IMG/VR virus record: IMGVR_UViG_3300036981_000255
Location: 1 to 64,000 of that record
From: a virus
DNA length: 64,000 nucleotides
Strand: one strand, 5' to 3'
How positions within the stretch are numbered: the stretch's first letter is position 1; each line of letters opens with the position of its first letter. Under the pieces are notes generated by a model. The model had not been told where the DNA came from. It was given only the letters and a program-made list of their open reading frames with translations, and ran no database searches. Below are positions 1 through 64,000 of this stretch, piece after piece. The position numbers and the translations under genes are program-made.

Positions 1-54
1 TTTAAGTCTTCTTGGAAAGGAAAACTAATTCCTAAATATTTATCGTCTGTCATG

Positions 55-657
55 TTAAATTATTTCAGTTATAGCCGTATTGTCAAAAACAACATAGGCA
101 TTTTTGTTTCCAAGTCCAATATCGTCCAAATCTTCAATTTCTGATGTTGAATATTTTAACCCAATATAGCCCATTTTCTGTAATACTAAATTCATAGCAG
201 TACAAACATTGGCATAACTGTTGAAATCATTTGTATTTAGCTTATATTTCTTTAGTAAATCTTGAAAATCTTTTGTGGAGTCTAACGCCCAACTGATTCC
301 AATATAATCTTCGTTTGAAATATCTGCCAACTCATCTTCCTCGTAGTCTGTTATTTGTTTTAGATATTTTCGTCCAAGATTTGTTTTGAAAACTACATCT
401 AATTGAGTTAAAAACTGTGTCAATTCGCTTGAAGTGAAATTTCTTGTCGTGTCAAATATACTCCCAGTAATATCGTATTGTTTGATTTTATCACCGTAAA
501 ACTTGGCTACGCTCAAATCATCTGTTAGATATAATCCTTTGCCAAATAAATCAACATTGCCAGTTTCGTTTTTACCGACTCCACGAATAAGTTTCAAACC
601 TTCGTTTAAAGATAGATTTTCTACGATTAGATTGTTGATGTATTTTTGTAATGTCAT
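55..657 (-). CDS. Putative virion-associated protein with an ART-like (G-x-G-x-Y-x-T) domain
   Basis: 200-aa ORF with RG...LFGKGLYLTDDLSVAKFYG and C-terminal YVVFD, resembling ART-PolyVal-type domains; N-terminal ...LNEG leader. Confidence 0.45.
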   Translation of the reverse strand: MTLQKYINNLIVENLSLNEGLKLIRGVGKNETGNVDLFGKGLYLTDDLSVAKFYGDKIKQYDITGSIFDTTRNFTSSELTQFLTQLDVVFKTNLGRKYLKQITDYEEDELADISNEDYIGISWALDSTKDFQDLLKKYKLNTNDFNSYANVCTAMNLVLQKMGYIGLKYSTSEIEDLDDIGLGNKNAYVVFDNTAITEII

Positions 658-662
658 TTAAA

Positions 663-899
663 TTAACTTTTTATCTTATATTTTAATTTATTTTTTATTA
701 ACTTGCCTAATTCAATTTCTGAAAGATGTGGGTCAATATCAAATATTTTCGATAAAAGTTTAGATGTATTATGTAAGCCGTGTATTTCGTTATCTATCAA
801 TTTTAAATTATTGAAGATAGTATGTTTAAATACATCTAACGATGTTTCTCGTAATCTAGGGATTTTCTCACTTTCAATTTCATCGTGATTCTGTGTCAC
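663..899 (-). CDS. Hypothetical protein, start uncertain
   Basis: ORF track; the frame stays open to about 950 without ATG; TATTTATA motif at 952-959 upstream. Confidence 0.45.
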   Translation of the reverse strand: MTQNHDEIESEKIPRLRETSLDVFKHTIFNNLKLIDNEIHGLHNTSKLLSKIFDIDPHLSEIELGKLIKNKLKYKIKS

Positions 900-971
900 A
901 TTTTTTATTTCATCATTGCTTGATAACCAATTTGCATATTCTATCTTTTTCTATAAATATCCGTAAATCAA

Positions 972-1029
972 TAAAACAAAAAAAAAATCAAAAGACTTAC
1001 AACTTATGTCTTTTGATTTTTTTGTTTTC
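972..1029. terminator. Inverted repeat, probable intrinsic terminator
   Basis: AAAACAAAAAAAAAATCAAAAGAC ... GTCTTTTGATTTTTTTGTTTT. Confidence 0.65.
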
Positions 1030-1104
1030 GTCCCAATTATTGCAATTATTTGGGATAAGTTTTGTTTGTAACAAAAAGCGTCATAATTTGTTACAAAAAA
1101 AAAG

Positions 1105-1225
1105 TTACAAACTAGATTCATGTTGAGCCATTTGACGTTCAAAGTCATTTCTTTCGACAATCGTATCAAAATAGTCTAACGGAAATCCTTCGACATTACT
1201 AATGCAATAGGATGTGTAAACGTAG
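1105..1225 (-). pseudogene. 3' half of a 73-aa gene split by TnpB element 1
   Basis: Minus strand reads (D)YVYTSYCISNVEGFPLDYFDTIVERNDFERQMAQHESSL*; joins in frame to 2662-2762 when the element is removed; hairpin at about 1064-1097 follows the stop. Confidence 0.8.
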
Positions 1226-1256
1226 TCTTACTAACGTCAATCATTAATAATACAAT

Positions 1257-1282
1257 AACATTGAAAATCACATAAGAGTTCC
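1257..1282 (-). promoter_or_regulatory. GGAACT-N17-GTT ECF-like promoter motif, facing out of element 1
   Basis: Same motif and spacing at 5121-5146, 12672-12697, 57188-57213 and 61578-61603. Confidence 0.65.
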
Positions 1283-1305
1283 ATATAAAAAACTTTAATC
1301 TCGAC

Positions 1306-1313
1306 TATTTATA
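1306..1313 (+). promoter_or_regulatory. TATTTATA putative late promoter upstream of tnpB1
   Basis: Same octamer lies on the sense strand upstream of many virion genes. Confidence 0.6.
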
Positions 1314-1342
1314 GTTACATTACAATAAAACGAAAATCACAA

Positions 1343-2593
1343 TTGATAAGAATTTCACGTCATAGTATCAGTAACACGGCAAACCGAAATAAACTCAATA
1401 TTTTGGAACAGATGTGTGTTGACTATAAACACGATGTTCAATTATGTGTAAATAAACTTGTTAGTGGTGAATTACCATTAGCAAATTTACATTTACCAGA
1501 ATTTGTATTTGGTGGTATTTTAAAACATAGTCATTATGTGCGTGATATATATTCTAAAGCCAGTCAAATAGTTCGTGGAGAAATAACTGTTGCTGAAAAT
1601 CGCAGATTTGAATGTTATCAAGAAATCTACAAAGAGTTAATAGAAGCAGACAGACACCCTGCGTTCACAAATAAACGTTATAGTGAACTCAATCTCAAAC
1701 ACATTTTCAAAAGTAGGTTCTTCACAATTCCAGTTATCAAAAACATCACTATTGATTTAGCAAAAGATTTGGTTGACATTCAAGAAGGAAAACACTTTGA
1801 CAATTTTGTTAGATTGAAACTCCCTTATTTTAATGAAAGGGGAACTCTGTCAAAAAAAATCAAAATCCCAGTAAAGAACTATCAACACGCCAACAAGTTT
1901 ATCATAAAAGGATACATACGAAAAACGTCTATTCAAATCAAAAAAGTTGGCGATAAAATGTTTGTCAATTTTCTTTGGCAAAAAGATGAACCAATTGGCA
2001 ACCCTAAATTCAAAATTAAAAATAAGTCTAAACACAAAGTTAAACTCAATCCAGCCAACTATTCCAACCACATCGGCAATTCAATGGGCATCGACTTAGG
2101 CTATAAAAAACTAATTGTAACGTCAAAAGGTCAAGTCTTAGGAACTGACATGATAGACCTTTACAAAGAGATAGCCGATTGTACACGCAACACTAAAAAA
2201 TACAAACGTCTCATAAAAGAACGCAACAACAAAATGAATTATTACGTCAATCAAATTGATTTTGAAGGCATATCAGTTCTCAAAATAGAAGATTTGAAAG
2301 ACGTTAAAAAAGATACTAAAGGAAAATTTTCAAAAAACTTCAATGCAAAACTAGCAAGTTGGGTTTACGGTAAAATAATAAATAAGATTACGATGATATG
2401 TGAGGACAAAGGTATTTTGTTGGAGAAGGTTTCTCCTGCCTATACATCACAAACATGTTCATCTTGTAAGTCGGTACATAAAGAAAGTCGCAAAGGCGAA
2501 AAGTATGAGTGTATTGATTGTGGATTAAAGATTGATGCAGATTATAACGCAGCAATCAATATCAGCAATAGAGGGAGCTTGCAGTCCCCTTAA
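1343..2593 (+). CDS. tnpB: TnpB / Cas12f-like RNA-guided endonuclease (copy 1)
   Basis: RuvC-I GIDLG, RuvC-II IEDL, YTSQTCSSC...CIDC zinc ribbon, RuvC-III DADYNAAINI; catalytic D-E-D intact; TTG start. Confidence 0.93.
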   Translation: MIRISRHSISNTANRNKLNILEQMCVDYKHDVQLCVNKLVSGELPLANLHLPEFVFGGILKHSHYVRDIYSKASQIVRGEITVAENRRFECYQEIYKELIEADRHPAFTNKRYSELNLKHIFKSRFFTIPVIKNITIDLAKDLVDIQEGKHFDNFVRLKLPYFNERGTLSKKIKIPVKNYQHANKFIIKGYIRKTSIQIKKVGDKMFVNFLWQKDEPIGNPKFKIKNKSKHKVKLNPANYSNHIGNSMGIDLGYKKLIVTSKGQVLGTDMIDLYKEIADCTRNTKKYKRLIKERNNKMNYYVNQIDFEGISVLKIEDLKDVKKDTKGKFSKNFNAKLASWVYGKIINKITMICEDKGILLEKVSPAYTSQTCSSCKSVHKESRKGEKYECIDCGLKIDADYNAAINISNRGSLQSP

Positions 2594-2683
2594 CTTTATA
2601 AACTGATTTTGTGTGAGGACATTATACCATTTGGTTGATGTTTTTATATGGGATTGGTAACTCCGCATGGTCTTCGTCACAAA
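2571..2683 (+). ncRNA. Putative omegaRNA of tnpB1 (scaffold to 2663, guide from 2664 CGCATGGTCTTCGTCACAAA)
   Basis: Conserved with 40953-41046; 21-bp stem 2602-2622/2638-2658 with compensatory changes between copies; similarity ends abruptly after GGTAACTC; 5' end uncertain. Confidence 0.75.
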
Positions 2684-2762
2684 CATCACAATTGCATGTG
2701 CCACTGTTGCGATATATTGGTTTACCGATTCTGTCCAAGAACCATTCTTTTGATTTTTGCAT
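2662..2762 (-). pseudogene. 5' half of the gene split by element 1 (CxCxxC motif)
   Basis: MQKSKEWFLDRIGKPIYRNSGTCNCDVCDEDHA; start overlaps the upstream stop (TAATG at 2760-2764); now reads on into the element to a stop at 2622. Confidence 0.8.
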
Positions 2763-2986
2763 TATATGGATTGTTTATAGCGGTCAACAACTTCTTCAAA
2801 AGCAAATTTTACATTGTAGCCACATTTTATCATGTCGTAAAACACGTCCAACTTTTTTAAGTTTGTAAAATTCCAATGCCATAATGTAAACATTTGCCAT
2901 TTATTCAATGGATTGTGATTTTCAATGGCTTTTTGAAAAATCTGTTGCCTTTTTTGTTTTTCTGTTAATTTAATTGAGTTGTTCAT
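2762..2986 (-). CDS. Hypothetical protein
   Basis: 74-aa ORF in a tightly packed minus-strand operon. Confidence 0.7.
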   Translation of the reverse strand: MNNSIKLTEKQKRQQIFQKAIENHNPLNKWQMFTLWHWNFTNLKKLDVFYDMIKCGYNVKFAFEEVVDRYKQSI

Positions 2987-2992
2987 AATTGT

Positions 2993-3298
2993 TTATTTAT
3001 ATTTTTCTAACAAATTATTTACAATTTCTTTTACTTTCTTGCATACATAAATGTCAGTTGCTGATAAATGAACAAATGCGTTTGAACCTAATTCATCAAG
3101 CAATTGAACCAAAGCAACTGCATATAGTTCAAGGTCTGTTGATGTATGCTCGGCAGCAACTTCACTTCTCGACAAGTTACAAAATGATTTAACATTTGTT
3201 CGTAAATAATCATGATGATAAGTGAATGGTACTCGACCTTTAGAATGTGGAAGCCTATCTATAACTTCTAAAATTTGTTGACTTGCAATATGTTCCAT
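2993..3298 (-). CDS. Hypothetical protein
   Basis: 101-aa ORF, ATG start, operon packing. Confidence 0.75.
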   Translation of the reverse strand: MEHIASQQILEVIDRLPHSKGRVPFTYHHDYLRTNVKSFCNLSRSEVAAEHTSTDLELYAVALVQLLDELGSNAFVHLSATDIYVCKKVKEIVNNLLEKYK

Positions 3299-3311
3299 TT
3301 TTTTTATGTTT

Positions 3312-3521
3312 TTAACAATTAGCTACAATAGTAAAGTTTTCTGATACAAAAGTTTGACATTCCAAATGATTTTTACTGTAAAATACCATTTGCTCTCCAT
3401 CCCATTTGAACGGCTCTGCATAAATTCCTGCAAAACCATTGTTATTCAAATGCCTTATATCTTTTATCAAATGACTTATTGTGTAAAGTCTTTGGTCTTT
3501 GTTGTTGCGAAATATGTTCAT
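3312..3521 (-). CDS. Hypothetical protein (likely start MNIFR)
   Basis: ORF track; internal ATG avoids overlap with the upstream gene. Confidence 0.65.
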   Translation of the reverse strand: MNIFRNNKDQRLYTISHLIKDIRHLNNNGFAGIYAEPFKWDGEQMVFYSKNHLECQTFVSENFTIVANC

Positions 3522-3522
3522 G

Positions 3523-3720
3523 TTAATCGTTAAGGTTGACCAGTAAACTATACAATTCTTCACTTATTGGTATCCATTCTCGTTTTGAAACTTCACAATA
3601 AACTTTTGCAAAATATTCACCATCTTTTAGTTTGACATGAAGTGAACCATAACAATTACCGAGACCTGCTATTTTAGTTTTCATTTTTATATAATTAAAA
3701 GTCAATAATTTATTTTCCAA
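3523..3720 (-). CDS. Hypothetical protein
   Basis: 65-aa ORF, operon packing. Confidence 0.65.
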   Translation of the reverse strand: MENKLLTFNYIKMKTKIAGLGNCYGSLHVKLKDGEYFAKVYCEVSKREWIPISEELYSLLVNLND

Positions 3721-4226
3721 CCTCTGTTGTCCACATAATAGGCATCTGCATAAAAACGTTGTACTATTGCAAGCATATTGAACCGATTTTGACCATAAGT
3801 TTTCACAAGAAATCTCGTTTTTCCGTTGGCTTGACTGTAAATCAATTGATATCCAAGCGTTGAATCTTGTGATAATTCTTTAACAAAAGATTTTGCATAA
3901 AAATCTGTGGCTTGTCCGTCTGCCTTAGACAAATATTGTATCAACAAAGTATCGGGCAATTTCGTTTCTGTGAAATAGTCTTTTGATTGACCAACCTGTG
4001 CCGTTTGGCTGAAAGTCGTTTGGCTTGATAACAATAAAATTGTTGCCAATAGAAGTGTTTTTTTCATGTTTTTGTCATCTTTATTAAAATATTTAAGATT
4101 AAGTTCAAAATAAATTAATGTTAATAAAACATAAATTGCTTCATCATCCACAAAATATTTTAATGTTGCACACATCAGTACAACTATTACAAGTGGGATA
4201 AATCGTTTGATTAGATAATTTATCAT
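3702..4226 (-). CDS. Membrane or secreted hypothetical protein
   Basis: N-terminal hydrophobic segments plus an internal signal-peptide-like MKKTLLLATILLLSSQTTFS|Q. Confidence 0.65.
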   Translation of the reverse strand: MINYLIKRFIPLVIVVLMCATLKYFVDDEAIYVLLTLIYFELNLKYFNKDDKNMKKTLLLATILLLSSQTTFSQTAQVGQSKDYFTETKLPDTLLIQYLSKADGQATDFYAKSFVKELSQDSTLGYQLIYSQANGKTRFLVKTYGQNRFNMLAIVQRFYADAYYVDNRGWKINY

Positions 4227-4248
4227 AGTTTTTTTTGTGATTTGTTAG

Positions 4249-5079
4249 TTAATTTGTAAAATAATAGCCATTATCTTCAACGTCAATTTGTTTGTTAATT
4301 GGTTGGCATCTGCGAAGCCTGTAAACTTCTGCCATCATTTCTTCTTCTGTGCAAAAATATTTTGTCCAACTATCATTGTCACTTCCAGATAATCTGATAT
4401 AAAATGGACAATGTTTTTCATCAACCTGTTCAGACTTATCTCCTTTCAAAAGATTTTTAATTGTATCTAATGAATTTTTTAAACCTAATGATTTGACGTG
4501 TGCCAATTTTGTCTTTTTATCCATCAAATACAAATTAAAATCAACCTTCACGTCACGTGGAATATGATGATTCCAAAGATTTAAAAAAGAATCCAAAGAT
4601 GTTAATTCTTGACTTCTGTTTTTGCCGAAAGTCAAATGACAACCTTCTTTGTCGTTTTGAACGTAGTTTCCATAAAATGATGTGTCTTCATCGACTTCAA
4701 TAAATTCCCCATTCTTTTCATTTTTTATTTTAACTGCCTTGATAATATCAGCAGAAATCCACTTATTTGCCTTGATTTCCAATTCTTGTAAAAATGTGGA
4801 ATTTGGAAAATGTTTGTCGAAAAATTTGTTGACTATTCCAAAATTGAAACCTTCAGAATATTTGTCAACGTCTGACAAATTGTCAATTGCAATAGTGAAA
4901 GTCGTTTGAAATAGTTTCTTTTTGTTAAGAAAATCTCCATAAAATACAATCACTGGCAATGCCATGTAAAGTTTTGCTTGACTCGTATTGTAATAAAAAT
5001 GAGCCAATTGACCAAATAATTTAACTTCATTGGAAAATCTAAAAAAAACCTTTTGTGGAAATATTGATGGCTCTGACAT
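4249..5079 (-). CDS. Hypothetical protein (likely start MSEPS)
   Basis: Long ORF downstream of the GGAACT-N17-GTT motif. Confidence 0.75.
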   Translation of the reverse strand: MSEPSIFPQKVFFRFSNEVKLFGQLAHFYYNTSQAKLYMALPVIVFYGDFLNKKKLFQTTFTIAIDNLSDVDKYSEGFNFGIVNKFFDKHFPNSTFLQELEIKANKWISADIIKAVKIKNEKNGEFIEVDEDTSFYGNYVQNDKEGCHLTFGKNRSQELTSLDSFLNLWNHHIPRDVKVDFNLYLMDKKTKLAHVKSLGLKNSLDTIKNLLKGDKSEQVDEKHCPFYIRLSGSDNDSWTKYFCTEEEMMAEVYRLRRCQPINKQIDVEDNGYYFTN

Positions 5080-5120
5080 ATTTATGACATTTAAAGTTAT
5101 AAAAAGATTACAAAACAAAC

Positions 5121-5146
5121 AACAGAAGATTTTTAAATTTAGTTCC
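5121..5146 (-). promoter_or_regulatory. GGAACT-N17-GTT promoter motif
   Basis: Intergenic, exact spacing match to four other sites. Confidence 0.65.
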
Positions 5147-5160
5147 TTGTATTATAAAAA

Positions 5161-5415
5161 TCATTTGCTATCTTCAACAACATAAGACTTATAGTCAAAA
5201 TCTTTTGACAAATGACCCCTATCTTTAAAAAATTGAATTTCTGAAAGCCAACAAATTCCACCTCTTTCTTGTCGCCTTTCCATTGTTTGATTGTTCTCGC
5301 CAAATATGGCTACATAAGCAGCCCAAAGGATTTTTGCGCCATCTTCTGATATTGTTGCATATCCGTTGCAACTGCCTTCGTGTTTTGTATCGAGTAGGAT
5401 TGTGTATGTTTTCAT
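5161..5415 (-). CDS. Hypothetical protein
   Basis: 84-aa ORF. Confidence 0.7.
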   Translation of the reverse strand: MKTYTILLDTKHEGSCNGYATISEDGAKILWAAYVAIFGENNQTMERRQERGGICWLSEIQFFKDRGHLSKDFDYKSYVVEDSK

Positions 5416-5663
5416 ATTTTTTTTATAGTTTCAATAAAATCTTGTGCTATTTTAAGACCATAACTATATGGTGTACAAGCAATATCTTCGGCTTGTTCAA
5501 GTGAAAGTCCAACAGATATTTCTCTCATGTTAAAATAAATGTATAAATAAATCCCATGACTTTTTTCCATATCCTTATAGTATTTTACAACTATATCTTC
5601 TGAAACTTGGTTCAAAATGTCTATTGCTTTTAGATAAATGTCTTTTGGTTGTTGCATAATCAT
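5412..5663 (-). CDS. Hypothetical protein
   Basis: 83-aa ORF, ATGA overlap with the next gene. Confidence 0.7.
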   Translation of the reverse strand: MIMQQPKDIYLKAIDILNQVSEDIVVKYYKDMEKSHGIYLYIYFNMREISVGLSLEQAEDIACTPYSYGLKIAQDFIETIKKI

Positions 5664-5666
5664 GGT

Positions 5667-5981
5667 TTAATATTCCGAAAAAACTTCTGGTTTTAATAAT
5701 TCAAGCTCTTTATAAACAGATTCAAATTTTTCTGTTATATAAGGTTTTATTGGCATCTGTTTTGCGATATATGCCATACAAGCGTAAATCCCAGTCCAAC
5801 CATACTTTTGAAAGATTGGTAAAACCCAAACCAAATCCCTTTCATCGAGTAGAACCATGTCAGCGCAAGCATAGTCAAAAAAGTCATTGGCATTCAATGC
5901 AATGCCAAATGACCCTTTGATTAATTTTTTTAAATCTTCTTCCATTTGTTTATGTGCCATAAGATATTTGTAAAAAGCCAA
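5667..5981 (-). CDS. Hypothetical protein
   Basis: 104-aa ORF. Confidence 0.7.
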   Translation of the reverse strand: MAFYKYLMAHKQMEEDLKKLIKGSFGIALNANDFFDYACADMVLLDERDLVWVLPIFQKYGWTGIYACMAYIAKQMPIKPYITEKFESVYKELELLKPEVFSEY

Positions 5982-6198
5982 TGTTTATACAATTGTGATA
6001 ACCTTCGTAGAAGTTATCTTCATTCTCATGAATCCAATTGAATTTCCATTGTTTACGAATTGCAATCGTTAGATAACATAATTTCCATCGGAAAATCCTT
6101 CCTGCTATAAAATGATTGAAACCGCCATATTTATAGCCATTGGCATTGAAAGTGAAGATTCCCCACTTGAAGAATATTTTTTTTAGATAGGTTTTCAT
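5950..6198 (-). CDS. Hypothetical protein
   Basis: 82-aa ORF. Confidence 0.6.
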   Translation of the reverse strand: MKTYLKKIFFKWGIFTFNANGYKYGGFNHFIAGRIFRWKLCYLTIAIRKQWKFNWIHENEDNFYEGYHNCINIGFLQISYGT

Positions 6199-6211
6199 GT
6201 TGTTATTTTAA

Positions 6212-9200
6212 TTAAGAAGAACAGCCGAAGCATTCAAATGGAGAATCCTTGGGTTTTTGTGGTAAATCAGTTGATTCTGTTACAGCTAACTTGTGATTAT
6301 TTTCTCGAATGTCTTTTGTTCGTGTGTAATACACACCAGTCTTCAAACCATTCTTCCAAGCAAACATCAATGCGCTTGAAATTTTACTGTATTTTGCGTC
6401 TGCATGATACACATTCAACGACTGTGATTGGTCAACATATTTATTGCGGATTGCTGATAATTCAAGCAACGTTTTCTGCGGAATCTCCCAAACATCTTTG
6501 TATCTGAAACGAATATCTTCTGGAATTTGGAAAATCTTTTGAATGCTGCCAGCATTTTTGATAAGTTCGTTTTTCATATTCTCATTCCAAAGACCCAATT
6601 CATCTAACTCGTTGATTAAATATTTGTTGATGATTACAAATTCCCCTTGACCTACTTTTCTTGTGAATAGATTTGAAGTTACAGGTTCAAACGACTCGAA
6701 AACACCCAAAAGAATTGCAGAAGAAGCCGTTGGCATTAAACCTACAAATAAGGAATTTAGAACAGCGATTGGTTTGCCATTTTCGCAAGGTGACCATCCA
6801 TCAATGTAGGTTAAACCTTGCTCATACGGACTACCATACCATGCAGGGTAAACTCTGCCTTGTTCCAACGACATTTTGTGGCTCTCCAAAAGAGCTGCTT
6901 TATAAATCGTTTGAAATATATCGTGATTCCATTGTTTTGCTTCTTCAGATTCAAATGATATTTTCTTTTTGGCAAAGAAATCCGCAAGTCCAGCGACTCC
7001 AATGGCTAAGGCTCTTTGGTCAAGTCCTGCGTTTTTTGACCAGTCATCTGACCATTTGTTTTTGTCAATGACAGCGTTCAACGCTCGAACCATAACGCTT
7101 GCGCTATGAGCGATGGTCTCCAAATTGTCATGTTCTGCGAGATTGATAGAACCGAGAGTGCATTGGGCTGTGTAATGTGGTTTGGATACTTGATATATTT
7201 CATTACAATTCCCTGTTAAAATTCCATTGAACATGCCTTTATGTTTTTTGGGTTCATTAAAACAATATGTATCGCTTAAAATTGGTTCTTTTTCAATATT
7301 TTGAATTTTTATAAATGTGTAAGCTTCTCTATTTGGTTGTTTAATGGTGTATTTGAGTCTATGACATTGCAAACCTAAATTATGTAATTTGTATAAAGAA
7401 TTGCCATTTATTAAAATTCTATATACTGTTTGGCAATCAAATAGTATGTTTTTTTCTTGATTCACGTTGTTAGATGGTAACAAATATTGACCAGCTTCTC
7501 TAGTTAATGTAACTTTTGAATACACACCCAATGTTTGCAGCATTAATTGTAAATCACTTAGAAATGGAATATTTACAGAAGCAATTTGTAAGCTTTGTGA
7601 ACCACAATTGTTTGTAACTGTTCCATCTGAATCTAATAAACCTGCCAACCAATCTAAACGGCTTTTAATAGAGTATTCTGAATTTGGAATAAAAAATTTA
7701 TCTTTCAAAACACGTGTATGACAATATTCTCTATCTTGTTTTTCTTGAGTTGACCATTCACCAATCAATGGCATTGTAAACAATGATTTCAATTCACGTT
7801 TTTGCCCATATAAATAAATTCTTTGACCACTATCCGTTAAACAACCATCGCCAGTGTAGAAACCATTTTCATACGCATATTCCAATTCTTTTTCTCCGTT
7901 GATTATTGGCAACTCATGTTTAATCAATTTATCACCAATTTGTAATTCGTTGGCTCTTTTTTCAATTAATTCGTATTTATTTTTTTTACTTTTTTGACCC
8001 TTATAACCAGTTTGCACATAAAACTTATGATATTCAGTACAAGTCAATTGGTGTCCAGAATCAGTTGTAATGTTTAACATCTGTTGATTTTCACCAGTCT
8101 TTTGGACAACTGTTTTTGAAAATTCTTCACCATTCCACACATTAACTTCTTGATTTTCTAACGTTTGAATTTCAATATATCCTTTATCTGTTAATATTTT
8201 AGTATTTGGCGCAACACACAAATTAGACTGCTTCACAACACCTATATTACGTTGCATGTTATTCTTATTTGCATTGTCTTTAAACATCACATAAGGCTTT
8301 CCGCTTTCAACTTGAGATTTGATAATAAAATCCCAAAGTTTTTTCGGTTCAATCGGTTGACCTAAACCTAAATCTACTGCTTTTTGATATTCTGCTTCAA
8401 ATTCTTTACCCCACAAATCGTGTAAAGGCTTGATTCCTGCCATTTCTAAATCATTCGGGCAGAACAGATGCCAAAGTTCATTAGATTGCAATTTTTCCAT
8501 GAATAAATCATTTATAACGACTGCTGTGAACAAATCTCTTGTTCTCATTTGTTCGTCACCTGTTGGCAAAGTCAGCTCAAGGAAATCAACAATGTCTTTA
8601 TGCCAAAGCGACAAATATAATGCACAACTTCCTGCTCTGCTACCTTGTTTGTAAAAACGCATTTTTGCTTGAACCATGTCAGCCAAACGAACTACGCCAC
8701 CTGCTTTTCCGTTGAAACTTTTCACATAAGATTGTTTGCTTCTGATTGGGTCAATCAATAAACCAATTCCAGAACCTTCTTTTGAAGCGTAAGCAATTTT
8801 TGTTAAAGTTTCTTCAATATCTTCAATCGTGTCACCTGCAAGCATCGTCAAATTGCAAGAAATTCCTGCGCCACGATTTTCAATACCCATATTTGTATAA
8901 ATGGGTGTGGCAAAGTTCATGCGTTTAGTCATGAGTTCCTCTAACATCAATTGACATTCATCTTCATCTGCTGATAAATAAGAAGCCACCCGATGATACA
9001 TACAAGATGGCAATTCTACTGGCACATTGTTAATTCTTTTGGAGTATTTTTCCAAAAACGTAGTGGCAGCAAAAAAATCGTAAGACATGTCAACTTCTGC
9101 CAAAGGTTTATCAATTAATTTCGATTGACGACTCATTAAAATTCTTCCGCCTAACAATGAATAATCTGGGTGATTTAAACATTTGTCAGCAGATTCAAAA

Positions 9201-9373
9201 GCTATAATTTCGTCAATTTTCGTAGATGACATTTTGTCTGTTATCAACGGTATCACATCTTGGAATAATTGTGCAGCATCAACCTTCAATCCTTTGGCTT
9301 GTGCTTTAATTCTATTGTAAATTTTGTTGGGCATGAACTCTTGGACAGAGCCATCATTTTTTGTTATTTTCAT
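6212..9373 (-). CDS. nrdA: Ribonucleotide reductase class Ia alpha subunit with intein
   Basis: N-terminal ATP cone, FATP, SNLC.EI split by an intein, MPTASS, GLKTGVYY, C-terminal CxxC. Confidence 0.95.
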   Translation of the reverse strand: MKITKNDGSVQEFMPNKIYNRIKAQAKGLKVDAAQLFQDVIPLITDKMSSTKIDEIIAFESADKCLNHPDYSLLGGRILMSRQSKLIDKPLAEVDMSYDFFAATTFLEKYSKRINNVPVELPSCMYHRVASYLSADEDECQLMLEELMTKRMNFATPIYTNMGIENRGAGISCNLTMLAGDTIEDIEETLTKIAYASKEGSGIGLLIDPIRSKQSYVKSFNGKAGGVVRLADMVQAKMRFYKQGSRAGSCALYLSLWHKDIVDFLELTLPTGDEQMRTRDLFTAVVINDLFMEKLQSNELWHLFCPNDLEMAGIKPLHDLWGKEFEAEYQKAVDLGLGQPIEPKKLWDFIIKSQVESGKPYVMFKDNANKNNMQRNIGVVKQSNLCVAPNTKILTDKGYIEIQTLENQEVNVWNGEEFSKTVVQKTGENQQMLNITTDSGHQLTCTEYHKFYVQTGYKGQKSKKNKYELIEKRANELQIGDKLIKHELPIINGEKELEYAYENGFYTGDGCLTDSGQRIYLYGQKRELKSLFTMPLIGEWSTQEKQDREYCHTRVLKDKFFIPNSEYSIKSRLDWLAGLLDSDGTVTNNCGSQSLQIASVNIPFLSDLQLMLQTLGVYSKVTLTREAGQYLLPSNNVNQEKNILFDCQTVYRILINGNSLYKLHNLGLQCHRLKYTIKQPNREAYTFIKIQNIEKEPILSDTYCFNEPKKHKGMFNGILTGNCNEIYQVSKPHYTAQCTLGSINLAEHDNLETIAHSASVMVRALNAVIDKNKWSDDWSKNAGLDQRALAIGVAGLADFFAKKKISFESEEAKQWNHDIFQTIYKAALLESHKMSLEQGRVYPAWYGSPYEQGLTYIDGWSPCENGKPIAVLNSLFVGLMPTASSAILLGVFESFEPVTSNLFTRKVGQGEFVIINKYLINELDELGLWNENMKNELIKNAGSIQKIFQIPEDIRFRYKDVWEIPQKTLLELSAIRNKYVDQSQSLNVYHADAKYSKISSALMFAWKNGLKTGVYYTRTKDIRENNHKLAVTESTDLPQKPKDSPFECFGCSS
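7208..8218 (-). mobile_element. Intein with LAGLIDADG endonuclease in NrdA (337 aa)
   Basis: QSNL|CVAPNT...CTEYHKF...GFYTGDG...WLAGLLDSDG...GILTGN|CNEI; +1 residue is the catalytic Cys. Confidence 0.93.
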
Positions 9374-9388
9374 TATTTTATTGATTTT

Positions 9389-9604
9389 TTATTCTGAAAT
9401 AATTATTCCTTTACATTTATTACATTTATTATTGACATTTTCATAAACAGTTATCTTTCTCCGTTTTGAACATACACATAATTTGTTTGAATAACCGAAA
9501 ATGTTCAAAATTTGTTCAATTGCTACATTTTTGTCAATATTATCGTGGTCGTATTCAACAAGTATTTCTCTTAGTTCTCTGTTAATTAAGTCAAGTTGCG
9601 TCAT
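9389..9604 (-). CDS. Small Cys-containing hypothetical protein
   Basis: 71 aa with CxC and CxxC. Confidence 0.6.
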   Translation of the reverse strand: MTQLDLINRELREILVEYDHDNIDKNVAIEQILNIFGYSNKLCVCSKRRKITVYENVNNKCNKCKGIIISE

Positions 9605-9650
9605 AGTTAAAAGTCTTGTTTTAACAAGTTAAAAATCCTGTTTTGATAAA

Positions 9651-10604
9651 TCAAAAATCTTCGTCAAAAATGTTAGCGTTATTCGTTGGAATTTCAACCT
9701 TTGTATATTGACCAGAGCGTTGTTCAAAGAAATTGTTTTTTGCTAAAAGCCCTAGACGTGCCATATAATTCAAAGGATTATTCACATTGAAAGCCTTAGA
9801 TATTCCAAAATCGTTTAGAATTGTATCTGTAACAAATTGAACATATTGAATCATCATATCCTTTGTAAGACCTGACAATCCTTCTGGCATAGATTCTTCT
9901 ACAAATACCTTTTCAACTTCGTAACACTCTAAGATTATTTGTTGTATGTCTTTAGATGATAATTTAAAATCGTCTGAAATGTAGTTATTGTACAAATAAA
10001 CAGCAAAATTATAATGTGAAGTTTCATCACGAATAATCAATTCATTCATTGCGCCCAAGCCCTCCATCTTATTACGGCTTCTGAACCAAAATACACCTGC
10101 GAAAACTGATGAAAACGACAAACCTTCAACACAAGCAAAAGCAATCAATCGGTGGACTAATGATTGGTGGTCAAGCCATTTTTTTGCCCAAGATGCTTTT
10201 TTACTGACAGCTAAATTTGTGTCCATCGAATTGAAAAGGTCTTTTTTATCTTTCAAATCCGTGATATATGTGTCAATTAGCAAACTATACGCTTCTGCGT
10301 GAATTTGTTCAATGGCTATTTGGTTTCCATAGAAATATTGGGCTTCCATAATATCAACATTGTTGTAAAACATTGTGGCAATGTTGTCAATTACCAATCC
10401 ATCAGAAATTGTGAAAAACGCAAGAATATTTTTCAAATAAATTTGCTCATTTGGCAATAATTCATCATATTTGTCTTTGCTTAAATCTACGTCTTCTGCA
10501 AGCCAAGGTTGCTTTTTATTAACATTATAAAAGTCCCATAAATCTTGGTACAAAATTGGAAACAATGAATACCTTTTTTCAACTTCTTTTGTTTTGAAAT
10601 ACAT
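9651..10604 (-). CDS. nrdB: Ribonucleotide reductase class Ia beta subunit
   Basis: EQIHAEAY, VEGLSFSSVF, IRDETSH di-iron motifs, NFFE. Confidence 0.95.
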   Translation of the reverse strand: MYFKTKEVEKRYSLFPILYQDLWDFYNVNKKQPWLAEDVDLSKDKYDELLPNEQIYLKNILAFFTISDGLVIDNIATMFYNNVDIMEAQYFYGNQIAIEQIHAEAYSLLIDTYITDLKDKKDLFNSMDTNLAVSKKASWAKKWLDHQSLVHRLIAFACVEGLSFSSVFAGVFWFRSRNKMEGLGAMNELIIRDETSHYNFAVYLYNNYISDDFKLSSKDIQQIILECYEVEKVFVEESMPEGLSGLTKDMMIQYVQFVTDTILNDFGISKAFNVNNPLNYMARLGLLAKNNFFEQRSGQYTKVEIPTNNANIFDEDF

Positions 10605-10622
10605 TTGTTAGTTATTTGATGT

Positions 10623-10922
10623 TTAATTGTTGCAAGTATCACTTGCAACCAGAGTTTGATAATATTGTGATGTGCTGTTGTCGGAAATAGAATTGCAAAA
10701 AACTTCATAAGGTTTTTGTCCTTCTAAATAGTAATACGGTTGGATTATAGGCATATTGGGATTGTACGGAATTTCCTTTTGCAATGTGATGATTTGTAAA
10801 TTCGGTACAATTTTAAACTCTTTAAGTTCAGGCATTTTTGTCAAAAGGTCTACAATCTGTTCAACAGATACTTCATTAAGAATCTGGAGAGTTTTTTCTG
10901 TAAAGTTAATGTTAATGTTCAT
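10623..10922 (-). CDS. Hypothetical protein
   Basis: 99-aa ORF. Confidence 0.65.
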   Translation of the reverse strand: MNININFTEKTLQILNEVSVEQIVDLLTKMPELKEFKIVPNLQIITLQKEIPYNPNMPIIQPYYYLEGQKPYEVFCNSISDNSTSQYYQTLVASDTCNN

Positions 10923-10946
10923 AGTTTATTGTTAATTATTTGTATG

Positions 10947-11402
10947 TTATTGCATCTGTTGAATATCTTCTTCTGTGTTAGGTACAAAGTCAAAAGAAAC
11001 AGTTTTAGAATAAACCCTTTGAGCTTTTGGAAAATTTACTGATGATATTGTTTCATCTTCATTGGATGTAGTATCAGACTTATCAACATTTTGAAAATAT
11101 TGAAACCATTTATCTTTAATCAGTTTAAAATCCTTTTCGCTGTCAAATGAAGTTTCAGATGCGTTTTTATTCAAATGTATATAGTTTGAAGATTCCCTTG
11201 AATTTTGCCAAAATCTATGGTCTTCATGATTTTCACATTGATAAACGCTGTTGCCGTCCATTACCAATAACATTTGATTGTCATCAGTGTACAAATCACT
11301 ATTACAGCAAGGACATTTTAGGTGGGATTTTTCTACCTTTGCGAATTTATTTTTCTTTAGATTTTCTATTAGTTCTGTCATTGTTTCTTTATTCTGTGTC
11401 AT
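10947..11402 (-). CDS. Zn-ribbon-like hypothetical protein with a capsid-like C-terminal motif
   Basis: CPCC...CxxH; ends VNFPKAQRVYSKTVSFDFV. Confidence 0.65.
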   Translation of the reverse strand: MTQNKETMTELIENLKKNKFAKVEKSHLKCPCCNSDLYTDDNQMLLVMDGNSVYQCENHEDHRFWQNSRESSNYIHLNKNASETSFDSEKDFKLIKDKWFQYFQNVDKSDTTSNEDETISSVNFPKAQRVYSKTVSFDFVPNTEEDIQQMQ

Positions 11403-11701
11403 TAAAAGAGATAAGTTTCGATAAAATCGTTATTAAACAAATTGTGACCATTATTTCAAACCCTAAAAATTTATCTAAGGCACAAACACAGATTGCTATT
11501 GTGAGTAATTTTACAATATCCATCTTATTTTTCTTTTTATTTGTATGTTATTATAAGTATCGGTCAAATTTATTTTAAGGATATTGTTCAGATTTATTTT
11601 TTATAATTTCTGCTCTCATAATTTCATATATTTGGAGTAAGAAAAACACCCATCAACTTTACTGTGGTTGGGTAGTTTATTGAACGCATTTATCATAAGA
11701 C

Positions 11702-12115
11702 TTACAAGTTATAATATTCCTTTAATTCTGGTTCAAGATGTATATTCCCAATGACTTCACATTCATGCCAAGCGAAATCGCCATTGATATACCAAAGAAT
11801 TTCCGCTTGGAATTGCCAAATCTCTTTACCTTCGTTGTAAGATAAAAGTCCAATGCTTTCTCTTTCATTATCTGCGCTTTTTTGTCTACTATGATGATAT
11901 TTGAAAATATCACCCTCTTTCATTTCTTGACCATTCATGTCTTGTTGGTTGGTAGAACGTAATTTAGTTTTAGTTGCTAACTTTTGTTCATCGACCAGTT
12001 GGGACATTAAAAAATTTGCATGATTTTCAGCATCGTTACGAAAATTCGATGCAAAGGCGTGAAAACAACTATCGACTATTTTTAAAACGTCTGAAGATGT
12101 GTAATTATGTGTCAT
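11702..12115 (-). CDS. YopX-like domain protein
   Basis: ST.QQDMNGQEMKEGDI and C-terminal EVIGNIHLEPEL. Confidence 0.7.
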   Translation of the reverse strand: MTHNYTSSDVLKIVDSCFHAFASNFRNDAENHANFLMSQLVDEQKLATKTKLRSTNQQDMNGQEMKEGDIFKYHHSRQKSADNERESIGLLSYNEGKEIWQFQAEILWYINGDFAWHECEVIGNIHLEPELKEYYNL

Positions 12116-12162
12116 TTGTTTTTTATTTTAGTTAATACTTGTGTTGATTTCCAGCCCATAAT

Positions 12163-12348
12163 TTAAGAATTTTTAGTAATTTGGTTTATTTTTTCCTTTA
12201 ATCTTGTGTTGAAGAAATTATCCTTACCATGTGTTTTAGTTTCAATAATAGTTTCACCTAAATAGACGAATAGTTTATATTTGTCTTCTTCTGACATGTC
12301 TTTCACAATGTTTTGCAGATTTTCCATAATTATTCGTTTTCTAAACAA
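12163..12348 (-). CDS. Hypothetical protein
   Basis: Short ORF, probable start MENLQ. Confidence 0.5.
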   Translation of the reverse strand: MFRKRIIMENLQNIVKDMSEEDKYKLFVYLGETIIETKTHGKDNFFNTRLKEKINQITKNS

Positions 12349-12635
12349 GTGTCATCAAACACGAAGAAATCTTTATAACCTTCAAATGAAGTTATAGTCA
12401 AATGATTTGCCATTGATTTCAAAATGTCTTCTAAATCACCACAAGACATGTTTGGTAATTCTTTGGTGAATGTTCCTCCGAGCATTTGGAGATAGGGTAT
12501 TTTTTCAAAGATAGAATTTAATGTGTTTTCAACGTCTGTTGACATAAATGAGTCATAATTCTCTTGAAAGTCGTAAATTAATTCTTCGGCATGTTTTCGA
12601 GTGAAAACTTTTTTTGTTTCGGTTGCTGTGTTCAT
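12330..12635 (-). CDS. Hypothetical protein
   Basis: 101-aa ORF directly after a GGAACT-N17-GTT motif. Confidence 0.7.
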   Translation of the reverse strand: MNTATETKKVFTRKHAEELIYDFQENYDSFMSTDVENTLNSIFEKIPYLQMLGGTFTKELPNMSCGDLEDILKSMANHLTITSFEGYKDFFVFDDTCLENE

Positions 12636-12671
12636 TGTCTATGTTATTTTTTTTGCTTGTGATATTAATGA

Positions 12672-12697
12672 AACGTCCTTTGATTTATTTTAGTTCC
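12672..12697 (-). promoter_or_regulatory. GGAACT-N17-GTT promoter motif
   Basis: Intergenic, exact spacing. Confidence 0.65.
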
Positions 12698-12707
12698 ATT
12701 TGTTTCT

Positions 12708-12746
12708 AAAAAAGTCATTAGTTTTTAAAAAAAGTCATTAGTTTTT
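12708..12746. repeat. Tandem 19-20 bp duplication over the endonuclease stop codon
   Basis: AAAAAAGTCATTAGTTTTT occurs twice. Confidence 0.8.
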
Positions 12747-13718
12747 CAAGTGAAAATTCAAAAGAGAAATTATTTCTTCATCAGATAATGTATAGGGAAT
12801 TTCGATAAGATTAAAACCATTAGATTTTGCGAAAAGTCTTTTGATTTGGTCACGTTGCTGATTTAATTCAAATTTTTTCACTCCTCCAAATCTTTTAACT
12901 GGTTCGTAATGTTGAATTCCTTGATATTCTATAATAATCTCTGAATTTATTGTCAAATGTGTATTTTTATCCATAGGAATGTAAAAGTCAAATGCTAACC
13001 TTTTTTTGTTAACACATTTAGCGAATTTAGCTTGTTGTATATATTGAATTTGATTATCGTCTAACCAGTTTTTTATAAATAACTCTCCCTTTGAACTGAC
13101 GCAATTCCTACAACCATATTTTTTATATATATGATTTGCAAGTATTTGTTCAAAAATTGTGTGGCATTTATTACATATAATTTTTATTTTTACACGACTG
13201 TTTTTGTATTCTACTAATTTATAATCATATTTGTCTGCGCCATGCACCTTTTGGGCTTCATTTATAAAATTTATTAAAGATTTTTTACGAATTAAACTTA
13301 AATTGTTATGGCTACAAACTTTACAACCTTGTTTACTATTTAGATGATTATCAGGTGTTTGTTCAAATATAATTTGACACTTATTACATTTAATTTTTAC
13401 TTTAATTTTACTATTTTTATAATCAACTAAACTATAATCATATTTATCAATACCATGTGTGTTATGTGCTTCATTAATGAATTCATTTTTTGTTTTAGTG
13501 TAATAGGATGAAACACTATTAAACTTACAAATATTACAACTACTATTTCCACGTAAATGTGTATCTGGAATAACTTCAAAAACATGCTGACATTTTTTAC
13601 AAGTTAATTGTACTTTAGTTTTACAATTTATGTAATTAACGTCAGCGTATATAAAACTTTCAAATCCATATTTTTTTATTGATTTTGCTATGAAATCCTC
13701 TGCTGTTAATTTCTTCAT
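12738..13718 (-). CDS. Free-standing homing-type endonuclease (3 Cys-rich repeats + PD-(D/E)XK/Vsr-like domain)
   Basis: Repeats FI.EA...HG.DKYDY..V.YKNS..K..I.CxKC...FEQ..NH...GCxxC; C-terminal SKGE...FDFYIP...IEYQGIQHY. Confidence 0.8.
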   Translation of the reverse strand: MKKLTAEDFIAKSIKKYGFESFIYADVNYINCKTKVQLTCKKCQHVFEVIPDTHLRGNSSCNICKFNSVSSYYTKTKNEFINEAHNTHGIDKYDYSLVDYKNSKIKVKIKCNKCQIIFEQTPDNHLNSKQGCKVCSHNNLSLIRKKSLINFINEAQKVHGADKYDYKLVEYKNSRVKIKIICNKCHTIFEQILANHIYKKYGCRNCVSSKGELFIKNWLDDNQIQYIQQAKFAKCVNKKRLAFDFYIPMDKNTHLTINSEIIIEYQGIQHYEPVKRFGGVKKFELNQQRDQIKRLFAKSNGFNLIEIPYTLSDEEIISLLNFHLKN

Positions 13719-13721
13719 ATA

Positions 13722-16202
13722 TTATTTCTTTTTATTTTTATAAATCTCATCAGTTGTTATGCTTGTGATGCTTCCCTTGTCTTTCACCTCGATTTCCATT
13801 GTTCCATTATTGAAAATACATTTATAAGAATGTCCGTCTCGTCCAATACGACTTCCAAGCACTGAAATTGTACCTTCATTTTCAAGGCGTTGTTCTAAAC
13901 TTCGACCTATTGACATTATGAAATGTCCGATTTTGGCTTTTGAAAGACCTCCTCCCATCATGTCAACGGTTACAAGTGATGCGCCAGTTGAAGCTCTACC
14001 CCCTTGAGTAAATGCCCAAACCGCAAGGTCGTGATTTGTAGCAACACGTTCCAAACCCCTCATGATTTCAGCATCACCTTCATAAGATTCTTTATATTTA
14101 CCTTCTGTTTTTAAAACATCTATATAATCAATTACAACCATGTCAAAAGATATTTTTTTAAATTCCCCCGATTTTACACCATTTTCATCAATATTTTGAA
14201 AATAAACCCCTCTATTTTTTGCTTTTTGTAGTAATTTGTCTATATCGGAAACTTTTGTATTTGTGCAATCCATTTTGTGGATTACTAGACTTCCGCCAGC
14301 ATCTTTAATTTTTTTCAATTTGGCATCTGAACGTGTAATTACAGTTTTTTTATTTTTAACATTTCCAACTGCATTTAAGCCCATTCCAGAAAATTTACTT
14401 CTATGTTTTTTAAAGATTTGGCTTTTGGTATCTTCAAACACAATTTGTAAAACATTATACCCTTGTAAACTTGCATGATTGCAAATATATGAACCGAAAG
14501 TTGTATTATGAGTTAAAATCATATCTGTTGTTACATATAATTCATCTGGATTAGACACTTTAATACATGTACATTCGACTTTACCAACAAGCTCAATAGA
14601 CTTAAATCTTCTTTCTTTAGGTTTTACATTTAATGGTTGATACTTCTTTTGTCTGTCACCGAAATATGATATTAGACCGAATGGATATGAGAAGTTAAAT
14701 CTAGTTCGATAAGCAATTCTTTGTTTTTTATTTCTTTGCCCCAATATAAATTGAGCTGTTGAAGGGACTTTTGAATATTCAGATATTATAAAGCCACCTA
14801 ACGAGAAAAGAAGTGTTTTGAAATCCTGTTGCAATTGTTCTGAAAGTGATGTAAATGCCATTTTTCCGTTATAAACTGCTACTCCTGCATCATACATACC
14901 ACGGAACAATTCACGTCTGTTTTCAAGGCTCGAAAATAACGCATTGTGTGGAATGAACTTTTGAGTTTGTTTTTTGTCAAATAAGTTGAGTTCTTTCAAC
15001 ACATTTAAAGTTTCTTCACAATCAATTGTGTAATGTGTGAAGCCAGATATTTGAACTGTTCCATTTGGTAGAAAAGTTTGCAATAAATCACGCTGCTTTT
15101 GGTCTGTGCAATAAAATCTTAAATTTTGACGAAAATAATCTCCTCGGACTAACAAAAACCCCAATAGATATGGATGAATCTTTGGAAATTCATTTGTAAA
15201 ATCAAAAGGTTTGATTTTTGGAATGATATATCCACAGGTGATTTTATCAAAATCTTTCGATATTTCTTCTAAATCTTTGGTGAGGTATCGTTGAACGCCA
15301 CGTTTTTTGAAATGGTCTTGACATTTTCTATCTTGAACAGTCCAAAGATGTTCCTTGCAACATTGGGTTTTTGAACCATCTTCAAAAGATACTTCATAAA
15401 CGTCTTTTAAACCCTGTGGATATACACCTAACACCTTTTGACTTTTACCGTCACTTCCAAGGATTTCGTCACCCACTTGAATTTCACCCATTAATTTGTA
15501 ACCATTTGGCGTGTAGATTCTACAAGTGTTTGGTTGTGCTTTTCCTACTTTAAGGGCTGCGATTACCAAAGCCAATTCCTTATTTGATAACCCACCTGAC
15601 ATGTCGCTATCTAGTTCAGCAATGCCAGTAGGAATTGGGTGTCTTTGTCCTTCCTCAAGGTCATCTATGAAACCTTCTGTGAATGCTTCAAGTTCATCTT
15701 CATCTTCCATTTCTACAATAGCACTCGACATTATCTGTGCTATTTCTTTGTAGTCGCTATATTTCCCTTTGTTTATATAGTTATTCTCTATGTTTTGCCA
15801 AGCGAGATAGATGTTTTTAGTGTTGATAAAGTCTATGGAATTTTGTTTAACATATTCAGCATCTTCATCATCAACGCATTTGACTTGCTTTAAATACTCC
15901 ATAAGAATATCAACTTGCAATTCATTGGACACATTTTTGGTTTTGATTATTGATTCTAATGTATCATAAAAAGGAATATTGGTGTTGGAATTGTAATATT
16001 CTTTGATGTAGTTGATAAGGATTTTGGCATTATTGTTTTCAAAGTGAGAATTTGAAATTTTGTGAATCATTTTTTTTCCAAAGACGGCATCACGTTTGTA
16101 TTTGTCGCCTTTTAATTCTTTTGTGCCGATGATTTGTTTTAGAACCTTTTTTTCATAGGATTCTCCGAAATATCTAAGGTTTTTTTCGTTGAAATTGTGC
16201 AT
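13722..16202 (-). CDS. Replicative DnaB/gp41-like helicase with intein
   Basis: IPTGIAELD..MSGGL, P-loop VGK|T split by an intein, VVIDYID, WAFTQ, SRIGRDG. Confidence 0.9.
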   Translation of the reverse strand: MHNFNEKNLRYFGESYEKKVLKQIIGTKELKGDKYKRDAVFGKKMIHKISNSHFENNNAKILINYIKEYYNSNTNIPFYDTLESIIKTKNVSNELQVDILMEYLKQVKCVDDEDAEYVKQNSIDFINTKNIYLAWQNIENNYINKGKYSDYKEIAQIMSSAIVEMEDEDELEAFTEGFIDDLEEGQRHPIPTGIAELDSDMSGGLSNKELALVIAALKVGKAQPNTCRIYTPNGYKLMGEIQVGDEILGSDGKSQKVLGVYPQGLKDVYEVSFEDGSKTQCCKEHLWTVQDRKCQDHFKKRGVQRYLTKDLEEISKDFDKITCGYIIPKIKPFDFTNEFPKIHPYLLGFLLVRGDYFRQNLRFYCTDQKQRDLLQTFLPNGTVQISGFTHYTIDCEETLNVLKELNLFDKKQTQKFIPHNALFSSLENRRELFRGMYDAGVAVYNGKMAFTSLSEQLQQDFKTLLFSLGGFIISEYSKVPSTAQFILGQRNKKQRIAYRTRFNFSYPFGLISYFGDRQKKYQPLNVKPKERRFKSIELVGKVECTCIKVSNPDELYVTTDMILTHNTTFGSYICNHASLQGYNVLQIVFEDTKSQIFKKHRSKFSGMGLNAVGNVKNKKTVITRSDAKLKKIKDAGGSLVIHKMDCTNTKVSDIDKLLQKAKNRGVYFQNIDENGVKSGEFKKISFDMVVIDYIDVLKTEGKYKESYEGDAEIMRGLERVATNHDLAVWAFTQGGRASTGASLVTVDMMGGGLSKAKIGHFIMSIGRSLEQRLENEGTISVLGSRIGRDGHSYKCIFNNGTMEIEVKDKGSITSITTDEIYKNKKK
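14505..15539 (-). mobile_element. Class 3 (Ala1, W-C-T) intein in the helicase P-loop, degenerate LAGLIDADG domain (345 aa)
   Basis: GK|AQPNT...EHLWTV...VECTCIKV...ILTHN|TT; endonuclease motifs read LLGFLLVRGD and FRGMYDAGV. Confidence 0.88.
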
Positions 16203-16263
16203 CTTTTTGCGTTTGGTTAAGCGGTTAGAGAAATGAAGGGATTTGAGCGAGTTTGAATAAGAA

Positions 16264-16301
16264 AAAAAGAACTCAAAAGATTTTACGTTTTGAGTTCTTT
16301 T
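16264..16301 (-). terminator. Intrinsic terminator-like hairpin
   Basis: AAAAAGAACTCAAAA ... TTTTGAGTTCTTTT. Confidence 0.65.
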
Positions 16302-16340
16302 GGTTTTAAGGTTTTACTATGTCGGTTATAAACAACATTT

Positions 16341-16724
16341 TTAGGTTAGTTTGTCGATAATATACGACATCAATTGAACTGTGCAATATTTCCATTGATT
16401 TGGATTATCGTCATTGGACATTCTATCTTTTAAATCTTTTGGCATTCTGTCGATTAAACCTGCGTATAGGTATGTGGGATAATTACCATGAAATCTAGGT
16501 TGAATACCTATCAAAGTGGTTTCGTCCAAGCCTAACAATTGTAATTCCGATTTAATAACTTTAATGTTCCAATTACGATTGATATTATACAATTTCATCA
16601 ATTTAGATTGGTCTATATAATGCCTATCTTTATCGTTCTTACTAGTTATGAAATTTGGAAATATGCCAAAAATTGGCTCTTTTTCAAAGAAATCGAATAT
16701 GTACATGGTTATTTTATTTATCAA
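16341..16724 (-). CDS. Hypothetical protein
   Basis: 127-aa ORF. Confidence 0.65.
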   Translation of the reverse strand: MINKITMYIFDFFEKEPIFGIFPNFITSKNDKDRHYIDQSKLMKLYNINRNWNIKVIKSELQLLGLDETTLIGIQPRFHGNYPTYLYAGLIDRMPKDLKDRMSNDDNPNQWKYCTVQLMSYIIDKLT

Positions 16725-16944
16725 GGCATTTCAAGCTACAAAAACTGCCAAATTCGACATTATCATGTTCAATAGAACATAGTGGGCAAATAGTGTTGTG
16801 ATTTGGTCTTAATTTATGTTTAACATCTAGCGACCTTTTCCAGTACGCCTTTCGATTTCCAGAATATATGCCGTTGATTTCATTATCTGTTATCAACGAC
16901 ATAATATGGTTTATTTCGGCTTTTGTTAGTTTTACTGTTTCCAT
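16714..16944 (-). CDS. Small Cys-rich (zinc-binding) hypothetical protein
   Basis: CPLC...FCSLKC; likely start METVK. Confidence 0.65.
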   Translation of the reverse strand: METVKLTKAEINHIMSLITDNEINGIYSGNRKAYWKRSLDVKHKLRPNHNTICPLCSIEHDNVEFGSFCSLKCLDK

Positions 16945-16949
16945 TAAAA

Positions 16950-17990
16950 TTACATAGTCAAACAAGAACCAACAATTTCTGCGCTATTGGCTGTGAAAGT
17001 ATTCACCTTTGGACTTACAGTTAAAAATCTATTGGTATAATCATCAGCTCCGAAGGCTTCTTTGATGATGGTTCTCAAACCTTTGAAAGTTGTGTTTTCA
17101 TAATTTGTGATTTTTTTATCAGCAGCAGCCAAAGCCTTTTCAAGAGATTTGGTTTTGATGTTATCTTGACCTTCCAATGCTTCGGTGTACTTTTCAAATA
17201 CAACTGCTTTTTCACGTTTCAAAGAAGCAATTGTTCCCATAATAGATTGATAATCTTCAATATCTGCATAGGTCACGTTTTCTTTTTGCACCAATGGCTT
17301 TGGACTTTTAAAATAAACATTGAAGTCTTTCCAAATTTGGTTCAAAGGAGGTGTGAAATCTTTTCCATTGTATGAATAATCATCGGCTGAAAATGAACAT
17401 CTGAAGAGTTCACGTTTAACATACATGTCTTTCAATTGTTTTGACAATGAATGTAGTTCATCCCTTTCTTGTGGTGTGATTTTTCCAAAAACATTCATTT
17501 CTTGCAATTTGGCAAGTTTGTTTTTCAAAATATCAACTCTTGGTAAAAGACCTTCTTCATCACGTTTTAGTGAATGGTTGTCATAAATGACAAGTGTGAA
17601 TTTGTTGCCAGATGACTTTTGAGATTGTAAATTTGTGGCATAAATAGATGTGCTGCTGCGAGAAAGATATTCTTCTGTACCTTGACGTAAAGCCAATCGG
17701 AATACTTCAATCATTTTGTCGCCCATTGAGACGGCTTCCCATGAGTTTTCAAACACGTTTTCATAAATATGTGGCTTATTTTTACTGTTTTGAATTTCAG
17801 TCAATGGATTTGCGCCCAACCCTTCTGGTTCGTAAAATCTTGAATCAAAATCACGCTGCGCAATGTATTCTTGCCCATTGCGGTCAAAATTAGCAATCAA
17901 CTTGTCGTTGTACAACATTTGAAGTTGGAAACGATTTGGTTGTGATTTGTAATCACGTTCTTCACTTTTTTGGTTTTTGTTAGTTTGCAT
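16950..17990 (-). CDS. Hypothetical protein, coiled-coil rich
   Basis: 346-aa ORF coupled to the exonuclease gene. Confidence 0.75.
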   Translation of the reverse strand: MQTNKNQKSEERDYKSQPNRFQLQMLYNDKLIANFDRNGQEYIAQRDFDSRFYEPEGLGANPLTEIQNSKNKPHIYENVFENSWEAVSMGDKMIEVFRLALRQGTEEYLSRSSTSIYATNLQSQKSSGNKFTLVIYDNHSLKRDEEGLLPRVDILKNKLAKLQEMNVFGKITPQERDELHSLSKQLKDMYVKRELFRCSFSADDYSYNGKDFTPPLNQIWKDFNVYFKSPKPLVQKENVTYADIEDYQSIMGTIASLKREKAVVFEKYTEALEGQDNIKTKSLEKALAAADKKITNYENTTFKGLRTIIKEAFGADDYTNRFLTVSPKVNTFTANSAEIVGSCLTM

Positions 17991-19050
17991 TAGTTATAAT
18001 AGTTTTATAAAAAGGTTTGAAAAAATTATTTATTGTTTTATGCTTTTCAGTCAATATAATGAACAAATCATCAGATTTCAAATTTAACATCAAAAGATTT
18101 CCATTATTCGCTTGGAATTTCTCTCTTTTGAGGAAATTTATGCTTTGCAGGTTCTTTTTGCAAGTTTCTGTGATAAATTCGTGGTTTTTTAAGTTTACTA
18201 TCCTTTCATTTGTTGTGAGAATATGTTTGCCTTGAATGCCGTCTGTTACACCATTGAGAATGTTATTGTAGGTTCGTTGTTGGACTTTACCAATATTATC
18301 ATCGTTTAATTTAGAAGCACATTCAGTTAAGATATTTTGAATTGAGCAAGGAGTTTGTTGGATTTGTGGGAATGCGTTGAAAAGCGATGTTTCTTTGACC
18401 AATTTGACATTGGAAATATCATCAGAATTATCACCACAAATACTTTTGATAAGAACAATGTTCTCGGATGGATAACCGAAAAACTTATGAAAGTTTTTGT
18501 GGGTAATCGTTTGGAATTGGTCAACTTTATCAGTTTTTGATGATTTGAATTTGAATTTCTTATTCAAATAGTAAACTTCAACATTGGGTTGTAGAAGTTG
18601 CATTATATCCACATCGCCAGTAGCAATAGTGATTTTTTCCGTTTCGTCTTTGCCAAGTACATATAAAGCAATAATGTCATCGGCTTCTACCTTTTCATCT
18701 TCGTAAGTGGCTACAAAGTAAGATAGTATTGTTTTTAATCTTTCTTTTTGATTGTTGAAATCAAGTCTCTTCTCTTTATCGTAAGGACTTTCGTTTTTTG
18801 GCGTAAGTCTTGATTTTTTGTAGTGAGGATAAACAAATCTGCGCAAAACTCCTTTATGGTTGCCATCAAATGCAATCCGAAGTAGAGAATAGTTACCATA
18901 GTCTAATAAGGATTGGACTTTGAGTAAAAATGCAGCAACAGCCAAAAGATTTTTAGCATTAAAGTCTTCAGAGTTGTATGTTGCTTCAAATGATGTTTTG
19001 AACAAGGAGTTTCCATCAATAAAAAGCGTTCTGTGGCATTGCTCTTGCAA
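17980..19050 (-). CDS. 5'-3' exonuclease / RNase H (T4 Rnh, PolI 5' nuclease family)
   Basis: FIDGNS, AFDG, YKKSR, EADDIIA, TGDVDIMQL, GDNSDDI. Confidence 0.92.
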   Translation of the reverse strand: MQEQCHRTLFIDGNSLFKTSFEATYNSEDFNAKNLLAVAAFLLKVQSLLDYGNYSLLRIAFDGNHKGVLRRFVYPHYKKSRLTPKNESPYDKEKRLDFNNQKERLKTILSYFVATYEDEKVEADDIIALYVLGKDETEKITIATGDVDIMQLLQPNVEVYYLNKKFKFKSSKTDKVDQFQTITHKNFHKFFGYPSENIVLIKSICGDNSDDISNVKLVKETSLFNAFPQIQQTPCSIQNILTECASKLNDDNIGKVQQRTYNNILNGVTDGIQGKHILTTNERIVNLKNHEFITETCKKNLQSINFLKREKFQANNGNLLMLNLKSDDLFIILTEKHKTINNFFKPFYKTIITNAN

Positions 19051-19126
19051 TTTTGTGACTTTGTTTAAAGGGTTAAAAAAAAGATTGTGCCTAAAGTAAA
19101 TGATATAATAATCATGCTTACAAAGA

Positions 19127-19687
19127 TTAAAAATAAATCTTATTAGACGGATTTTCTGGATTCAAATTGTTCAAAACAATGTCACAAAATTCACCTTTTT
19201 CAAGTGCTTTCATTTCAATTGCTGTCCAAAGGTCTTTATATTGAAATCCATTGACTTGAGCAAAATCCATTGCGACTTGTACAAGGTCAGCAAATTCCAT
19301 AATATCCTTATGATTAGCCATTTGAATTTCATTCATTTCCTCTTGAATTTTCAAAGCGTATAGTTTGTTCAACTCGTCTTTGTCATGGACGATTTCACAT
19401 TCACTTGGGTCGAGTCTAAAGACCATGTTGCTGCGGATGAGTTTTTTGGGCTTTTGTTCGACTTTGTTCAAATCTAACAAGTAACCACGACCATCAATTG
19501 AACCTTTCAATTTATAAAGGATTTGATTATCTTTTAATTCAAGTGTATTTGGAAAATTACCTAGAATTATATGTCTCAATCCACCTTTTTCAAATTCTCC
19601 ATCTTCCCATTGATAGACCACTTTTGTTGGGTCAGACTTACAGTAACAAAATGATGGACTTTCAACTTCAATTATTGTGCCTTGCAT
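19127..19687 (-). CDS. Protein with a C-terminal all-alpha NTP pyrophosphatase (MazG/HisE-like) domain
   Basis: KLIR...LKIQEEMNE...EFADLVQV...K.LEKGEF. Confidence 0.7.
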   Translation of the reverse strand: MQGTIIEVESPSFCYCKSDPTKVVYQWEDGEFEKGGLRHIILGNFPNTLELKDNQILYKLKGSIDGRGYLLDLNKVEQKPKKLIRSNMVFRLDPSECEIVHDKDELNKLYALKIQEEMNEIQMANHKDIMEFADLVQVAMDFAQVNGFQYKDLWTAIEMKALEKGEFCDIVLNNLNPENPSNKIYF

Positions 19688-19702
19688 GTTTATTATAGTA
19701 GT

Positions 19703-19930
19703 TTATTTTTTATAGTCGTCATCATTTGTAAAGTCTTCGTAATCTTGTTCTAATTTTTGAATAACCTTTGGCAACGCTTCAAGTGCTTGAGATTCTTTCT
19801 GTTTTCGGCAGAAATCACAAAAACGTAATGACCAATTGTAGAAAACGTTGGGATAATCTTCGTTCCATTTTTTTAACAATGTTGGTTTTTCATAAGCTAC
19901 AAGACATTTTTCGCATTTGAGATTTAACAT
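19703..19930 (-). CDS. Small zinc-finger protein
   Basis: CEKC...CDFC. Confidence 0.65.
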   Translation of the reverse strand: MLNLKCEKCLVAYEKPTLLKKWNEDYPNVFYNWSLRFCDFCRKQKESQALEALPKVIQKLEQDYEDFTNDDDYKK

Positions 19931-19932
19931 AG

Positions 19933-20430
19933 TTAATCTTTTTTCAAAGTTTTCTTGATTTGGCAGTCGATGAGACCTTTTTCTATGCCGAACTTCAAAT
20001 TTGAGGCAAGCATCTTGATTGCATCGAACTTTCGGTTCATGTCAAAATATAATGCCGTCAGATTTTTACTAATCAGTGAAGACAAACGTATTTCGTTACG
20101 CCCTCGCAGGTTGATTTGATGATTTGTAGATGATTTAGAAGATAATTTATAGTCAGCCGTTTGATTTTTACGCCACTCTTCATCAGCTAATGACAAAAGA
20201 TTTTCAAGTAACATTTCAGCTATTGATTTTGCCATTCCTACGGTTGTCATATAACTACTGATTTTTATCATGTCTTCTGATATGAGCCAAGGGTCTTCGT
20301 TGTTATTGTTTAAGTCCTTGTTAAGAAAAATCAAAGTTTGTTCATAAAAATCGACTAAGATTTGTAGGGCTTCATCCGAATCTATTTTTTGATTTTTGAG
20401 AAGACTACTGTTGAGTTGTTGAATATTCAT
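19933..20430 (-). CDS. Helical hypothetical protein (possibly UvsY-like)
   Basis: 165 aa, helical, in the replication cluster; function is a guess. Confidence 0.5.
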   Translation of the reverse strand: MNIQQLNSSLLKNQKIDSDEALQILVDFYEQTLIFLNKDLNNNNEDPWLISEDMIKISSYMTTVGMAKSIAEMLLENLLSLADEEWRKNQTADYKLSSKSSTNHQINLRGRNEIRLSSLISKNLTALYFDMNRKFDAIKMLASNLKFGIEKGLIDCQIKKTLKKD

Positions 20431-20802
20431 AATTAACTGTTTTCATTTTGTTCATCAATATATGTAGAGATTGAATCTAAACTTAAAAATGTAGAAGCCC
20501 ATACATAATAATCAAATAAATGGTGTTCAATATTGAACAAATACAATGTGAATAATGTCACTATTGTTGGCGGAATAAATATAGGATTTATAGTTATCAT
20601 TGTTATCAGTCCTCTTCTTCGACAGCATTTAATGAAAAATAAGCGTTGATTGCTCCATAACAAAGCAAAAAAGAACCAAATGCCATCCAACCGCTAATGT
20701 CACTGTTTAAATGGAATGTGTAAGCCGTTAGCAATATGAAGCATATTGGCAAAAGGAAAATTATAATATATTTCATGTGATTTTTTATTTAAAGTGAAAA
20801 GA

Positions 20803-20831
20803 AAGTGCCAGAACATTGGAAGTTCTGGCAC
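20803..20831 (-). terminator. Intrinsic terminator-like hairpin
   Basis: GTGCCAGAAC ... GTTCTGGCAC followed by T-rich sequence on the minus strand, right after the 20849 stop. Confidence 0.7.
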
Positions 20832-20848
20832 AAATTTGATATTTAGGT

Positions 20849-21973
20849 TTAAAACGGAAGGTCTTCTTCTAAGATGTCAGAAGGTTTTTCAACAGTATCT
20901 TTTGGTGTTTCAGAAAGTCCGTTGATTGGTGTGAGATAAATGACTTCACGTCTTTTTTCATTTGAACCATCTTTCAAAAACTTGTCTTTATAAAATTCGT
21001 CCTTTATTTCCATATCCCAACCCATAGTTTTAAAGAACTCTGTAACGTGAGGTTTTAAGATTTCTGATTGGAAATTTGATACAATTCTTTTATAAAATTC
21101 TAAAATTTGTCTATCTCCGCCACCACCAACTTTATTATTAAATGCTTTTAAAAATTCAGCGTTATTAGACTCTGTGCCTTGTGGGGTTGCTACGCTTATT
21201 TTATTTTTATCGTCATATACACTAACCTCATAACACCCTGCAATATCTGTATATCCATATTTTGAATCTTTATCTACAATTGAAACATTTGGACTAACTT
21301 TTATTTGGTCTCCGTATTTGGATTTGTATCTATTCAAAGAAATTTTCACATCGCTTTTCAATTGCTCATTTGTCATTGAACAAATTCTGTCAATAAATTT
21401 TCTTGCAACAACTGCGATTGCACATTCAAATGAATACCTTTCGTTATTATCGAAATCCATAATATCAGCAGTAAACTTATTTTTCACTTGTTTATTTTTC
21501 AAAGTGTCTGCAATATAATAGAAATTTAACAGTTTACCAGATATGAATTGTTCGGTGTTACCGTTATCGAAATTTTTAGTTATCGAAATTTCATGTTTTT
21601 TTAACGGCTTTTTATATTTACTTTTTACTGTAATAACCGTTTCTTTTAACAAAACATCATTACCATCTTTCATTGTGTTATATAATTCATTGAAAGCAAA
21701 TTTCTCTTGTTCTGTTCCAACAAAAATTTCCGTTGACCAATTATTCTTTTTAGCTTTTAAAAAATCAATTTCATTTTCATTGAAAATTTTTAAAGCCACT
21801 TGGTATGATTCATCATCTGGAAATATTGCAGCATCTGGTTCGTTGTACGGAACTTTAGCGACAAATTTTTCTTCGTCTTTCGTTGCGAAGAATTCAACCT
21901 CTATAAACCTAGTGTTGTTAATAGGGGTGATGGTTTTTGTGAACTCGTTAGCTGTTTGGTTTGGTCGTGCCAT
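20849..21973 (-). CDS. Putative ssDNA-binding or recombination protein
   Basis: 374 aa with SSB-type acidic tail EEDLPF, followed by a terminator. Confidence 0.5.
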   Translation of the reverse strand: MARPNQTANEFTKTITPINNTRFIEVEFFATKDEEKFVAKVPYNEPDAAIFPDDESYQVALKIFNENEIDFLKAKKNNWSTEIFVGTEQEKFAFNELYNTMKDGNDVLLKETVITVKSKYKKPLKKHEISITKNFDNGNTEQFISGKLLNFYYIADTLKNKQVKNKFTADIMDFDNNERYSFECAIAVVARKFIDRICSMTNEQLKSDVKISLNRYKSKYGDQIKVSPNVSIVDKDSKYGYTDIAGCYEVSVYDDKNKISVATPQGTESNNAEFLKAFNNKVGGGGDRQILEFYKRIVSNFQSEILKPHVTEFFKTMGWDMEIKDEFYKDKFLKDGSNEKRREVIYLTPINGLSETPKDTVEKPSDILEEDLPF

Positions 21974-22078
21974 AGTTTGTTTAATTTTAATCGTTTGTTA
22001 TGTTATAAATTTATTGTCCTTAGTAATATAATGAACTTTGTGTCAAAAATCAAATTATTTTGAGATTATTTTTATTTT

Positions 22079-22879
22079 TTAACGCAATTTCATATTATTG
22101 TAGTTAAAACTTTGCTTCACATTGCTTTCACTGTACGAATCGTCAACGTCTTTGTCAGTTAAAACAAATTCTTCGGGTTTTTCATCTTCATCATTTGATT
22201 TGATTGAAACGTCAAAGGTTGGTTCTTGTGAAGGTTTTCCATTCTCAATGGAATAGTCATACTCTTTACCAGCAGCAGGTTTCCAATAGTCAGTCAATTT
22301 TTGATTGTAAGGGTAAGATGAAAGAGATTGTAACATCAATTCTTCATTTGGTGTTGGAACACGTTTTAAAAATTGTTGCTCCATGTTTTTTTCCATTTGA
22401 CTCACTTGCGCCATCACTTGAGAACTATGTTTCATCATTTTCTCAATTTGTTGGTTAAAAGTTGTTGCAATTGAATCAATCTTTTGAGTTATCCCATCAA
22501 TGGCTTCTGAATTTTGGTCAATACCGTCTGTGATTTCAGTAACATCTACTTCAACTTCATCTCCTCCACCCATATCGTCTGCTGGTATATCTTCTCCACC
22601 TTCGGCATCAAAATCAATTTCGTCTGCTAATTCTGCATTCAAATCATCTCCACCGTCATCTGCGCCATCTTGTGTATCATCTGTTGGTTGGTCGTCTGCT
22701 GGCGCATCAGTATCAGTTGCATCTTCAATGTCGTCACCTGCCTGTGGTTGGTCTTCGGCATTTTGATTTTCATCTTCAGGCGCTTCATTAAGTTCTTCGG
22801 GTTTTGGATTGTAATACTTGTATTCTGAAACAAGATTAATTCTTTCAGTCAATTTATCAATGTTAAAACGTTGTTTCAT
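22079..22879 (-). CDS. Acidic putative prohead core / scaffold-like protein
   Basis: Asp/Glu-rich linker after LNE, coiled coil; downstream of a TATTTATA motif. Confidence 0.5.
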   Translation of the reverse strand: MKQRFNIDKLTERINLVSEYKYYNPKPEELNEAPEDENQNAEDQPQAGDDIEDATDTDAPADDQPTDDTQDGADDGGDDLNAELADEIDFDAEGGEDIPADDMGGGDEVEVDVTEITDGIDQNSEAIDGITQKIDSIATTFNQQIEKMMKHSSQVMAQVSQMEKNMEQQFLKRVPTPNEELMLQSLSSYPYNQKLTDYWKPAAGKEYDYSIENGKPSQEPTFDVSIKSNDEDEKPEEFVLTDKDVDDSYSESNVKQSFNYNNMKLR

Positions 22880-22927
22880 TGTTCGATTTGTTTTTGTTTT
22901 TGCTTTGTTAATTGGATTGATTGGGAA

Positions 22928-23137
22928 TTATAGTAAAAGTTGGCGACCATCTTCCAAAACGAGTTTTTTATCAACTTGTTCTACCAATTCTTTGTCAAAG
23001 CAAGTTTTTTTTGCTTTTTGGTTTGATGTACACTTTTCACACGTTGCAGCTTTACATTTTCCGTTTTTGCATTTTGACAAGATTTTGTCCAATGCTTCAT
23101 TTAATTTGGCTGATTTTTCAGTTTGTTCAGTAATCAT
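22928..23137 (-). CDS. Small late protein
   Basis: 69 aa, TATTTATA at 23159-23166 upstream. Confidence 0.65.
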   Translation of the reverse strand: MITEQTEKSAKLNEALDKILSKCKNGKCKAATCEKCTSNQKAKKTCFDKELVEQVDKKLVLEDGRQLLL

Positions 23138-23459
23138 AAGTTTAAATTTTGTTTTTTATATAAATATGAACGATGTTGGAAATTGCATCTCGTTGCAACC
23201 ACATTGTTCCAAATATCAACTAGGTTTAAATAGTTCCAAACAACTATATTTTTTCAACAAAAAACACAATTATTTTTCAAATTAAAAAGAGTTTTCTTTT
23301 ATCGCATTACAAATTACAATTATATGACAGGTGGCAACTCACTTGTAGCCGTTTTTCAACTATACTTTTTTATTCCTTTTTATATAGAAGAATTAACCCA
23401 CTAAGTATAGTTTTATAGGTCTCTACAGAATATAGATTCCTACAGAAAAAGAAGACTTT

Positions 23460-26400
23460 TTAAGCCATTCGCAATTTATTAATTGTCTTGCTTTTGAACG
23501 GATAGTAAGCTATAATTTTCGTTGAATTTGGTTGTGTTATGACACTTTTAACTTGATGATGTAAATGTCCATTTGCATAAATCGCAACGTGTGTTACTGC
23601 TAAAAACGGTTGTCCTAATTGTTTTTCATTTGTATCAACATTCAATAGATTTTTCAGTGCATTTATTTTGACTTGACTTGCATTATTTTGAATTACAGAT
23701 ATTGCAGCAGATTTACTTTTGCTTGTTATATATGTTGAAAATACAATTGACCCATCAGGAACACCAATGTCTGACAAATCAGCATTCGACCAACTTCCAG
23801 AACCATTTGATTTTAACTTAGCTTGATATGTTGTTGTATCCACAAACTCTAATTCAGCATCATTCATGGCTGCAAATAAATTCCAAGCATTGAAACCAAA
23901 TGGCTTCACAGTTATTCCAATGTCCCTCAACGCATATTTAACCCATCTTGCACAATATCCAACTTTAGTATCTGCATAACTAACTGGCGTATTTGCATTA
24001 AATCTTGAATTATATAATTGTAAAAATGCGCTTTCTGTCATTTGATTGGCATAGAAAGTATAATTTTCTGTTGCACTTTGGGCTACAAAAACAACATTGT
24101 TTGCAGTTTCTAATGCTGTAAATTCAGCAGCAGATGGTACATCGTTATATCCAACAATTGCGCCTGTATCTTCACCTAAAGAATAAAATCCTTCGTCTTC
24201 ACCATTCAGAGGTCTTATGACACTCTTATTCAACTCTTCTGCATTAAATAATGTGTCTGATAAAGGAATATTTACAAAACTTGTGGCTTTGTCAACTATC
24301 GGATACACAAATCTTGGCATTCTTGCGCCTGTAAATGTAGTTTTTATCATATTAGGTGAAATAACATGTGAAACTTTTGTAATAAGATATGCGCCATGAA
24401 AAAATGGAATATTGTCCAATTGAAAATAATTCAATGGATGTATTTGCATATTTCCCATACATTCAACAGAACATTTGTAACTTCTAAGGGCAAATACATT
24501 GTATAGATTTGTCCCCTTATAAAATCGTTTTGTTCCACCACGCCCATCAAATATTTCAGCAGTTGCAATTCTTGATTCTTCTGTTTCTCGGTTTTCTTGT
24601 TGACTTAAATCTTTAATACTTGTGAAAATAGATTGATTTTGGTCAGCATAACCTACACGGAAAACAACCATGTTATATTTGAATCTTTCATCAGGGTCAA
24701 GTTTACCATAACCTGTTGGAACACGTCTGTCTGTAAAATCTTTAGGGATGTTAACACTGTCAAATTCTCGCAAATCGAAACCATCATTCACATAGAAGGA
24801 CTTTTCTCCAATATCTAAAACTTTTGATGTTCCACCAACGTACATTGCGATATACGCTGCACCAGCATTGACATTTTTTAAATCAGTGTGGGGTTTCCAC
24901 ATGTCACTGACTTCTTGAGGATTTCTATAATTTACATAAGTGGGTAAAACGTGAAAATCAAACTTACTTGCTCTACAAATACGTCCAATATAACTGTAAA
25001 GAGGGATTCCAACTTCCTTAGACAATACTAATAAAGCCTTTGGGTCAACTACTGCCGTATCGCCAATATATGACCATGCTCGGTTGATGAAGTGAAATCT
25101 ATCAATCAGTCTTTTTTCTTTACTCACATCGCCATTGCAACCACAACTATTGAAAATTTGTGCATTTCCACTCCCACCTATCCATTTATCATATAAATTT
25201 TTAAAATGCCCATAAGCTGCTAATTTATATGCACTATCAGTTATATAGAACTCTTGGTCTTGCGAAGTATTTTGTCCATTTCCAGATAGTTTGACGTTTG
25301 TTTTGTTGGTAATTGTAACATTCTTTTTGAAATTAGTTATCCAGACCTCTAAATATTGGCGCAACGTTGTTTCGTCCATTATAGATAATCCCAAGTCTGA
25401 ATACAACACAGATGATTCTTTAACGATATTCAAAGGGTTTATAACACATATCTTTTGAATATTTGCAAACTCTAACAATATGTCATTGTATGCCAAAGTG
25501 TAATCAGTATAATTCAAATATGTTGGATTTGAAAACTCGGACATTGTGCAATATTGTTTAAACTTGTCTTCAATTCCGCTATTTGTGATATATTCGTTAG
25601 CAACCCAATTCTCGAAATATGCTGACATTTTATCAATGAAAACAGTTGTAAAATTGTCTAAATTTGGTAAATAATAAGAAGTTTTTAATTTCAAACTTGC
25701 ATATTGTTGTCTAAATTGAACATAACGATTATCGTAATAGGTATTCAAAAAAGCCAAATCAATTGACGTTTCAAACCAGTCAGTTGATATTGATTGTTGT
25801 TTCGCTCGGTAAAATTGGGCAGCAATCCATACCAATTGCATCTTACTGATTGAATAAACGCCCGAAATTTCAAATATCTTATTCCAATCGACAATCTTAT
25901 CCATTGGCAAAGTTGAAATCAAAAGATATGCCTTTAAAACGTCTGATGAACTATTGTAATATTGTGTGTCAAAAAGACATTTTGAAGAATCAACTGATAT
26001 TCCGTTAATGGCAATTGATTTTCTTGCATTATTAGTGAATTTTTCTTCTGAACTTTTCGGCTTTGTATAATCAATAGCAGCATTTATTTGTCCATCAAAA
26101 ATTGTCAAATCATTAACATTTTCAAGCACAATAGTGTTGTTTGAAATGTCATCTTTTAAATCATTGGTTGTTTTTGATTTGTGATATTTTTGGATGTTCT
26201 TCTGAACATCGTCAGTCCAAAATTTGGCAGTCAAATCCCCAACAACAAAATTGGCGTTGCGATTAGTTTCTAACGTTCTATGGTATCTCTTCTTGTTTTT
26301 AGTAATGAAAATGTCGTTCAATTTCAAACCAAAACCGTTGATTGTGTCATCCACAGATGTTGGCAAAACTTTATCACTTTGATTTACAATTGAACTTATG

Positions 26401-28511
26401 AGACTTGTGTCAACATCAGAATATCCTTCAATTAAAAAACCATCATTAGATTTTATGTCATAGCCATTGATTTGGTATAAGTCTGGATTGTCGGTTATGA
26501 ATCCGCTGTCTGTTAAAACTTCATTTACGAAGTCTGTCAAATCAATATTTTTGATAACTTGTTTCAAAGTTTCATTCACAATTTGACTTGCAGCATAAGC
26601 CGATTCAAGTTGTGCAACATTATTGATTGACGAACCTTTATAGCAACTGTTGTTGTATGCCAATAATGCTCTTTTCACAATATTAATTGCTAAAATGTCT
26701 GGAATTGTGTTGCCAATAAATTGTAAAGTGTCAATAAACTGAAGACCATTATTTGAATAGTCAATTGGATTTAAAGTTACCCAACCAGTCGGATTTGTAA
26801 TGGTTGAAACTCTACTGTTGTTTTGTTTTCTATTTTTTGTTTGAGTATTATTAGACGCAACTGACGAATTAATAACCTGTCTAACCAAATCAATTTCTGG
26901 AAATGCAGGGTTGTCTTCACCAACAACATCACCAAGCCACAATTCATTGCCAGTGACACTATCATAGACTGATGGAAATGGAAAAATACGATTTGCCACA
27001 GAACTGATATCAGTTCGCACATTAGTCAAATTACCAACTCGTTGTGCCTGAATATTAGCATTATCAGCTTCAACTGCGACATTATAAACTACTTCTAAAA
27101 ACGCTTCAACATTTCCAATGATTATATTAAAAACCGTTTGAATACTTAAATCAAAACCTAATTCTTGTGATAATTGTTCGTTCAACTCTTCGTTGACTTT
27201 GATTTCTAAAGCATTTTTCTTTTCACCAATTTTTGCAAGAAGGTCAGCAACTTGTTTTCTAAATTTGAAATAATTGATAATGTAAAATTCTTTGGTGGAT
27301 GTATCGTCAACATTCAAACGGCTTTCCAAAACATCTAAAGACACCAATTTTAAATTTCCTGTGATTCCATCTTTTAGAACCTCTTGATTGATTTCATTTA
27401 CAACACTTTCAGTTATTTTTTTAGCTAAAGTTGGCTTCGACACATCAGAATCGGTTATTTTATAACTGCTGATATACGATTGACTTTTTTGGTTATCATC
27501 AATGAATTTATTGTACTCGGCAACAAATTTTGTTAAATCTTCAACGATTATGTCGTAAATGTCTTCCTTTTGTTTGGAAATAATACCAACATCACGAACA
27601 AATAATTGGTCTGTGTTAATTTTGAGTTGAGTGATACGGAGGATGTTACCAAATTCAGAGGTATAGTTAATGTCAACTGGTTGAGCTATAATCTTTTGGA
27701 GTTTGTCTAATTGAAAAATCAGTGAATTGACAGTTTTCAACTCTTTGAACGAAGTTGAACTACTTTTTAATGATTCTGAAATTGTTGTAATTTTCCCAAG
27801 ACTTGACAAAAAATCATTCAAAGGCATTACACCAGCATTCGTCAGAGCATTATCGGCAATTGATGAAGATGTAATGTCTAAAACATAATTCATTAAAATA
27901 TCTGACAAAAATGCGAATGTATATCCAACGAATTTGGCAGTTATTATGAAATTTCCAGTAGCAGCATCAAAAGCTGCATTCCAAGTCCTTAGATGAAGGC
28001 AATATTTGACGGCTCTTCCATAAAATCCTTTGACTGTTAATTCAAAAATCGGATGAGGAAGTCTAAAGAATGTTGAAAATTCTGATGAATTGTATTTTGT
28101 TCCATTTTCGTCATTGTACTCGTATCCATTGAACAAAGCTGCGCCACGAACATCAACAAAAGTTATGGAAACTTCTGGCACAAGACTTGCGCCATATTCC
28201 ATTTGAATGTCTGTAATTCCAAATGCTTCTCTTTCACTAGATTGTGAACCACCAATATTAGTGTAATTGGTTGTTAAATACCCTTTACCATTTTGCTCTG
28301 TGGAAGTGATAAATTGAACTCCTTTGGCATCAAATAAATCACTTGAATATGTGCCATCCGTTTCAATGATTGACCTTGACTTAGGCAATGCCCTGAAATC
28401 TACATACACGAATAAGTCTTCTGGCGCATGAATATCTTTACCTGTTGGATTTGGGTCAACTATCCATGTGAATAGGTCATTATTGGAAATTTGTTCAAAT
28501 TTGTCAGCCAC
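23460..28511 (-). CDS. Large baseplate hub-like protein with a C-terminal CHAP/NlpC-like amidase domain
   Basis: Hub-like N-terminus and YKCSVECMGNMQI...GAYLITKVSHVI module; C-terminal GYCARWV...THVAIY. Confidence 0.7.
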   Translation of the reverse strand: MADKFEQISNNDLFTWIVDPNPTGKDIHAPEDLFVYVDFRALPKSRSIIETDGTYSSDLFDAKGVQFITSTEQNGKGYLTTNYTNIGGSQSSEREAFGITDIQMEYGASLVPEVSITFVDVRGAALFNGYEYNDENGTKYNSSEFSTFFRLPHPIFELTVKGFYGRAVKYCLHLRTWNAAFDAATGNFIITAKFVGYTFAFLSDILMNYVLDITSSSIADNALTNAGVMPLNDFLSSLGKITTISESLKSSSTSFKELKTVNSLIFQLDKLQKIIAQPVDINYTSEFGNILRITQLKINTDQLFVRDVGIISKQKEDIYDIIVEDLTKFVAEYNKFIDDNQKSQSYISSYKITDSDVSKPTLAKKITESVVNEINQEVLKDGITGNLKLVSLDVLESRLNVDDTSTKEFYIINYFKFRKQVADLLAKIGEKKNALEIKVNEELNEQLSQELGFDLSIQTVFNIIIGNVEAFLEVVYNVAVEADNANIQAQRVGNLTNVRTDISSVANRIFPFPSVYDSVTGNELWLGDVVGEDNPAFPEIDLVRQVINSSVASNNTQTKNRKQNNSRVSTITNPTGWVTLNPIDYSNNGLQFIDTLQFIGNTIPDILAINIVKRALLAYNNSCYKGSSINNVAQLESAYAASQIVNETLKQVIKNIDLTDFVNEVLTDSGFITDNPDLYQINGYDIKSNDGFLIEGYSDVDTSLISSIVNQSDKVLPTSVDDTINGFGLKLNDIFITKNKKRYHRTLETNRNANFVVGDLTAKFWTDDVQKNIQKYHKSKTTNDLKDDISNNTIVLENVNDLTIFDGQINAAIDYTKPKSSEEKFTNNARKSIAINGISVDSSKCLFDTQYYNSSSDVLKAYLLISTLPMDKIVDWNKIFEISGVYSISKMQLVWIAAQFYRAKQQSISTDWFETSIDLAFLNTYYDNRYVQFRQQYASLKLKTSYYLPNLDNFTTVFIDKMSAYFENWVANEYITNSGIEDKFKQYCTMSEFSNPTYLNYTDYTLAYNDILLEFANIQKICVINPLNIVKESSVLYSDLGLSIMDETTLRQYLEVWITNFKKNVTITNKTNVKLSGNGQNTSQDQEFYITDSAYKLAAYGHFKNLYDKWIGGSGNAQIFNSCGCNGDVSKEKRLIDRFHFINRAWSYIGDTAVVDPKALLVLSKEVGIPLYSYIGRICRASKFDFHVLPTYVNYRNPQEVSDMWKPHTDLKNVNAGAAYIAMYVGGTSKVLDIGEKSFYVNDGFDLREFDSVNIPKDFTDRRVPTGYGKLDPDERFKYNMVVFRVGYADQNQSIFTSIKDLSQQENRETEESRIATAEIFDGRGGTKRFYKGTNLYNVFALRSYKCSVECMGNMQIHPLNYFQLDNIPFFHGAYLITKVSHVISPNMIKTTFTGARMPRFVYPIVDKATSFVNIPLSDTLFNAEELNKSVIRPLNGEDEGFYSLGEDTGAIVGYNDVPSAAEFTALETANNVVFVAQSATENYTFYANQMTESAFLQLYNSRFNANTPVSYADTKVGYCARWVKYALRDIGITVKPFGFNAWNLFAAMNDAELEFVDTTTYQAKLKSNGSGSWSNADLSDIGVPDGSIVFSTYITSKSKSAAISVIQNNASQVKINALKNLLNVDTNEKQLGQPFLAVTHVAIYANGHLHHQVKSVITQPNSTKIIAYYPFKSKTINKLRMA

Positions 28512-28555
28512 TTGTTAGGTTTTTTTGTTAATAATATAATTGAATTAATTGAAAA

Positions 28556-28870
28556 TCAAAGTCCACTACGATTAATGTAACGCTGAACGCCATCTTGGTA
28601 TTGTTGCTTAGTATCCTTATATGGAAACGGAATTCGTATCAAAGTTCCATCTGGAATGTCAAATTCGTCTCCATATTGTGGATTAGCCATCATGATGAAA
28701 ATGCCACCGAAAGGATGGTCATAATAGGCTTGACTTATTTTGTCCATTCTATCAATTTGCTTATTCCAAATTCTTGACTTATCAGTAGATTTTACTTCAA
28801 GTTTTATAAATGGAACGATAGCCATTTGACCATTTGATATGAAATTTGAATATCGGTTGTAGTTCGGCAT
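28556..28870 (-). CDS. Baseplate wedge gp53 / tail-X (LysM-like) protein
   Basis: DRMDKISQAYY...IMMANP...DIPDGTLIRIP. Confidence 0.8.
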   Translation of the reverse strand: MPNYNRYSNFISNGQMAIVPFIKLEVKSTDKSRIWNKQIDRMDKISQAYYDHPFGGIFIMMANPQYGDEFDIPDGTLIRIPFPYKDTKQQYQDGVQRYINRSGL

Positions 28871-28895
28871 GTTTGGTTTTTTTTTGTAAAAAAAA

Positions 28896-31800
28896 TTATG
28901 TGGTTTTAAAATCTATTCTGTTTCCAAGGTCATCAAAATAAATCTCTTTGTTTGACTGTAAAAAATCCAAAGACGTATCGTTTAAACCCTCTGATGTTAA
29001 TTGGCTTGGGTCTGAAACTGTTGCTTGCATCCATTGGTTGTAATAATTGTCAAAAACTTCTTTATTAGTTTTACCTTCATTAAAAAGCAAGGCTTGTTGA
29101 TTTAATTCTGAATTTTCATCTTTTAATGATGTAATTGAACTATTTTTAACCTCACCTAAAGTAATGGGTTCAATTTTAGTAGTCGAAAACTTATTAGCGG
29201 TTGCTTCACTCGTTTTAACATCAATTTTTTCAGTTCCAGTCATTGAAAGTCCAAGGCGTTTTTTCATTTCTAACAATGAACCAACTTCACCAGCCGTTTC
29301 AATGTTTGCAGAGACGTTGGTTGAATTTGGTAAAGTTATTCGACCTTGTTTTCTCAATTTGGCAAGTCTTGCTTGTTGTTGAGATTGTGAAAAATTCGTT
29401 ATTGATGACAATTTGATACCATCAACGATTTTACCATTCTTTTGTGTGCCAAATGTGTCTGTATCTCCTTTGCCACTATCCACAAAAACAACACTATCTG
29501 CTCTACCATCATACATTTCAGTATTTGCGTAATAGTTGAAAGACATTGCATTTTGCAAACGATTGATAGGCGCAGTCATTGAACTTCCACCGAGTATTTT
29601 TATACCCATAGATACTTTAGCCAACATCGGTTGAACTCCAATGCCTTCTGGGTTTAAATCCCAAGTGATTTGACCTGCCACATCATAACTGATGTTCAAA
29701 CTTTCAATAATGATTCTAGTGTGATAAAAATCACCAATTCTCAAAATACAAACTGGTGGTCGTCCAAAGGCAAGATTTTTCCAATTTGCAGTTCCATCTT
29801 TTCCGATGCTATCCCCTTGTCGCAAGCATTGATTTAAAAACGTCAGACGACTATTAAAACCTTGTGGTGTGATAGAGTGATAAGCAGCCCAAAAATATTT
29901 AATACGCTCTGAAATGGTTTGATAAACCAAAGGTTGATTTTTCTCAAGATATTCAAAGAAATCACATTCGGTATAAACCAATTTCTTTAGAATTGCAGGG
30001 TCAATATCAGATACAGGTTCAGTGTCTTGTGTGTCTGTGTCAGTTTCATCAGTATCAGTCGTCAAAGTTTCCTTTGTTGGGTCTAATGGAACATCAGTTG
30101 AACCGCTTGATGGTATTGGTTCAACTTCTTCCTCATCTTGTGCAAGAACTTTTACATAAATGTCAACTTTTCTTGTTTGTTTACAATATACATTATCGGC
30201 TCTATCGCAATCTTGGCAATATGCAGGATTTCCTTTACTATCACGTACATCATCTGCCTTTTTCTTGGCATCTTCATTTGCTGCTTGTGATGTTGCTGGT
30301 AATCCACCGAAATCAATATTAGGGTATAAAGGTTTAACATTTTTAACAAACCATGCTTTGGCATTATCAGAACGTTTTTCAGCAAGAGTTTTATTGACCT
30401 CGCCAGTTGGTTTTGCACCTGATGCGTTTCCCATAAAAGTCACTTGAACTTTTGTTGCTCCTTCAAACGCTTTTTTAAAAATTTCTTGCCATTGGAAGTA
30501 AAACTTCTCATTCAAACCGTTGTTATTTTCATCGTGATAACCTTCAGGTGAATTTGTATTTGTTGTACAAACCTTACCACTATTTACCAATTTATCTTTC
30601 AAATAAGTATATCCACCATTTTCAGGCGGTGTTTTTCCATTTTTGAAATATTTTATACCCTCCCCTGTATTAATTGTATAACCATCAGATGTTTTGACAT
30701 TAAATCCATCGTTTTTTCCACCATCTTCATAACCGATGTTCAAACTTTTTAACGTGGAAGAGGATAAATCAGTTCGAGCAGACAAATTTCCGTCTTGCCC
30801 ATTTAAACTTGACTCTGGAAGTACAGTAACAGCATTTGGGAAATATATAGATAACGCAATGTTTCCTAAATCACCAACATCAGCCTTTTTACTAACTTCT
30901 TCTTCATCGTTCAAAGTCTTTTGTTCTTCAGTTATCTTAGTTCCATCTTCAACTTTTACAATAGGCGTTAACTGTTTCTTAATTTTTTCAATTTCTTCAA
31001 TTTCATTTTGAGATAATTTTTTATTTATCAATCTTTTGGCTTTCACATCATCTTCAATGGATTTATCACCTTTGAAATAACGTTCCCAATAATGCGTTTT
31101 TTCGCCAACCAATTGATGCACAACATCTGGATGGTCAACGATTATTGTGAAAGATAAAGTTGCGCTTCTTTCTGCATTTTTATAAGTATAAACTGGTTCA
31201 CCACGTCCGATGAATTGAGTTGCTTCCCAAGGCGCACTAGTATTATCATCAATTTTCAAATCATAAGGCGGAAACCACATCAAACGACCTCTTGTGCCTG
31301 TTACTGGGTCACCAATCCCTTGCTCACATTCTGGCAAATCATTCATGTGGTCATTCCATGCAAGATTTTCAATAGAAAACATATATCTTTTGATAATGTC
31401 ATCAGAAATTAAACCGTTTGTTGCATTAGCCCTTCTAGTCGTTGGTGCAATATTAACTAAACCATTATCATTGAGAACTGAACGAACATCACCATTGTCT
31501 AACGCCCTGTGGCGCAAAGTTCTGTCTAATCTATCATATTTACGTTTTTTTGTCCAAACACGAAAATATTCACCTTTAGCGATAGCAGTTCCATCATCGG
31601 CAATATAATCATTGGCAGCAGTTGTAGAATCACCCCTAGATATTGTAATACTTTCACCATTAGACGTTTCAACATGTTCTTTAGCATTCATATCCATAAA
31701 TGCTTCAGGATTTGAAAATAACAATTCTTGTGTTTTAAAAAGCAAGGATTTGGGGTCAAATTTATTGAAACCATCGTTTTCACCACGTTTATCAGTTGTC

Positions 31801-32960
31801 CAACCTACTGAATGTCGGTTAATGTCACCAAAAGTCCAAGCAAATTCAAATTTGTCTGAAATCAATTGACCAGTCACAGATGCCTTATGAATACTTGTAA
31901 CACCATAAGGTTCATAAAAGCCACGTCCAGTGGATTGTGTATTCATTTGATTTGCAACAAAATCACTTGTGTTAACCCTAGAAATCGCAAGATTGTAATC
32001 TCTAACGTATGTGGAATTGTCAATAGTTTCGTCAGACCCTATAATTTTAGGATGATATAAATTTAATTTCAAAAGATTTATCAAATGTTGCTGCTGACCT
32101 AATCCTGTATATTCCAAAAGAAGGTTCGTCCGTTCTTCTGATGTAAGATTGCTGCCAATATAAGACACAGAACCGTCCTTATTTTTTTGTGGTAAGCGTT
32201 CATATTCAAATGCTCCGTTAGGTAAATATGAAACAGGCACTTGAAATCCTGCTAACGAAGCTAGAAATTCAGCAGTTCTTTCCTTTTCACCTTTTGGTTT
32301 ACTAATATCATAATCGGGTCTATATAAAGCCTGACCTTGCAACAAAGAAATCACTTGATTATTTATACGTCCAAGGGTTTCACGTTTCAAATTCGTTTCG
32401 ACTTGGACATTCATAGCATTATTTAACGCTTTCTCACCGATAGTCCCAATAGGAGAATCTTCTTGATTGAAAATACCTTGAAAAACATTGGCTAACGTTG
32501 TACCATTGTTGTTGAGGGATTGTTTAATTTTTTCAATGTAATCTCCATAAGAGCCATCACAACCAACGGCAATAGCTGCTTCAACCGAATAAGGTAGATA
32601 ATCAAGCGAACAATATTTGTTATATTTGACGTTGTTAAGATAAATGTCCTTGGAAATCTCATCAATCTCTGGCATATCAATAACAGAAGCATCCCCAAGA
32701 CTTGCATCATATCTTCGGTATTCTTTTTGTGCAAACACATTTAAGTCTTTGGAATCCTTTAACGCTTTGTCGCCAACCGCAATAACATTTGGGCTTTCTT
32801 TGTTAGTGTCGTTTGAATAATCTAACCCTTGGAAAATTCCAAAATCATTTGCATAACCCTTCCATTGACTATTTTGAACGTCATCTGTTGTTGCAAGGTT
32901 TTTATTCTTGATACGATTCAGTTCATTTTCAGCGATGATTTGTAATATTGATTTGCCCAT
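28896..32960 (-). CDS. Baseplate / tube-initiator-like protein with an inserted OmpA-like domain
   Basis: WFPPYDL..GRGEPVYTY..ERSATLSF and PPVCILRIGDFY tube-initiator-like motifs flank IYFPN...GNAS...NKTLAEKRSD...RKVDI. Confidence 0.65.
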   Translation of the reverse strand: MGKSILQIIAENELNRIKNKNLATTDDVQNSQWKGYANDFGIFQGLDYSNDTNKESPNVIAVGDKALKDSKDLNVFAQKEYRRYDASLGDASVIDMPEIDEISKDIYLNNVKYNKYCSLDYLPYSVEAAIAVGCDGSYGDYIEKIKQSLNNNGTTLANVFQGIFNQEDSPIGTIGEKALNNAMNVQVETNLKRETLGRINNQVISLLQGQALYRPDYDISKPKGEKERTAEFLASLAGFQVPVSYLPNGAFEYERLPQKNKDGSVSYIGSNLTSEERTNLLLEYTGLGQQQHLINLLKLNLYHPKIIGSDETIDNSTYVRDYNLAISRVNTSDFVANQMNTQSTGRGFYEPYGVTSIHKASVTGQLISDKFEFAWTFGDINRHSVGWTTDKRGENDGFNKFDPKSLLFKTQELLFSNPEAFMDMNAKEHVETSNGESITISRGDSTTAANDYIADDGTAIAKGEYFRVWTKKRKYDRLDRTLRHRALDNGDVRSVLNDNGLVNIAPTTRRANATNGLISDDIIKRYMFSIENLAWNDHMNDLPECEQGIGDPVTGTRGRLMWFPPYDLKIDDNTSAPWEATQFIGRGEPVYTYKNAERSATLSFTIIVDHPDVVHQLVGEKTHYWERYFKGDKSIEDDVKAKRLINKKLSQNEIEEIEKIKKQLTPIVKVEDGTKITEEQKTLNDEEEVSKKADVGDLGNIALSIYFPNAVTVLPESSLNGQDGNLSARTDLSSSTLKSLNIGYEDGGKNDGFNVKTSDGYTINTGEGIKYFKNGKTPPENGGYTYLKDKLVNSGKVCTTNTNSPEGYHDENNNGLNEKFYFQWQEIFKKAFEGATKVQVTFMGNASGAKPTGEVNKTLAEKRSDNAKAWFVKNVKPLYPNIDFGGLPATSQAANEDAKKKADDVRDSKGNPAYCQDCDRADNVYCKQTRKVDIYVKVLAQDEEEVEPIPSSGSTDVPLDPTKETLTTDTDETDTDTQDTEPVSDIDPAILKKLVYTECDFFEYLEKNQPLVYQTISERIKYFWAAYHSITPQGFNSRLTFLNQCLRQGDSIGKDGTANWKNLAFGRPPVCILRIGDFYHTRIIIESLNISYDVAGQITWDLNPEGIGVQPMLAKVSMGIKILGGSSMTAPINRLQNAMSFNYYANTEMYDGRADSVVFVDSGKGDTDTFGTQKNGKIVDGIKLSSITNFSQSQQQARLAKLRKQGRITLPNSTNVSANIETAGEVGSLLEMKKRLGLSMTGTEKIDVKTSEATANKFSTTKIEPITLGEVKNSSITSLKDENSELNQQALLFNEGKTNKEVFDNYYNQWMQATVSDPSQLTSEGLNDTSLDFLQSNKEIYFDDLGNRIDFKTT

Positions 32961-33031
32961 GTTTATGTTTGCTTATGATAATGTTGTAAAAAATCAAATG
33001 ACTTTATAGTAAATATCTAAGGAAATGTTTT

Positions 33032-35038
33032 TTACTTATAACTGTATCCATCAGAACCTGCACCAGTGTTAAATTTAATAACATATTGTTGTAATTGCGT
33101 CCATTCTGCTTCAGTAAATGATTCAGTTTTTTTACTACCATCTGGCATTTCAAAAATAATAGTCCTAGTTGTACTATTACCGCTATCTTTTATATTATCT
33201 GATAATAATTTTTTAGATTCTAAAACTTTGTTCATACTTTCCTGTTTATTATTAATATCAGGCAACATCCATATAGGTAAATTAGTATTTGGGTCAATGG
33301 ATGTATTTGGAGTATCTCTAGTTATCTGTTTATCAAATATCCCTTCCAGTGGATTTTTTTCAGGTACAATTGCATTAGGGATTATATATCCTAAAGGCGT
33401 TTCATTTAACGTTTTAGTTCCAACACCAATTGCTTTAATAATTGTATCATACAAATTATTCCATGCACTCCCTGCTGCACCCCAAAAAGATTCTGTCGAT
33501 GGTTGATTAATCAATGCCGACAATGATTCTAAAGTTGTATTAAAAGTTGCACCTGCTTTATCTCCTAAATTTCTAAAACCTTCAGCAAAACCTTTTATTG
33601 CGCCAGTTTCAATTGAAACTGCCATTTTATCTGCAAATTTATCCATTGATTGATAACTGACTTCTGATATTGCGCTTAACTTCAACTCTTTAAAATTTCT
33701 TTCTATTTTTTCACCTAAAGTTTCATTATCTGTAACTGTTTTTTGAAACATATTTTCTTTATTTGTACCCATTGTACCCATTTGTCGTGCTTGTTCAGTA
33801 GTTAAACTACCAACACTTTTGGCTTGACCTCCAACTACCACTTCATAAGTTTGTTTAGCTTTATTCCAAGTTGCAGAACTAGACACCTTTGTTAATATAT
33901 CATCAAAATCTGCTGCGCCACGTATGCTCGAATCAAACAAATTACCAACATTTGCTTCTTGTGCTAATTTTTTTGCGCCCATTGCAACTTCACCATAGTT
34001 AAACCCTAATGTTTTTGCTGCATCTCTTAATTTTTCTAAACCAAGCGCATCAATTTCCATTTCGCCTGTTTCTTTATTAAGTACAGCTAATTCACTTGCA
34101 GCCATTTGAATATCTTTTGCAAATTCTTCAGGACTATTTCTAGCCTTTTCATAAATTTGAAAAGCATCACCCATTTGCGCAAATCCGCCACCTAATAATT
34201 GTAAATCTGATGCAATTTGGATTGCGCCTTCAATACCACCATCAAGTATTTTTTCAGTCATCTGATTGACAGATTCCATTGATATTTTAGTTTGAAGCGC
34301 ATATTTTGCCATTTCTTCTAAACCTTTTCGACCATCTCTAAAATGCAACGTGTTTATAAGCCCAATATTTTGTTTCAATTTTTCCATAACTTGTTGACTA
34401 TTAATGCCAATTTTATGTGATTCTTGAACCAACGACTTTAAACTTTCAGAAGAATCTTGAATAGATACGCCTAACATTCCGTAAGTTGAAAATATTTTAC
34501 TTGCAGATTCCCCATATACTGCTTGTATTTCAACTAATTTAATAAGTTGTTGACTACTCAATTCTTGATTTATCCCAGTTTCAGTGATAAAATCTTTATA
34601 TGATTGTGCAACTGCTTTAAATTCTAAACCCAGTCTAGCAGTGGTTTCTAACGTACCTCTGAAATTTGCTTCTAAATTCTTACCATATTGACCTGCAATA
34701 CCTAATTGTAAGTTAACATCTCGCTGTGTACTATATATTTTATCCCAATAATTGATTGAACCGTAAGGTGAAAATTCTTTTGCGCCAATGTTTTTTCCCA
34801 TTTCACCCATTGAATCTTCAATATGTTGTAACCCTCTTGAAATTCCATCTTGGATATATCCTTCAAAACCATGTGTGATTGCAACAGCAATCTGTTTCAT
34901 ATCTGGTTTAATATAATCTATACCTTTAGATATGCCAACTTTCAACATATCACCACCCATACTTAACCCACTTGAAGCAAAATCACCTAATTTCCCTAGA
35001 ACATAACCACCAACTTGTGTAACAAAATGACCCCACAT
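33032..35038 (-). CDS. Tape measure protein
   Basis: Helical Ala/Gly/Gln-rich protein downstream of the tail chaperone pair; start MWGHF follows TATTTATA at 35068-35075. Confidence 0.75.
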   Translation of the reverse strand: MWGHFVTQVGGYVLGKLGDFASSGLSMGGDMLKVGISKGIDYIKPDMKQIAVAITHGFEGYIQDGISRGLQHIEDSMGEMGKNIGAKEFSPYGSINYWDKIYSTQRDVNLQLGIAGQYGKNLEANFRGTLETTARLGLEFKAVAQSYKDFITETGINQELSSQQLIKLVEIQAVYGESASKIFSTYGMLGVSIQDSSESLKSLVQESHKIGINSQQVMEKLKQNIGLINTLHFRDGRKGLEEMAKYALQTKISMESVNQMTEKILDGGIEGAIQIASDLQLLGGGFAQMGDAFQIYEKARNSPEEFAKDIQMAASELAVLNKETGEMEIDALGLEKLRDAAKTLGFNYGEVAMGAKKLAQEANVGNLFDSSIRGAADFDDILTKVSSSATWNKAKQTYEVVVGGQAKSVGSLTTEQARQMGTMGTNKENMFQKTVTDNETLGEKIERNFKELKLSAISEVSYQSMDKFADKMAVSIETGAIKGFAEGFRNLGDKAGATFNTTLESLSALINQPSTESFWGAAGSAWNNLYDTIIKAIGVGTKTLNETPLGYIIPNAIVPEKNPLEGIFDKQITRDTPNTSIDPNTNLPIWMLPDINNKQESMNKVLESKKLLSDNIKDSGNSTTRTIIFEMPDGSKKTESFTEAEWTQLQQYVIKFNTGAGSDGYSYK

Positions 35039-35078
35039 AATAAATTTATTTTTAATTATCTTTCTACTATAAATACAA

Positions 35079-35110
35079 AAAACGTGATTATTTTTCAACA
35101 ATCACGTTTT
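35079..35110 (-). terminator. Terminator-like hairpin
   Basis: AAAACGTGATT ... AATCACGTTTT directly after the 35113 stop. Confidence 0.6.
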
Positions 35111-35112
35111 GA

Positions 35113-35272
35113 TTAATCTTTTTTATTTTGTTGTAACAATTTTTCTACATAATACCGTTTTTCCCATATTGGCATCTTTAAAACATCACTTCTTGTGAAA
35201 CCTCCAACTTTTGTTAAGAATAGTCGTTCATCAAGCATGTAATTTGCGTAGTTAGATGGCAGGGTAAAAAAA
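35113..35272 (-). CDS. Tail assembly chaperone extension, probably reached by frameshift
   Basis: FFTLPSNY...FTRSDVLKMPIWEKRYYVEKLL overlaps the end of the upstream gene at a T7 run. Confidence 0.65.
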
Positions 35273-36064
35273 CTCTGCGGTGATAGGTATATCTGCACGA
35301 AATCGTCCCCCCGAAGGGGCAGCAACTTCTATATCGAGTTGTATTGTTGGTGTTACTTTGTCCATATAAGCGTGAAGTCTTCGGGCATCCATCATTGGCA
35401 TAGATTTTAAAAACTTCTCCTTGGCAAACATGTCGTTAATTCCTTCGACATTCACAACTAATCGCATGAGTTTATAAAAATTGAAAAAATTCTCATCAGA
35501 TTTTCGGATAGACTTTTCGTTGTCAGCAGCCATTTTGATTTCTAACTCATCTTCATGTGTCATTAATTTAAATGTGACTCTTTTTTGACATTTGGGTAAA
35601 ATGAAATCAAACATACCCTTATCATTTGGCTGTTCTTCCATTTCTTGTTGCTCCAAAGCCATCAAATCAATTGCATGTTCAAATGGCTGACGTGTTTTAG
35701 GGTCAATCAACATCACTTTGTAGAATTGCTCCATAGTGGCTCTCAAAAACACTAGAATCGCAACTCTATCGCCAGTCAATAATTTGGTCAACGGTATTGA
35801 ACATTCAACTTTCTTTTCTAACAATGTGTCCAACAATTTGCCACTATTGATAATATTAGGTGAAGTCATAATACCTTCATCTTCTGCTGTTAGATAGTAA
35901 ACTTTAACGGAATCTACCTTTTTTCCATCCACTTCTGGATAAAAAATTCCTTTAGACGGCAAAGGCACAATGTCGAAGGCAGGTTCAAACTCCTTGTAAG
36001 GGTTGTGCTGCTGCATCATCAATTGGGTTTCCTCGGAGGTCATTTGATTTTGAATTATTTTCAT
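35252..36064 (-). CDS. gp26-like baseplate hub / tail assembly chaperone
   Basis: VPLPSKGIFY, LTAEDE, LLTGDRVAILVFLR, KRVTFKLMT, IPITAEFFYP. Confidence 0.8.
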   Translation of the reverse strand: MKIIQNQMTSEETQLMMQQHNPYKEFEPAFDIVPLPSKGIFYPEVDGKKVDSVKVYYLTAEDEGIMTSPNIINSGKLLDTLLEKKVECSIPLTKLLTGDRVAILVFLRATMEQFYKVMLIDPKTRQPFEHAIDLMALEQQEMEEQPNDKGMFDFILPKCQKRVTFKLMTHEDELEIKMAADNEKSIRKSDENFFNFYKLMRLVVNVEGINDMFAKEKFLKSMPMMDARRLHAYMDKVTPTIQLDIEVAAPSGGRFRADIPITAEFFYPAI

Positions 36065-36078
36065 AAGTTATTGTTTTA

Positions 36079-36525
36079 TTATTCGTTAACTATTTGTTTG
36101 TGGTCGAGAACTAAAACTGTTAAAGTTCTATCATCAGATTTTACAGTAAAACCATAAGATTTTTTGTTTTGATATTCGTTGGCTTGTATATATGTATCAC
36201 CGACTTCTAAATTTTCGTAACTTTTGACAAAATCATGTACAAGTTTCAACAATTCACAAGGTTCAAAATTGGCTTCAGCATCTTGTGGATTTTTTCTATC
36301 TGTAATGTCGTCAACAGCCACTTGATAGTGTTTAGTTTTATGGATGCCATCTTCTAGTAATGTCATAACCGCAAATCCTAATTCAAAAGACATTAATTGA
36401 ATCTCTGGACTTGGAAAGAAGCCTAATGATTTTTCAGTGGATTCCAAATGATTTTTGATGTTTAACATCAATTGTCTTTGTGCTGATAGTTGCACAGTTG
36501 TGCGTTCAAATGTTTGTTTGTTCAT
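36079..36525 (-). CDS. Hypothetical protein
   Basis: 148-aa ORF. Confidence 0.7.
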   Translation of the reverse strand: MNKQTFERTTVQLSAQRQLMLNIKNHLESTEKSLGFFPSPEIQLMSFELGFAVMTLLEDGIHKTKHYQVAVDDITDRKNPQDAEANFEPCELLKLVHDFVKSYENLEVGDTYIQANEYQNKKSYGFTVKSDDRTLTVLVLDHKQIVNE

Positions 36526-36556
36526 AAGTTATTAATTAATATTTTTATTTTTATTT

Positions 36557-37045
36557 TTAATCTGTAATAATGTTTTTACGTTCTTCTACTCTAAGTTGAC
36601 TATCTTTTCTAGCTTTCTCCATGTTAGCATCATATTCTGCATCAGTCACATAACCACGATTTGCCAACACATAAGCCATAATTTCAGACATATAAAATTC
36701 AAAAAAATCAGATGACTTCAAATCTGAAAAATCAATTGAATTTGTTTCAAAATTTACATAATCAGCAGGGTTAAAGTTGGGCTTATTGTCGTATTTTCCT
36801 AAAACTTGAAAAAGAATGTCGTATTTATTATCTCTAAAAGCCAACGCTTCAATCACATAATAATGTTCTTTTGTTTCTACTAAATTTAAAAATTCTTGAC
36901 TCGTAAATCCGCCTGTTTTTAAATTTACACGTTTACCTTTAAAACATGTTAAAATTGGTTCATGGCTATTTCTATAATCTGAAAAGTAAACATTTTCCAA
37001 TGAAGCCAATGTTTCTAAAAATCCTTTGTTATTTTGGTTTGTCAT
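36557..37045 (-). CDS. Hypothetical protein
   Basis: 162-aa ORF. Confidence 0.7.
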   Translation of the reverse strand: MTNQNNKGFLETLASLENVYFSDYRNSHEPILTCFKGKRVNLKTGGFTSQEFLNLVETKEHYYVIEALAFRDNKYDILFQVLGKYDNKPNFNPADYVNFETNSIDFSDLKSSDFFEFYMSEIMAYVLANRGYVTDAEYDANMEKARKDSQLRVEERKNIITD

Positions 37046-37050
37046 AAGAT

Positions 37051-37260
37051 TTAATCTTGTGGTTGTAAACTATGCTTTGTAACTTTTTCAACGTTTAATC
37101 TAAAACCGATTCTTCCGTCAACAATGATTCCAAGCATAGTGTCATCATTTTCTGGATTCATCATCATTGGTGTTGCTTTGAATCTATCTGTACTGTTGAT
37201 AAAATTTTGCAACATTGTTGTAAACTCTGTTTGAAGTTTGTTAAATTCTGTAATATTCAT
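37051..37260 (-). CDS. 69-aa hypothetical protein, duplicate A
   Basis: Near-identical to 37515-37724. Confidence 0.8.
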   Translation of the reverse strand: MNITEFNKLQTEFTTMLQNFINSTDRFKATPMMMNPENDDTMLGIIVDGRIGFRLNVEKVTKHSLQPQD

Positions 37261-37268
37261 AAGATTGC

Positions 37269-37508
37269 TTATTTTAATCTGTTTTTATAATCTTGAAATG
37301 CTGTTTCTATTGTTTCTCCAATGCCGTAATTTATATTCCCCCATTGACTTTCCATGTAATCATGTGGTTCATATTGAGTTTCTTCATCATCTTCTAAAAA
37401 ACTTATACAATGTGCATTAGAATTTGCATTTATAATAGCCAATTTTTCATATTTCATTGAAACTATTGTCAATGGATATATATCTTCAAGTCTATTGATT
37501 GTTACCAT
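37269..37508 (-). CDS. Hypothetical protein between the duplicated genes
   Basis: 79-aa ORF. Confidence 0.7.
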   Translation of the reverse strand: MVTINRLEDIYPLTIVSMKYEKLAIINANSNAHCISFLEDDEETQYEPHDYMESQWGNINYGIGETIETAFQDYKNRLK

Positions 37509-37514
37509 AATATG

Positions 37515-37724
37515 TTAATTTTGTGGTTGTAAACTATGTTTTGTAACTTTTTCAACGTTCAATCTAAAGCCAATTCTTCCGTCAACGATGATTCCTAACA
37601 TTGTATCATTAGTTTCTGGATTCATCATCATTGGTGTGGCTTTAAATCTATCTGTACTATTGATAAATTCTTGCAACATTGTTGTGAACTCGTTTTGGAG
37701 TTGGTTAAATTCTGTAACATTCAT
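37515..37724 (-). CDS. 69-aa hypothetical protein, duplicate B
   Basis: Near-identical to 37051-37260. Confidence 0.8.
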   Translation of the reverse strand: MNVTEFNQLQNEFTTMLQEFINSTDRFKATPMMMNPETNDTMLGIIVDGRIGFRLNVEKVTKHSLQPQN

Positions 37725-37771
37725 AAGATTTCAATTTTTGTCTTTTGATTGTTAATATAATGGTTGTTTTG

Positions 37772-37850
37772 TGGAATTAAAACTCATAAATTCGTTTATG
37801 ACAAACCTCGCAAACAGTTTGTGATAAACTCGTAACCTCGTTATGATAAA
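37772..37850 (-). repeat. Three tandem 22-24 nt palindromic units (TCATAAA-CGAA-TTTATGA type)
   Basis: Inverted copy inside element 2 at 39612-39670. Confidence 0.75.
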
Positions 37851-37854
37851 TCTA

Positions 37855-38277
37855 TTAATTGCACAATAAATCAATTTGTTTTTTTAATTTCATATCTTCG
37901 TCAACAGTGTTATTTATTTGTACTATAAAATTATCAAGTTTTTCTAATTCAAGTGAATCTTTGAACTCTAATTCAAATAAACTTTTATTGGCGTTTAAAA
38001 TAGATATTAAACTATTCAGATTATAAATCTTCCCATAATCACAAAATAATCTTCTAATAACAGGAATTAACATTATTTGTGTATCTGAATTAAGTCTTCC
38101 ACTTTTTGCATGAATCTTTTTTAAACCATTCTCAAATAAAACACTCAAAATAGCCTTATTTTTATAGTTATCAATTCCTAACAGCCAATTGGCTTTTGAT
38201 TCACCCATTGACTCATATTTGACTATTAATTGGTCAATTTTTTCTTTTGATAGTTCCATGTTATTGTTTATATTCAC
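37855..38277 (-). CDS. Hypothetical protein resembling a major-capsid N-terminal region
   Basis: WLLGIDNYKNKAILSVLFEN...LIPVIRRLF; paralog of 38261-38761. Confidence 0.6.
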   Translation of the reverse strand: MNINNNMELSKEKIDQLIVKYESMGESKANWLLGIDNYKNKAILSVLFENGLKKIHAKSGRLNSDTQIMLIPVIRRLFCDYGKIYNLNSLISILNANKSLFELEFKDSLELEKLDNFIVQINNTVDEDMKLKKQIDLLCN

Positions 38278-38761
38278 ACATTTTGTCTATTTGTTGCCCA
38301 TGTTCAAAATCTTCAAACATTTGATAATTCAAATAGTCTGATTTTCGCATAAAATCAGTTAAAACAGTTTTGCTAACTTCTTGTAAATCCGTCCATTTAA
38401 CATGGTCATCAAAACCAAAAAGCAAAAATTCTTTGTGTAAAACTTGAACAAAAGACTTTGCAGAATAACATCTTTTGAATTTGATTGTAAATCCTTTGGC
38501 GAGTGGAAATATTAAATATTCAAATAATCTTGAATAATCTTTGTTGAATACCATTTTTTTAGCAATTTCCTCATAAAGACACGCAAGTTGCAATTTAGTT
38601 TGATAGTCAGTTATCCCAGAAAGCCAATTGGATTCTTTGTAGAATGAAATATTACATTCATTTGTTTCAGCCCTGTGAGAAGCGTGTTTTTCGTCAACTT
38701 TACTACCAATGTTGGAATATCTATTTAGTAAAGCAGAAATCAATTCAGTTGTTAAAGTCAT
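38261..38761 (-). CDS. Hypothetical protein, paralog of 37855-38277
   Basis: NWLSGITDYQTKLQLACLYEE...LIFPLAK. Confidence 0.6.
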   Translation of the reverse strand: MTLTTELISALLNRYSNIGSKVDEKHASHRAETNECNISFYKESNWLSGITDYQTKLQLACLYEEIAKKMVFNKDYSRLFEYLIFPLAKGFTIKFKRCYSAKSFVQVLHKEFLLFGFDDHVKWTDLQEVSKTVLTDFMRKSDYLNYQMFEDFEHGQQIDKMCEYKQ

Positions 38762-38792
38762 TTGTTATTAGTTTGTGGCTTCGTCAAGAAGT

Positions 38793-39386
38793 TCAGTCAA
38801 TTTCTTTGTAACTTTTTTCACCATCTACAACGTGTGTCCACTTAACAGTTTCAACGTCAGATTTACAAAAATCAATAGATGTTATTTTAGCCTTTAGATT
38901 TACAGAAATTAATCGTCCACCTTTTGGGTTATCACGAATGATTTCAGGATTTTTTAAAAACTTTAAACCGTAACTTTTATCATCCATTTCATTTGGCGCA
39001 ACATCGGTTGGAACAATGTCAAATTTCAAATATCCTTCACTATCGTCAGAAACGTTAGAATTTTCAAACTTTACATCAGATAACTTATAAACATATCTTC
39101 CCTCATCAGTTGTAACTTCGATTATCAAAAATTTCAAATCGTTTTCACAAACGATAAATTCTAAAGTTCTATAAACAATATCGTTGAAATATTTCTTTTG
39201 ATATTCAAACTGAATTTCTATTGGTTTCCAAAAGTTAAGTCTATTGAATGCCAATTCATCATCTTCACATTCAAGGTGAACCTTTGTTTTTGTTTGTAAA
39301 TCATTTGGAAGTTTGATTGCCGATGGCTCAAAATCCATTATATCGGCTAAGGAGATTATTGTTTTCATTTTGTTTGTTTTCATCAA
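38793..39386 (-). CDS. Hypothetical protein (weak tail-tube-like motifs)
   Basis: 197 aa; WKPIEIQF and LIIEVTTDEG. Confidence 0.55.
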   Translation of the reverse strand: MMKTNKMKTIISLADIMDFEPSAIKLPNDLQTKTKVHLECEDDELAFNRLNFWKPIEIQFEYQKKYFNDIVYRTLEFIVCENDLKFLIIEVTTDEGRYVYKLSDVKFENSNVSDDSEGYLKFDIVPTDVAPNEMDDKSYGLKFLKNPEIIRDNPKGGRLISVNLKAKITSIDFCKSDVETVKWTHVVDGEKSYKEID

Positions 39387-39425
39387 TATAACAACCTTTT
39401 AACATTATTAAAGTGATGGCAATAG

Positions 39426-39493
39426 ACAAAAAAAAGACATTCAAAGGATATTCAACCGAAAAATCCGTTGAAATTCTTTGAATGTCTTTTGAC
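39426..39493 (-). terminator. Strong hairpin plus U-run, terminator of the former tail-tube allele
   Basis: AAAAGACATTCAAAG ... CTTTGAATGTCTTTT with 8 U on the minus strand, about 45 nt after the orphan CTT TAT TAA. Confidence 0.75.
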
Positions 39494-39534
39494 TTGGGGA
39501 TGTCTTTAGACTAGATAAAAAAACTGATGAAAGG

Positions 39535-39543
39535 TTAATAAAG
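39535..39543 (-). pseudogene. Orphan last codons (L-Y-stop) of the former tail-tube allele
   Basis: Joining to 41045 gives ...QYCLR|LY*, the same end as the intact tail tube gene. Confidence 0.8.
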
Positions 39544-39574
39544 TATTGTCATCGTTAATCAGTAACCATACAAT

Positions 39575-39600
39575 ATCGTTGAAAATCATATAAAAGTTCC
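39575..39600 (-). promoter_or_regulatory. GGAACT-N17-GAT variant promoter motif, facing out of element 2
   Basis: Homologous to 1257-1282. Confidence 0.5.
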
Positions 39601-39611
39601 ATAAAAAAAAC

Positions 39612-39670
39612 TTTATCGCAACCGAGTTTACGAAGGTTTATCATAAACGAATTTATGAGGTTTAATTCCA
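39612..39670 (+). repeat. Two palindromic units, a 49-nt insertion relative to element 1
   Basis: ATCGCAACCGAGTTTACGAAGGTTT + ATCATAAACGAATTTATGAGGTTT. Confidence 0.75.
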
Positions 39671-39672
39671 AC

Positions 39673-39680
39673 TATTTATA
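39673..39680 (+). promoter_or_regulatory. TATTTATA putative late promoter upstream of tnpB2
   Basis: Conserved with 1306-1313. Confidence 0.6.
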
Positions 39681-39712
39681 GTTATATTATAACAAAAACA
39701 AAACACTATCAA

Positions 39713-40975
39713 TTGCTAAGAACATCCCGACATAGTATCAGTAACACAGCAAATCAAGGCAAACTCAATGTTTTGGGGCAATTCGTTAATGATTACAAAC
39801 ATGATGTTCAATTGTTTGTTAATAAGATTGTCAAAGGTGAATTTCCGTTACAAACACTATATTCTCCAAAGGGTGTTGAAGGTGCAATCTTAAAACACAG
39901 TAAATACAAACGTGACATTTACACAAAAGCAAGTCAAATAGTTAGAGGAGAAATAGCAGCAGCCGAGGAACGCAGATACCAAGCCTACAAGAAATTGTAC
40001 AAGAAACTTATTAAGCTAAATATTCATACTGCATTCACTAATAAACGATATAGCGAACTGAACCTCAAACACATTTTCAAAACCGATTTTTTCACTATTC
40101 CAGAAATCAAAAATATCACTATTGATTTGGCAAAAGATTTGGCTGACATTCAAGACGGCAAACACTTTGACAATTTTGTAAGAATCAAACTTCCATATTT
40201 CAATGAAAAAGGCACACGAGCCTTACAAATCAAGTTACCAGTCAAAAATTACAAACATTCAAACAATTTTATCACTAAAGGTTACACAAGAAAAACGTCA
40301 ATCCAACTAAAGAAAGTCAATAACAAATTCTTCATAAACTTCTTGTGGGAAAAAAACGAAATCAAAAAATCAAAACTATCTTTCAAACCCAAAGTAAAAG
40401 CCAAATCAAAAACAGACGAACGCCCTAAACAAAGCGACATAATTCTATCCAAAACAGATAACTCAATGGGCATTGACTTAGGCTACAAAAAACTAATTGT
40501 AACGTCTAAAGGTCAAATCTTAGGAACTGATATGATAAACATTTACAAGAAATTGGTGGCTTGTAAAAGTGGAACAGCAAAATATAAACGTTTAAAAAGA
40601 GAACGAGATAACAAAATAAACTTCTATGTCAATCAAATTGACTTTGATGGTGTTGAAGTTTTGAAAATCGAAGACCTCAAAGACGTAAAAAAAGATTCAA
40701 AAGGTAAAAAATCAAAAAAGATAAATTCACTTCTCTCAAAATGGATTTATCCAAAAATTATAAGTAAAATAACGATGACATGTGAGGACAAAGGTATTTT
40801 GTTGGTAAAGGTTTTACCAGCATATACATCACAAACATGTTCATCTTGTGGTGAAATACATAGAAAGAGCCGTAAAGGTGAACTTTACAAATGTGTTTCG
40901 TGTGGTTTTGAATTGGATGCAGACTTAAATGCAGCAATCAATATCAATAACAGAGGGAGCTTGCAGTCCCCTTAA
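39713..40975 (+). CDS. tnpB: TnpB / Cas12f-like RNA-guided endonuclease (copy 2)
   Basis: GIDLG, IEDL, TCSSC..CVSC, DADLNAAINI; full-length homolog of 1343-2593; TTG start. Confidence 0.93.
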   Translation: MLRTSRHSISNTANQGKLNVLGQFVNDYKHDVQLFVNKIVKGEFPLQTLYSPKGVEGAILKHSKYKRDIYTKASQIVRGEIAAAEERRYQAYKKLYKKLIKLNIHTAFTNKRYSELNLKHIFKTDFFTIPEIKNITIDLAKDLADIQDGKHFDNFVRIKLPYFNEKGTRALQIKLPVKNYKHSNNFITKGYTRKTSIQLKKVNNKFFINFLWEKNEIKKSKLSFKPKVKAKSKTDERPKQSDIILSKTDNSMGIDLGYKKLIVTSKGQILGTDMINIYKKLVACKSGTAKYKRLKRERDNKINFYVNQIDFDGVEVLKIEDLKDVKKDSKGKKSKKINSLLSKWIYPKIISKITMTCEDKGILLVKVLPAYTSQTCSSCGEIHRKSRKGELYKCVSCGFELDADLNAAININNRGSLQSP

Positions 40976-41066
40976 CCAAAAAACTGGATTTGTGTGAAAA
41001 TGTGAAATCTTTAGGATTCTATGTTTTTATATGGATTTGGTAACTCTTAGGCAGTATTGCAGTTGG
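40953..41066 (+). ncRNA. Putative omegaRNA of tnpB2 (scaffold to 41046, guide from 41047 TTAGGCAGTATTGCAGTTGG)
   Basis: 21-bp stem 40983-41003/41021-41041; conserved with 2571-2663. Confidence 0.75.
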
Positions 41067-41116
41067 ATTGAAAATGAAATTTCTCTAACTTTAACATCAG
41101 TGTAGTCAAAAGTTCC
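41045..41116 (-). pseudogene. 72-nt remnant of a divergent tail-tube allele
   Basis: GTFDYTDVKVREISFSIQLQYCLR versus GEFSYGDAKVREISFTIQPQRCLR at 41497-41568; 17/24 aa, 49/72 nt, no gaps. Confidence 0.88.
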
Positions 41117-41120
41117 CATC

Positions 41121-41490
41121 TACCTTAAAAAAAGAAGAAGGGCGTTTCATTGTAATTTATACAGAACAAGACTTATCAAGCAAATTATTAAAACAAAATA
41201 TTGTCAAATTGTCTGGAACAGACATAACAAACAAAACACGTCATAAAACAAGTGAGAATCGTTCCAAAGAAACAAGGTTACATCGTTTTTGAAGTGGTCT
41301 ATGAAGTCAAAGAAATTCCAAAAAAGAAAGACAATAAACGTTACCTTTCAATAGACTTAGGCATCAACAATCTATCAACGTTATCAAAGCACAAATCATC
41401 AACGGTAAACCACTAAAATCAATAAACCAAATTTCCAATAAACAAGTATCAAAACTGAAATCAATTATCACAACGATAAATAAAAAACTA
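41121..41490 (+). pseudogene. tnpB: Frameshifted fragment of a different TnpB family
   Basis: Across frames: EGRFIVIYTEQ...KLSGT / IKQVRIVPK..YIVFEVVYE...YLSIDLGINNL / IINGKPLKSINQ..NK. Confidence 0.8.
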
Positions 41491-41979
41491 GTAAAGTCTT
41501 AGGCAACGTTGTGGTTGTATAGTAAATGAAATTTCACGGACTTTTGCATCACCATAACTAAATTCACCAAAATCTAATTCACCTGTTACAATGGCATTTT
41601 CAATCAACCATTTAGATACTGCTACACCAGTTGGGTCTAATAGTTCAAGTTCAAGATTTTTTGCGCATCCTATATTGTATCCCATACGACCTGTGGCAGA
41701 TTCAGCGTGAAGACGTACCCACTCCATCAATGCTTCACCTTGAGAGGGTGCAACAAAATCTCTAACTTTTATTGCCATTTCTTTCCACTCATACGAGCCA
41801 TTCACGTATGTTTTAGTATTTAAAAAAGCAATATCAATTTTTTGCAAGGACATTTTCGGTGAACCGCAAGATATTAATGACCATGTTTGAATACCAACAT
41901 CTGATGGAAAACGTAAAATCCAACGATTTGTTAGCATAATTTCATATTGCAAAGGACTTTTTAATAGTAAATCCGCCAT
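41488..41979 (-). CDS. Tail tube protein (gp19-like)
   Basis: NRWILRFP...WKEMAIKVRD...LMEWVR...LELLDPTGVAVSKW...QPQRC; near the sheath gene. Confidence 0.88.
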   Translation of the reverse strand: MADLLLKSPLQYEIMLTNRWILRFPSDVGIQTWSLISCGSPKMSLQKIDIAFLNTKTYVNGSYEWKEMAIKVRDFVAPSQGEALMEWVRLHAESATGRMGYNIGCAKNLELELLDPTGVAVSKWLIENAIVTGELDFGEFSYGDAKVREISFTIQPQRCLRLY

Positions 41980-42110
41980 GATAATCAGTAAGTTATATAT
42001 TTTATTTGTTCTTTGTTGTTGCTCAATTTTGGCAACCTCTTTTTTATTCCAAAGATAAACTTTATGAATCTTTATATTAAATATCAGTCAAATGATTTTT
42101 TTTATAATCA

Positions 42111-42296
42111 TCAGACAGGATTACAAACAACCGCACAAGTGAATGTCAATGCTTGAACATTTGGGCATTGTTGTGCTTGTTTTGCAGTAATCTGTGTATT
42201 CGTCATTATATCAAAATAAACCACAGACGTTGTAACAGTTCCATCTGGATTCATCATATTGATTGTCATTTTTCTAATGTTATCGCAATTAATCAT
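42111..42296 (-). CDS. Small hypothetical protein
   Basis: 61-aa ORF in the tail cluster. Confidence 0.55.
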   Translation of the reverse strand: MINCDNIRKMTINMMNPDGTVTTSVVYFDIMTNTQITAKQAQQCPNVQALTFTCAVVCNPV

Positions 42297-42303
42297 AAGA
42301 TAT

Positions 42304-43827
42304 TTATTTTCTTTTTCTTTTTCTTTTGTTCTTGTTTGCTTTGAGCGCTTCTTGCTCTCTCAACTTTTTCATCGTTAATTTGATGAAAATTTCAACATTA
42401 CCTTTTACGTGGTTTACAACTGATTCATCTGTGAAAATTTTCTCTAACACATTGGACATTGATTTGAATGCTTCGTCTTTAAGATAAAGTCCTCGTGAGT
42501 TCTTGACAACATATTTTAAAATCGGTAAAGTCACAATTTCAGCAACTCTTGAAACACTTCTTCCATCAATAATGTTTTCAATATCTTGGTAATCCATACC
42601 AAAAACAGCCGTTTTGACTTCACGTTTGATTTCAGTTCGTAAATTTGGAAGATTGTCAAGAATACCATCCAATATTTTCCACTTATTCCGTTCAATTGAA
42701 CCCTTCAAATGCCTACCTTTAAACTCGTCATATTTATCACTAAAATACCCTTCAGACATTTGATTATTCATCAGTTTTTTCACACCTAAAACATCACCAA
42801 CATCAAGCAACGTTATCAACATCTTATGAATATTTTGTTTATCAATAGTGTTCAATTTTTCCATTGAATCAACAAACATTTTACTGATTTGATTACCGAT
42901 ATTAGAATCTAAATTTAAACTATCAAAAAACTTGTCCAAGTTTTCTTCACCATCATCAATAATTTTTACCAACTCTTTAATTTCAGGCGCAATAAAATCT
43001 TTGGCAGTTACTTCATTCAATAGTTTATCATAAATATCATAAGATTCATTTTTATTCGCTTGACTTTGCAAAAAACTGATGATTTCACGATATTTAGGGA
43101 CAAATGATTTTTTAACCCAATTGGAATATGTTTCTTTGTATTGTTTGAACTGTCCAATAGACTTTTCATCATTCATTTGACTTTCAACATTGTCGAAAAC
43201 ATTTAAAATGTTGTCATTTGATTTTCTACTAACTCCACTTGATTGTGGTTGGGCAGTTTTTGCATTTGGCAACACACTAGAAATCAAATCTTGGTATTCT
43301 TTTGAATTTGAAAGGTCTTGTAATTTACCTTTTAAAACTTTCTCAAGATTTGTCTGCAACATCTCACGAACTTTACCATTTCTCACAACTTCTCCAAGGG
43401 CTTCAAACACATGTCTATCGAGTTCACTATTACCAGTGGATACTTTGGACATTAATGGTGTATATTGACGGATTTTACCGCCTATGGATGCTTCACCGAA
43501 TGTCTTATCAACAAAGTAAGAAAGCATTGGAATCCCTATAAGTCTAAAGACGTTTTGATAGTCCGTAGAGTTTGGATTTTTTTGATAATCAGTCAACGTT
43601 TTTAAAATATCAACGTTTGATTTCCCTGCTTCAATTAACTTTTTGTACAAATATTTTGCAAATTCGCCTTCAAATGTTTGTGAAAGAATAGATGCAATTT
43701 TTTTGTTATTGATACTTTGTTCTGACGAGCCGAAATTACGAATCTTGTTCAATACAGATTTGGGGTCAATTTCATTCAATTGACCCCTCTGTTCAAGTTT
43801 TATTTGTTCAAGTATGTAATCTCGCAC
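42304..43827 (-). CDS. Hypothetical virion-associated helical protein with an internal repeat
   Basis: 507 aa; IGIPMLSYFVDK and VTLPILKYVVKN segments; LNE motifs. Confidence 0.65.
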   Translation of the reverse strand: MRDYILEQIKLEQRGQLNEIDPKSVLNKIRNFGSSEQSINNKKIASILSQTFEGEFAKYLYKKLIEAGKSNVDILKTLTDYQKNPNSTDYQNVFRLIGIPMLSYFVDKTFGEASIGGKIRQYTPLMSKVSTGNSELDRHVFEALGEVVRNGKVREMLQTNLEKVLKGKLQDLSNSKEYQDLISSVLPNAKTAQPQSSGVSRKSNDNILNVFDNVESQMNDEKSIGQFKQYKETYSNWVKKSFVPKYREIISFLQSQANKNESYDIYDKLLNEVTAKDFIAPEIKELVKIIDDGEENLDKFFDSLNLDSNIGNQISKMFVDSMEKLNTIDKQNIHKMLITLLDVGDVLGVKKLMNNQMSEGYFSDKYDEFKGRHLKGSIERNKWKILDGILDNLPNLRTEIKREVKTAVFGMDYQDIENIIDGRSVSRVAEIVTLPILKYVVKNSRGLYLKDEAFKSMSNVLEKIFTDESVVNHVKGNVEIFIKLTMKKLREQEALKANKNKRKRKRK

Positions 43828-43840
43828 TTTTCGTTATTTG

Positions 43841-46800
43841 TTAAATATTTGTAAAATCAACCCCTACTGGTGAAAGCACAAATTCAATGTTGATGTACTC
43901 TAAAGTTCTAATAGGTTGAATCGCAATTTTACAATTCATGGCATTACTATTGAAACTATCGGCTGAACGGTCAATTTGAATTTGATAATCAAAAATACCA
44001 CGTTCATCACGGATGTTCGCCAAAATCGGATTCACAAGATTTTCAAATTGTCTTCTGACTTCTTCATCGTTTTGTTCAAACAATAATGTTAAAGACACAT
44101 CTTCAATTAAACGTCTCATGTACAAGATTAAACGTCTAACGTTGATACGGTCAAGAGCAGATTCTGCAATTTGTAGATTTTTATTACCCCAAATATACAC
44201 TGGGCTAGTTCCGTTTGCTTGTTTGAGTGTGATAAGTGAATTGATACGTCCTTCAAATAAAGCATCACGCTCATCGAATGTCAATTTCTTTCTCGCTTGT
44301 CTAAATTCAGTTTCACCTATTTTTGTACCAGCAGCAGCGCCCCAAGGTTTTCTCAATTTATCATTCAAAGCAAAAATACGCATCGCTTCAGCAGTGGGTG
44401 GCAACCACAAATAAACATTGTTCACTTCATCAAACATTTGACCCCAAGGAAAATACGTTGCTGTATAACTTGAGTCAAACAAACCATCAATTACACCAGC
44501 AGCATCTTTTGCTTTTAAAGTTTGTCCACCTGAATCTTGGTCAAGAGTAGTTGTAACGTAGAATGTATCACAACGCTCGTTTTCAACCATATCAATAGTT
44601 TCTTCGATAAGGTCAGTGTTTTCAGTTGTGTTCAAATTAGGTGTTGCCAACAAGTTCATACGAATTTCATCTCTATTCGCTAGAACTCTGATACCTTCCA
44701 AATATGCGTAAAAGTCAGAATTGATAACAGTTTGACCGTTATTGATATTTTCAGAAGAATATACACCAAAATTTCCACTGACTAAACCTTTTTGTCCAAG
44801 GCTTCCTTTTACAGAATATTGGTCTGTGTTTGTACGTCTTTTTCTATGAATATCCCAACCGTCAAAGCCACCATAAACCATCATTGTGAATTTTCTTGCG
44901 AAAACTTGTTCGTAATCAGTACCAACCATGTCAGATTCGTTTTGGAACGCAAATTCACCTCTGTCAAACTCTACAGCTCCAAAGCCTTCAACTGTTACCC
45001 CTGTGGCATTAACGTCCATGTGGAATCCATGTGTTGAACCTGTCCAAAATGGCAAATCTGGGTCAGATGGAACACCTTTATAAGTGAAAAAGTCAGCGTC
45101 AAAACCTAATGTGTCTGTAAATCCAAGGTAAACTTGACGTATTCTGTCAAAATCTTCGTACTTAGTTTTATAAACAATTTGCGGAGCTAAAGCACACTCG
45201 TAATCACGAACAGGATAGCCTTCAAAACCTGCTGGGAATGATTCATCTTGACATTGAACACCCATTTCAATCATAATGTGCTTACTTTGCAACACATGGT
45301 CTCCATCGACTGTACCAATACGTCTTGCGATATAGTTGGTATCATTGGCTCTCAACGTAACGTTTGTGAAACTTTCCAAAACCACAGGACGTTTATCTGT
45401 ATCACCATAAGAACGAACTTGAACATCAAAAGATTTTTTGTCAGGTCTTATGTTTGTAATAGACACTTTAACATCAGTGTTTGCAGCATCACCATCAGAA
45501 AATGTATGGAAACGGAACAAACGGAACACTCTGTTACCACGAAGCTCGGATACAACCCAAGGTGTCATAGCAGGTTGATATGGCTCTTTGTAATCGTCCA
45601 AATCTTGTGTATAACAAACAGTCGGCTTGATACAATAAATCAAACCATTTTCGTACAAATAATTGAATGTTGTACCAAAAAATTCCTCCAAATATAACTG
45701 TGTTGCAGGTGGGCAACAAGGAATAAATTGTGTAAATACACGTAGAATGAAATTCTTTTTGGTTTTGTCCAATGATACGTTGTATTCAAAAGCAACACCA
45801 TTTCTGTTTGTTCCTTTGATTAAGAAATCGTCCAATGGTTTTATAATGCCACCATCCAATGATTCAATAGTGACAACATTTCCTTCAACCGCAAAATTTA
45901 GAATTTCATCTCCGTCATAAGTTGCAAATGAACGAATCAAAGCAACAATAGTGTTATCGTATTGAGCATAAGGTGTTCCTGACAATTCAATAACAGTTCC
46001 ACTAAACTCGTGTGTCACTAAACCCGATGGAATTTGGGAAACCACTTGTTGTGTTGTGCCAGAAACCACCGAAGTTGTGATGATAGTTGTACCAGTTGTG
46101 ATAGTGAAATTGACACCTTGAATGGTTTCACAGTCATAAACTGCTGCGTTTCCTGCCAAGTCGCAAATTTTATATTCACCGCCACTGAAAACGTCACCGT
46201 TAGGGAAGAAAATCGAACCATTTTCAATCACTATAGAACCGTCAACATTATGTGTAATTGTTCCACCGACTAAAGTTACAATTCCAGATTCTACAATGGT
46301 AAGTTCATTTGTATCAACGTTTTGAACAACCATTGGGTTAGTAACTGTAATAACAAATGTACTATCAGTAGTAACTGTACCACCACTATAAAGCACAAGA
46401 CAATTTTGAACTTCACTTGGGACATCAATTGTAACACCAACAGCAGTTTCACCTGTGATACAAATATAAGTTTCTTCTGATGTCAGCAATTGCATGGTAA
46501 ATCTTGCGCCTGTGAAGGTTGAACAATCGCCCATCAATGTATTCCCCAAAGAAACTGATTGACCAGTCGCCAAATCTGCTCCACCGAAAACAGTAGTTGC
46601 AATTTCACCTGCATCATACAAATCTTGCAAAACGGTGTTGCTGAAAGTTACGTTAGAAACTGCGCCATTTGCATACTTGATAGTAGCAGTGAAAGCAGAA
46701 GTTGAAGTTGTTGTGATAGTTGCAGGGTCAAGTGATGCGCCAAAAGAAATACCCCAAGAATCACCAGCATCATATCCTGTGAATCCTAAAATTCTACTGA

Positions 46801-47074
46801 CGAATAGTTGGTCTGATTCTTTCAAATATTGTTTTGCAATATACGACCCTTCGTAAATCGGTTGTTGACCTTCTGCATATTTACAAGCATCCAAATCTCC
46901 AAAGCATTGTTTGAAAAGGGAATAAGTATTAATTGCGATAGGTGTAAATGCACGTCCTTTGGGAAACTCACCAGCTATACCCAACGATGTTATACCAAAG
47001 TTTTGAGTGGTGAAAGTTAAGTCAGTTTCAGTAAAATTTATAGACGGACTAAGATTTGGTCTTTGAGTTGCCAT
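43841..47074 (-). CDS. Tail sheath protein (gp18-like) with a large insertion
   Basis: SPSINFTETD, GIAGEFPKG, YFPW, WLPPT, PWGAAAG, IWGNKNLQ...ALDRINVRRL, FEQND, QPIRTLEYINIEF. Confidence 0.95.
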   Translation of the reverse strand: MATQRPNLSPSINFTETDLTFTTQNFGITSLGIAGEFPKGRAFTPIAINTYSLFKQCFGDLDACKYAEGQQPIYEGSYIAKQYLKESDQLFVSRILGFTGYDAGDSWGISFGASLDPATITTTSTSAFTATIKYANGAVSNVTFSNTVLQDLYDAGEIATTVFGGADLATGQSVSLGNTLMGDCSTFTGARFTMQLLTSEETYICITGETAVGVTIDVPSEVQNCLVLYSGGTVTTDSTFVITVTNPMVVQNVDTNELTIVESGIVTLVGGTITHNVDGSIVIENGSIFFPNGDVFSGGEYKICDLAGNAAVYDCETIQGVNFTITTGTTIITTSVVSGTTQQVVSQIPSGLVTHEFSGTVIELSGTPYAQYDNTIVALIRSFATYDGDEILNFAVEGNVVTIESLDGGIIKPLDDFLIKGTNRNGVAFEYNVSLDKTKKNFILRVFTQFIPCCPPATQLYLEEFFGTTFNYLYENGLIYCIKPTVCYTQDLDDYKEPYQPAMTPWVVSELRGNRVFRLFRFHTFSDGDAANTDVKVSITNIRPDKKSFDVQVRSYGDTDKRPVVLESFTNVTLRANDTNYIARRIGTVDGDHVLQSKHIMIEMGVQCQDESFPAGFEGYPVRDYECALAPQIVYKTKYEDFDRIRQVYLGFTDTLGFDADFFTYKGVPSDPDLPFWTGSTHGFHMDVNATGVTVEGFGAVEFDRGEFAFQNESDMVGTDYEQVFARKFTMMVYGGFDGWDIHRKRRTNTDQYSVKGSLGQKGLVSGNFGVYSSENINNGQTVINSDFYAYLEGIRVLANRDEIRMNLLATPNLNTTENTDLIEETIDMVENERCDTFYVTTTLDQDSGGQTLKAKDAAGVIDGLFDSSYTATYFPWGQMFDEVNNVYLWLPPTAEAMRIFALNDKLRKPWGAAAGTKIGETEFRQARKKLTFDERDALFEGRINSLITLKQANGTSPVYIWGNKNLQIAESALDRINVRRLILYMRRLIEDVSLTLLFEQNDEEVRRQFENLVNPILANIRDERGIFDYQIQIDRSADSFNSNAMNCKIAIQPIRTLEYINIEFVLSPVGVDFTNI

Positions 47075-47092
47075 TCAATGTAAGTTTTTTAT

Positions 47093-47100
47093 TATAAATA
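47093..47100 (-). promoter_or_regulatory. TATTTATA putative late promoter upstream of the sheath gene
   Basis: Also at 952, 23159, 35068, 47483, 52296, 57773, 62557 (minus) and 52340 (plus). Confidence 0.7.
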
Positions 47101-47124
47101 TTTGACTTTTTTCAAATGTTTGAC

Positions 47125-47454
47125 CTATATTACTACATCGCAACTATTGACAATCTTTATTGTTGGAGAAAAATCACAATCTCCATTGACATAAACTGTT
47201 TTCAAACGGAAGTAATTGATTTCATTTTTTGTCAAGCAAGAATATTGCTGCTTTGGCATATCTATCAATGCTTTGTCAAAAGATATAAAATCAAATCCGT
47301 TTGGGCTATATTGAATTTCAATGGATTTGATATTTTCATTAGTATTATGCTGAACGTTTAAATAGATAACGCAATTGTCTGAATATCCTTCAATAGTTTG
47401 AGCGTTGACGGCAAAAGACATTAAGGAAAGCCAAATGGCTAAAATGAGTTTCAT
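47125..47454 (-). CDS. Secreted FN3-like protein of Bacteroidota type
   Basis: Signal peptide ending VNA|Q; IEIQYSPNGFDF...NYFRLKTVYVNG...FSPTI. Confidence 0.65.
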   Translation of the reverse strand: MKLILAIWLSLMSFAVNAQTIEGYSDNCVIYLNVQHNTNENIKSIEIQYSPNGFDFISFDKALIDMPKQQYSCLTKNEINYFRLKTVYVNGDCDFSPTIKIVNSCDVVI

Positions 47455-47510
47455 TTGAATTTTTAGATTTATATATGTAAATTATAAATATATGTGTATT
47501 CTATAAAAAA

Positions 47511-48518
47511 TTACAATTTACGTCCACAAACCTTAATATTGACCACATTGTTGCCAATGTTGTGTGCCACAATCAATTCATCAGACCTTCTCACAACAAA
47601 AGGCAATTGAACTATAGAACCATTGACAAAATAATCGTAATCATTTGACGGATTTTGATTGTCATAATATAATTCTAAATCCATTGGAATTTTTATTGTT
47701 TTACTTTTGCCAGTTTTTTTTGTGAATTTGAAATTGAAACATAGGTCACAATCTGCATTTTCAGTTGTAATAACACACTCGTTGGGGTTGGGTTTACCTG
47801 TTTCAATAGCTAACGTTATTTTGTCAACAGAAGATAATTTTTTATAATCTTCTTCACGAAGCAAATACCCTTTGAGTGTCATGGTATAAGTCTTGTGATA
47901 GTAACGTCTTTTGTCAATATTTGAAGTTTCTGATGAATCGTCCATTGATTCCAAATAAAGTGGCATATAATGTCCATTGACTTGAATATAATATTGAGCT
48001 TCTTTGAAATTGTGCAAAACAAGTTCGTCCATTCTATTCAATTCTTCAATAAATCGACAAAAGATATGAATTTTATATCCAACGTCAATATTGACTGGCT
48101 GTGGAATTTGATAATATTCTACTGATGTTTTGCCATTCTTTAGAATGGGTCTTCGCCATAGATTGAAGGTGGGTGTGCTTGGAACGTTGTAGTTTCCTCC
48201 TAAATTCGTACCCTTCTTAGTAGATTCCCGAACAAGCGCAATGAATGGCAGTTTCACAGTGTTTGTATTATCTGTGTTTTGCCAAAGGCTCATGTGTTCT
48301 GCATATCTTTCAATTGAAAAAATGGAAATCGTTGGAATTTTAACACCATTTGAAACAATTTCAAAGCCATTTTCAAAAGCCAATTTTACACATCTATCCA
48401 TATCGTCTAAATGGATACCCTTTGGAAAAAAGGTATCTCCTTTGACAATATTTTTGACAAGTTGTGTTGCTTGTTCTTTACCTTGTAGAATTTGTTTGAC
48501 TTTTATTGTTTTTTTCAT
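47511..48518 (-). CDS. Tail completion / sheath stabilizer-like (neck region) protein
   Basis: LDDMDR, KLPFIALVR, PQPVNIDVGYKI, RRYYHKTYTMTLKGYL; between portal and sheath. Confidence 0.6.
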   Translation of the reverse strand: MKKTIKVKQILQGKEQATQLVKNIVKGDTFFPKGIHLDDMDRCVKLAFENGFEIVSNGVKIPTISIFSIERYAEHMSLWQNTDNTNTVKLPFIALVRESTKKGTNLGGNYNVPSTPTFNLWRRPILKNGKTSVEYYQIPQPVNIDVGYKIHIFCRFIEELNRMDELVLHNFKEAQYYIQVNGHYMPLYLESMDDSSETSNIDKRRYYHKTYTMTLKGYLLREEDYKKLSSVDKITLAIETGKPNPNECVITTENADCDLCFNFKFTKKTGKSKTIKIPMDLELYYDNQNPSNDYDYFVNGSIVQLPFVVRRSDELIVAHNIGNNVVNIKVCGRKL

Positions 48519-48535
48519 TAACGATTAATAAAAAG

Positions 48536-50482
48536 TTACATTTTTTCGATAAATTTTTTCATTTTTTCTATGGCATTTTCAAATAAAACGTCCTTAGATT
48601 TTTCACTTTTACCGTTTGTTTTGATGTTGTCAAAATTTTCAATCAAAAGTGGTTTTTTCTTATTGTGTGATTCAACCTTTTCAGTTGGTTGTTCGGTTGT
48701 TTCTGCTGCGCCCTCTTCTGCCCCTGTATCTGCTCCGCCTTCGCCTTCAGTTCCACCTTCCACGTCTAAACCAAGGTCTGCATCGTCAAATTCACCACCA
48801 ATATCGCTGCCACCCAAATCACCACCGCCTAGTCCACCGCCACCGCCTAGTCCACCGCCACCACCTCCTCCGCCACCACCGCCCAAGTCATCTCCACCAC
48901 CACCACCATCTGTCCCTTCTGTGGATGGTTTGGATATACCCATAGATTCATCACCGTAAAGGCTGATGATGTTATCAAATAAAGTGGTTTTGCTGACAAC
49001 TTCTGGTGCTTTTTCAATTTCTGCCCCTGCTGCTCTTTCCAAATATTGTTGTTCAAAATCAAGCTTGATTTCGTTGTTAGTTTGTCCAAGAATTTCTTTT
49101 TTAGCTTTTGTAACAGACATTGCAGATAAACCGAAACCATTTGCATCTGAAACAGCATTTCTAAAGATATTGATTTGTTTGTCAAGCAAATCCATACGCA
49201 TTATTTCAGATTGGATAGACGGATTGTTCAAAGATAGTTCAAAATTTGACATTTCGTCTTCCAATCCAAGCAATAATAAATGAACTAAAGCAATTTTATT
49301 CAACTCCATGATAACAGATTGTTGAATTCTATTGATTTTTCGTGCAAATCTTATGTCTTGCATGGACAAATTCTTACCTTCACCTGCTGCGTCTTCAAAT
49401 TGTAAAAATGGTTTTGGAATACCTAATGCAGCAAATAATTGATTCAAATCGTATTCAATATCGGCAATATCAGCAATATTTGATGCGCCTTGGATGGTTT
49501 CAATTCTTGTACCTTCATCTTTATCACGAATAGGAATGAAATAATCTTGGTCATATCCCATGACATTAAATTTCAAATCTTCTTGACCAGTATAAGGGTC
49601 AACTTGTTTTGTTCGTTTAAACCTGTCAGTAATTTTGTCCATGAACGCTTCAACATCTGCTGGGTCAATATTACCAACATTGATGTAATAGGCTCTACGG
49701 TCAATCGCTCGAAGTAAACGGAGAGTTCTCATGGCATCTTCCACAAGCAAAAGATTTTTCCAAATTCTTCTGGCTTTTTCTAAAACCGAAACACCATAAG
49801 GAAGTCTTCTGTCATCTACTAAAAGTCTAAAGTGAGCAATTTGATAATATTTAAACTCAACTATGTCTAATGATTTCCAACGAAAAACCGTTTCATTTTC
49901 ATCATAATTAAGGTAACTTTGCATTGGATTTACGCCATCAACTTCTAATCTTTCAACTTCAATTGTTGGCAATTGTCTTGCGCCAGTGATTCCATTATCA
50001 CCATCCATTGACAAATAAACAAAATTATCACCTGTTTTCACCATATTTCTAGTCCACATGAAAAGATTGGTGTGAATATTCAAACGATTGAAAAACAAGT
50101 CTTCCAAGGCTTCTTGAACACGTTTACTTTCGGAATATATGTTGAGAACTTTACCCTTTACGTTTGTTGTTGTTGATTCTTCTGCTAAAATGTCTAAAGC
50201 TTGCCCAATAATTGGATAATGTTCCATCAAATCATAATCAAGATAAGATGGATAACGTTGAGTTTCATAAACCAATGACTTATTATGAATATGTCTTGAG
50301 ACTTTTTTCCATTGAGCTTGAAAGAACTTCTCTTGTTGTTTTTCAAGTTTTTTGGTTTCATATTCAGCTCTATTGGTTGTCCTTAGAATTTCTTTCGGTT
50401 GACTTGAATCATATCTCCCAATAGCTTTATCAGTTTTGAAATAATTTGTAAGGCTATTGAATTTTGTGAATATTGTTGACAT
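48536..50482 (-). CDS. Portal protein (gp20-like)
   Basis: IAHFRL...PYGVSVLEKARRIWKNLLLVEDAM...R..YYINVGNI, DYFIP.R, LFAALGIPKPFL; Gly-rich C-terminal linker. Confidence 0.92.
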   Translation of the reverse strand: MSTIFTKFNSLTNYFKTDKAIGRYDSSQPKEILRTTNRAEYETKKLEKQQEKFFQAQWKKVSRHIHNKSLVYETQRYPSYLDYDLMEHYPIIGQALDILAEESTTTNVKGKVLNIYSESKRVQEALEDLFFNRLNIHTNLFMWTRNMVKTGDNFVYLSMDGDNGITGARQLPTIEVERLEVDGVNPMQSYLNYDENETVFRWKSLDIVEFKYYQIAHFRLLVDDRRLPYGVSVLEKARRIWKNLLLVEDAMRTLRLLRAIDRRAYYINVGNIDPADVEAFMDKITDRFKRTKQVDPYTGQEDLKFNVMGYDQDYFIPIRDKDEGTRIETIQGASNIADIADIEYDLNQLFAALGIPKPFLQFEDAAGEGKNLSMQDIRFARKINRIQQSVIMELNKIALVHLLLLGLEDEMSNFELSLNNPSIQSEIMRMDLLDKQINIFRNAVSDANGFGLSAMSVTKAKKEILGQTNNEIKLDFEQQYLERAAGAEIEKAPEVVSKTTLFDNIISLYGDESMGISKPSTEGTDGGGGGDDLGGGGGGGGGGGLGGGGGLGGGDLGGSDIGGEFDDADLGLDVEGGTEGEGGADTGAEEGAAETTEQPTEKVESHNKKKPLLIENFDNIKTNGKSEKSKDVLFENAIEKMKKFIEKM

Positions 50483-50488
50483 TTATTA

Positions 50489-52276
50489 TTATGGTTTACA
50501 GACGAATGTATCTCTATGTCTATTGTATTTTTGTTTTTCGATATTCCAATTGCATTGTATCTCACTGAAACAAAGTGGTCTATCGTGTAATCTAAAGGCT
50601 GCGATTCCCCCAATGAAAGAGCCAGCAAAATTTTCTTCTAGTGTGCCACATTTTCCTTGGTGTGGTAATACTTCGTAGCATCTGATTTTGCATACGCCTA
50701 AAGAACCACCATTAGAATATAATAAATTGTTTATGACACTTAAAGAGCCATTGATTTCAATTTTTAAAGTCGTCCGATTATTAAATTGAGACCCAAAGAC
50801 GTTTATTTTCCCTAATCTACGTGGAATGTGCATTTCAAGCCACATTTGTATCAATTCTGGTTCTGCAACTGATAATGGTGGACTTATAAAAGTTTCTCCA
50901 TCTACAACTATTCCACCGAATTGGCAAGGGCTTACTAGACTTGTCACGTAATCACAAACAGTGTATCCGCTTGCATCAAAATATAAAGCATCACCACTTG
51001 GAATTACTTCTAACAAACCTTGTGTTCCACCACCAATACTGATATTGTATGGGACTGCCAATTGTTTATCTCGATGTTCGTCTAATGGATATGGTTGGAA
51101 GTCTGGAAAGTCGTCTATTTTGAGCTTTAAAAAGCCATCTACAAAAATACACAAAGTTCCAAGTCTGCCCTTTATAATGCAATCGCTTTTGACATAAGGT
51201 TCAAATCTATATACAATATAATGCCATTTGCCATTTTCTATAATGTCTTGTGCAGAATAGAACTCTTCAATTATCGGTGTTCCAGAATATTGAATTGTTC
51301 CATCTGTCATTGTCATACATTCTCCCGAAGTGGTCAAAATTCGTACTCCAATAGCTCCTTCGTCATCAATTCTAAAAGCCATTGCATTGTTTAAAAGTCC
51401 ATTGCAACAATCATCAATTGTGGCAGTAGGATTTGGCTGCGGTTGACACAACATTTTGCGATTATAGTATAAAAAAGGGTTGATAGACGGCTGAAAGTCG
51501 TTCACTTCAAGTTCTGGACTTAAAGGTATTCCTGTACAGGTTGTCATTCCTGAAAGTGGACTGAATAGACAAAACTTATTTTCGGCTCTTAACCCCCAAT
51601 AATAGAAAATATTGTCATTCTCTGGATATACTTCATTCAATTGAGGTTTGGTAGGACAGGTGTCGCCACTTAAAACATCCAATGACCATATTTCAGTTAC
51701 CTCGGTCTGACCTGTTCCATTTGGCTCATAATAAACGCTTTCTCCTGTGATTGTAACTGTAAAGCCCGATGGACATTCATCACGTTTCAACCAAAACTCT
51801 TTAGTCCAACCAATTGGATAATAATTCGGTAAAACTTCAAAGTCGTATTCGTGCAATTTATAAAAACCTTGAAAAAAACCACCGCAAAAATGAACATGCT
51901 CTGGAATTGTTGAAGTTGCAAGGACATGATTCATTTCATAACAAAAAGTGTCACCAGATACTCGCTTAATACAAAACGCTGTGCTTCCAGAAGGATTGTA
52001 TGTTTCACCTGTAAAATTATCAACAAATCTGTTATCAACGCCTGTTAGACCAATATCGCATAAATCAGCGTTAAAACTTACAGCATCCTCCCATTGGATA
52101 TTACTACACATTCCACTGATATTAGTAAAATCAAAAGATGTTATAACATCGCCTGACACTAAAATATCACAATTGTAACATTGTACATTGTCCATTGATA
52201 GTTGTAAATCCCAATAATTTGACTTATTTAACTTCAAATCGAAGATGTTATTGTAATTCTTACGAATATTGCTCAT
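50489..52276 (-). CDS. Cys-rich virion protein with a LamG/ConA-like domain
   Basis: GKWHYIVY...IFVDG...ISIGGG...FIGGIAAFRLHDRPL. Confidence 0.65.
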   Translation of the reverse strand: MSNIRKNYNNIFDLKLNKSNYWDLQLSMDNVQCYNCDILVSGDVITSFDFTNISGMCSNIQWEDAVSFNADLCDIGLTGVDNRFVDNFTGETYNPSGSTAFCIKRVSGDTFCYEMNHVLATSTIPEHVHFCGGFFQGFYKLHEYDFEVLPNYYPIGWTKEFWLKRDECPSGFTVTITGESVYYEPNGTGQTEVTEIWSLDVLSGDTCPTKPQLNEVYPENDNIFYYWGLRAENKFCLFSPLSGMTTCTGIPLSPELEVNDFQPSINPFLYYNRKMLCQPQPNPTATIDDCCNGLLNNAMAFRIDDEGAIGVRILTTSGECMTMTDGTIQYSGTPIIEEFYSAQDIIENGKWHYIVYRFEPYVKSDCIIKGRLGTLCIFVDGFLKLKIDDFPDFQPYPLDEHRDKQLAVPYNISIGGGTQGLLEVIPSGDALYFDASGYTVCDYVTSLVSPCQFGGIVVDGETFISPPLSVAEPELIQMWLEMHIPRRLGKINVFGSQFNNRTTLKIEINGSLSVINNLLYSNGGSLGVCKIRCYEVLPHQGKCGTLEENFAGSFIGGIAAFRLHDRPLCFSEIQCNWNIEKQKYNRHRDTFVCKP

Positions 52277-52363
52277 TAATCGGTTTTCATTTTTCTATAA
52301 ATAGTTTTCATTATTCTAAATATTACTTGTGTTGGCAAATATTTATAATCAAAACAATCAGTA

Positions 52364-52900
52364 ATGAAAAACCGTAAAATATATCTAAGTGAATCACAAA
52401 TCAAAGGCTTAAAATCAATAGGATTGCAAGAAATAATTGATGCAGATGGCTCTCTAATAAGTGGCGATGAAATTTCTAACGAAAAAACCATTAAAACCAA
52501 CACTATAAAACCCGATGGACGACCACAAACATCTGATGATTTTGCTAAAGAAACAGGTAAGCAATCTGACATGTATTTGAATCGTTATGGTTTTTCAATT
52601 ACAGAAGGTGAAGATGCGTTGACAGAAGCAGACGACTTTGTATCTAATAATGCAAAACCGAGTGGATTCATGGATAAAAATTCAAAAATCCCTGAAACTA
52701 CTGAATTATCAAAAAGTTATAAAAAACCCGATATTCAAAGCTCTTTGAATGATTTGATACGCAAAATAACTCAAAATTCAATTGAAAAGGAATTGCAACA
52801 AGATATTAACGCAATTGTATTGAAAGGGTTGCTATCATCTGTTAATTTTAGTAATATGAAACCACAACACAAAAAAGAAATCCAAAATATGTTAAAATAA
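52364..52900 (+). CDS. Hypothetical late protein with IxLxESQ leader
   Basis: KIYLSESQ; TATTTATA at 52340. Confidence 0.75.
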   Translation: MKNRKIYLSESQIKGLKSIGLQEIIDADGSLISGDEISNEKTIKTNTIKPDGRPQTSDDFAKETGKQSDMYLNRYGFSITEGEDALTEADDFVSNNAKPSGFMDKNSKIPETTELSKSYKKPDIQSSLNDLIRKITQNSIEKELQQDINAIVLKGLLSSVNFSNMKPQHKKEIQNMLK

Positions 52901-53907
52901 TGGCAAATAGCGATTTGGTTGGAAAAATGTGGAAAATTCCAAGTCCATATTTATCAAAATTAAGAGAAAAATTGAACAATCATCAAGGTGATAAACACGT
53001 TGAAGGGTACACTCGACTTCAAAATCTTTTGCAAAGTGGTAAAATATCTTACGAGAATTTGAAGAATGTGAAACACATTCTGGACAAGAATATAAAAAAT
53101 GAAACTATCTACGAATTAAATGGCGGTAAAGATTTTCACCGATGGATTAACGACCAACTATCAGTTGCAAGAAATAGTATTGAAAGCGGAAAGAAAATTC
53201 AGAAAGATGTTGGAAATCAGAACGCATACAAGAAACCTCACGAAAAAGATTCAACAAACAAAGGGAAAGTTCGTACAGCAAGACTCGACAAATCTACAAG
53301 TTCAAAAGACATTTATAACAATAATGTGAACTATGAATCTGTTCAAAGGTCATCTATTAAAATTGTAATATCTGAAAGTCAATATCGTCAACTTTTCCAA
53401 GAATCAAATGATATTCCAATTAGCCCATCAGTTATTAACGAAATATTGAAAGGTTATATTCAAGCTGCGCTATGGCTTGAAAAGGAAAGATTGGAGGAAG
53501 ATTTTAATTCTATCATGGGTTATGACGATGAAGATGACTATGACTATGAAGAATCCGAAGAGACTAATGAACTTCAAAAGTTGATTAAAATGTCAGCAGA
53601 TATCAATAAAAAATCTTTTGATAGTTTTATGGCACAGGATATGGATTCAAATTCAAAAATTCAAGCCTATTTGGACATTAAAGATTTTATAAAATCTGCT
53701 GGAATGGATGCAATCAACGAAGTTTTAGAAACAGACGGAGCAAATGACTTAGGAATGGATATTTGGCTCACAAGAAATCGTCATGGTGCAGGTTTTTTTG
53801 ACCGAACTTACGACCATGAATCGGAATTAATGGATGCAGCTCATAAATTAGGCGAAGTTGACCTATATATTGGGGACGATTTGTTATTATATTTTAGCAA
53901 TATTTAG
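52900..53907 (+). CDS. Two-domain hypothetical protein with an internal IVISESQY motif
   Basis: C-terminal LGMDIWLTRNRHGAGFFDR domain. Confidence 0.75.
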   Translation: MANSDLVGKMWKIPSPYLSKLREKLNNHQGDKHVEGYTRLQNLLQSGKISYENLKNVKHILDKNIKNETIYELNGGKDFHRWINDQLSVARNSIESGKKIQKDVGNQNAYKKPHEKDSTNKGKVRTARLDKSTSSKDIYNNNVNYESVQRSSIKIVISESQYRQLFQESNDIPISPSVINEILKGYIQAALWLEKERLEEDFNSIMGYDDEDDYDYEESEETNELQKLIKMSADINKKSFDSFMAQDMDSNSKIQAYLDIKDFIKSAGMDAINEVLETDGANDLGMDIWLTRNRHGAGFFDRTYDHESELMDAAHKLGEVDLYIGDDLLLYFSNI

Positions 53908-53910
53908 AAA

Positions 53911-54513
53911 ATGAAAATAATATTAACCGAAAATCAATATAATTCACTATTCAACGAAATCTATTTTTCCACTTTCAGTGAAAACCAACAAACGCCAGTA
54001 AACTGTGATTGCTGTCAATATTTTGATTTTGAATCTTTGATGCAATATGGTGGCTTCGAGCATCCCATTTATTATCTTATCAATAAACGTGAGACTAATG
54101 ACCTTCAATTCATGTCTCCTGATGATTATATAAAATCCATTGCCAAAGCATCAAACCTTTCGACTTCTGAAATAGTAAATTCAAATGTTGTTTTTCAACA
54201 AAAAATAGATAAATATGCCGAGTTGATGCGAAACGGCACTAAGTTCCCTATCGGTTTTTATACAATTGGTAAATCTTATCAAGAAGGTCGTCATCGAACC
54301 TTGGCAGCAAAACAAATTGGTTGTTTATCAATACCTATGGTAAGGATTGTAAAAAATATTTCAACAAAAGATGTTGAGAAAGTCGTAAGAGGTTTGATTG
54401 GAAAGTCAAGAGAAGTGGTCAATCAAATGTATGTCGATAAGGGCTTTAAAGGGATTACAGATTTGGATTGGCGAGAATTAAACAATTATCAAAAATATTA
54501 CTTAAATCAATAA
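53911..54513 (+). CDS. ParB/Srx-like domain protein with IILTENQY leader
   Basis: KYAELMRNGTKFP...QEGRHR. Confidence 0.6.
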   Translation: MKIILTENQYNSLFNEIYFSTFSENQQTPVNCDCCQYFDFESLMQYGGFEHPIYYLINKRETNDLQFMSPDDYIKSIAKASNLSTSEIVNSNVVFQQKIDKYAELMRNGTKFPIGFYTIGKSYQEGRHRTLAAKQIGCLSIPMVRIVKNISTKDVEKVVRGLIGKSREVVNQMYVDKGFKGITDLDWRELNNYQKYYLNQ

Positions 54514-54515
54514 AA

Positions 54516-54989
54516 ATGAAAATATTTCTGAACGAAAGTCAATATAAAGTGTTATTTGAAAATTCTGCAACTAAAACAAAACTCAAAGGTTTAAAACCTA
54601 TGGGAGTTTATATGAAAGCAGCATTTGATTCTGGGTATGATGAAGAATCAATGGCAAAAATGCAAATCAATAGATTTTTGAGCCGTCTAACAAATTTGCC
54701 AGAAGTTGTAACGTTATATCGAGTTGTTTTTGTTGATGATGAATCAAAGATTGACCATGTAAACATTGGTGAACATTATGGTGTCAATGAGCGAAACCTT
54801 TTAGCAAGCCATTACAGACAATCACACGTTGGAGGTGGAAAACCATTCTTGTTAACAGTCAAAGCAGATAGAAATCTTGTGAATTTCCATGAAACTCTTT
54901 TGAATAATATCATCTATCCACATGAAAACGAGATTACTTTGAAGAACAATGGACGTGGTGCAAATATTGTGAAAATTAAACCGTTGTAA
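54516..54989 (+). CDS. Possible ADP-ribosyltransferase-like protein with IFLNESQY leader
   Basis: TLYRVV...GEHY...PHENEI (R...ExE pattern). Confidence 0.45.
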   Translation: MKIFLNESQYKVLFENSATKTKLKGLKPMGVYMKAAFDSGYDEESMAKMQINRFLSRLTNLPEVVTLYRVVFVDDESKIDHVNIGEHYGVNERNLLASHYRQSHVGGGKPFLLTVKADRNLVNFHETLLNNIIYPHENEITLKNNGRGANIVKIKPL

Positions 54990-54990
54990 A

Positions 54991-56217
54991 TCAACCAATT
55001 CTAATATTTAAGTCTAACAAAGATTCCATATTAAAATTCAAAAGTTTTTTCACCATATCATCTTGTGATGTTGGAAGTCCGTGGTATGGATGAACATGGT
55101 TTGCAATGACGTTCTTTAGAAGATTCAAAAAATCCACAAGATTATCACCATAAACCATTGGATGTGCAGTAGAGTTGATTTCTAATTGCGTTGCATCATC
55201 AATTTGCTTCTCTGGGTCTGTTAAGTTATAGTTTTTTGCGCTTTTATGTGACAGAAGATTTAATTTTTCTGCCACAAGATTCATCACAGAACCTGCGAAT
55301 TGGTCATATTCATTGGCTTTTTTATCTTCTACTTGTTGTTTGACAATCTTTTGATTGTTAGGGAAAATCGTTGGCTCACTTGCAAGTTCTTGCTCGGATG
55401 TGTTCAAATTCCATTTAACGTATGTGCGTTGAAAGTCTTTAATTTTTCTCTTAGTTGCACTAATCAATTCCTCACGACTTGCATAACCTTGATTGAAATT
55501 TTCTTCAATAAAATTGTCAGATAGGCGAATGACTTTAATCATCAGACGATTTTGACTGTCACTTGTGATGTTAATGTTATGGGTCGCAGGAATATTTTCA
55601 ACCTTTGTGATTGTTTTGAAAGTCTTTTGATTGGATGCGTTTTCAATTCCATAACGCATTTGAATAAAAACAGGGTCTTTACGATTGAATGAGGTTGGTT
55701 TATCCTTTTCATGCTTACCTGCTCGAATCAAAACCTCACTATCTTTGAAAATTAAGTCTGTATTTTTACGTCCCTGCAACCCAATTTGGTCTTTGGTGAG
55801 ATATGTACCTTTAGCAGTTGGAATTTCTGAAATTGGCGTTCCACGTTCTACCCAACCATCAGACTCGTTAGATGTTGCTGTGTAATAGAATGGGTCAAAG
55901 TCAAGATTTTCAATTTGAGAAATGGTGATAGCAAGATAATAACGCTTCTCTTGATTTGTTGTTTTATCAGCATTATAGATTCTATCTAAGACAACGGCAA
56001 CTCTTTCCCCAACTTTAGGAACAAAATGCAAAAATGGGCTTGTTAATGGATAACAAGGTGGCAAATCAGCATTCTCTACCCTTTTGTCAAAGTCTGGAAT
56101 CCGAACTTTGATTTGTCTTGTCTCATAAGGGTCTGTAATGTCAACAACTTCACCGAAATATATAATCCTTTCTGAAAGTTGAACATCATTAGGTGAAAAG
56201 GAATCTGGTCTGCCCAT
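54991..56217 (-). CDS. gp5/VgrG-like baseplate spike protein
   Basis: GEVVDITDP...IKVRIP...PKVGERV OB-fold; C-terminal NHVHPYHG. Confidence 0.8.
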   Translation of the reverse strand: MGRPDSFSPNDVQLSERIIYFGEVVDITDPYETRQIKVRIPDFDKRVENADLPPCYPLTSPFLHFVPKVGERVAVVLDRIYNADKTTNQEKRYYLAITISQIENLDFDPFYYTATSNESDGWVERGTPISEIPTAKGTYLTKDQIGLQGRKNTDLIFKDSEVLIRAGKHEKDKPTSFNRKDPVFIQMRYGIENASNQKTFKTITKVENIPATHNINITSDSQNRLMIKVIRLSDNFIEENFNQGYASREELISATKRKIKDFQRTYVKWNLNTSEQELASEPTIFPNNQKIVKQQVEDKKANEYDQFAGSVMNLVAEKLNLLSHKSAKNYNLTDPEKQIDDATQLEINSTAHPMVYGDNLVDFLNLLKNVIANHVHPYHGLPTSQDDMVKKLLNFNMESLLDLNIRIG

Positions 56218-56230
56218 TGTTGTAAATACT

Positions 56231-56446
56231 TTAGTAATAATATCTTAAATCTATCTTCAAACCGTCCAATCTATGAATAAATTCACTTGTCAACAACCGT
56301 TCTTTAAAAAAGACTGTATTTTTAGTGCCATCCTTAAATTTAACAGATGGCACTCTGTTGTCAAATTCTTTTGAAACTTTTTCTATTTCGGCTTCAACTG
56401 TTTCGATAGAGATAAAACCGAATTTAAGCATTATTTTTTTAAACAT
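56231..56446 (-). CDS. Hypothetical protein
   Basis: 71-aa ORF. Confidence 0.6.
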   Translation of the reverse strand: MFKKIMLKFGFISIETVEAEIEKVSKEFDNRVPSVKFKDGTKNTVFFKERLLTSEFIHRLDGLKIDLRYYY

Positions 56447-56636
56447 GACTTATGTTTTTATTTTAGCTATTTACTATACTTCCATTTAAGGTATTCTTCA
56501 CGTGTTTCAAAGCCATTATCTTTAGCTTCTTGAACCAGTAATCTGTCTAAGAAATCTCTACATATTAAACTAGCCCTTGGTCTAATCCCAATCGGAAATT
56601 GTGGTGTTGGCGGTGTCACATTTTGTTCCATAATAA

Positions 56637-56852
56637 TTAATTCAAGTTAGGTTTCAAAATAGCATCAATAGACTTCAAAACGTCTTTTGACCTTTCAACG
56701 TTTTCGTTTGATGCGAAGCCATTATCTACAAATTTTTGTAGATAATTGAGCAGCATTTGTTGTTGGATTTTCCATTCTTCTAATTCTCCGACATTTAGTA
56801 GTTGGATTGTCTCATTTATCTCGTTTGAGATTTCCTCTTCTTCGCTAATCAT
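56637..56852 (-). CDS. Hypothetical protein
   Basis: 71-aa ORF, ATGA overlap. Confidence 0.65.
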   Translation of the reverse strand: MISEEEEISNEINETIQLLNVGELEEWKIQQQMLLNYLQKFVDNGFASNENVERSKDVLKSIDAILKPNLN

Positions 56853-57133
56853 AATTGTTTGTTTATTTCATTATATAAAGCTGCTTTTTCTTTGACTTTC
56901 GAAATTTCTTCTATTTCAAACTCATCTGACCCTCCAAATAATGGGTATTTTGTATATAAAATCTTCCCTACTCCGTCTACTACGAATTGGATACTCCCAA
57001 GACACATCCCAACAGTGAAACTCTTAACAGTTTTAAATACGTCATAGATTTTCCCTTGTTTATCATAAGCAATTAAATCTTCACATTTTTCAATGTCTTG
57101 TAATTGACCGTTGATTTCTACTTGTTTTTTCAC
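56849..57133 (-). CDS. Hypothetical protein
   Basis: 94-aa ORF after a GGAACT cassette. Confidence 0.65.
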   Translation of the reverse strand: MKKQVEINGQLQDIEKCEDLIAYDKQGKIYDVFKTVKSFTVGMCLGSIQFVVDGVGKILYTKYPLFGGSDEFEIEEISKVKEKAALYNEINKQL

Positions 57134-57187
57134 TTTATTAAAATTTAATGATTAAAAAATAAACCTTTCATAAGATTCTAAAACTAG

Positions 57188-57213
57188 AACCAAAAGATTT
57201 TCAATAAAGTTCC
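57188..57213 (-). promoter_or_regulatory. GGAACT-N17-GTT promoter motif
   Basis: Part of a cassette shared with 61545-61606. Confidence 0.7.
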
Positions 57214-57214
57214 T

Positions 57215-57757
57215 TTAGATAAAATCTTTTTCATCGACATAAGAATAATCTATTGATGTTTTTAATTGTGGTAAGCCAACATTTAATGCTGATACAACTC
57301 TATGATGACCATCTGTAACAACCCAAGCATATCTTCCTAAATCATCTTCTGTTATTTTTTCACCACTCAAAAAATATTTAAACCTTTCAATGTCACCTTC
57401 ATCAATAATGATAGGGTAGCCTTTTATTGGTGGGAAGTCATGCTCCATCATTTTTAATCTCATTTCATCAGAATATTTTTCTATTTTATCAGATGAAATG
57501 GGATTGGCAAAAGCAGATATTACATAATCTGGTGAAATCCATCCTCTGTTTTTTAAAGGTTCGTCAAATGTTGGCTCATCAGTTTTTTTCACTAAACTTT
57601 TATGTATCCAAGAACCTTTAGGAAAATTATTATTTTTAAAAAAATATTGGGTATCCGTTTTATCTAAAATCTTACCGTAATTGGTATTATCTCCAATATT
57701 TGCGTTTTCGTTCAAATATTCTCTTATAGTGGTCGCTACAAACTTTCTTAGTCCCAT
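57215..57757 (-). CDS. ParB/Srx-like domain protein with LRKF...EYLNE leader
   Basis: DFPPI...VTDGHHRV; TATTTATA upstream. Confidence 0.7.
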   Translation of the reverse strand: MGLRKFVATTIREYLNENANIGDNTNYGKILDKTDTQYFFKNNNFPKGSWIHKSLVKKTDEPTFDEPLKNRGWISPDYVISAFANPISSDKIEKYSDEMRLKMMEHDFPPIKGYPIIIDEGDIERFKYFLSGEKITEDDLGRYAWVVTDGHHRVVSALNVGLPQLKTSIDYSYVDEKDFI

Positions 57758-57785
57758 ATTTATTCAATTTATTATAAATATTGAA

Positions 57786-58175
57786 CTAACTAATAACACC
57801 AGTTCCAGTAGCAAAATTAATGGTTGCGCCTTGCACTACAACAGAACCGACAGGACACACCCCTGTGGCTGTTAGCGGAATACCTGCTGGAATTACAATT
57901 GTTAATCTAGCGTCTTCAAGGATAGCTCTGACGATTTCTTCAATACGAATGCGTTCCATTTTTTCTGTAACGCTTTCAGAGCCATCTGGTAAGTTGCCAA
58001 TAGGCGCACCAGCTTCTTGTTGCCTTGTGATAATTTTTTTAGCAATGCTTCTTGCAGACAATCCAACACGACTAAAGCCACCACTTAAAATCAAAGGTGG
58101 TGGCACAGGAAGGGCTGACGATGTGTTTGTTGCGATTACCGCTTGTACGATTTGTACTATTTCTTCGGTTGTCAT
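57786..58175 (-). CDS. Small baseplate / spike-associated structural protein
   Basis: Pro/Gly-rich, beta-rich C-terminus, near the gp5-like gene. Confidence 0.5.
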   Translation of the reverse strand: MTTEEIVQIVQAVIATNTSSALPVPPPLILSGGFSRVGLSARSIAKKIITRQQEAGAPIGNLPDGSESVTEKMERIRIEEIVRAILEDARLTIVIPAGIPLTATGVCPVGSVVVQGATINFATGTGVIS

Positions 58176-58522
58176 TGTTTAAATTCGTTTAAAACAGTTT
58201 CAATTTTACTTAGATTTTCGCCAGAAATTGAAGAAGTTTCATCATCACCATTTTCAGATAATACCCTAATCATGCAAAATTTTGCAAAATTTAACTTGTC
58301 TTGAGAATTTGATTTTAAATATGATGATAATTCTTTAAATCTATTGATTAATTCACTGAAAATCATGTCTGTATCTTTGACATTAGCTGGAACTCGCATT
58401 GTAAAACTTTGACCGCCTGTATCGCATAATCGTTTTAATTCTTCCAAAGCCAATTCTATGAGTTCGTTGTTTGTCATATTGACTCGTGCTTCGTCAAAAA
58501 TTTCTGTTAATGTTTTTTGCAT
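58172..58522 (-). CDS. Hypothetical protein
   Basis: 116-aa ORF. Confidence 0.7.
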   Translation of the reverse strand: MQKTLTEIFDEARVNMTNNELIELALEELKRLCDTGGQSFTMRVPANVKDTDMIFSELINRFKELSSYLKSNSQDKLNFAKFCMIRVLSENGDDETSSISGENLSKIETVLNEFKQ

Positions 58523-58673
58523 GTTTGTTATTATCTACTAAATTTTTTAGAATTATCTTTCGGATACAATACTTTCATCAATTTCTTCCACTCTTTGTCG
58601 GAAATATCTTTTGATGTTAAACTTGTATCATCAGAATTTGTCAAGTTTTTGTTTTCGTTGTCGGTCATTATTA

Positions 58674-59078
58674 TTAAATCAGTTTATTTTTTTCCCAATA
58701 TTTTTTTATTTCTGGTGATTGCTTTATTGGTGAAGGTTTAATTTTTTCGCCAATAGCATCTTCAATAAATTTATATAAATATGTTGCTAACCCTAATCTT
58801 CGATACTCTGGTTGTATTCGGATATTATCTAAATACACACCATCAAAATTAGAATCATAATCATTTAACGATGCCGACCCAACTTCACCAACACCATCAA
58901 CTTCGATGACGAATTTTTTACTATGGTTAAGTTTCAAAAAATTATAAATCACACCATTAATATTTAACCTTTTCCATATTGAAATCATGTCTAAATCATC
59001 TTTATTTAAAGGCATAGATTCAAAACCTTCACTTATAGTGACATGTAATATTCCGTTTATAAATTTTCTTATGTTCAT
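58674..59078 (-). CDS. GNAT-family acetyltransferase
   Basis: IRIQPEYRRLGLATYLY motif A; IRKF...ISE leader. Confidence 0.8.
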   Translation of the reverse strand: MNIRKFINGILHVTISEGFESMPLNKDDLDMISIWKRLNINGVIYNFLKLNHSKKFVIEVDGVGEVGSASLNDYDSNFDGVYLDNIRIQPEYRRLGLATYLYKFIEDAIGEKIKPSPIKQSPEIKKYWEKNKLI

Positions 59079-59080
59079 AG

Positions 59081-60475
59081 TTACAATTTAGCAATCAAGT
59101 CTCGAATATTTGCAGGAACTCCAACCAATGACAAAATCTGTAACTGTTGATTTTTCACCATCTCCAATGACCTTCCAACTTGGTCTTCCAATATTAGTTG
59201 AGTTACATATTTGATAACCAACTTCAAAAGAAATTCGACCAACAAAGGAAGCAGGGCATCTCTGATGATTTCAATAATAAATTGCGTATTTTGTTGCAAG
59301 AAATCATCAAATCCGATAAATCCTATGGTGTTGGAAACTATTTTGAAATACGTGACGAACAAAAACATAATTTTTGGTGCAAACACAATATTCGCCAAGG
59401 CTTGCAGGATTCCTTTGAATAATTGCTCGAAGAAGTCTAAATTGCCATATTTTTGATTGGCTGGGTCAAGATTTTGTGTGGCTTGCGCAGATAACACCGA
59501 GAAACGATTGTCCAAAGTTGTTTTGATTTCTACCAAACTCGAAGTTGCCTGTAAAGCAACGTGAGTGTCATACAAATCGTCAAAATTAACAAAACTTGAG
59601 ATATAATTACAATCCTTTAGAACTCTTCGTCCATTAGACCTTTCATCAATCCTTTGATTTATATAGTCCAAATCATCAGCCGTAAATGTGAAGTAACTAT
59701 CGTCAATAATAGTGTCTGGAAGGTCAACTACTTTGTTCACAAGCGTTTGCAATTGAACTTCTGCTTGAATAGTCTGTGGACTTTTATTCAAAAATGCTGC
59801 TATCGTTCCAAAAATAGTGTCAAAAATATTATTGATTAATGTTGGCAACGTGAAAAGTACAATGCTGTCCACAAACGTATTGATAAAAGAGTTAACTGTT
59901 TTTCCAGTCCACGAACTATCAATTTTGACGTTGAAAACGTTTGATTTTAATACACCATCAACGATTCCCTGTTGTTGAAAAGTTACAACCAAAAGACTTT
60001 TCCAAGTTCCATTGTTTCCTTGTAAAATCCCATGAAGAAATTTGTTCAAGTCTTGGTCGATATTGCCGTATATCATTTGACCTGCAACGGACGTTGGATT
60101 TACTTTCAGTATTTCAAAGAAATCTATTTGACTGACTGCAACGTTAAATCCAACACCAGAGCCGTCAATCAAAGAAGCAGGAATCAAGGCATCAATGCTA
60201 CACGAAAACTTACTTTTCATGATTCGCTTCAACACTTTTTTGATATTTGCTTCGATTGTTGCAGTGTTATAAGTCAAAAAACGAATTAACTCTTCTTTGA
60301 TTTGCTCAAATCCAACGACTGTTTTCAATAAATCCAAAAGAAAATCTGTGGCATTCGCCTTATTGTTCAAAGAAGGAAACGAAGAACCAAAATCCAATTC
60401 TGGAAAGCCGTTGTTCAAGCTTTTTAAAGCCGAAACTTGATTTAATAAACTGCTTTTTTGGTCGAATAATGACAT
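59081..60475 (-). CDS. Probable structural protein
   Basis: 464 aa with a hydrophobic helical C-terminus, in the baseplate region. Confidence 0.6.
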   Translation of the reverse strand: MSLFDQKSSLLNQVSALKSLNNGFPELDFGSSFPSLNNKANATDFLLDLLKTVVGFEQIKEELIRFLTYNTATIEANIKKVLKRIMKSKFSCSIDALIPASLIDGSGVGFNVAVSQIDFFEILKVNPTSVAGQMIYGNIDQDLNKFLHGILQGNNGTWKSLLVVTFQQQGIVDGVLKSNVFNVKIDSSWTGKTVNSFINTFVDSIVLFTLPTLINNIFDTIFGTIAAFLNKSPQTIQAEVQLQTLVNKVVDLPDTIIDDSYFTFTADDLDYINQRIDERSNGRRVLKDCNYISSFVNFDDLYDTHVALQATSSLVEIKTTLDNRFSVLSAQATQNLDPANQKYGNLDFFEQLFKGILQALANIVFAPKIMFLFVTYFKIVSNTIGFIGFDDFLQQNTQFIIEIIRDALLPLLVEFLLKLVIKYVTQLILEDQVGRSLEMVKNQQLQILSLVGVPANIRDLIAKL

Positions 60476-60532
60476 TGGTTATTATTTATTTACTACCTGT
60501 TGCAAGTTTTGTGTTTTTAGTGAATAAAATTA

Positions 60533-61519
60533 TTATACCCATAAGATTCGTGTATGGGTGTCTTTTGAAATTTTTTCTTCTGTTAATTTTCCATTTTTTG
60601 AAATAGTTATTGTTTGAAGTTGCATATTATCAGAACACTCTAAATGTGTTAATTCAAGGTTGTTTGATAAATCAAGGTTTTCTAAAGAATTTTTACAACA
60701 TACTAAAAACCTAAGTTTCAAATTTTTCGTTAAATCTAAAGATTTTAATTTATTTTCATTACAACATAACACTTCGAGTTCAAGGTTATTCAAAGTGTTT
60801 AACTTTTTTAAAGAATTATAATTAACGCTTAGTTTGATTAGGTTTGTATTTTCACTTAAATCAATATCTGTTAAGAAATTGGAATTAACATCTAATGAAT
60901 ATAAAATTTTATTTTTCGACACATCAAGAGATTCTAATTGATTGTTAGTGCAACACAATATTTCCAAGTTAACATTATTAGAAACATTGATTTCTTCTAA
61001 TAAATTATTAGAACAAGATAACCACGTTAAGTTTAAACTCCCCTCCACATTGATTCTTTTTAATCTGTTATGTGAACAGAATATTTTTTTAAGATTAACT
61101 AACAAATGGAAATTTTCTGGAAAAGACTTTAAGTATTTATATGAAAAATCCAATTCTTTGATACTGGTAATCCAATCAACTTGTTCTTGTAAATCCCAAG
61201 ATTTTATGTTAATTCCAATTGTATCAAATAATTCGATAATGTCTTGGTAATCTGATTGTTTTTTATCTGTTTTTTCCGAAATTAACTTTTTTATAAATGA
61301 GGGTTGAGTTAAGTTGGAATTTTTTGAAACATAAATTATTTCGTAATCTTTTTCTGAAATAAAAGTGGACATTCCAATATTTTCACAAACAGTAAATTTA
61401 CCATCTTCCATAAAACCTTGATATGGTAAATTTTCAAAGAAAACCTTCCCTTTTTTAAAGTTGTTGGAAAAATTGACTACATTGTTTAATAAAATTATTC
61501 CTTTTACTAATTTATTCAT
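60533..61519 (-). CDS. Leucine-rich repeat protein
   Basis: 21-aa repeats LxxLxCxxNxLxxLDLSxN. Confidence 0.88.
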   Translation of the reverse strand: MNKLVKGIILLNNVVNFSNNFKKGKVFFENLPYQGFMEDGKFTVCENIGMSTFISEKDYEIIYVSKNSNLTQPSFIKKLISEKTDKKQSDYQDIIELFDTIGINIKSWDLQEQVDWITSIKELDFSYKYLKSFPENFHLLVNLKKIFCSHNRLKRINVEGSLNLTWLSCSNNLLEEINVSNNVNLEILCCTNNQLESLDVSKNKILYSLDVNSNFLTDIDLSENTNLIKLSVNYNSLKKLNTLNNLELEVLCCNENKLKSLDLTKNLKLRFLVCCKNSLENLDLSNNLELTHLECSDNMQLQTITISKNGKLTEEKISKDTHTRILWV

Positions 61520-61577
61520 TATTTTAGTTGTTTTTTATTGTTAAAAATTAAACATTTCATAAGATTCTACAACTTTA

Positions 61578-61603
61578 AACCATTAGATTTCAAATTAAGT
61601 TCC
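61578..61603 (-). promoter_or_regulatory. GGAACT-N17-GTT promoter motif
   Basis: Upstream of the LRR gene. Confidence 0.7.
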
Positions 61604-61627
61604 TTTGAACACGTATAATACAGCAAA

Positions 61628-62026
61628 CTATTTTTTAGGTGTCAATTGTGATAAATCATAAACGTTTTCTTTCTTACGATTGTCAGCCATCAAACGAATT
61701 TCATTAATGTCCAATGATGATAGACCAATCTTTGAATCATCTGTATCATCGTTGTCAGCAACTACTTGTGATTTTGACGTTATCAATTTGGCTTGAATCT
61801 GAAGAAGTTTTGTTTTTTTGTCCAAAATATCATTTAAAAGTCGCATGGAATCGTTTTCCAATTTCCCAAGGTTACATAATTCATCAATGTCTGTTGGCGC
61901 AAACAATTTGCCACGTTTGTCCATTGTGTCTGTAATGATTTTTTTCTGTTCATCACAGTCAATAAAAACCTCTTGCATTGCTTCTAACAATGATTCAGTG
62001 TTGTCTTCGAGTTTTCGTTTTGCCAT
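61628..62026 (-). CDS. Helical hypothetical protein (likely start MAKRK)
   Basis: Internal ATG directly after the 62031 stop. Confidence 0.65.
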   Translation of the reverse strand: MAKRKLEDNTESLLEAMQEVFIDCDEQKKIITDTMDKRGKLFAPTDIDELCNLGKLENDSMRLLNDILDKKTKLLQIQAKLITSKSQVVADNDDTDDSKIGLSSLDINEIRLMADNRKKENVYDLSQLTPKK

Positions 62027-62030
62027 TTTT

Positions 62031-62552
62031 TTATTTAATTGGAATAAAATAGTCTTTTTGAAACGGGATTTCAGTTGAATTTTGAATAGTTGGAATAACA
62101 ACCACATTACTTGGTGAAATTGTAATGAAAGGTTCTAGTATTTCGTCTGCGCCATAATTGAAAAGACCAAAATTTATCTTTTTTATTTTGCTACTTTCAA
62201 CCAAAAACTTTTGAACCACCACGCCAGTTGGGTCACATAAATCAATTTCAATAACAAACGATTGGTCACCATATTGTTGAACAAATTTATCTAAAATTGT
62301 GATTGTTGGTGGAGCAATAAATGCTCTAAAGTGAATTGTAATATCAGCCCAGTTATTATCGTTATATTCAATTGGTGATAATTTAGAAACCGACCATGGA
62401 GGTAAATCAACATCTGCTGGAAATCTCACAATAAATCTATTGGCTTGCATTGGTTCGTAAAGATGAAATAAACCTGCGCTGTGCTTTTCCTTATAACTTT
62501 TACTAAAAAAACCTTTGATTTTCTGGAATATCTTTTGTACCATTGTTTGCAT
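62031..62552 (-). CDS. Second tail-tube-like (gp19 paralog) protein
   Basis: EPMQANRFIVRFPADV...WADITI...DLCDPTGVVVQKF...FGLFNYG aligns by eye with 41488-41979. Confidence 0.75.
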   Translation of the reverse strand: MQTMVQKIFQKIKGFFSKSYKEKHSAGLFHLYEPMQANRFIVRFPADVDLPPWSVSKLSPIEYNDNNWADITIHFRAFIAPPTITILDKFVQQYGDQSFVIEIDLCDPTGVVVQKFLVESSKIKKINFGLFNYGADEILEPFITISPSNVVVIPTIQNSTEIPFQKDYFIPIK

Positions 62553-62595
62553 TTGTTATAAATATTTGTTCCAATTGTTTTTGTTTGTGTAAAAA

Positions 62596-63336
62596 TCACA
62601 AATCATTTTTATAATCTTGATTGATTTTTTCACGTTTTCTATTGAAATACAATGCTTTGAACTTCTTTAGATTTTCTCGAATGTCTTTAGTATTTAAACC
62701 TGTGACACATCTTAGGCATTCCAAGACTTGGTTTTTGTTGTAATTTTTTCCACCGTCATCAAAGACAGATTCCCAATTTTCCATCAGTTCTATGATTGCA
62801 TAACCGAGAAGTTCTTCTGAATCGCTCAAATATCCTGTGTCATCGTTTGTTGCCAAAGTTTCTTTGATAATGTCAATGTACTGGTAGAAGAAATCTCTCA
62901 TGGCATTCGTTTCAGTTTCAATAGTGTATGAATATTTTTCATCTTCTATCAAAACGTCCACTTTACTTTCGTAAGATGTTTGCCTTATTTTTCTTTGGAC
63001 TTCTTTTTGTCTTCTGCCGATTAAATCATTTTTGATGATTGTACCATAATAAGAATATGCCTTTGCGCCATTCGATGGGTCAAACAAATCTATTTTGGTG
63101 TGCAAGAAACTTAACGTTTCAAACATCAAATCGTCAAACGTTATTTCTTCACTCCACAATTTGTATCTGTTAATAATACTTTCAACCATTTTGAATAGTG
63201 GTTGCGCAAGATATTTTTCATAAATTTCATTGCGTACCACATCATCGTCACTGTTGAGGTATTGAATAACAGCTTCTTCTTGCGGAGTGTCAAAATATCG
63301 TACTTGGGTTCGAGGTCTCCCTCTTGGTTTTTTCAT
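62596..63336 (-). CDS. Phage sigma-factor-like protein (gp55-like candidate)
   Basis: Region-2-like DDLMFETLSFL..KIDLFDPSNGAKAYSYYGTIIKN. Confidence 0.65.
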   Translation of the reverse strand: MKKPRGRPRTQVRYFDTPQEEAVIQYLNSDDDVVRNEIYEKYLAQPLFKMVESIINRYKLWSEEITFDDLMFETLSFLHTKIDLFDPSNGAKAYSYYGTIIKNDLIGRRQKEVQRKIRQTSYESKVDVLIEDEKYSYTIETETNAMRDFFYQYIDIIKETLATNDDTGYLSDSEELLGYAIIELMENWESVFDDGGKNYNKNQVLECLRCVTGLNTKDIRENLKKFKALYFNRKREKINQDYKNDL

Positions 63337-63374
63337 TTTTTATTGGTTAGTAAATAGTTTGTTTTTGCCAATCG

Positions 63375-63617
63375 TCATTTAGTAAATTTAACTTTACCAT
63401 CACTAATTGATTGTAGCATTTTTTGCCCATAATCTTTTAATAATTGTTCACGTGAAATTGACCAACCTATTGGTGGCATCGAATAATCTTCAAAATATGT
63501 GAATCTAATCATTCCTGTCATGTTATCACCACCATTTCGTTTTTCACCATTTGGCAATTCACATTCAAAAACACCATTTCCAAGATGTGTTGCGATATAT
63601 TCTAATTGATTTTCCAT
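63375..63617 (-). CDS. Hypothetical protein
   Basis: 80-aa ORF. Confidence 0.65.
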   Translation of the reverse strand: MENQLEYIATHLGNGVFECELPNGEKRNGGDNMTGMIRFTYFEDYSMPPIGWSISREQLLKDYGQKMLQSISDGKVKFTK

Positions 63618-63641
63618 TGTTATATTTTATTTATTAAAAAA

Positions 63642-64000
63642 TTACGCAAAAGCAATTTCACGGTCATAGTCAAAATGGTACTCTTTTTTGGCTGCGTCAT
63701 ACCAGAACTTTGTTTCTGTGATAGGCATATCTTTTGTTTGTGAAAAAATTGAACCTTCACGTCCATTGATGTGTTCGTAGATGAATTTTGGAATAACGTA
63801 GAAAGTTTTACCAACATTCAACATTCTTAGCAAAAACTCATAATCATGGAATTTCACCATAGACTTTTTGAATCCACCGACTTGCAAAAATGCAGACTTT
63901 CTGATTGTTGCGCCAGTTAAACTATACATGTGGAAATTGTGTGTTTTGGCATTTTTAAGGTCGAAATGACCAAATTTTTCCATGTGACCTAAAGACCAAA
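63642..64000 (-). CDS. Glycosyltransferase family 2-like protein, C-terminal part (runs off the window)
   Basis: IRKSAFLQVGGF...DYEFLLRM...VIPKFIYEH..REGS. Confidence 0.7.
   Translation of the reverse strand, partial: WSLGHMEKFGHFDLKNAKTHNFHMYSLTGATIRKSAFLQVGGFKKSMVKFHDYEFLLRMLNVGKTFYVIPKFIYEHINGREGSIFSQTKDMPITETKFWYDAAKKEYHFDYDREIAFA

Follow-up and report, generated by a model that had tools for sequence, protein, structure and literature searches.

A probable transposase-less relative of IS607, carrying tnpB, interrupts a short conserved gene in a large phage

Element 1, an insertion of 1436 nt (1226-2661) in the DNA of a large phage, is probably a non-autonomous IS607-family element that lacks a transposase and comes from a branch associated with phages. 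In this reading, exchange would take place at a T-N dinucleotide and homing would contribute to persistence. It comprises a short left end (LE), an intact tnpB and what reads as a 3' omegaRNA-like scaffold (Table 1). The window, i.e. the whole stretch of 64,000 nucleotides that was analysed (positions 1 to 64,000 of the IMG/VR record IMGVR_UViG_3300036981_000255), also contains a related element, element 2.

Table 1. Features of the two elements and of their target genes (window coordinates)
Feature	Position	Strand	Basis
Split gene, C-terminal half (last base of codon 34 to stop)	1105..1225	-	join translation, family alignment
Left-junction dinucleotide TC, candidate crossover core, AG before it	1226..1227	+	sequence
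Left end (LE) of element 1, 115 nt, non-coding, unstructured	1228..1342	+	comparison with element 2, folding
tnpB of element 1, 416 aa, intact	1343..2593	+	Pfam Cas12f1-like_TNB, 1e-19
Predicted omegaRNA-like scaffold, 3' part	2571..2663	+	folding, covariation
Right-junction dinucleotide TC	2662..2663	+	sequence
Split gene, N-terminal half (codons 1-33 and 2 nt)	2662..2762	-
Presumed guide, first 20 nt of right flank, antisense to split gene	2664..2683	+	TnpB/omegaRNA architecture (10.1101/2023.11.20.567912)
Site of 11-codon in-frame deletion	2667..2678	-	family alignment
Element 2	39544..41046	+	sequence, Pfam, folding, comparison with element 1
Remnant of diverged tail-tube paralog, ~27 codons	41047..41127	-	aligns with C-terminus of 41488-41979
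Intact tail-tube gene	41488..41979	-	PHROG 4542, tail tube, 1.5e-13

Element 1 lies in antisense orientation inside the most conserved motif, HA/xY, of a small, Cys-rich, conserved phage gene. The preliminary description had proposed that it splits a 73-aa gene exactly in frame, and joining minus-strand positions 2762-2662 to 1225-1105 indeed gave the quoted 73 residues followed by a stop codon; likewise, removal of 1226-2661 restores the ORF. The insertion was precise and without TSD, as had been claimed: the exact join restores the ORF and the two junctions have only 2 nt in common. Because TC is present at both junctions, the boundary of the element is ambiguous by 2 nt; the empty site, cgtAGTCcgcatgg, is identical in all three registers, and the uninterrupted DNA would be expected to read ...GTAGTCCGCATG... 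at this place. The join does not appear to be a chance ORF, since an uninterrupted homolog of 83 aa, P0002, matches across it (66% identity over 96% of the length of the rebuilt protein, E 5.7e-26) and reads ...DENHADYVW..., joining HA to DY as anticipated. When used as a query against the phage's own contig, P0002 matched only the two halves, at 2667-2762 and 1129-1254, its residues 36-77 corresponding to the C-terminal half. The residues flanking the join are near-invariant among the 150 family representatives (H in 126, A in 142 and Y in 126). As now present, the N-terminal half runs into the right end of the element and forms a 46-aa ORF (2622-2762, P0003).

For many family members, the alignment with P0002 stops at HAxY, the variation being confined to their C-termini. 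The idea that they might also be interrupted at HAxY was rejected, as all of them go on with xYL.... A single-protein scan of viral contigs with the 73-aa protein was negative, and positions 1-6000 had no megablast match in GenBank phages.

The tnpB of element 1 is under strong purifying selection. Its dN/dS relative to element 2 is 0.15, and an alignment of 33 sequences shows no variation at the RuvC residues D251, E316 and D400 or at the Cys columns of the zinc finger. The LEs of the two elements are 79% identical (91/115) although the dS of tnpB is 1.44, and folding of the LE revealed no structure above that of shuffled sequences (z +1.2). The predicted scaffold overlaps the 3' end of tnpB and consists of a small hairpin (2571-2591), a long terminal hairpin (2602-2658) and a tail AAC-UC; the scaffold would end in GGUAAC-UC and run on into the flanking DNA, which would provide the guide. 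Its minimum free energy is -41.1 kcal/mol (z -3.9; z -3.0 for the equivalent of element 2). Among 20 relatives, compensatory changes were found in 6 of the 7 pairs of the small hairpin, and G(T/C)AACT was invariant. From the sequence we infer an omegaRNA, its guide length, a TAM and cleavage for element 1. Rfam searches at E<=1 detected neither an intron nor RAGATH-18 nor any described omegaRNA family, the sole match being a spurious palindrome upstream of element 2. Nor does element 1 have the makeup of an IStron, in which a group I intron at the left end, oriented like the interrupted gene, allows splicing to restore the mRNA: no intron family was detected at this threshold, the LE has only 115 nt and the element is antisense to the split gene. 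No terminal inverted repeats were found in either element, the best candidate being an internal 11-nt match between the two ends that is unconvincing in AT-rich DNA, and a sigma-70 promoter scan around element 1 gave nothing above shuffles.

Element 2 begins with a TA junction (39544-39545), followed by an LE with a 49-nt insert (39546-39712), a tnpB coding for 420 aa (39713-40975), a right end ...GGTAAC and a TC junction (41045-41046). Both elements finish in GGTAACTC at their right ends (2656-2663 and 41039-41046), as previously noted, and exactly two such right ends occur on the phage contig. Their TnpBs share 68% of amino acids. With only 73.6% nucleotide identity between the elements, these are old copies without sign of recent movement in the phage genome. 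Removal of 39546-41046 restores ...QYCLRLY and a stop, the same C-terminus as that of the intact tail-tube gene, and places the insertion in a decayed paralog of that gene, two codons short of the stop. What remains of this paralog reads as the gene that element 2 entered and as the origin of the presumed guide of that element. The intact gene carries the uninterrupted 14-mer taaAGTCttaggca (41492-41505), and its site matches the presumed guide of element 2 for 7 nt only. The two elements account for two 'missing' genes of the window, one being the split 73-aa gene and the other the tail-tube copy now reduced to a remnant.

The assignment to the IS607 lineage was borne out by a tree of 59 TnpBs, in which elements 1 and 2 fall within a subclade (support 96) that includes the TnpA_S-linked loci L093 and L096; 17 TnpA_S-linked rows occur throughout the tree. 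About 80 related viral loci were identified, 22 of which have a serine-recombinase tnpA abutting tnpB (tblastn), the closest relatives L093, L096 and L100 included. Beyond these 22 loci, L008 has a Resolvase-domain TnpA directly upstream of tnpB. Resolvase was present in 15 of the 149 ORFs flanking the relatives. TnpA was absent from both elements and from the whole 98.6-kb contig in profile searches with PF00239 and PF01797, the best PF00239 match (12.3 bits, inside an 863-aa frame) falling below the cut-off; this contig represents ~36% of the genome according to CheckV, and a TnpA could lie elsewhere. As TnpA is absent in cis and present in some of the relatives, elements 1 and 2 are derivatives rather than autonomous members. 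The clade is multi-copy and abundant in large phage contigs of IMG/VR, and the JGI-contig TnpBs P0005 and P0007 are 83% element 1-like and ~87% element 2-like, respectively. A single-protein scan of viral contigs with TnpB gave no match, and a 4-sequence profile retrieved only distant loci from metagenome and viral contigs.

As the preliminary description had pointed out, the junctions differ from the GG usual for IS607: they are TC/TC in element 1 and TA/TC in element 2, and GG is absent from the right-end junction across the clade. IS607 sites in the literature are GG or G-rich, with values of GG, TGGG, GGG, AGGAG and GAGGG (10.1101/2023.11.20.567912, 10.1101/2023.08.09.552727, PMC11061315, PMC6188088, PMC13565253). 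More copies were collected and their junctions compared, as had been suggested, and the right end G(T/C)AAC-T-N proved to be conserved, N being A in most cases, G in some and C in elements 1 and 2. The left junctions deduced from copy comparison are GGTGT-TA in L094, AGTAT-TG in L097, GGTGT-TG in L096, xxAA-TA in family B and GAGAG-TA in L091; in L003, L004, L098, L111 and L114 the LE motif was too divergent to place the left boundary, and four related phage records contained no site homologous to the empty site of L097. The left and right dinucleotides disagree in three of the five copies with defined boundaries in the element 1/element 2 and family-A groups, namely element 2 (TA/TC), L094 (TA/TG) and L097 (TG/TA).

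These junctions lend partial support to the earlier proposal of a TC core and an AGTC TAM, of which the T proved constant, whereas the exact TC and the AG are not established. In its strict form, with a core of exactly TC, a TnpB TAM 5'-AGTC and the AGTA at the left junction of element 2 as a later C-to-A substitution, we regard this proposal as rather unlikely. Element 1 does have TC at both junctions with AG before it, the right junction of element 2 is TC, AAGTC stands at the corresponding position of the resident tail-tube paralog, and AG likewise precedes the T-A junction of L091. Only elements 1 and 2 are independent sites, however, and the TC of AGTC also forms the final two bases of the conserved right end, so that only AG counts as an independent match (chance ~1 in 16); the shared AG comes from two or three sites, and other subfamilies have GGTGT or AA at this place. 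Given the variation of N (A>G>C) and the mismatched copies, a fixed T with a tolerated second base fits better than a strict TC. The AGTA of element 2 is likewise better explained by TA, the usual dinucleotide of the clade, and by tolerance of mismatched cores; IS607 TnpA has been reported to leave non-matching dinucleotides at the two ends when donor and target cores differ (10.1101/2023.11.20.567912). The crossover register may be TC, a shifted dinucleotide or only T-N.

For a T-N-exchanging IS607 derivative, we propose that the original insertion would have occurred by serine-recombinase exchange at a T-N dinucleotide, with TnpA acting in trans or since lost, and that the present persistence and spread of element 1 would be due to RNA-guided homing. 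TnpB with a flank-derived guide would cut alleles whose target is directly adjacent to the left-flank motif (~D-T-N, here AG-TC), after which recombination with element-bearing genomes would copy the element in, or the cut allele would be lost during co-infection. The right junction of the element itself would escape cutting because its sequence, AAC-TC, has C at position -3, a position taken by G, T or A in all defined left flanks. This proposed sparing parallels that of ISXfa1, in which a GGG TAM is opposed to a CGG right end.

Next to element 1, the split gene lacks 11 codons (the VYxNGLxIxDE segment), which is unique among the 149 family members covering both sides; the preliminary description had not remarked on this deletion. 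Owing to a DE/DE repeat, the junction of the deletion is ambiguous and lies between 2672/2673 and 2678/2679, that is 9-15 nt into the presumed guide, with DE/DE codon repeats at its edges. The 33-nt loss might represent decay after insertion or the microhomology-repair scar of a TnpB cut. Owing to this loss, the present guide would pair with an undeleted allele over only 9-15 nt, perhaps too short for cleavage, and element 1 may therefore no longer home into typical alleles. A more far-reaching and doubtful interpretation is that the clade is a large, undescribed phage branch of IS607 with T-N (mostly TA) exchange and an AT-rich TAM, acting between large phages in co-infection as a gene drive guided by RNA, and that the 33-nt deletion is a TnpB repair scar; the deletion is bounded by DE/DE and, at 9-15 nt into the guide, is near the 16-22-nt cuts reported for an IS607 TnpB. 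If so, the duplicated, diverged target flanks at element 2, L159, L136 and L091 would be footprints of homing and escape.

It is improbable that TnpB is instead a domesticated, immobile nuclease, serving as a weapon against co-infecting relatives with intact alleles (marker exclusion) or as a regulator rather than as part of a transposon. Such a role would suit a dN/dS of 0.15 despite the lack of TnpA, presumed guides that are antisense to phage genes in both elements, an abundant, multi-copy clade and a resident tail-tube allele that departs from the guide of element 2 after 7 nt; on the other hand, element 1 disrupts its host gene, its ends are conserved as in TnpA-bearing relatives, and exclusion and homing are compatible with each other. 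Far less probable still is an IS200/IS605-type element, with a Y1 (HUH) TnpA, single-stranded DNA insertion 3' of AGTC and right-end cleavage after ACTC: IS605 also inserts without TSD beside a 4-5-nt motif that doubles as TAM, the right-end hairpin is strong and several database homologs are labelled 'IS605 OrfB', but TnpBs are given this label generically, the LE is without a hairpin, 22 relatives have a serine recombinase in the tnpA position, and Y1_Tnp was found neither on the contig nor in the list of 25 Pfam families obtained for the relatives' 149 flanking ORFs.

The IS607-type interpretation agrees with several features of characterised elements. Like H. pylori IS607, ISXfa1 and the Clostridium botulinum CboIStron, element 1 has a TnpB, a predicted 3' guide-RNA scaffold, neither terminal inverted repeats nor TSD, a short dinucleotide at both junctions and a right end one position off the presumed TAM, which would spare the intact element; in its relatives, a MerR-HTH/Resolvase serine transposase abuts tnpB. 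It differs from them by T-N (TC or TA) after GTAAC and an AT-rich left flank, where they have a GG core and a TGGG/GGG TAM, by the lack of a cis TnpA and of a group I intron, and by a large-phage host instead of a bacterial chromosome. In consisting of tnpB and ends only, with upkeep presumed to occur via a trans TnpA or RNA-guided homing, it resembles the TnpA-less derivatives of IS605/IS607 known as IS1341-type elements. These are mostly discussed for IS200/IS605 in bacterial and archaeal chromosomes, whereas element 1 belongs to an IS607 branch that lives in phages. The IS607 TnpBs guided by RAGATH-18 (ISFba1, PMC11061315) are similarly compact (~390-415 aa) and have a guide RNA at the right end, where one is predicted for element 1 too; element 1, however, has no RAGATH-18 match in Rfam, its predicted scaffold overlaps the tnpB 3' end, and the flanks of its clade are unlike the AGGAG and GAGGG TAMs of that type (PMC11061315). 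As in the free-standing and intron-borne homing endonucleases of T-even phages (Seg, Mob, I-TevI; PMC13565253), a selfish nuclease gene lies in or beside a conserved phage gene and would be expected to cut element-free alleles during co-infection, to spread by recombinational repair and to co-convert flanks. Recognition by element 1 would however depend on a guide RNA and a short motif rather than on a protein, and it interrupts its host gene with neither an intron nor an intein through which the gene could be restored.

Reviews describe IS607 integration as strictly at GG and its TnpBs as having G-rich TAMs. The clade described here would give IS607 a second type of site, GTAAC-T-N, suiting AT-rich phage genomes, and would be a source of compact TnpBs (390-420 aa) that use AT-rich TAMs. 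With insertions in conserved genes, what may be a scar of cleavage and adjacent alleles that depart from the guide, it offers natural material on whether a tnpB without TnpA persists in phages by RNA-guided homing or exclusion.

Removal of element 1 (E1), a tnpB element at 1226-2661, joins minus-strand positions 2762-2662 and 1225-1105 into exactly the in-frame 73-aa ORF claimed in the preliminary description. Since each junction bears a TC, three cut registers lead to an identical empty site, cgtAGTCcgcatgg. When 5.8 billion proteins were searched with a word index, a single relative of full length emerged, P0002 (83 aa; E 5.7e-26), which matches 96% of the 73-aa query at 66% identity, is uninterrupted, reads ...DENHADYVWTGY... 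and joins HA to DY as had been predicted. On the phage's own contig, P0002 matches the two gene halves only. A full HMMER scan with P0002 gave a small-protein family of 266 representatives, in whose alignment the HAxY motif is conserved (H in 126, A in 142 and Y in 126 of 150 rows), so that E1 occupies the best-conserved codons of the gene. As E1 lies antisense to the split gene, splicing cannot rescue it; a 46-aa ORF reading into the right end of E1 is left over.

Coding regions, predicted RNA structures and junctions of E1, of the second copy (E2) and of database loci with related TnpBs (L-numbers); hyphens set off the junction dinucleotide
Feature	Position	Detail
E1 left junction	1221-1236 (+)	...cgtag-tc-ttactaacg...
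E1 right junction	2656-2670 (+)	...ggtaac-tc-cgcatgg...
E1 tnpB	1343-2593	416 aa; Cas12f1-like TNB domain
E1 small hairpin	2571-2591	predicted fold of 3' 93 nt
E1 long G-U-rich terminal hairpin	2602-2658	predicted fold of 3' 93 nt; then AAC-UC
E2 tnpB	39713-40975	420 aa
E2 left junction	39544-39545	TA
E2 right junction	41045-41046	TC
L094 left junction		GGTGT-TA-TTAACGT
L097 left junction		AGTAT-TG-TTAACGT
L096 (with TnpA_S) left junction		GGTGT-TG-TGTACGT
Family B left junctions (four sites)		xxAA-TA-TT...
L091 left junction		GAGAG-TA

Left boundaries were placed where several diverged copies define them. In most relatives, tnpB is followed by (A/G)G(T/C)AAC-T-N; N is predominantly A, with G at some loci and C in E1 and E2. 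The carriers that also bear a serine-recombinase transposase (TnpA_S) include L093, L096, L136, L144 and L160. Each junction has one constant T, which precedes the left end by two bases and, on the right, follows AAC. The second base varies, and L094, L097 and E2 each have different ones at their two junctions. These observations are consistent with a putative 2-nt exchange site T-N that tolerates mismatch. CboTnpA_S is reported to tolerate a mismatched dinucleotide, the left end keeping the donor's and the right end the target's (10.1101/2023.11.20.567912). Read in this way, the AGTA of E2 would contain the TA typical of the clade, introduced with the element, and TC would be the dinucleotide originally present in its tail-tube target. 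The crossover register may be shifted by one or two bases, since the base following T-N is T in most copies.

A stricter reading, that of the preliminary description, takes AGTC as the TAM (the short motif beside a TnpB target) and TC as the core. Its claim that the site differs from the GG usual for IS607 was borne out, as the published GG or G-rich sites do not fit here. These comprise the GG core and (G)GG targets of IS607 (PMC6188088), the TGGG TAM of CboTnpB with its strictly GG TnpA_S (10.1101/2023.11.20.567912), the GGG TAM of ISXfa1, whose right end is CGG, hence the intact element is spared (10.1101/2023.08.09.552727), and the AGGAG and GAGGG TAMs of RAGATH-18 TnpBs (PMC11061315); a 2026 review likewise gives integration of the family as strictly at GG (PMC13565253). 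The upstream AG common to E1, E2 and L091 speaks for the stricter reading, but other subfamilies lack it and the second base varies; its sharing by E1 and E2 alone is a 1-in-16 coincidence. AGTC with a TC core is therefore a reasonable guess and not a result. At -3, the right end always has C (AAC-TN) and none of the ten defined left flanks does (G, G, T, T, T, A, A, A, T and G), which parallels the GGG (TAM) versus CGG (right end) of ISXfa1; with ten sites and a genome of ~16% C, a one-base self/non-self distinction is only suggestive.

Close TnpB relatives are rare in cellular genomes. In IMG/VR they abound, a profile scan giving 80 loci; many of these lie on contigs 50-430 kb long, and two or three copies on one contig are frequent. 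Among the GenBank matches are a Desulfovibrio phage and an uncultured phage of 462 kb. At L008 a Resolvase-domain ORF ends 30 nt before tnpB, and tblastn with this TnpA and a second one as queries detected a gene like L008 TnpA abutting tnpB in 22 viral loci, among which L093 (43%), L096 and L100 are nearest to E1. A tree of 59 non-identical TnpBs places the E1-E2 pair in a subclade (96% support) that also includes L093 and L096; TnpA_S-linked rows are spread throughout. Of 149 ORFs that flank the relatives and were scanned against Pfam, 15 have a Resolvase match, and Y1_Tnp, the HUH transposase of IS200/IS605, is absent from the 25 families listed for them. By these sequence comparisons (neighbouring TnpA_S, tree and flanking domains), the lineage of E1 and E2 is IS607 and not IS200/IS605, as the alternative of an IS605-type element would have it. 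The 98.6-kb source contig, a viral contig of IMG/VR whose first 64 kb make up the window (G+C 32%, CheckV completeness ~36%), with phage genes such as that of a tail-tube protein in the window, has neither a Resolvase above cut-off nor a Y1 transposase; E1 and E2 are transposase-less IS607 derivatives.

Several transposase-less relatives have, in the place of tnpA, an ORF of ~49-54 aa ending at the tnpB start (L094 2352-2498, L097 2352-2498, L003 1478-1639), a borderline match to the ribbon-helix-helix regulator RepB-RCR_reg (21.4 bits, cut-off 21); neither E1 nor E2 has an ORF of this kind. L091 (LR756500.1, the 462-kb uncultured phage) is flanked by an exact 13-nt direct repeat, TACATCGCATCAA (2451-2463 and 3689-3701). 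At the left repeat an upstream 468-aa ORF ends ...EYIASI(stop) and the right copy would give ...YIASK(stop); the element seems to carry a replacement for the gene end cut off by insertion. Elsewhere in the window, the insertion in the middle of a 1053-aa ribonucleotide-reductase-like ORF (6212-9373, minus strand) looks like an intein with a homing-endonuclease-type domain, judged by eye from the translation.

The RuvC D/E/D residues and zinc-finger Cys columns are invariant in a 33-sequence TnpB alignment. The predicted fold of the E1 3' end beats 200/200 shuffles (z -3.9; E2 equivalent, z -3.0). Across 20 relatives, pairing in the small hairpin is kept by compensatory changes in 6/7 pairs and G(T/C)AACT is invariant. 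The 115-nt left end of E1 has no structure above shuffles, and neither terminal inverted repeats nor a group I intron or Rfam family match was found. E1 and E2 share 68% TnpB identity and 73.6% DNA identity across the whole element; their tnpB genes give a dN/dS of 0.15 at dS 1.44, and their left ends are still 79% identical, leaving aside a 49-nt insert in E2. Both gene and ends are therefore constrained. The insert (39600-39648) lacks a counterpart in E1; a spacer between genes 1.8 kb away (37772-37808) has a 95% complementary counterpart to 37 nt of it. Both contain the palindrome TCATAAACGAATTTATGA, and the 98.6-kb contig has no more than these two copies.

With E2 removed in silico, the sequence again encodes ...QYCLRLY(stop) and passes into the downstream spacer; this C-terminus belongs to a paralog of the tail-tube gene at 41488-41979 (PHROG 4542). 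To the right of E2 (41047-41979) follow the ~27 surviving codons of this diverged paralog (41047-41127), a frameshifted internal fragment, with both ends missing, of an unrelated TnpB (41130-41493; OrfB_IS605-type, ORF 41252-41416) and the intact tail-tube gene. The latter has an uninterrupted 14-mer, taaAGTCttaggca, at 41492-41505, and its site agrees with the E2 flank, the presumed guide, for 7 nt only before diverging. Two 69-aa paralogs (37051-37260 and 37515-37724, minus strand; 88% DNA identity, 464 nt apart, a 79-aa gene between) show that this phage has tandem paralogs, a point that bears on the tail-tube duplicate. L159 (2101-2170/3716-3785) and L136 (2099-2118/3319-3338) have a second copy of the right flank, where the guide presumably lies, upstream of tnpB, which recalls the duplicated tail-tube end at E2; the L159 duplicate exceeds 65 nt, its copies differ as two alleles would, and a right-end-like ATAACTAT precedes it. 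Immediately beyond the restored tail-tube stop, downstream on the minus strand, lies a near-perfect palindrome (39426-39496) that is probably a bidirectional terminator; its match to mir-90, scored on both strands, was spurious.

Between CxxC and HAxY, 148/148 other family members covering both sides have 11 residues (consensus VYxNGLxIxDE) that only the window allele lacks (CDVCDE-DHA versus CDVCDEVYNNGLVISDENHA in P0002). This in-frame deletion has a repeated DE at its boundaries, and its junction, between 2672/2673 and 2678/2679, lies 9-15 nt into the right flank, within the 20 nt expected as guide. One IS607 TnpB is reported to cut the non-target strand 16 nt and the target strand 22 nt from the TAM (PMC11061315), positions that here lie within the deleted stretch or at its edge. 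The deletion may reflect either repair of a TnpB cut through microhomology or slippage in an already dead gene. Under either reading, the present guide matches the undeleted allele over 9-15 nt only, so that E1 may have lost the ability to home into ordinary alleles.

We conclude that E1 is a tnpB-plus-RNA module descended from IS607, inserted precisely, under selection and devoid of a transposase; a domesticated weapon was considered as a further rival explanation. Insertion would have occurred by serine recombination at T-N, through a TnpA acting in trans or since lost. Persistence would rely on RNA-guided cutting of element-free alleles during co-infection, followed by recombinational copying of the element or loss of the cut genome, a route that PMC13565253 terms 'non-restorative homing'. 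Phages with TnpB and tnpB elements lacking TnpA are both already known; set against the literature searched, what looks new is a well-populated branch of IS607 in phages, with ends of the GTAAC-T-N type and flanks rich in A and T.

Follow-up and report, generated by a model that had tools for sequence, protein, structure and literature searches.

Two TnpB elements of a large phage carry, back to back at their left ends, motifs that match the phage's own putative promoter types

A large phage carries two related TnpB elements, el1 and el2, which we read, with moderate confidence, as old, non-autonomous copies whose left end is a promoter cassette written in the phage's own signals. That the elements are adapted to the phage, and bear promoter types of the phage, is supported by the sequence comparisons set out below; that the boxes concerned are active promoters is what we infer from them. 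The left end, 115–169 nt long, would act as a cassette in the transcription signals of this phage: an inward-facing TATTTATA box would drive tnpB and the guide RNA at its 3' end on the schedule of the virion genes, and an outward-facing GGAACT-N17-GTT, ~25–55 nt from the tip and bipartite in the style of ECF-sigma promoters, would fire toward the interrupted operon. The outward promoter may have been retained for reducing polarity after antisense insertion into an operon.

The window—by which we mean the whole stretch of DNA analysed—comprises the opening 64 kb of an IMG/VR virus record of 98,616 bp, a fragment of a large myovirus with a GC content of 32% and a CheckV completeness of 36%. Encoded in it are a tail sheath, a portal, a ribonucleotide reductase, a helicase-primase and a tail tube protein. 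In a crude longest-ORF gene call the minus strand holds 111 of 130 genes; two exceptions to this bias, the plus-strand ORFs at 1343–2593 and 39713–40975, both encode TnpB.

The elements el1 (1228–2663) and el2 (39544–41044), both on the plus strand, are recognizable by homology with one another and by what their removal restores, an open frame in the case of el1 and the end of a tail tube gene in the case of el2. The tnpB gene of el1 (1343–2593; PF07282, 1.1e-19) specifies 416 aa and that of el2 (39713–40975; PF07282, 2.9e-20) specifies 420 aa; both start with a conserved TTG, and the two proteins are 68% identical in aa sequence. Because the RuvC residues D251, E316 and D400, and the four zinc cysteines, C372, C375, C390 and C393, are invariant in an alignment of 35 homologues, both nucleases look intact. 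At the DNA level, homology between the elements runs from ~1233 to 2663 in the one and from ~39551 to 41044 in the other, beginning ~5–8 nt from the tips, and since the two copies share ancestry in this way they represent a single evolutionary event. The left end of el1, from its tip to the TTG (1228–1342, plus strand), is non-coding and holds both motifs. The right end (2594–2663, plus strand), which is conserved with el2 up to GGTAAC(TC), is presumed to be the end of the omega-RNA scaffold; a comparison of the element ends with Rfam matched no family, and detected no intron.

The sequence-only reading had both elements inserted antisense to the genes they interrupt, and the flanks bear this out, for the minus-strand frames rejoin at both sites. 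When el1 is excised in silico, 33 N-terminal codons (2762..2664, with an ATG at 2762) join in frame with 40 C-terminal codons and a stop (1227..1105) to give an open frame of 73 codons, and TC is present at both junctions (1226–1227 and 2662–2663). No homologue of the C-terminal half of this ORF was detectable, and so it is the open frame that identifies the gene split by el1. When el2 is excised, ...QYCLR (41119..41045) joins LY-stop (39543..39535), and the joined flanks then end like the resident tail tube gene (41488–41979; phrog_4542, 1.5e-13), which finishes ...QRCLRLY-stop. Since removal of the elements restores these frames, and since homology reaches almost to the tips, both motifs sit within the mobile unit. 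The flank at the right end of el2 is a 25-codon fragment of a second tail-tube allele (41045–41119, minus strand). Between it and the stop of the resident tube gene lies the frameshifted N-terminal remnant of a different TnpB (41120–41487, plus strand), whose position beside the second allele suggests that the 3' end of the tube gene is a repeated site of landing or exchange. Antisense insertion does not hold throughout the clade: of the cases in a crude count, 12 were antisense, 15 sense and 13 mixed. No serine recombinase (Resolvase domain) is encoded in the 98.6 kb, whereas a Resolvase-domain, IS607-type TnpA stands directly upstream of tnpB in two relatives (L091 and L095), and we therefore classify el1 and el2 as non-autonomous members of an IS607-related clade.

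Both motifs are found where the sequence-only reading had placed them. On the sense strand, TATTTATA occupies 1306–1313 in el1, 29 nt before the TTG at 1343, and 39673–39680 in el2, 32 nt before the TTG at 39713; its context in el1, cTATTTATAg, is the same as at two native sites, 52296 and 88051. On the minus strand, facing out, el1 has GGAACT-N17-GTT at 1257–1282, with a predicted start at ~1250, and el2 has GGAACT-N17-GAT at 39575–39600, with a predicted start at ~39568. The –10 of el2 is the deviating one, GTT being present at the other six GGAACT-N17 sites of the contig. These –35 and –10 boxes are situated ~30–57 nt from the element tips, so that transcripts starting near 1250 and 39568 would exit the element after ~22–24 nt. 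GGAACT-N17-GWT occurs six times in the window, always on the minus strand, against an expectation of 0.82 (none of 100 shuffles reaches six), and seven times, again always on the minus strand, in the whole contig. TATTTATA occurs 19 times in the window against 6.8 expected, and here too none of 100 shuffles reaches the observed number. Dinucleotide shuffles of the two left ends, evaluated post hoc, give a probability of ~0.014 for the sense TATTTATA and of 0.0002–0.002 for the outward GGAACT-N17-GWT. Conservation singles out neither box, because the whole block is ~85% conserved between el1 and el2. The left-end TATTTATA was also considered as DNA of the target site, and this was rejected because its distance inward from the tip is 78 nt in el1 and 129 nt in el2.

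That these motifs are the phage's own upstream signals, as had been proposed, is upheld by their distribution elsewhere in the genome. When TnpB neighbourhoods are set aside, no specific octamer ranks above TATTTATA in the 70 nt before called genes; 11 of its 28 genome copies fall in such windows, a 10-fold enrichment. The genes with a copy 4–52 nt upstream are those of the tail sheath, of a weakly tube-like protein and of about ten products of unknown function; the ribonucleotide reductase and helicase genes have none before them. T4-type late promoters, which depend on the factor gp55, have TATAAATA on the sense strand at about –10. The sense box of the elements is not of this identity: it is TATTTATA, the reverse complement of TATAAATA, and upstream windows of this phage contain 11 of the former versus four of the latter. 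TATTTATA is probably a single-element promoter of the late class, and, with the sheath gene and several genes of unknown function carrying it and the reductase and helicase genes not, late synthesis of TnpB, another part of the original proposal, is a reasonable supposition.

Outside the elements, GGAACT-N17-GTT is found at four intergenic sites, 23–79 nt before minus-strand genes, and at a fifth site (79848) inside a gene. The intergenic sites, all on the minus strand, are 5121–5146, which heads the string of genes that ends in the gene split by el1; 12672–12697; 57188–57213; and 61578–61603, which precedes the gene for an LRR protein. Promoters of the ECF-sigma class have a GGAAC-type –35, a spacer of 16–18 nt and a GTT- or CGT-type –10, and GGAACT-N17-GTT fits this pattern; as a promoter class in this phage, defined by just four native intergenic sites, it is putative. 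What the outward site in the left end has in common with the four native sites is the –35 box and the –10 box, and neither spacer nor flanks, which fits shared function over shared descent. The notion that the native sites are solo left ends was discarded, there being no homology past the two boxes. Intergenic use of this class is, by the sequences compared, specific to this phage: GGAACT-N17-G(T/A)T is absent from five other phages checked, and with the relaxed pattern GGAAC-N17-19-GTT five of ten sites are intergenic here versus 2, 0, 0, 0 and 0 in five other TnpB-bearing contigs. Two of the native regions, 57133–57213 and 61519–61603, resemble one another for a further ~60 nt past the GGAACT motif, including TAGAATCTTATGAAA, which suggests a duplicated leader or a small conserved element.

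One of the two motif classes may be read by the protein encoded at 62596–63336 (minus strand). Its profile matches are below cut-off (PF04542, 22 bits; the ECF profile TIGR02937, 20.8 bits versus a cut-off of 42.9), and it belongs to a large family, with 1,089 relatives in metagenomes, whose own profile matches SigA with an E of 5.5e-4 and gp55, weakly, with an E of 0.4. The AlphaFold model has a pLDDT of 90, and every one of the Foldseek PDB matches listed is a sigma factor or a complex of RNA polymerase with sigma. Judged by this model, the protein is a divergent member of the sigma-70 family with sigma-2 and C-terminal sigma-4-like parts, and the latter would go well with a promoter in two parts, GGAACT-N17-GTT for instance. 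The available 36% of the genome yielded no gp55-like factor. Immediately downstream of the sigma gene is a gene that has GGAAC and TATTTATA in tandem before it (62557–62572).

If the left ends are written in the language of the resident phage, then relatives of el1 and el2 in other phages ought to use other words, and this is largely what is seen. Ten further phage contigs with this TnpB clade were compared with the present one (G000). Upstream windows in G002 contain ten copies of TATAAATA and one of TATTTATA, and those in G004 contain 14 and none, and in these two contigs a sense TATAAATA stands 5–7 nt before tnpB, or before the first small ORF of the element, in six copies of six. G001 uses TATAAATAG, which is present in 2/3 of its elements, and G000 has TATTTATA in both of its own; G003 and G005 use TATTTATA, and their elements show only a near match, TATATTTATT. 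Among the contigs compared, we saw no left-end motif crossed with the dialect of another phage. The contigs also fall into groups: G000, G003 and G005 combine TATTTATA with A-rich leaders and no Shine-Dalgarno sequence, and G001, G002 and G004 combine TATAAATA with GGAG-type ribosome sites. As noted, the two octamers are each other's reverse complements.

A second lineage appears, by sequence, to have the same back-to-back layout as el1 and el2, in other words. Three copies in unrelated contexts, two in G002 (a and c) and one in G004 (x), have in common an outward tttACTTGACAttt, as the –35, and a sense TATAAATA; homology between G002c and G004x spans the outward –10, TATATT, as well, and stops 2–3 nt past it. 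ACTTGACA is an early-type upstream motif of that second-lineage phage, six of its ten copies lying upstream of genes, and in each of the three cases the next gene that the outward motif faces is a co-directional gene of the host phage. The region before tnpB varies in other respects, too. An ORF of 65–70 aa takes the place of TnpA in L098 (2292–2504) and G002 (72321–72527); it is similar to the N-terminal, HTH part of TnpA proteins in the clade and has no Pfam hit. L092 (2352–2501), L106 (2347–2508) and L005 (1445–1642) have instead of TnpA, upstream of tnpB, an Arc/RHH-like ORF of 49–65 aa. A phage-type box precedes the small ORF in the copies checked, namely G002 72321, L106 and L005. In the G001 lineage (L097, L103, L141 and L153), an outward Shine-Dalgarno sequence and an ATG micro-ORF (MKNSLKHQ...) are conserved ~60–140 nt upstream of tnpB.

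It had been suggested that the outward promoter restores transcription of genes downstream of the insertion. This we cannot support at the two sites in hand, for at each of them a strong terminator precedes the next gene. On the minus strand, RNA from the outward site of el1 would cover what is left of the split gene, 40 codons, before running into an intrinsic terminator, a hairpin with a U-run (973–1028; –23.6 kcal/mol, z –4.0); from that of el2, it would run through three codons and then into another (39428–39490; –29.7 kcal/mol, z –5.2). Both hairpins came from direct folding, a simple terminator scan having missed them on account of its limits on loop and GC. The terminators are reached within ~80–280 nt of the outward sites, and the gene that comes after the one at el1 has a TATTTATA of its own at 952–959. 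Neither at el1 nor at el2, then, is there a co-directional gene that can be reached without an intervening terminator. Because each insertion has only the terminator of its operon beyond it, the outward promoter can do little here. At such operon ends polarity hardly matters, and these are the insertions that selection for survival in a dense lytic genome would favour. A role in downstream transcription is possible as a general property of the element, to go by G002 and G004, or by way of read-through of the terminators. Re-expression of the split gene from an outward ATG at ~1244, within the left end of el1, was rejected, since that ATG is out of frame.

How such a left end might come about is hinted at by its own sequence. 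In el2, a patch of ~57 nt that is absent from el1 (39612–39668, plus strand) is ~85% identical overall, and 94.6% identical over 37 nt, to native intergenic DNA 1.8 kb away (37772–37830), upstream of the gene at 37515–37724. The patch contains a perfect palindrome, GTTTATCATAAAC (39636), with its only other intergenic near-copies at 37794 and 37817, and has the look of a captured operator. The left end of G002 copy a, similarly, agrees with a native early/late divergent junction (1334–1365) at ~30 of 33 positions, compared by eye, and is closer to that junction than to copy c. These matches indicate that left ends exchange sequence with resident regulatory DNA, and this cuts two ways. It favours an adaptor that is rewritten by recombination, an idea we advance tentatively: the left end of phage IS607-type TnpB elements might be an exchangeable 'promoter adaptor' that is recombined to suit the resident phage, with a late box inward, an early or middle box outward, and antisense insertions tolerated. 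It also keeps alive a different explanation, one that we think unlikely, according to which the left end was rebuilt from phage regulatory DNA by promoter capture, and only the inward box matters, the outward box being a passenger from a captured control region, either bidirectional or neighbouring. The patch with its operator-like palindrome and the near-identity of the G002a left end to a native junction are what promoter capture would produce, and a passenger box would sit well with the fact that outward transcripts in this phage would reach only a terminator. But the 98.6 kb contain no native junction in which GGAACT and TATTTATA stand back to back from which the pair could have been taken; the outward box has no homology to native sites past its two hexamers; and in G002 and G004 an outward promoter has been kept in three contexts, with a co-directional gene after each.

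The outward match might, alternatively, be a chance occurrence in AT-rich DNA, the conserved block at 1257–1291 being in truth bound by IS607 TnpA, which is absent here, or else promoting tnpB in the sense direction. We regard this as improbable. An 11-nt inverted repeat joins the two ends of el1 (1281–1291 and 2641–2651), the left-end block of el1 can also be read as a sense TTGAAA-N17-TATAAA, the –10 of el2 is off-consensus, and the pattern was found post hoc; given the sense reading and the overlap of the repeat with the outward –35, the conserved block could serve tnpB expression or transposase binding instead. That overlap amounts to just 2 nt, however, and the probability of a chance match is the 0.0002–0.002 per left end given above. 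Four of the five copies outside TnpB elements are intergenic and co-oriented with genes, the intergenic use is phage-specific, and a parallel outward promoter occurs in another lineage. The repeat is of interest in its own right: as CCATATAAAAA / TTTTTATATGG, of 11–12 nt (1281–1291 versus 2641–2651; 41024–41035), it links left and right ends, and may be a site for recombinase binding or for the pairing of ends. There is, lastly, the thought that the outward motif is a relic, a leftward promoter of a divergent tnpA/arc pair that has outlived the leftward gene it once served. Divergent promoter pairs have been described for the IS605 family (bioRxiv 10.64898/2026.09.24.754181), but the accessory ORFs of the present clade, whether for TnpA, HTH-only or small and Arc-like, are all upstream of, and co-directional with, tnpB, and the outward motif matches this phage's own class; we give the relic very little credence. 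The reading we prefer continues to be that of an old TnpB element with a promoter cassette in the phage's own signals.

That the element is adapted to phages, rather than being a host IS in passing, also agrees with where its relatives live. Full-length relatives, 33–45% identical, occur at no fewer than 45 loci (at least this many) in IMG/VR, often two to four per contig, in contigs of 50–430 kb; among one genome each of 185,579 prokaryote species there are only four or five full-length matches, the best of them at 36%. One of these prokaryote-set matches (L015) has a left end in common with a viral contig of 373 kb. P0002 (83%) and P0004 (65%), the nearest relatives of all, are on short metagenome contigs, and a run assembly of 37,956 bp encodes exactly the TnpB of el2. 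When TnpB, the tube protein and the left neighbour of 200 aa were each scanned singly against IMG/VR, no close kin appeared; a metagenome scan produced relatives at 41% identity or less, the left-end DNA pattern had no match in IMG/VR, and INPHARED phages gave only weak matches at the level of TnpB. The clade, then, is mainly a viral one, of large phages, with left ends in the resident dialect.

TnpB elements are usually studied as passengers of bacterial IS, with weak, generic promoters. If a whole clade lives in large phages and carries phage-matched cassettes, then TnpB would act here like a free-standing homing endonuclease, timed to the presence of many genome copies and of co-infecting rivals. 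The promoter adaptor, if true, would explain how a lineage of RNA-guided transposons came to specialize on dense lytic phages, behaving as homing endonucleases do. There would be practical returns as well: a direct handle on competition between phages; elements that 'report' the promoter classes, unknown as yet, of the phages they inhabit, and so make them readable; and a source of compact nuclease–promoter modules that work in infected cells.

Several known systems resemble this one in part. Bacterial IS such as IS1, IS2, IS3, IS10 (pOUT) and ISAba1 have outward promoters in their terminal ~60 bp that point into flanking genes; these consist of sigma-70 boxes of the host, and activation of neighbouring genes is what they are best known for. 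In el1 and el2 the box is likewise near the tip and likewise faces out, but it is of a phage-specific, ECF-like class, and at both sites it faces a terminator. Our full-text literature searches found no description of phage-matched TnpB promoter cassettes.

Close counterparts are the IS607 and IS200–IS605 TnpB–omegaRNA elements, including ISDra2 and IS608 (PMC8612924, PMC10055086), which el1 and el2 resemble in the RuvC D-E-D and the zinc finger, and in a conserved 3' right end that abuts the flank, precise ends and the lack of long terminal repeats. They differ from these in residing in a large phage of lytic type, and in having resident promoter words at the left end instead of a generic weak promoter. 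Clade relatives carry the serine recombinase typical of the IS607 family; el1 and el2 themselves are without TnpA. Some IS605 elements have divergent promoters under the control of Arc, the leftward one serving tnpA/arc inside the element (bioRxiv 10.64898/2026.09.24.754181). The back-to-back arrangement near tnpB is similar, but the leftward motif of el1 and el2 points out of the element, and neither has an Arc gene, the small Arc-like ORFs being in the relatives L092, L106 and L005. IS607 elements with group I introns limit harm to the interrupted gene in another way (bioRxiv 10.1101/2023.11.20.567912); splicing requires the sense orientation, and el1 and el2 are antisense, with no intron detected in them. 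The free-standing homing endonuclease genes of T-even phages, seg and mob, are, as summarized where PMC13565253 cites Edgell et al. 2010, situated between or inside phage genes, are expressed from promoters of phage type, and pass from one co-infecting phage to another through cleavage and repair. Measured against that summary, el1 and el2 have a nuclease, TnpB, that is guided by RNA, they have the ends of a transposon, and their promoter cassette travels along with them.

What the first reader, a model, noticed from the sequence alone, without database searches (positions are those of the whole stretch)
39535..41568. TnpB element whose guide comes from an essential tail-tube allele, next to a replacement allele that appears to escape it
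Seen: removing element 2 joins 39535-39543 to 41045-41116 and restores ...REISFSIQLQYCLR|LY* followed by a terminator, i.e. the 3' end of a tail tube gene. Only 72 nt of that allele remain. The intact tube gene 450 nt away is a different allele (17/24 aa, 49/72 nt, no gaps, five synonymous codon differences), which looks like divergence under selection rather than decay. It keeps the candidate TAM AGTC (41495-41498) and matches the guide for 7 nt, then mismatches at positions 8-10, 14-15 and 20. The RuvC D-E-D triad is intact. Known: TnpB takes its guide from the right flank and needs a TAM plus extended pairing to cut; T4-like free-standing homing endonucleases cut the neighbouring gene of related phages while the resident allele is immune. 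Inference: an RNA-guided equivalent, cutting the QxQYCLRLY-type tube allele of co-infecting relatives and sparing self.
Basis: partly seen in the sequence, partly recalled or inferred. Interest (0 to 1): 0.92.

Follow-up and report, generated by a model that had tools for sequence, protein, structure and literature searches.

The report
TnpB element in displaced tail-tube end
A transposase-less RNA-guided nuclease element (TnpB) sits in a leftover 81-base copy of the end of a jumbo phage's tail-tube gene, so its guide reads that leftover; whether it cuts rival phages carrying that gene end is possible but not shown.

Summary
Removing 39544-41044 joins 41045-41116 to 39535-39543 and restores a tube-gene end (...QLQYCLR|LY*) plus terminator. 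That end is 49/72 nt and 17/24 aa identical to the intact tube gene (41488-41979, minus strand). TnpB2 has its D-E-D triad and zinc finger, and a structured 3' RNA that covaries with element 1.

New here:
- The element belongs to a phage-enriched TnpB clade. Relatives carry an adjacent serine recombinase, as in IS607; this contig has none.
- 41117-41487 is an eroded middle piece of a third, unrelated TnpB. It lies exactly between the leftover end and the working gene.
- That layout (gene with one end, nuclease, displaced other end) matches the scar left by mobile endonuclease ORFs in fungal mitochondria. It recurs in this genome and in at least two unrelated phages of the clade.

A guide taken from the tube end is therefore an automatic by-product of where the element sits. 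The working gene is predicted uncleavable, because pairing stops after 7-9 nt.

No guide-matching uninterrupted allele turned up in IMG/VR or the JGI metagenome scan, but the closest relatives' DNA could not be fetched. Rival-cutting is plausible and unproven. The scan noted similar layouts before on other DNA.

The parts
39432..39490 (-). Terminator-like long hairpin downstream of the displaced tube end
   Evidence: Self-inverted blastn match, 83% over 60 nt. A T run follows on the minus strand. The simple terminator scan did not list it.
39535..39543 (-). Last two codons (L, Y) and stop of the displaced tube-gene end, cut off by element 2
   Evidence: joining it to 41045-41116 restores ...CLRLY*.
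39544..41044 (+). Element 2: TnpB-only, IS607-like insertion element (boundaries +0 to +2 nt), antisense to the phage genes
   Evidence: 73% nt identical to element 1 from end to end. Removing either element restores an ORF. The right-end motif GTAACT(N)T is shared across the clade.
39612..39670 (+). 59-nt insert in the left end of element 2, absent from element 1, with an inverted copy at 37772-37828
   Evidence: blastn 86% over 59 nt.
39713..40975 (+). tnpB2, 420 aa, TTG start, RuvC D255/E320/D404, CxxC..CxxC
   Evidence: Pfam PF07282 2.9e-20. NCBIfam guided_TnpB 1.4e-25, below the curated cut-off. Invariant catalytic columns. PDB Cas12f/TnpB hits. dN/dS 0.16 against tnpB1.
40772..41044 (+). 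Predicted omegaRNA scaffold overlapping the 3' end of tnpB2
   Evidence: Consensus fold with element 1: 74 pairs, 7 with compensatory changes. MFE z-score -3.3. No Rfam family matched.
41045..41064 (+). Predicted guide (start uncertain within 41045-41048)
   Evidence: Position directly after the right end. No other site in the 98.6 kb contig lies within 4 mismatches of the 18-mer.
41045..41116 (-). Displaced 72-nt tube-gene 3' fragment (24 codons), with Leu at the conserved QPQ proline
41117..41487 (+). Eroded internal fragment of a third, unrelated TnpB (two frameshifts, stops, both ends missing)
   Evidence: Three-frame translation. Pfam OrfB_IS605 2e-5 and NCBIfam guided_TnpB 2.4e-4. 60% identical to residues 218-263 of 494-aa phage TnpBs.
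41488..41979 (-). Intact tail tube gene (163 aa, T4 gp19-like)
   Evidence: PHROG 4542 tail tube, 1.5e-13. 2408 homologues, some carrying PF06841. The sheath gene lies upstream at 43841-47074.
41495..41518 (+). Resident look-alike of the target: same TAAAG/AGTC context, 7-9 nt of pairing, then three consecutive mismatches
1226..2661 (+). Element 1, sister of element 2 (tnpB1 1343-2593), splitting a 73-aa minus-strand ORF

Best explanation
Element 2 (39544-41044) is a transposase-less TnpB/omegaRNA element of a phage-enriched, IS607-type clade.

Where it sits. It lies antisense, 6 nt before the stop codon, in an 81-nt displaced copy of the tail-tube gene's 3' end. That displaced end, the eroded TnpB3 piece (41117-41487) and the working tube gene form a known pattern: gene with one end, nuclease, displaced other end plus terminator. 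This is the scar left when a nuclease cassette enters a gene by break repair or recombination and brings its own version of the gene's end.

What follows for the guide. The tube sequence in the guide is a by-product, because a TnpB guide is whatever lies just right of the right end.

What the nuclease probably does. TnpB2 with its omegaRNA is probably active. Its one predicted cleavable target is the element-free form of the displaced end: TAAAG/AGTC followed by TCTTAGGCAGTATTGC. So it can re-install itself after loss. It could also cut and convert any co-infecting relative that still uses that end.

The working gene. It is spared simply because pairing breaks after 7-9 nt. A genome where that was not so would not survive.

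Shown: anatomy, intact motifs, RNA fold and covariation, mismatch pattern, recurrence of the layout. Inferred: RNA expression, cleavage, and the order of events.
For: - Boundaries and restored ORFs for both elements.
- Intact triad and zinc finger, invariant in 30 relatives.
- Purifying selection: dN/dS 0.16 between tnpB1 and tnpB2. Intact orthologues exist in other metagenomes: 90% to TnpB2 and 83% to TnpB1.
- Structured, covarying 3' RNA.
- Clade membership: 397 IMG/VR relatives against a best cellular hit of 39%. A serine recombinase lies directly upstream of tnpB in 2 of 5 related phage records.
- The TnpB3 remnant lies exactly between the two tube ends.
- The same layout elsewhere: an orphan right-end RNA next to an alternative 5' end of the glycosyltransferase gene at about 74.3-74.5 kb of the same contig. 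Also L114/115 and L178, and weakly L184. In total about 3 of 65 distinct phages among 73 usable loci, against 0 of 73 mismatched controls.
- The mitochondrial mORF precedent has duplicated ends 64-81% identical (PMC3630166).
- Element 1's guide comes from a gene with no second copy.
- Dra2 TnpB needs a 12-16 bp heteroduplex; mismatches beyond about position 8 permit binding only (PMC12803034).
Against: - The order of events cannot be read from one genome. Element 2 may have entered an intact tube gene first.
- The native-versus-inserted test is inconclusive. The displaced end is no clearly closer to relatives than the resident end (19 vs 18 of 26 against P0002).
- TnpB3 is too eroded to show that it ever had a right end next to the tube gene.
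- Weak flank repeats are about as common on a control flank, so enrichment rests on the few strong cases.
- A transposase-less TnpB kept intact in a lytic phage calls for an ongoing function. The by-product reading does not supply one unless homing between phages is real.
Confidence: 0.55

Rival explanations
1. This is an RNA-guided counterpart of intronless homing and marker exclusion, or in gene-drive terms a natural cleave-and-rescue pair. TnpB2 cuts the QxQYCLRL(Y/F)-type tube end of co-infecting relatives. The linked resident end is a resistant rescue copy, and the whole cassette is copied into, or outcompetes, the cut genome.
For: - The nuclease is intact and under purifying selection, with no transposase in the contig.
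- The resident end keeps the TAM context but has three consecutive mismatches from position 8-10.
- The closest relative's tube protein ends QPQYCLRLF, so that allele type exists.
- The old-versus-new divergence looks like two functional lineages, dN/dS 0.17.
- A second guide-beside-divergent-copy locus exists in the same genome.
- TnpB-driven spread between co-resident plasmids, and 'non-restorative homing' into co-infecting phages, are already discussed (PMC13565253).
- A close relative appears to lack element 2. The tube protein (97%) and downstream-gene protein (86%) clusters both list a longest contig of 22,586 nt, and no TnpB2-like protein in the listed top 120 hits has that contig length. 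This is indirect.
Against: - No guide-matching uninterrupted allele in IMG/VR or in the JGI scan.
- Leu replaces the near-invariant Pro inside guide positions 16-18, as expected for a drifting relic.
- Only 72 nt of homology lie right of the element, which is poor for conversion.
- Self-immunity is a survivorship condition, not evidence of design.
- The second locus has lost its nuclease.
Confidence: 0.22
2. Cripple-and-rescue history without present function. Element 2 transposed into the only tube gene of an ancestor and changed LY* to VTKSI*. The genome survived by picking up an intact gene or gene end from a relative through illegitimate recombination. The old fragment and its guide are now a stranded relic.
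For: - The insertion would replace the invariant C-terminal aromatic residue.
- Abrupt, non-homologous junctions at 41116/41117 and 41487/41488.
- No matching allele found.
Against: - It needs a defective intermediate to persist.
- It does not explain why an unrelated TnpB fragment sits precisely between the two ends.
- It does not explain why the same layout recurs at other loci and in other phages.
Confidence: 0.15
3. Assembly artefact: the metagenome assembler stitched two strain variants together and so created the duplicated tube end.
For: The record is a single metagenomic contig estimated 36% complete.
Against: - The two ends are only 68% identical, far too divergent for an assembler to treat as one repeat.
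- 371 nt of unrelated eroded TnpB separate them.
- An identical TnpB2 is found in an independent Logan assembly.
- The same layout occurs in unrelated contigs.
Confidence: 0.03

Closest known systems
TnpB/omegaRNA of IS607-family elements (OMEGA systems): restorative homing and proposed non-restorative homing
   Same: - Split RuvC with D-E-D, a zinc-finger TNB domain, and a structured RNA overlapping the gene's 3' end.
- The guide is taken from the right flank.
- No TIR or TSD; scarless ORF restoration.
- Relatives of the clade carry an adjacent serine recombinase.
   Different: - No transposase in this contig.
- Ends and flank are not G-rich: AG|TC and ...GTAACTC, instead of GG ends with AGGAG/GAGGG TAMs (PMC13565253).
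- The protein scores below NCBIfam's TnpB cut-off.
- The clade is found mostly in large phages, often several copies per genome.
- The guide reads a displaced gene end.
Mobile endonuclease ORFs (mORFs) creating gene hybrids in fungal mitochondria (Allomyces atp6; Glomus atp6, atp9, cox2, nad3; PMC3630166)
   Same: - Layout: gene core, inserted foreign C-terminal end, endonuclease gene, displaced native C-terminal end.
- The duplicated ends are 64-81% identical there and 68% here.
- The gene stays functional.
   Different: - The nuclease between the ends is an eroded RNA-guided TnpB, not a LAGLIDADG or GIY-YIG protein.
- A second, intact TnpB element sits inside the displaced end.
- Which end is native could not be decided.
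- The host is a phage, not an organelle.
Free-standing homing endonucleases of T-even phages (SegF, SegB, Mob): intronless homing and localized marker exclusion. Also the jumbo-phage intron endonuclease used in interference competition (Birkholz 2024), as cited in PMC13565253
   Same: - A nuclease gene lies next to a conserved essential gene.
- Self and target would differ only by substitutions.
- The predicted outcome is conversion or exclusion of a co-infecting relative.
   Different: - Recognition would be by RNA pairing plus a TAM.
- No cleavable allele has been found and no activity shown.
- The target copy in cis is a fragment, not the working gene.
Synthetic cleave-and-rescue (ClvR/TARE) gene drives (own knowledge, not checked in the library)
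   Same: An RNA-guided nuclease aimed at an essential gene, tightly linked to a sequence-diverged copy that is uncleavable.
   Different: The system is natural, in a phage, and unproven. The 'rescue' may simply be the ordinary resident gene end.

Membership tests
TnpB (OMEGA RNA-guided nuclease) | RuvC-I/II/III catalytic D-E-D | tested here: met
   D255 (GIDLG), E320 (KIEDL) and D404 (DADxNA) are invariant in a 30-sequence alignment and align to Cas12f/TnpB structures.
TnpB (OMEGA RNA-guided nuclease) | Zinc-finger TNB domain | tested here: met
   PF07282 2.9e-20, above its cut-off; C376, C379, C394 and C397 present.
TnpB (OMEGA RNA-guided nuclease) | Curated whole-protein family score (NCBIfam guided_TnpB) | tested here: inconclusive
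   90.4 bits against a cut-off of 100. This is a divergent clade.
TnpB (OMEGA RNA-guided nuclease) | Structured omegaRNA at the 3' end, ending at the right end | tested here: met
   74-pair consensus with 7 compensatory pairs from only two sequences. z-score -3.3. No Rfam model matched.
TnpB (OMEGA RNA-guided nuclease) | Guide RNA expressed; TAM-dependent DNA cleavage | not testable with these tools
IS607-family element | Adjacent serine-recombinase tnpA | tested here: not met
   None in the 98.6 kb contig. Present directly upstream of tnpB in 2 of 5 related phage records, so this is a TnpA-less derivative.
IS607-family element | No TIR, no TSD; 2-nt core shared by both junctions | tested here: met
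   Element 1 has TC at both junctions. Element 2 has TA on the left and TC on the right. Removing either restores the ORF exactly.
IS607-family element | GG termini and a G-rich TAM (AGGAG/GAGGG) | tested here: not met
   The left flanks end ...GTAG and ...AAAG; the right end is ...GGTAACTC. Canonical values from PMC13565253.
IS200/IS605 (Y1 transposase) element | Y1 HUH tnpA and subterminal DNA hairpins | tested here: not met
   No PF01797 in the own contig or in 5 related records. No conserved end hairpins; z-scores -0.75 to +1.2.
Intronless homing / marker-exclusion nuclease | The own allele is resistant | tested here: met
   In silico only: 5 mismatches in 18, three of them consecutive from position 8-10. 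Requirement taken from PMC12803034.
Intronless homing / marker-exclusion nuclease | A sensitive allele exists in related phages | tested here: not met
   0 hits in IMG/VR and in the JGI metagenome scan. 21 relatives end differently. Caveat: the contigs of the nearest relatives were not retrievable.
mORF-type gene hybrid | Two diverged copies of the gene end flanking an endonuclease gene | tested here: met
   41497-41568, the TnpB3 remnant 41117-41487, and 41045-41116.
mORF-type gene hybrid | The displaced end is the native one (closer to relatives) | tested here: inconclusive
   19 vs 18 of 26 residues against P0002, with similar small differences for other relatives. The DNA of relatives is unavailable.
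T4 gp19-like tail tube protein | Family profile match and position next to the sheath gene | tested here: met
   PHROG 4542 1.5e-13. Homologues carry PF06841. The sheath gene lies upstream.

The most novel reading that the evidence does not exclude
A natural RNA-guided 'cleave-and-rescue' drive in a jumbo phage. TnpB2 uses a guide kept on a displaced gene end to cut the essential tail-tube gene of co-infecting relatives. The tightly linked, sequence-diverged resident end is immune, so the cassette and its neighbouring genes are preferentially inherited. More broadly, phage TnpB cassettes would spread by homing together with replacement gene ends.
Probability: 0.18. Interest if true: 0.85.

Novelty: new variant of a known kind. 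Interest (0 to 1): 0.6.

Why it matters
TnpB is known to cut the empty site of its own transposon, and spread to co-resident plasmids has been shown. What transposase-less TnpB genes do in lytic phages is open.

This locus is a concrete, testable case with four parts:
- an intact nuclease;
- a defined predicted guide;
- a reconstructable sensitive site;
- a naturally mismatched resident site in the same genome.

There are also signs that nuclease cassettes enter phage genes carrying replacement gene ends. If cutting of relatives were shown, RNA-guided nucleases would join protein homing endonucleases as agents of phage-phage competition and mosaicism. It would also be a natural analogue of engineered rescue drives. 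If not, the locus is a clear example of a mobile-element graveyard downstream of a structural gene.

Tried and rejected
Tools that did not run:
This affects the nearest relatives: P0002, P0122, P0123, P0242/P0244 and the 37,956-nt Logan contig.

Searches that found nothing useful:
- Single-protein and two-sequence scans of IMG/VR for the tube protein and TnpB2 found nothing.
- blastn against INPHARED phages found nothing.
- The degenerate guide pattern in IMG/VR gave 0 hits. TAM plus guide in JGI metagenomes gave 0 hits.
- The second metagenome scan returned only 45%, 41% and 31% TnpB relatives. It did not return the 90% and 83% orthologues, so that collection may also lack the nearest tube relative.
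- The first genome-contig scan found nothing.
- Rfam found no omegaRNA family at either locus.
- The last protein search, on the downstream 197-aa gene, gave only one relative.

Readings rejected:
- IStron. The element is antisense to the tube gene, so splicing cannot rescue the gene.
- TldR-like dead regulator. The triad is intact.
- Recent host-derived IS. The best cellular relative is 39% identical.
- Recent intragenomic copy of element 1. They are 73% nt identical and dS is saturated.

Other negative results:
- DNA hairpins expected for a Y1 transposase are absent.
- Weak flank repeats are equally common on a control flank. Only the protein-level cross-element cases were kept.
Full report
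**Context.** The window is the first 64 kb of a 98.6 kb IMG/VR viral contig estimated 36% complete, which suggests a large myovirus. Almost all genes run on the minus strand. The sheath gene (43841-47074), a 507-aa ORF and the tube gene (41488-41979) lie upstream of the finding. The tube gene matches PHROG 4542 at 1.5e-13 and has 2408 homologues, some carrying PF06841.

**Observation.** The reverse complement of 41045-41116 joined to 39535-39543 reads GTFDYTDVKVREISFSIQLQYCLR|LY*. Against the resident end it is 49/72 nt and 17/24 aa identical, with five synonymous-only codons. The match is significant against the whole contig: blastn 2.9e-5, tblastn 1.7e-6. A long hairpin with a T run follows at 39432-39490. 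dN/dS between the two ends is 0.17 with dS near saturation. The two ends therefore diverged mostly as working genes in different lineages. The fragment is not a decayed copy of the resident end. One sign of drift exists: Leu stands where 116 of 119 homologues have Pro, and the other 3 have Met.

**The element.**
- tnpB2 (39713-40975) carries PF07282, the D255/E320/D404 triad and the CxxC..CxxC finger. All are invariant across 30 relatives and align to solved Cas12f/TnpB structures.
- It is 68% identical to tnpB1 (1343-2593), with dN/dS 0.16.
- Intact orthologues occur in other metagenomes: 90% to TnpB2 and 83% to TnpB1.
- The two elements are collinear from 1226/39544 to 2661/41044.
- Removing element 1 restores a 73-aa minus-strand ORF, which validates the boundaries to within 2 nt.
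- The last ~270 nt fold into a structure shared by both copies, with 7 compensatory pairs and a z-score of -3.3.
- Across the clade the right end finishes GTAACT(N)T. The guide therefore starts between 41045 and 41048.

**Which family.** Neither a Y1 transposase nor a serine recombinase is present in the contig, and the ends lack Y1-type hairpins. The clade is phage-enriched. There are 397 relatives in IMG/VR, often several per large phage, while the best hit in 185,579 cellular species genomes is 39%. In 2 of 5 related phage records a resolvase-type gene sits directly upstream of tnpB. Elements 1 and 2 are therefore TnpA-less derivatives of an IS607-type lineage, with atypical ends that are not G-rich.

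41117-41487 is the eroded middle of a third, unrelated TnpB. It has two frameshifts and stops, and both ends are missing. It matches OrfB_IS605 at 2e-5 and is 60% identical to residues 218-263 of 494-aa phage TnpBs. It abuts the displaced fragment on one side and the stop codon of the working tube gene on the other.

The locus, read along the minus strand, is therefore:
1. the tube gene with one version of its end;
2. nuclease remains;
3. the other version of the end, now split by element 2;
4. the terminator.

This is the layout of mobile endonuclease ORFs in fungal mitochondria. There the cassette brings a foreign C-terminal end and displaces the native one, and the two ends are 64-81% identical (PMC3630166). 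I took this lead from an earlier scan note and checked the paper.

**Recurrence.**
- In the same genome, outside the window (about 74.29-74.48 kb), a structured orphan right-end-like RNA (z -3.4) is followed by an alternative version of the first 11 codons of the neighbouring glycosyltransferase gene.
- Among 73 usable IMG/VR loci of the clade, three phages have the right flank duplicated in diverged form on the other side of the cassette. They are L114/115 (an SNF2 helicase end, 76% over 182 nt), L178 (a gene start plus promoter, 83% over 151 nt, abutting both ends) and, weakly, L184.
- None of 73 mismatched control pairs gave such a hit.
- Weak nucleotide repeats were as common on a control flank, so I claim recurrence, not enrichment.

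**Mechanism.** By the rule of the family, the guide is whatever lies right of the right end (PMC13565253). The tube content of the guide is thus automatic. Element 1's guide likewise comes from the small gene it split, which has no second copy.

The only predicted cleavable site is the element-free junction. The resident end shares TAAAG/AGTC and 7-9 nt, then has three consecutive mismatches. It is the closest off-target in the contig, at 5 mismatches of 18. Published work on Dra2 TnpB indicates that a 12-16 bp heteroduplex is needed, and that mismatches beyond about position 8 allow binding but not cleavage (PMC12803034).

**The homing or exclusion idea.**
- It is conceptually established for plasmids and has been proposed for co-infecting phages (PMC13565253).
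- It would explain why a transposase-less nuclease stays intact.
- The required sensitive allele was not found: 0 hits in IMG/VR and 0 in the JGI scan. The 21 retrievable relatives, about 60% identical, end differently and have no TnpB downstream.
- The metagenome collection also failed to return the known TnpB orthologues, so the negative result is weak.
- Indirectly, a 97% tube relative and its 86% downstream neighbour both list a longest contig of 22,586 nt. No TnpB2-like protein in the listed top 120 hits has that contig length. This hints that element 2 is polymorphic.

**Verdict.** I read the locus as a new variant of known kinds, combining TnpB homing logic with an mORF-like gene-end scar.

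Noticed in passing
window 1105-2762: Element 1 (1226-2661) splits a 73-aa minus-strand ORF exactly in frame. There is no second copy of that ORF anywhere in the 98.6 kb contig.
   Followed up: yes
same contig, outside the window: about 74289-74482 (L032:1790-1983): A structured orphan right-end-like RNA with no tnpB. It is followed by a 34-nt alternative version (about 29/34 nt) of the start of the neighbouring glycosyltransferase gene, whose ATG is at 74186.
   Followed up: partly
window 39612-39670 and 37772-37828: A 59-nt segment is present in the left end of element 2 but not in element 1. It has an 86% inverted copy in an intergenic gap 1.8 kb away. It may be a small mobile or regulatory repeat.
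   Followed up: no
L116 and L121 (IMG/VR records reached as G002, G003): Relatives of the TnpB clade carry a roughly 200-aa resolvase-type gene directly upstream of tnpB. A second copy in the same phage (L117) shares only the tnpB-plus-RNA part, starting 3 nt before the ATG.
   Followed up: partly
L114:2590-2768 vs 5298-5479; L178:3415-3564 vs 5030-5175: Unrelated phages have diverged duplicates of a gene end (an SNF2 helicase with an intein) or of a gene start plus promoter, on either side of a TnpB cassette.
   Followed up: partly
window 62031-62552: A minus-strand ORF whose 62112-62459 stretch matches the tube protein at 30% identity, probably a tube-related baseplate or tube-initiator protein.
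   Followed up: no
window 39713 and 1343: Both tnpB genes start with TTG at the position where relatives have ATG. The two metagenomic orthologues start with L. This conserved weak start suggests low expression.
   Followed up: no
window 41488-41979 vs P0242: Three of the five differences from the 97% tube relative fall in the last 27 residues (binomial p about 0.035). This is a weak hint that the gene end has its own history.
   Followed up: partly
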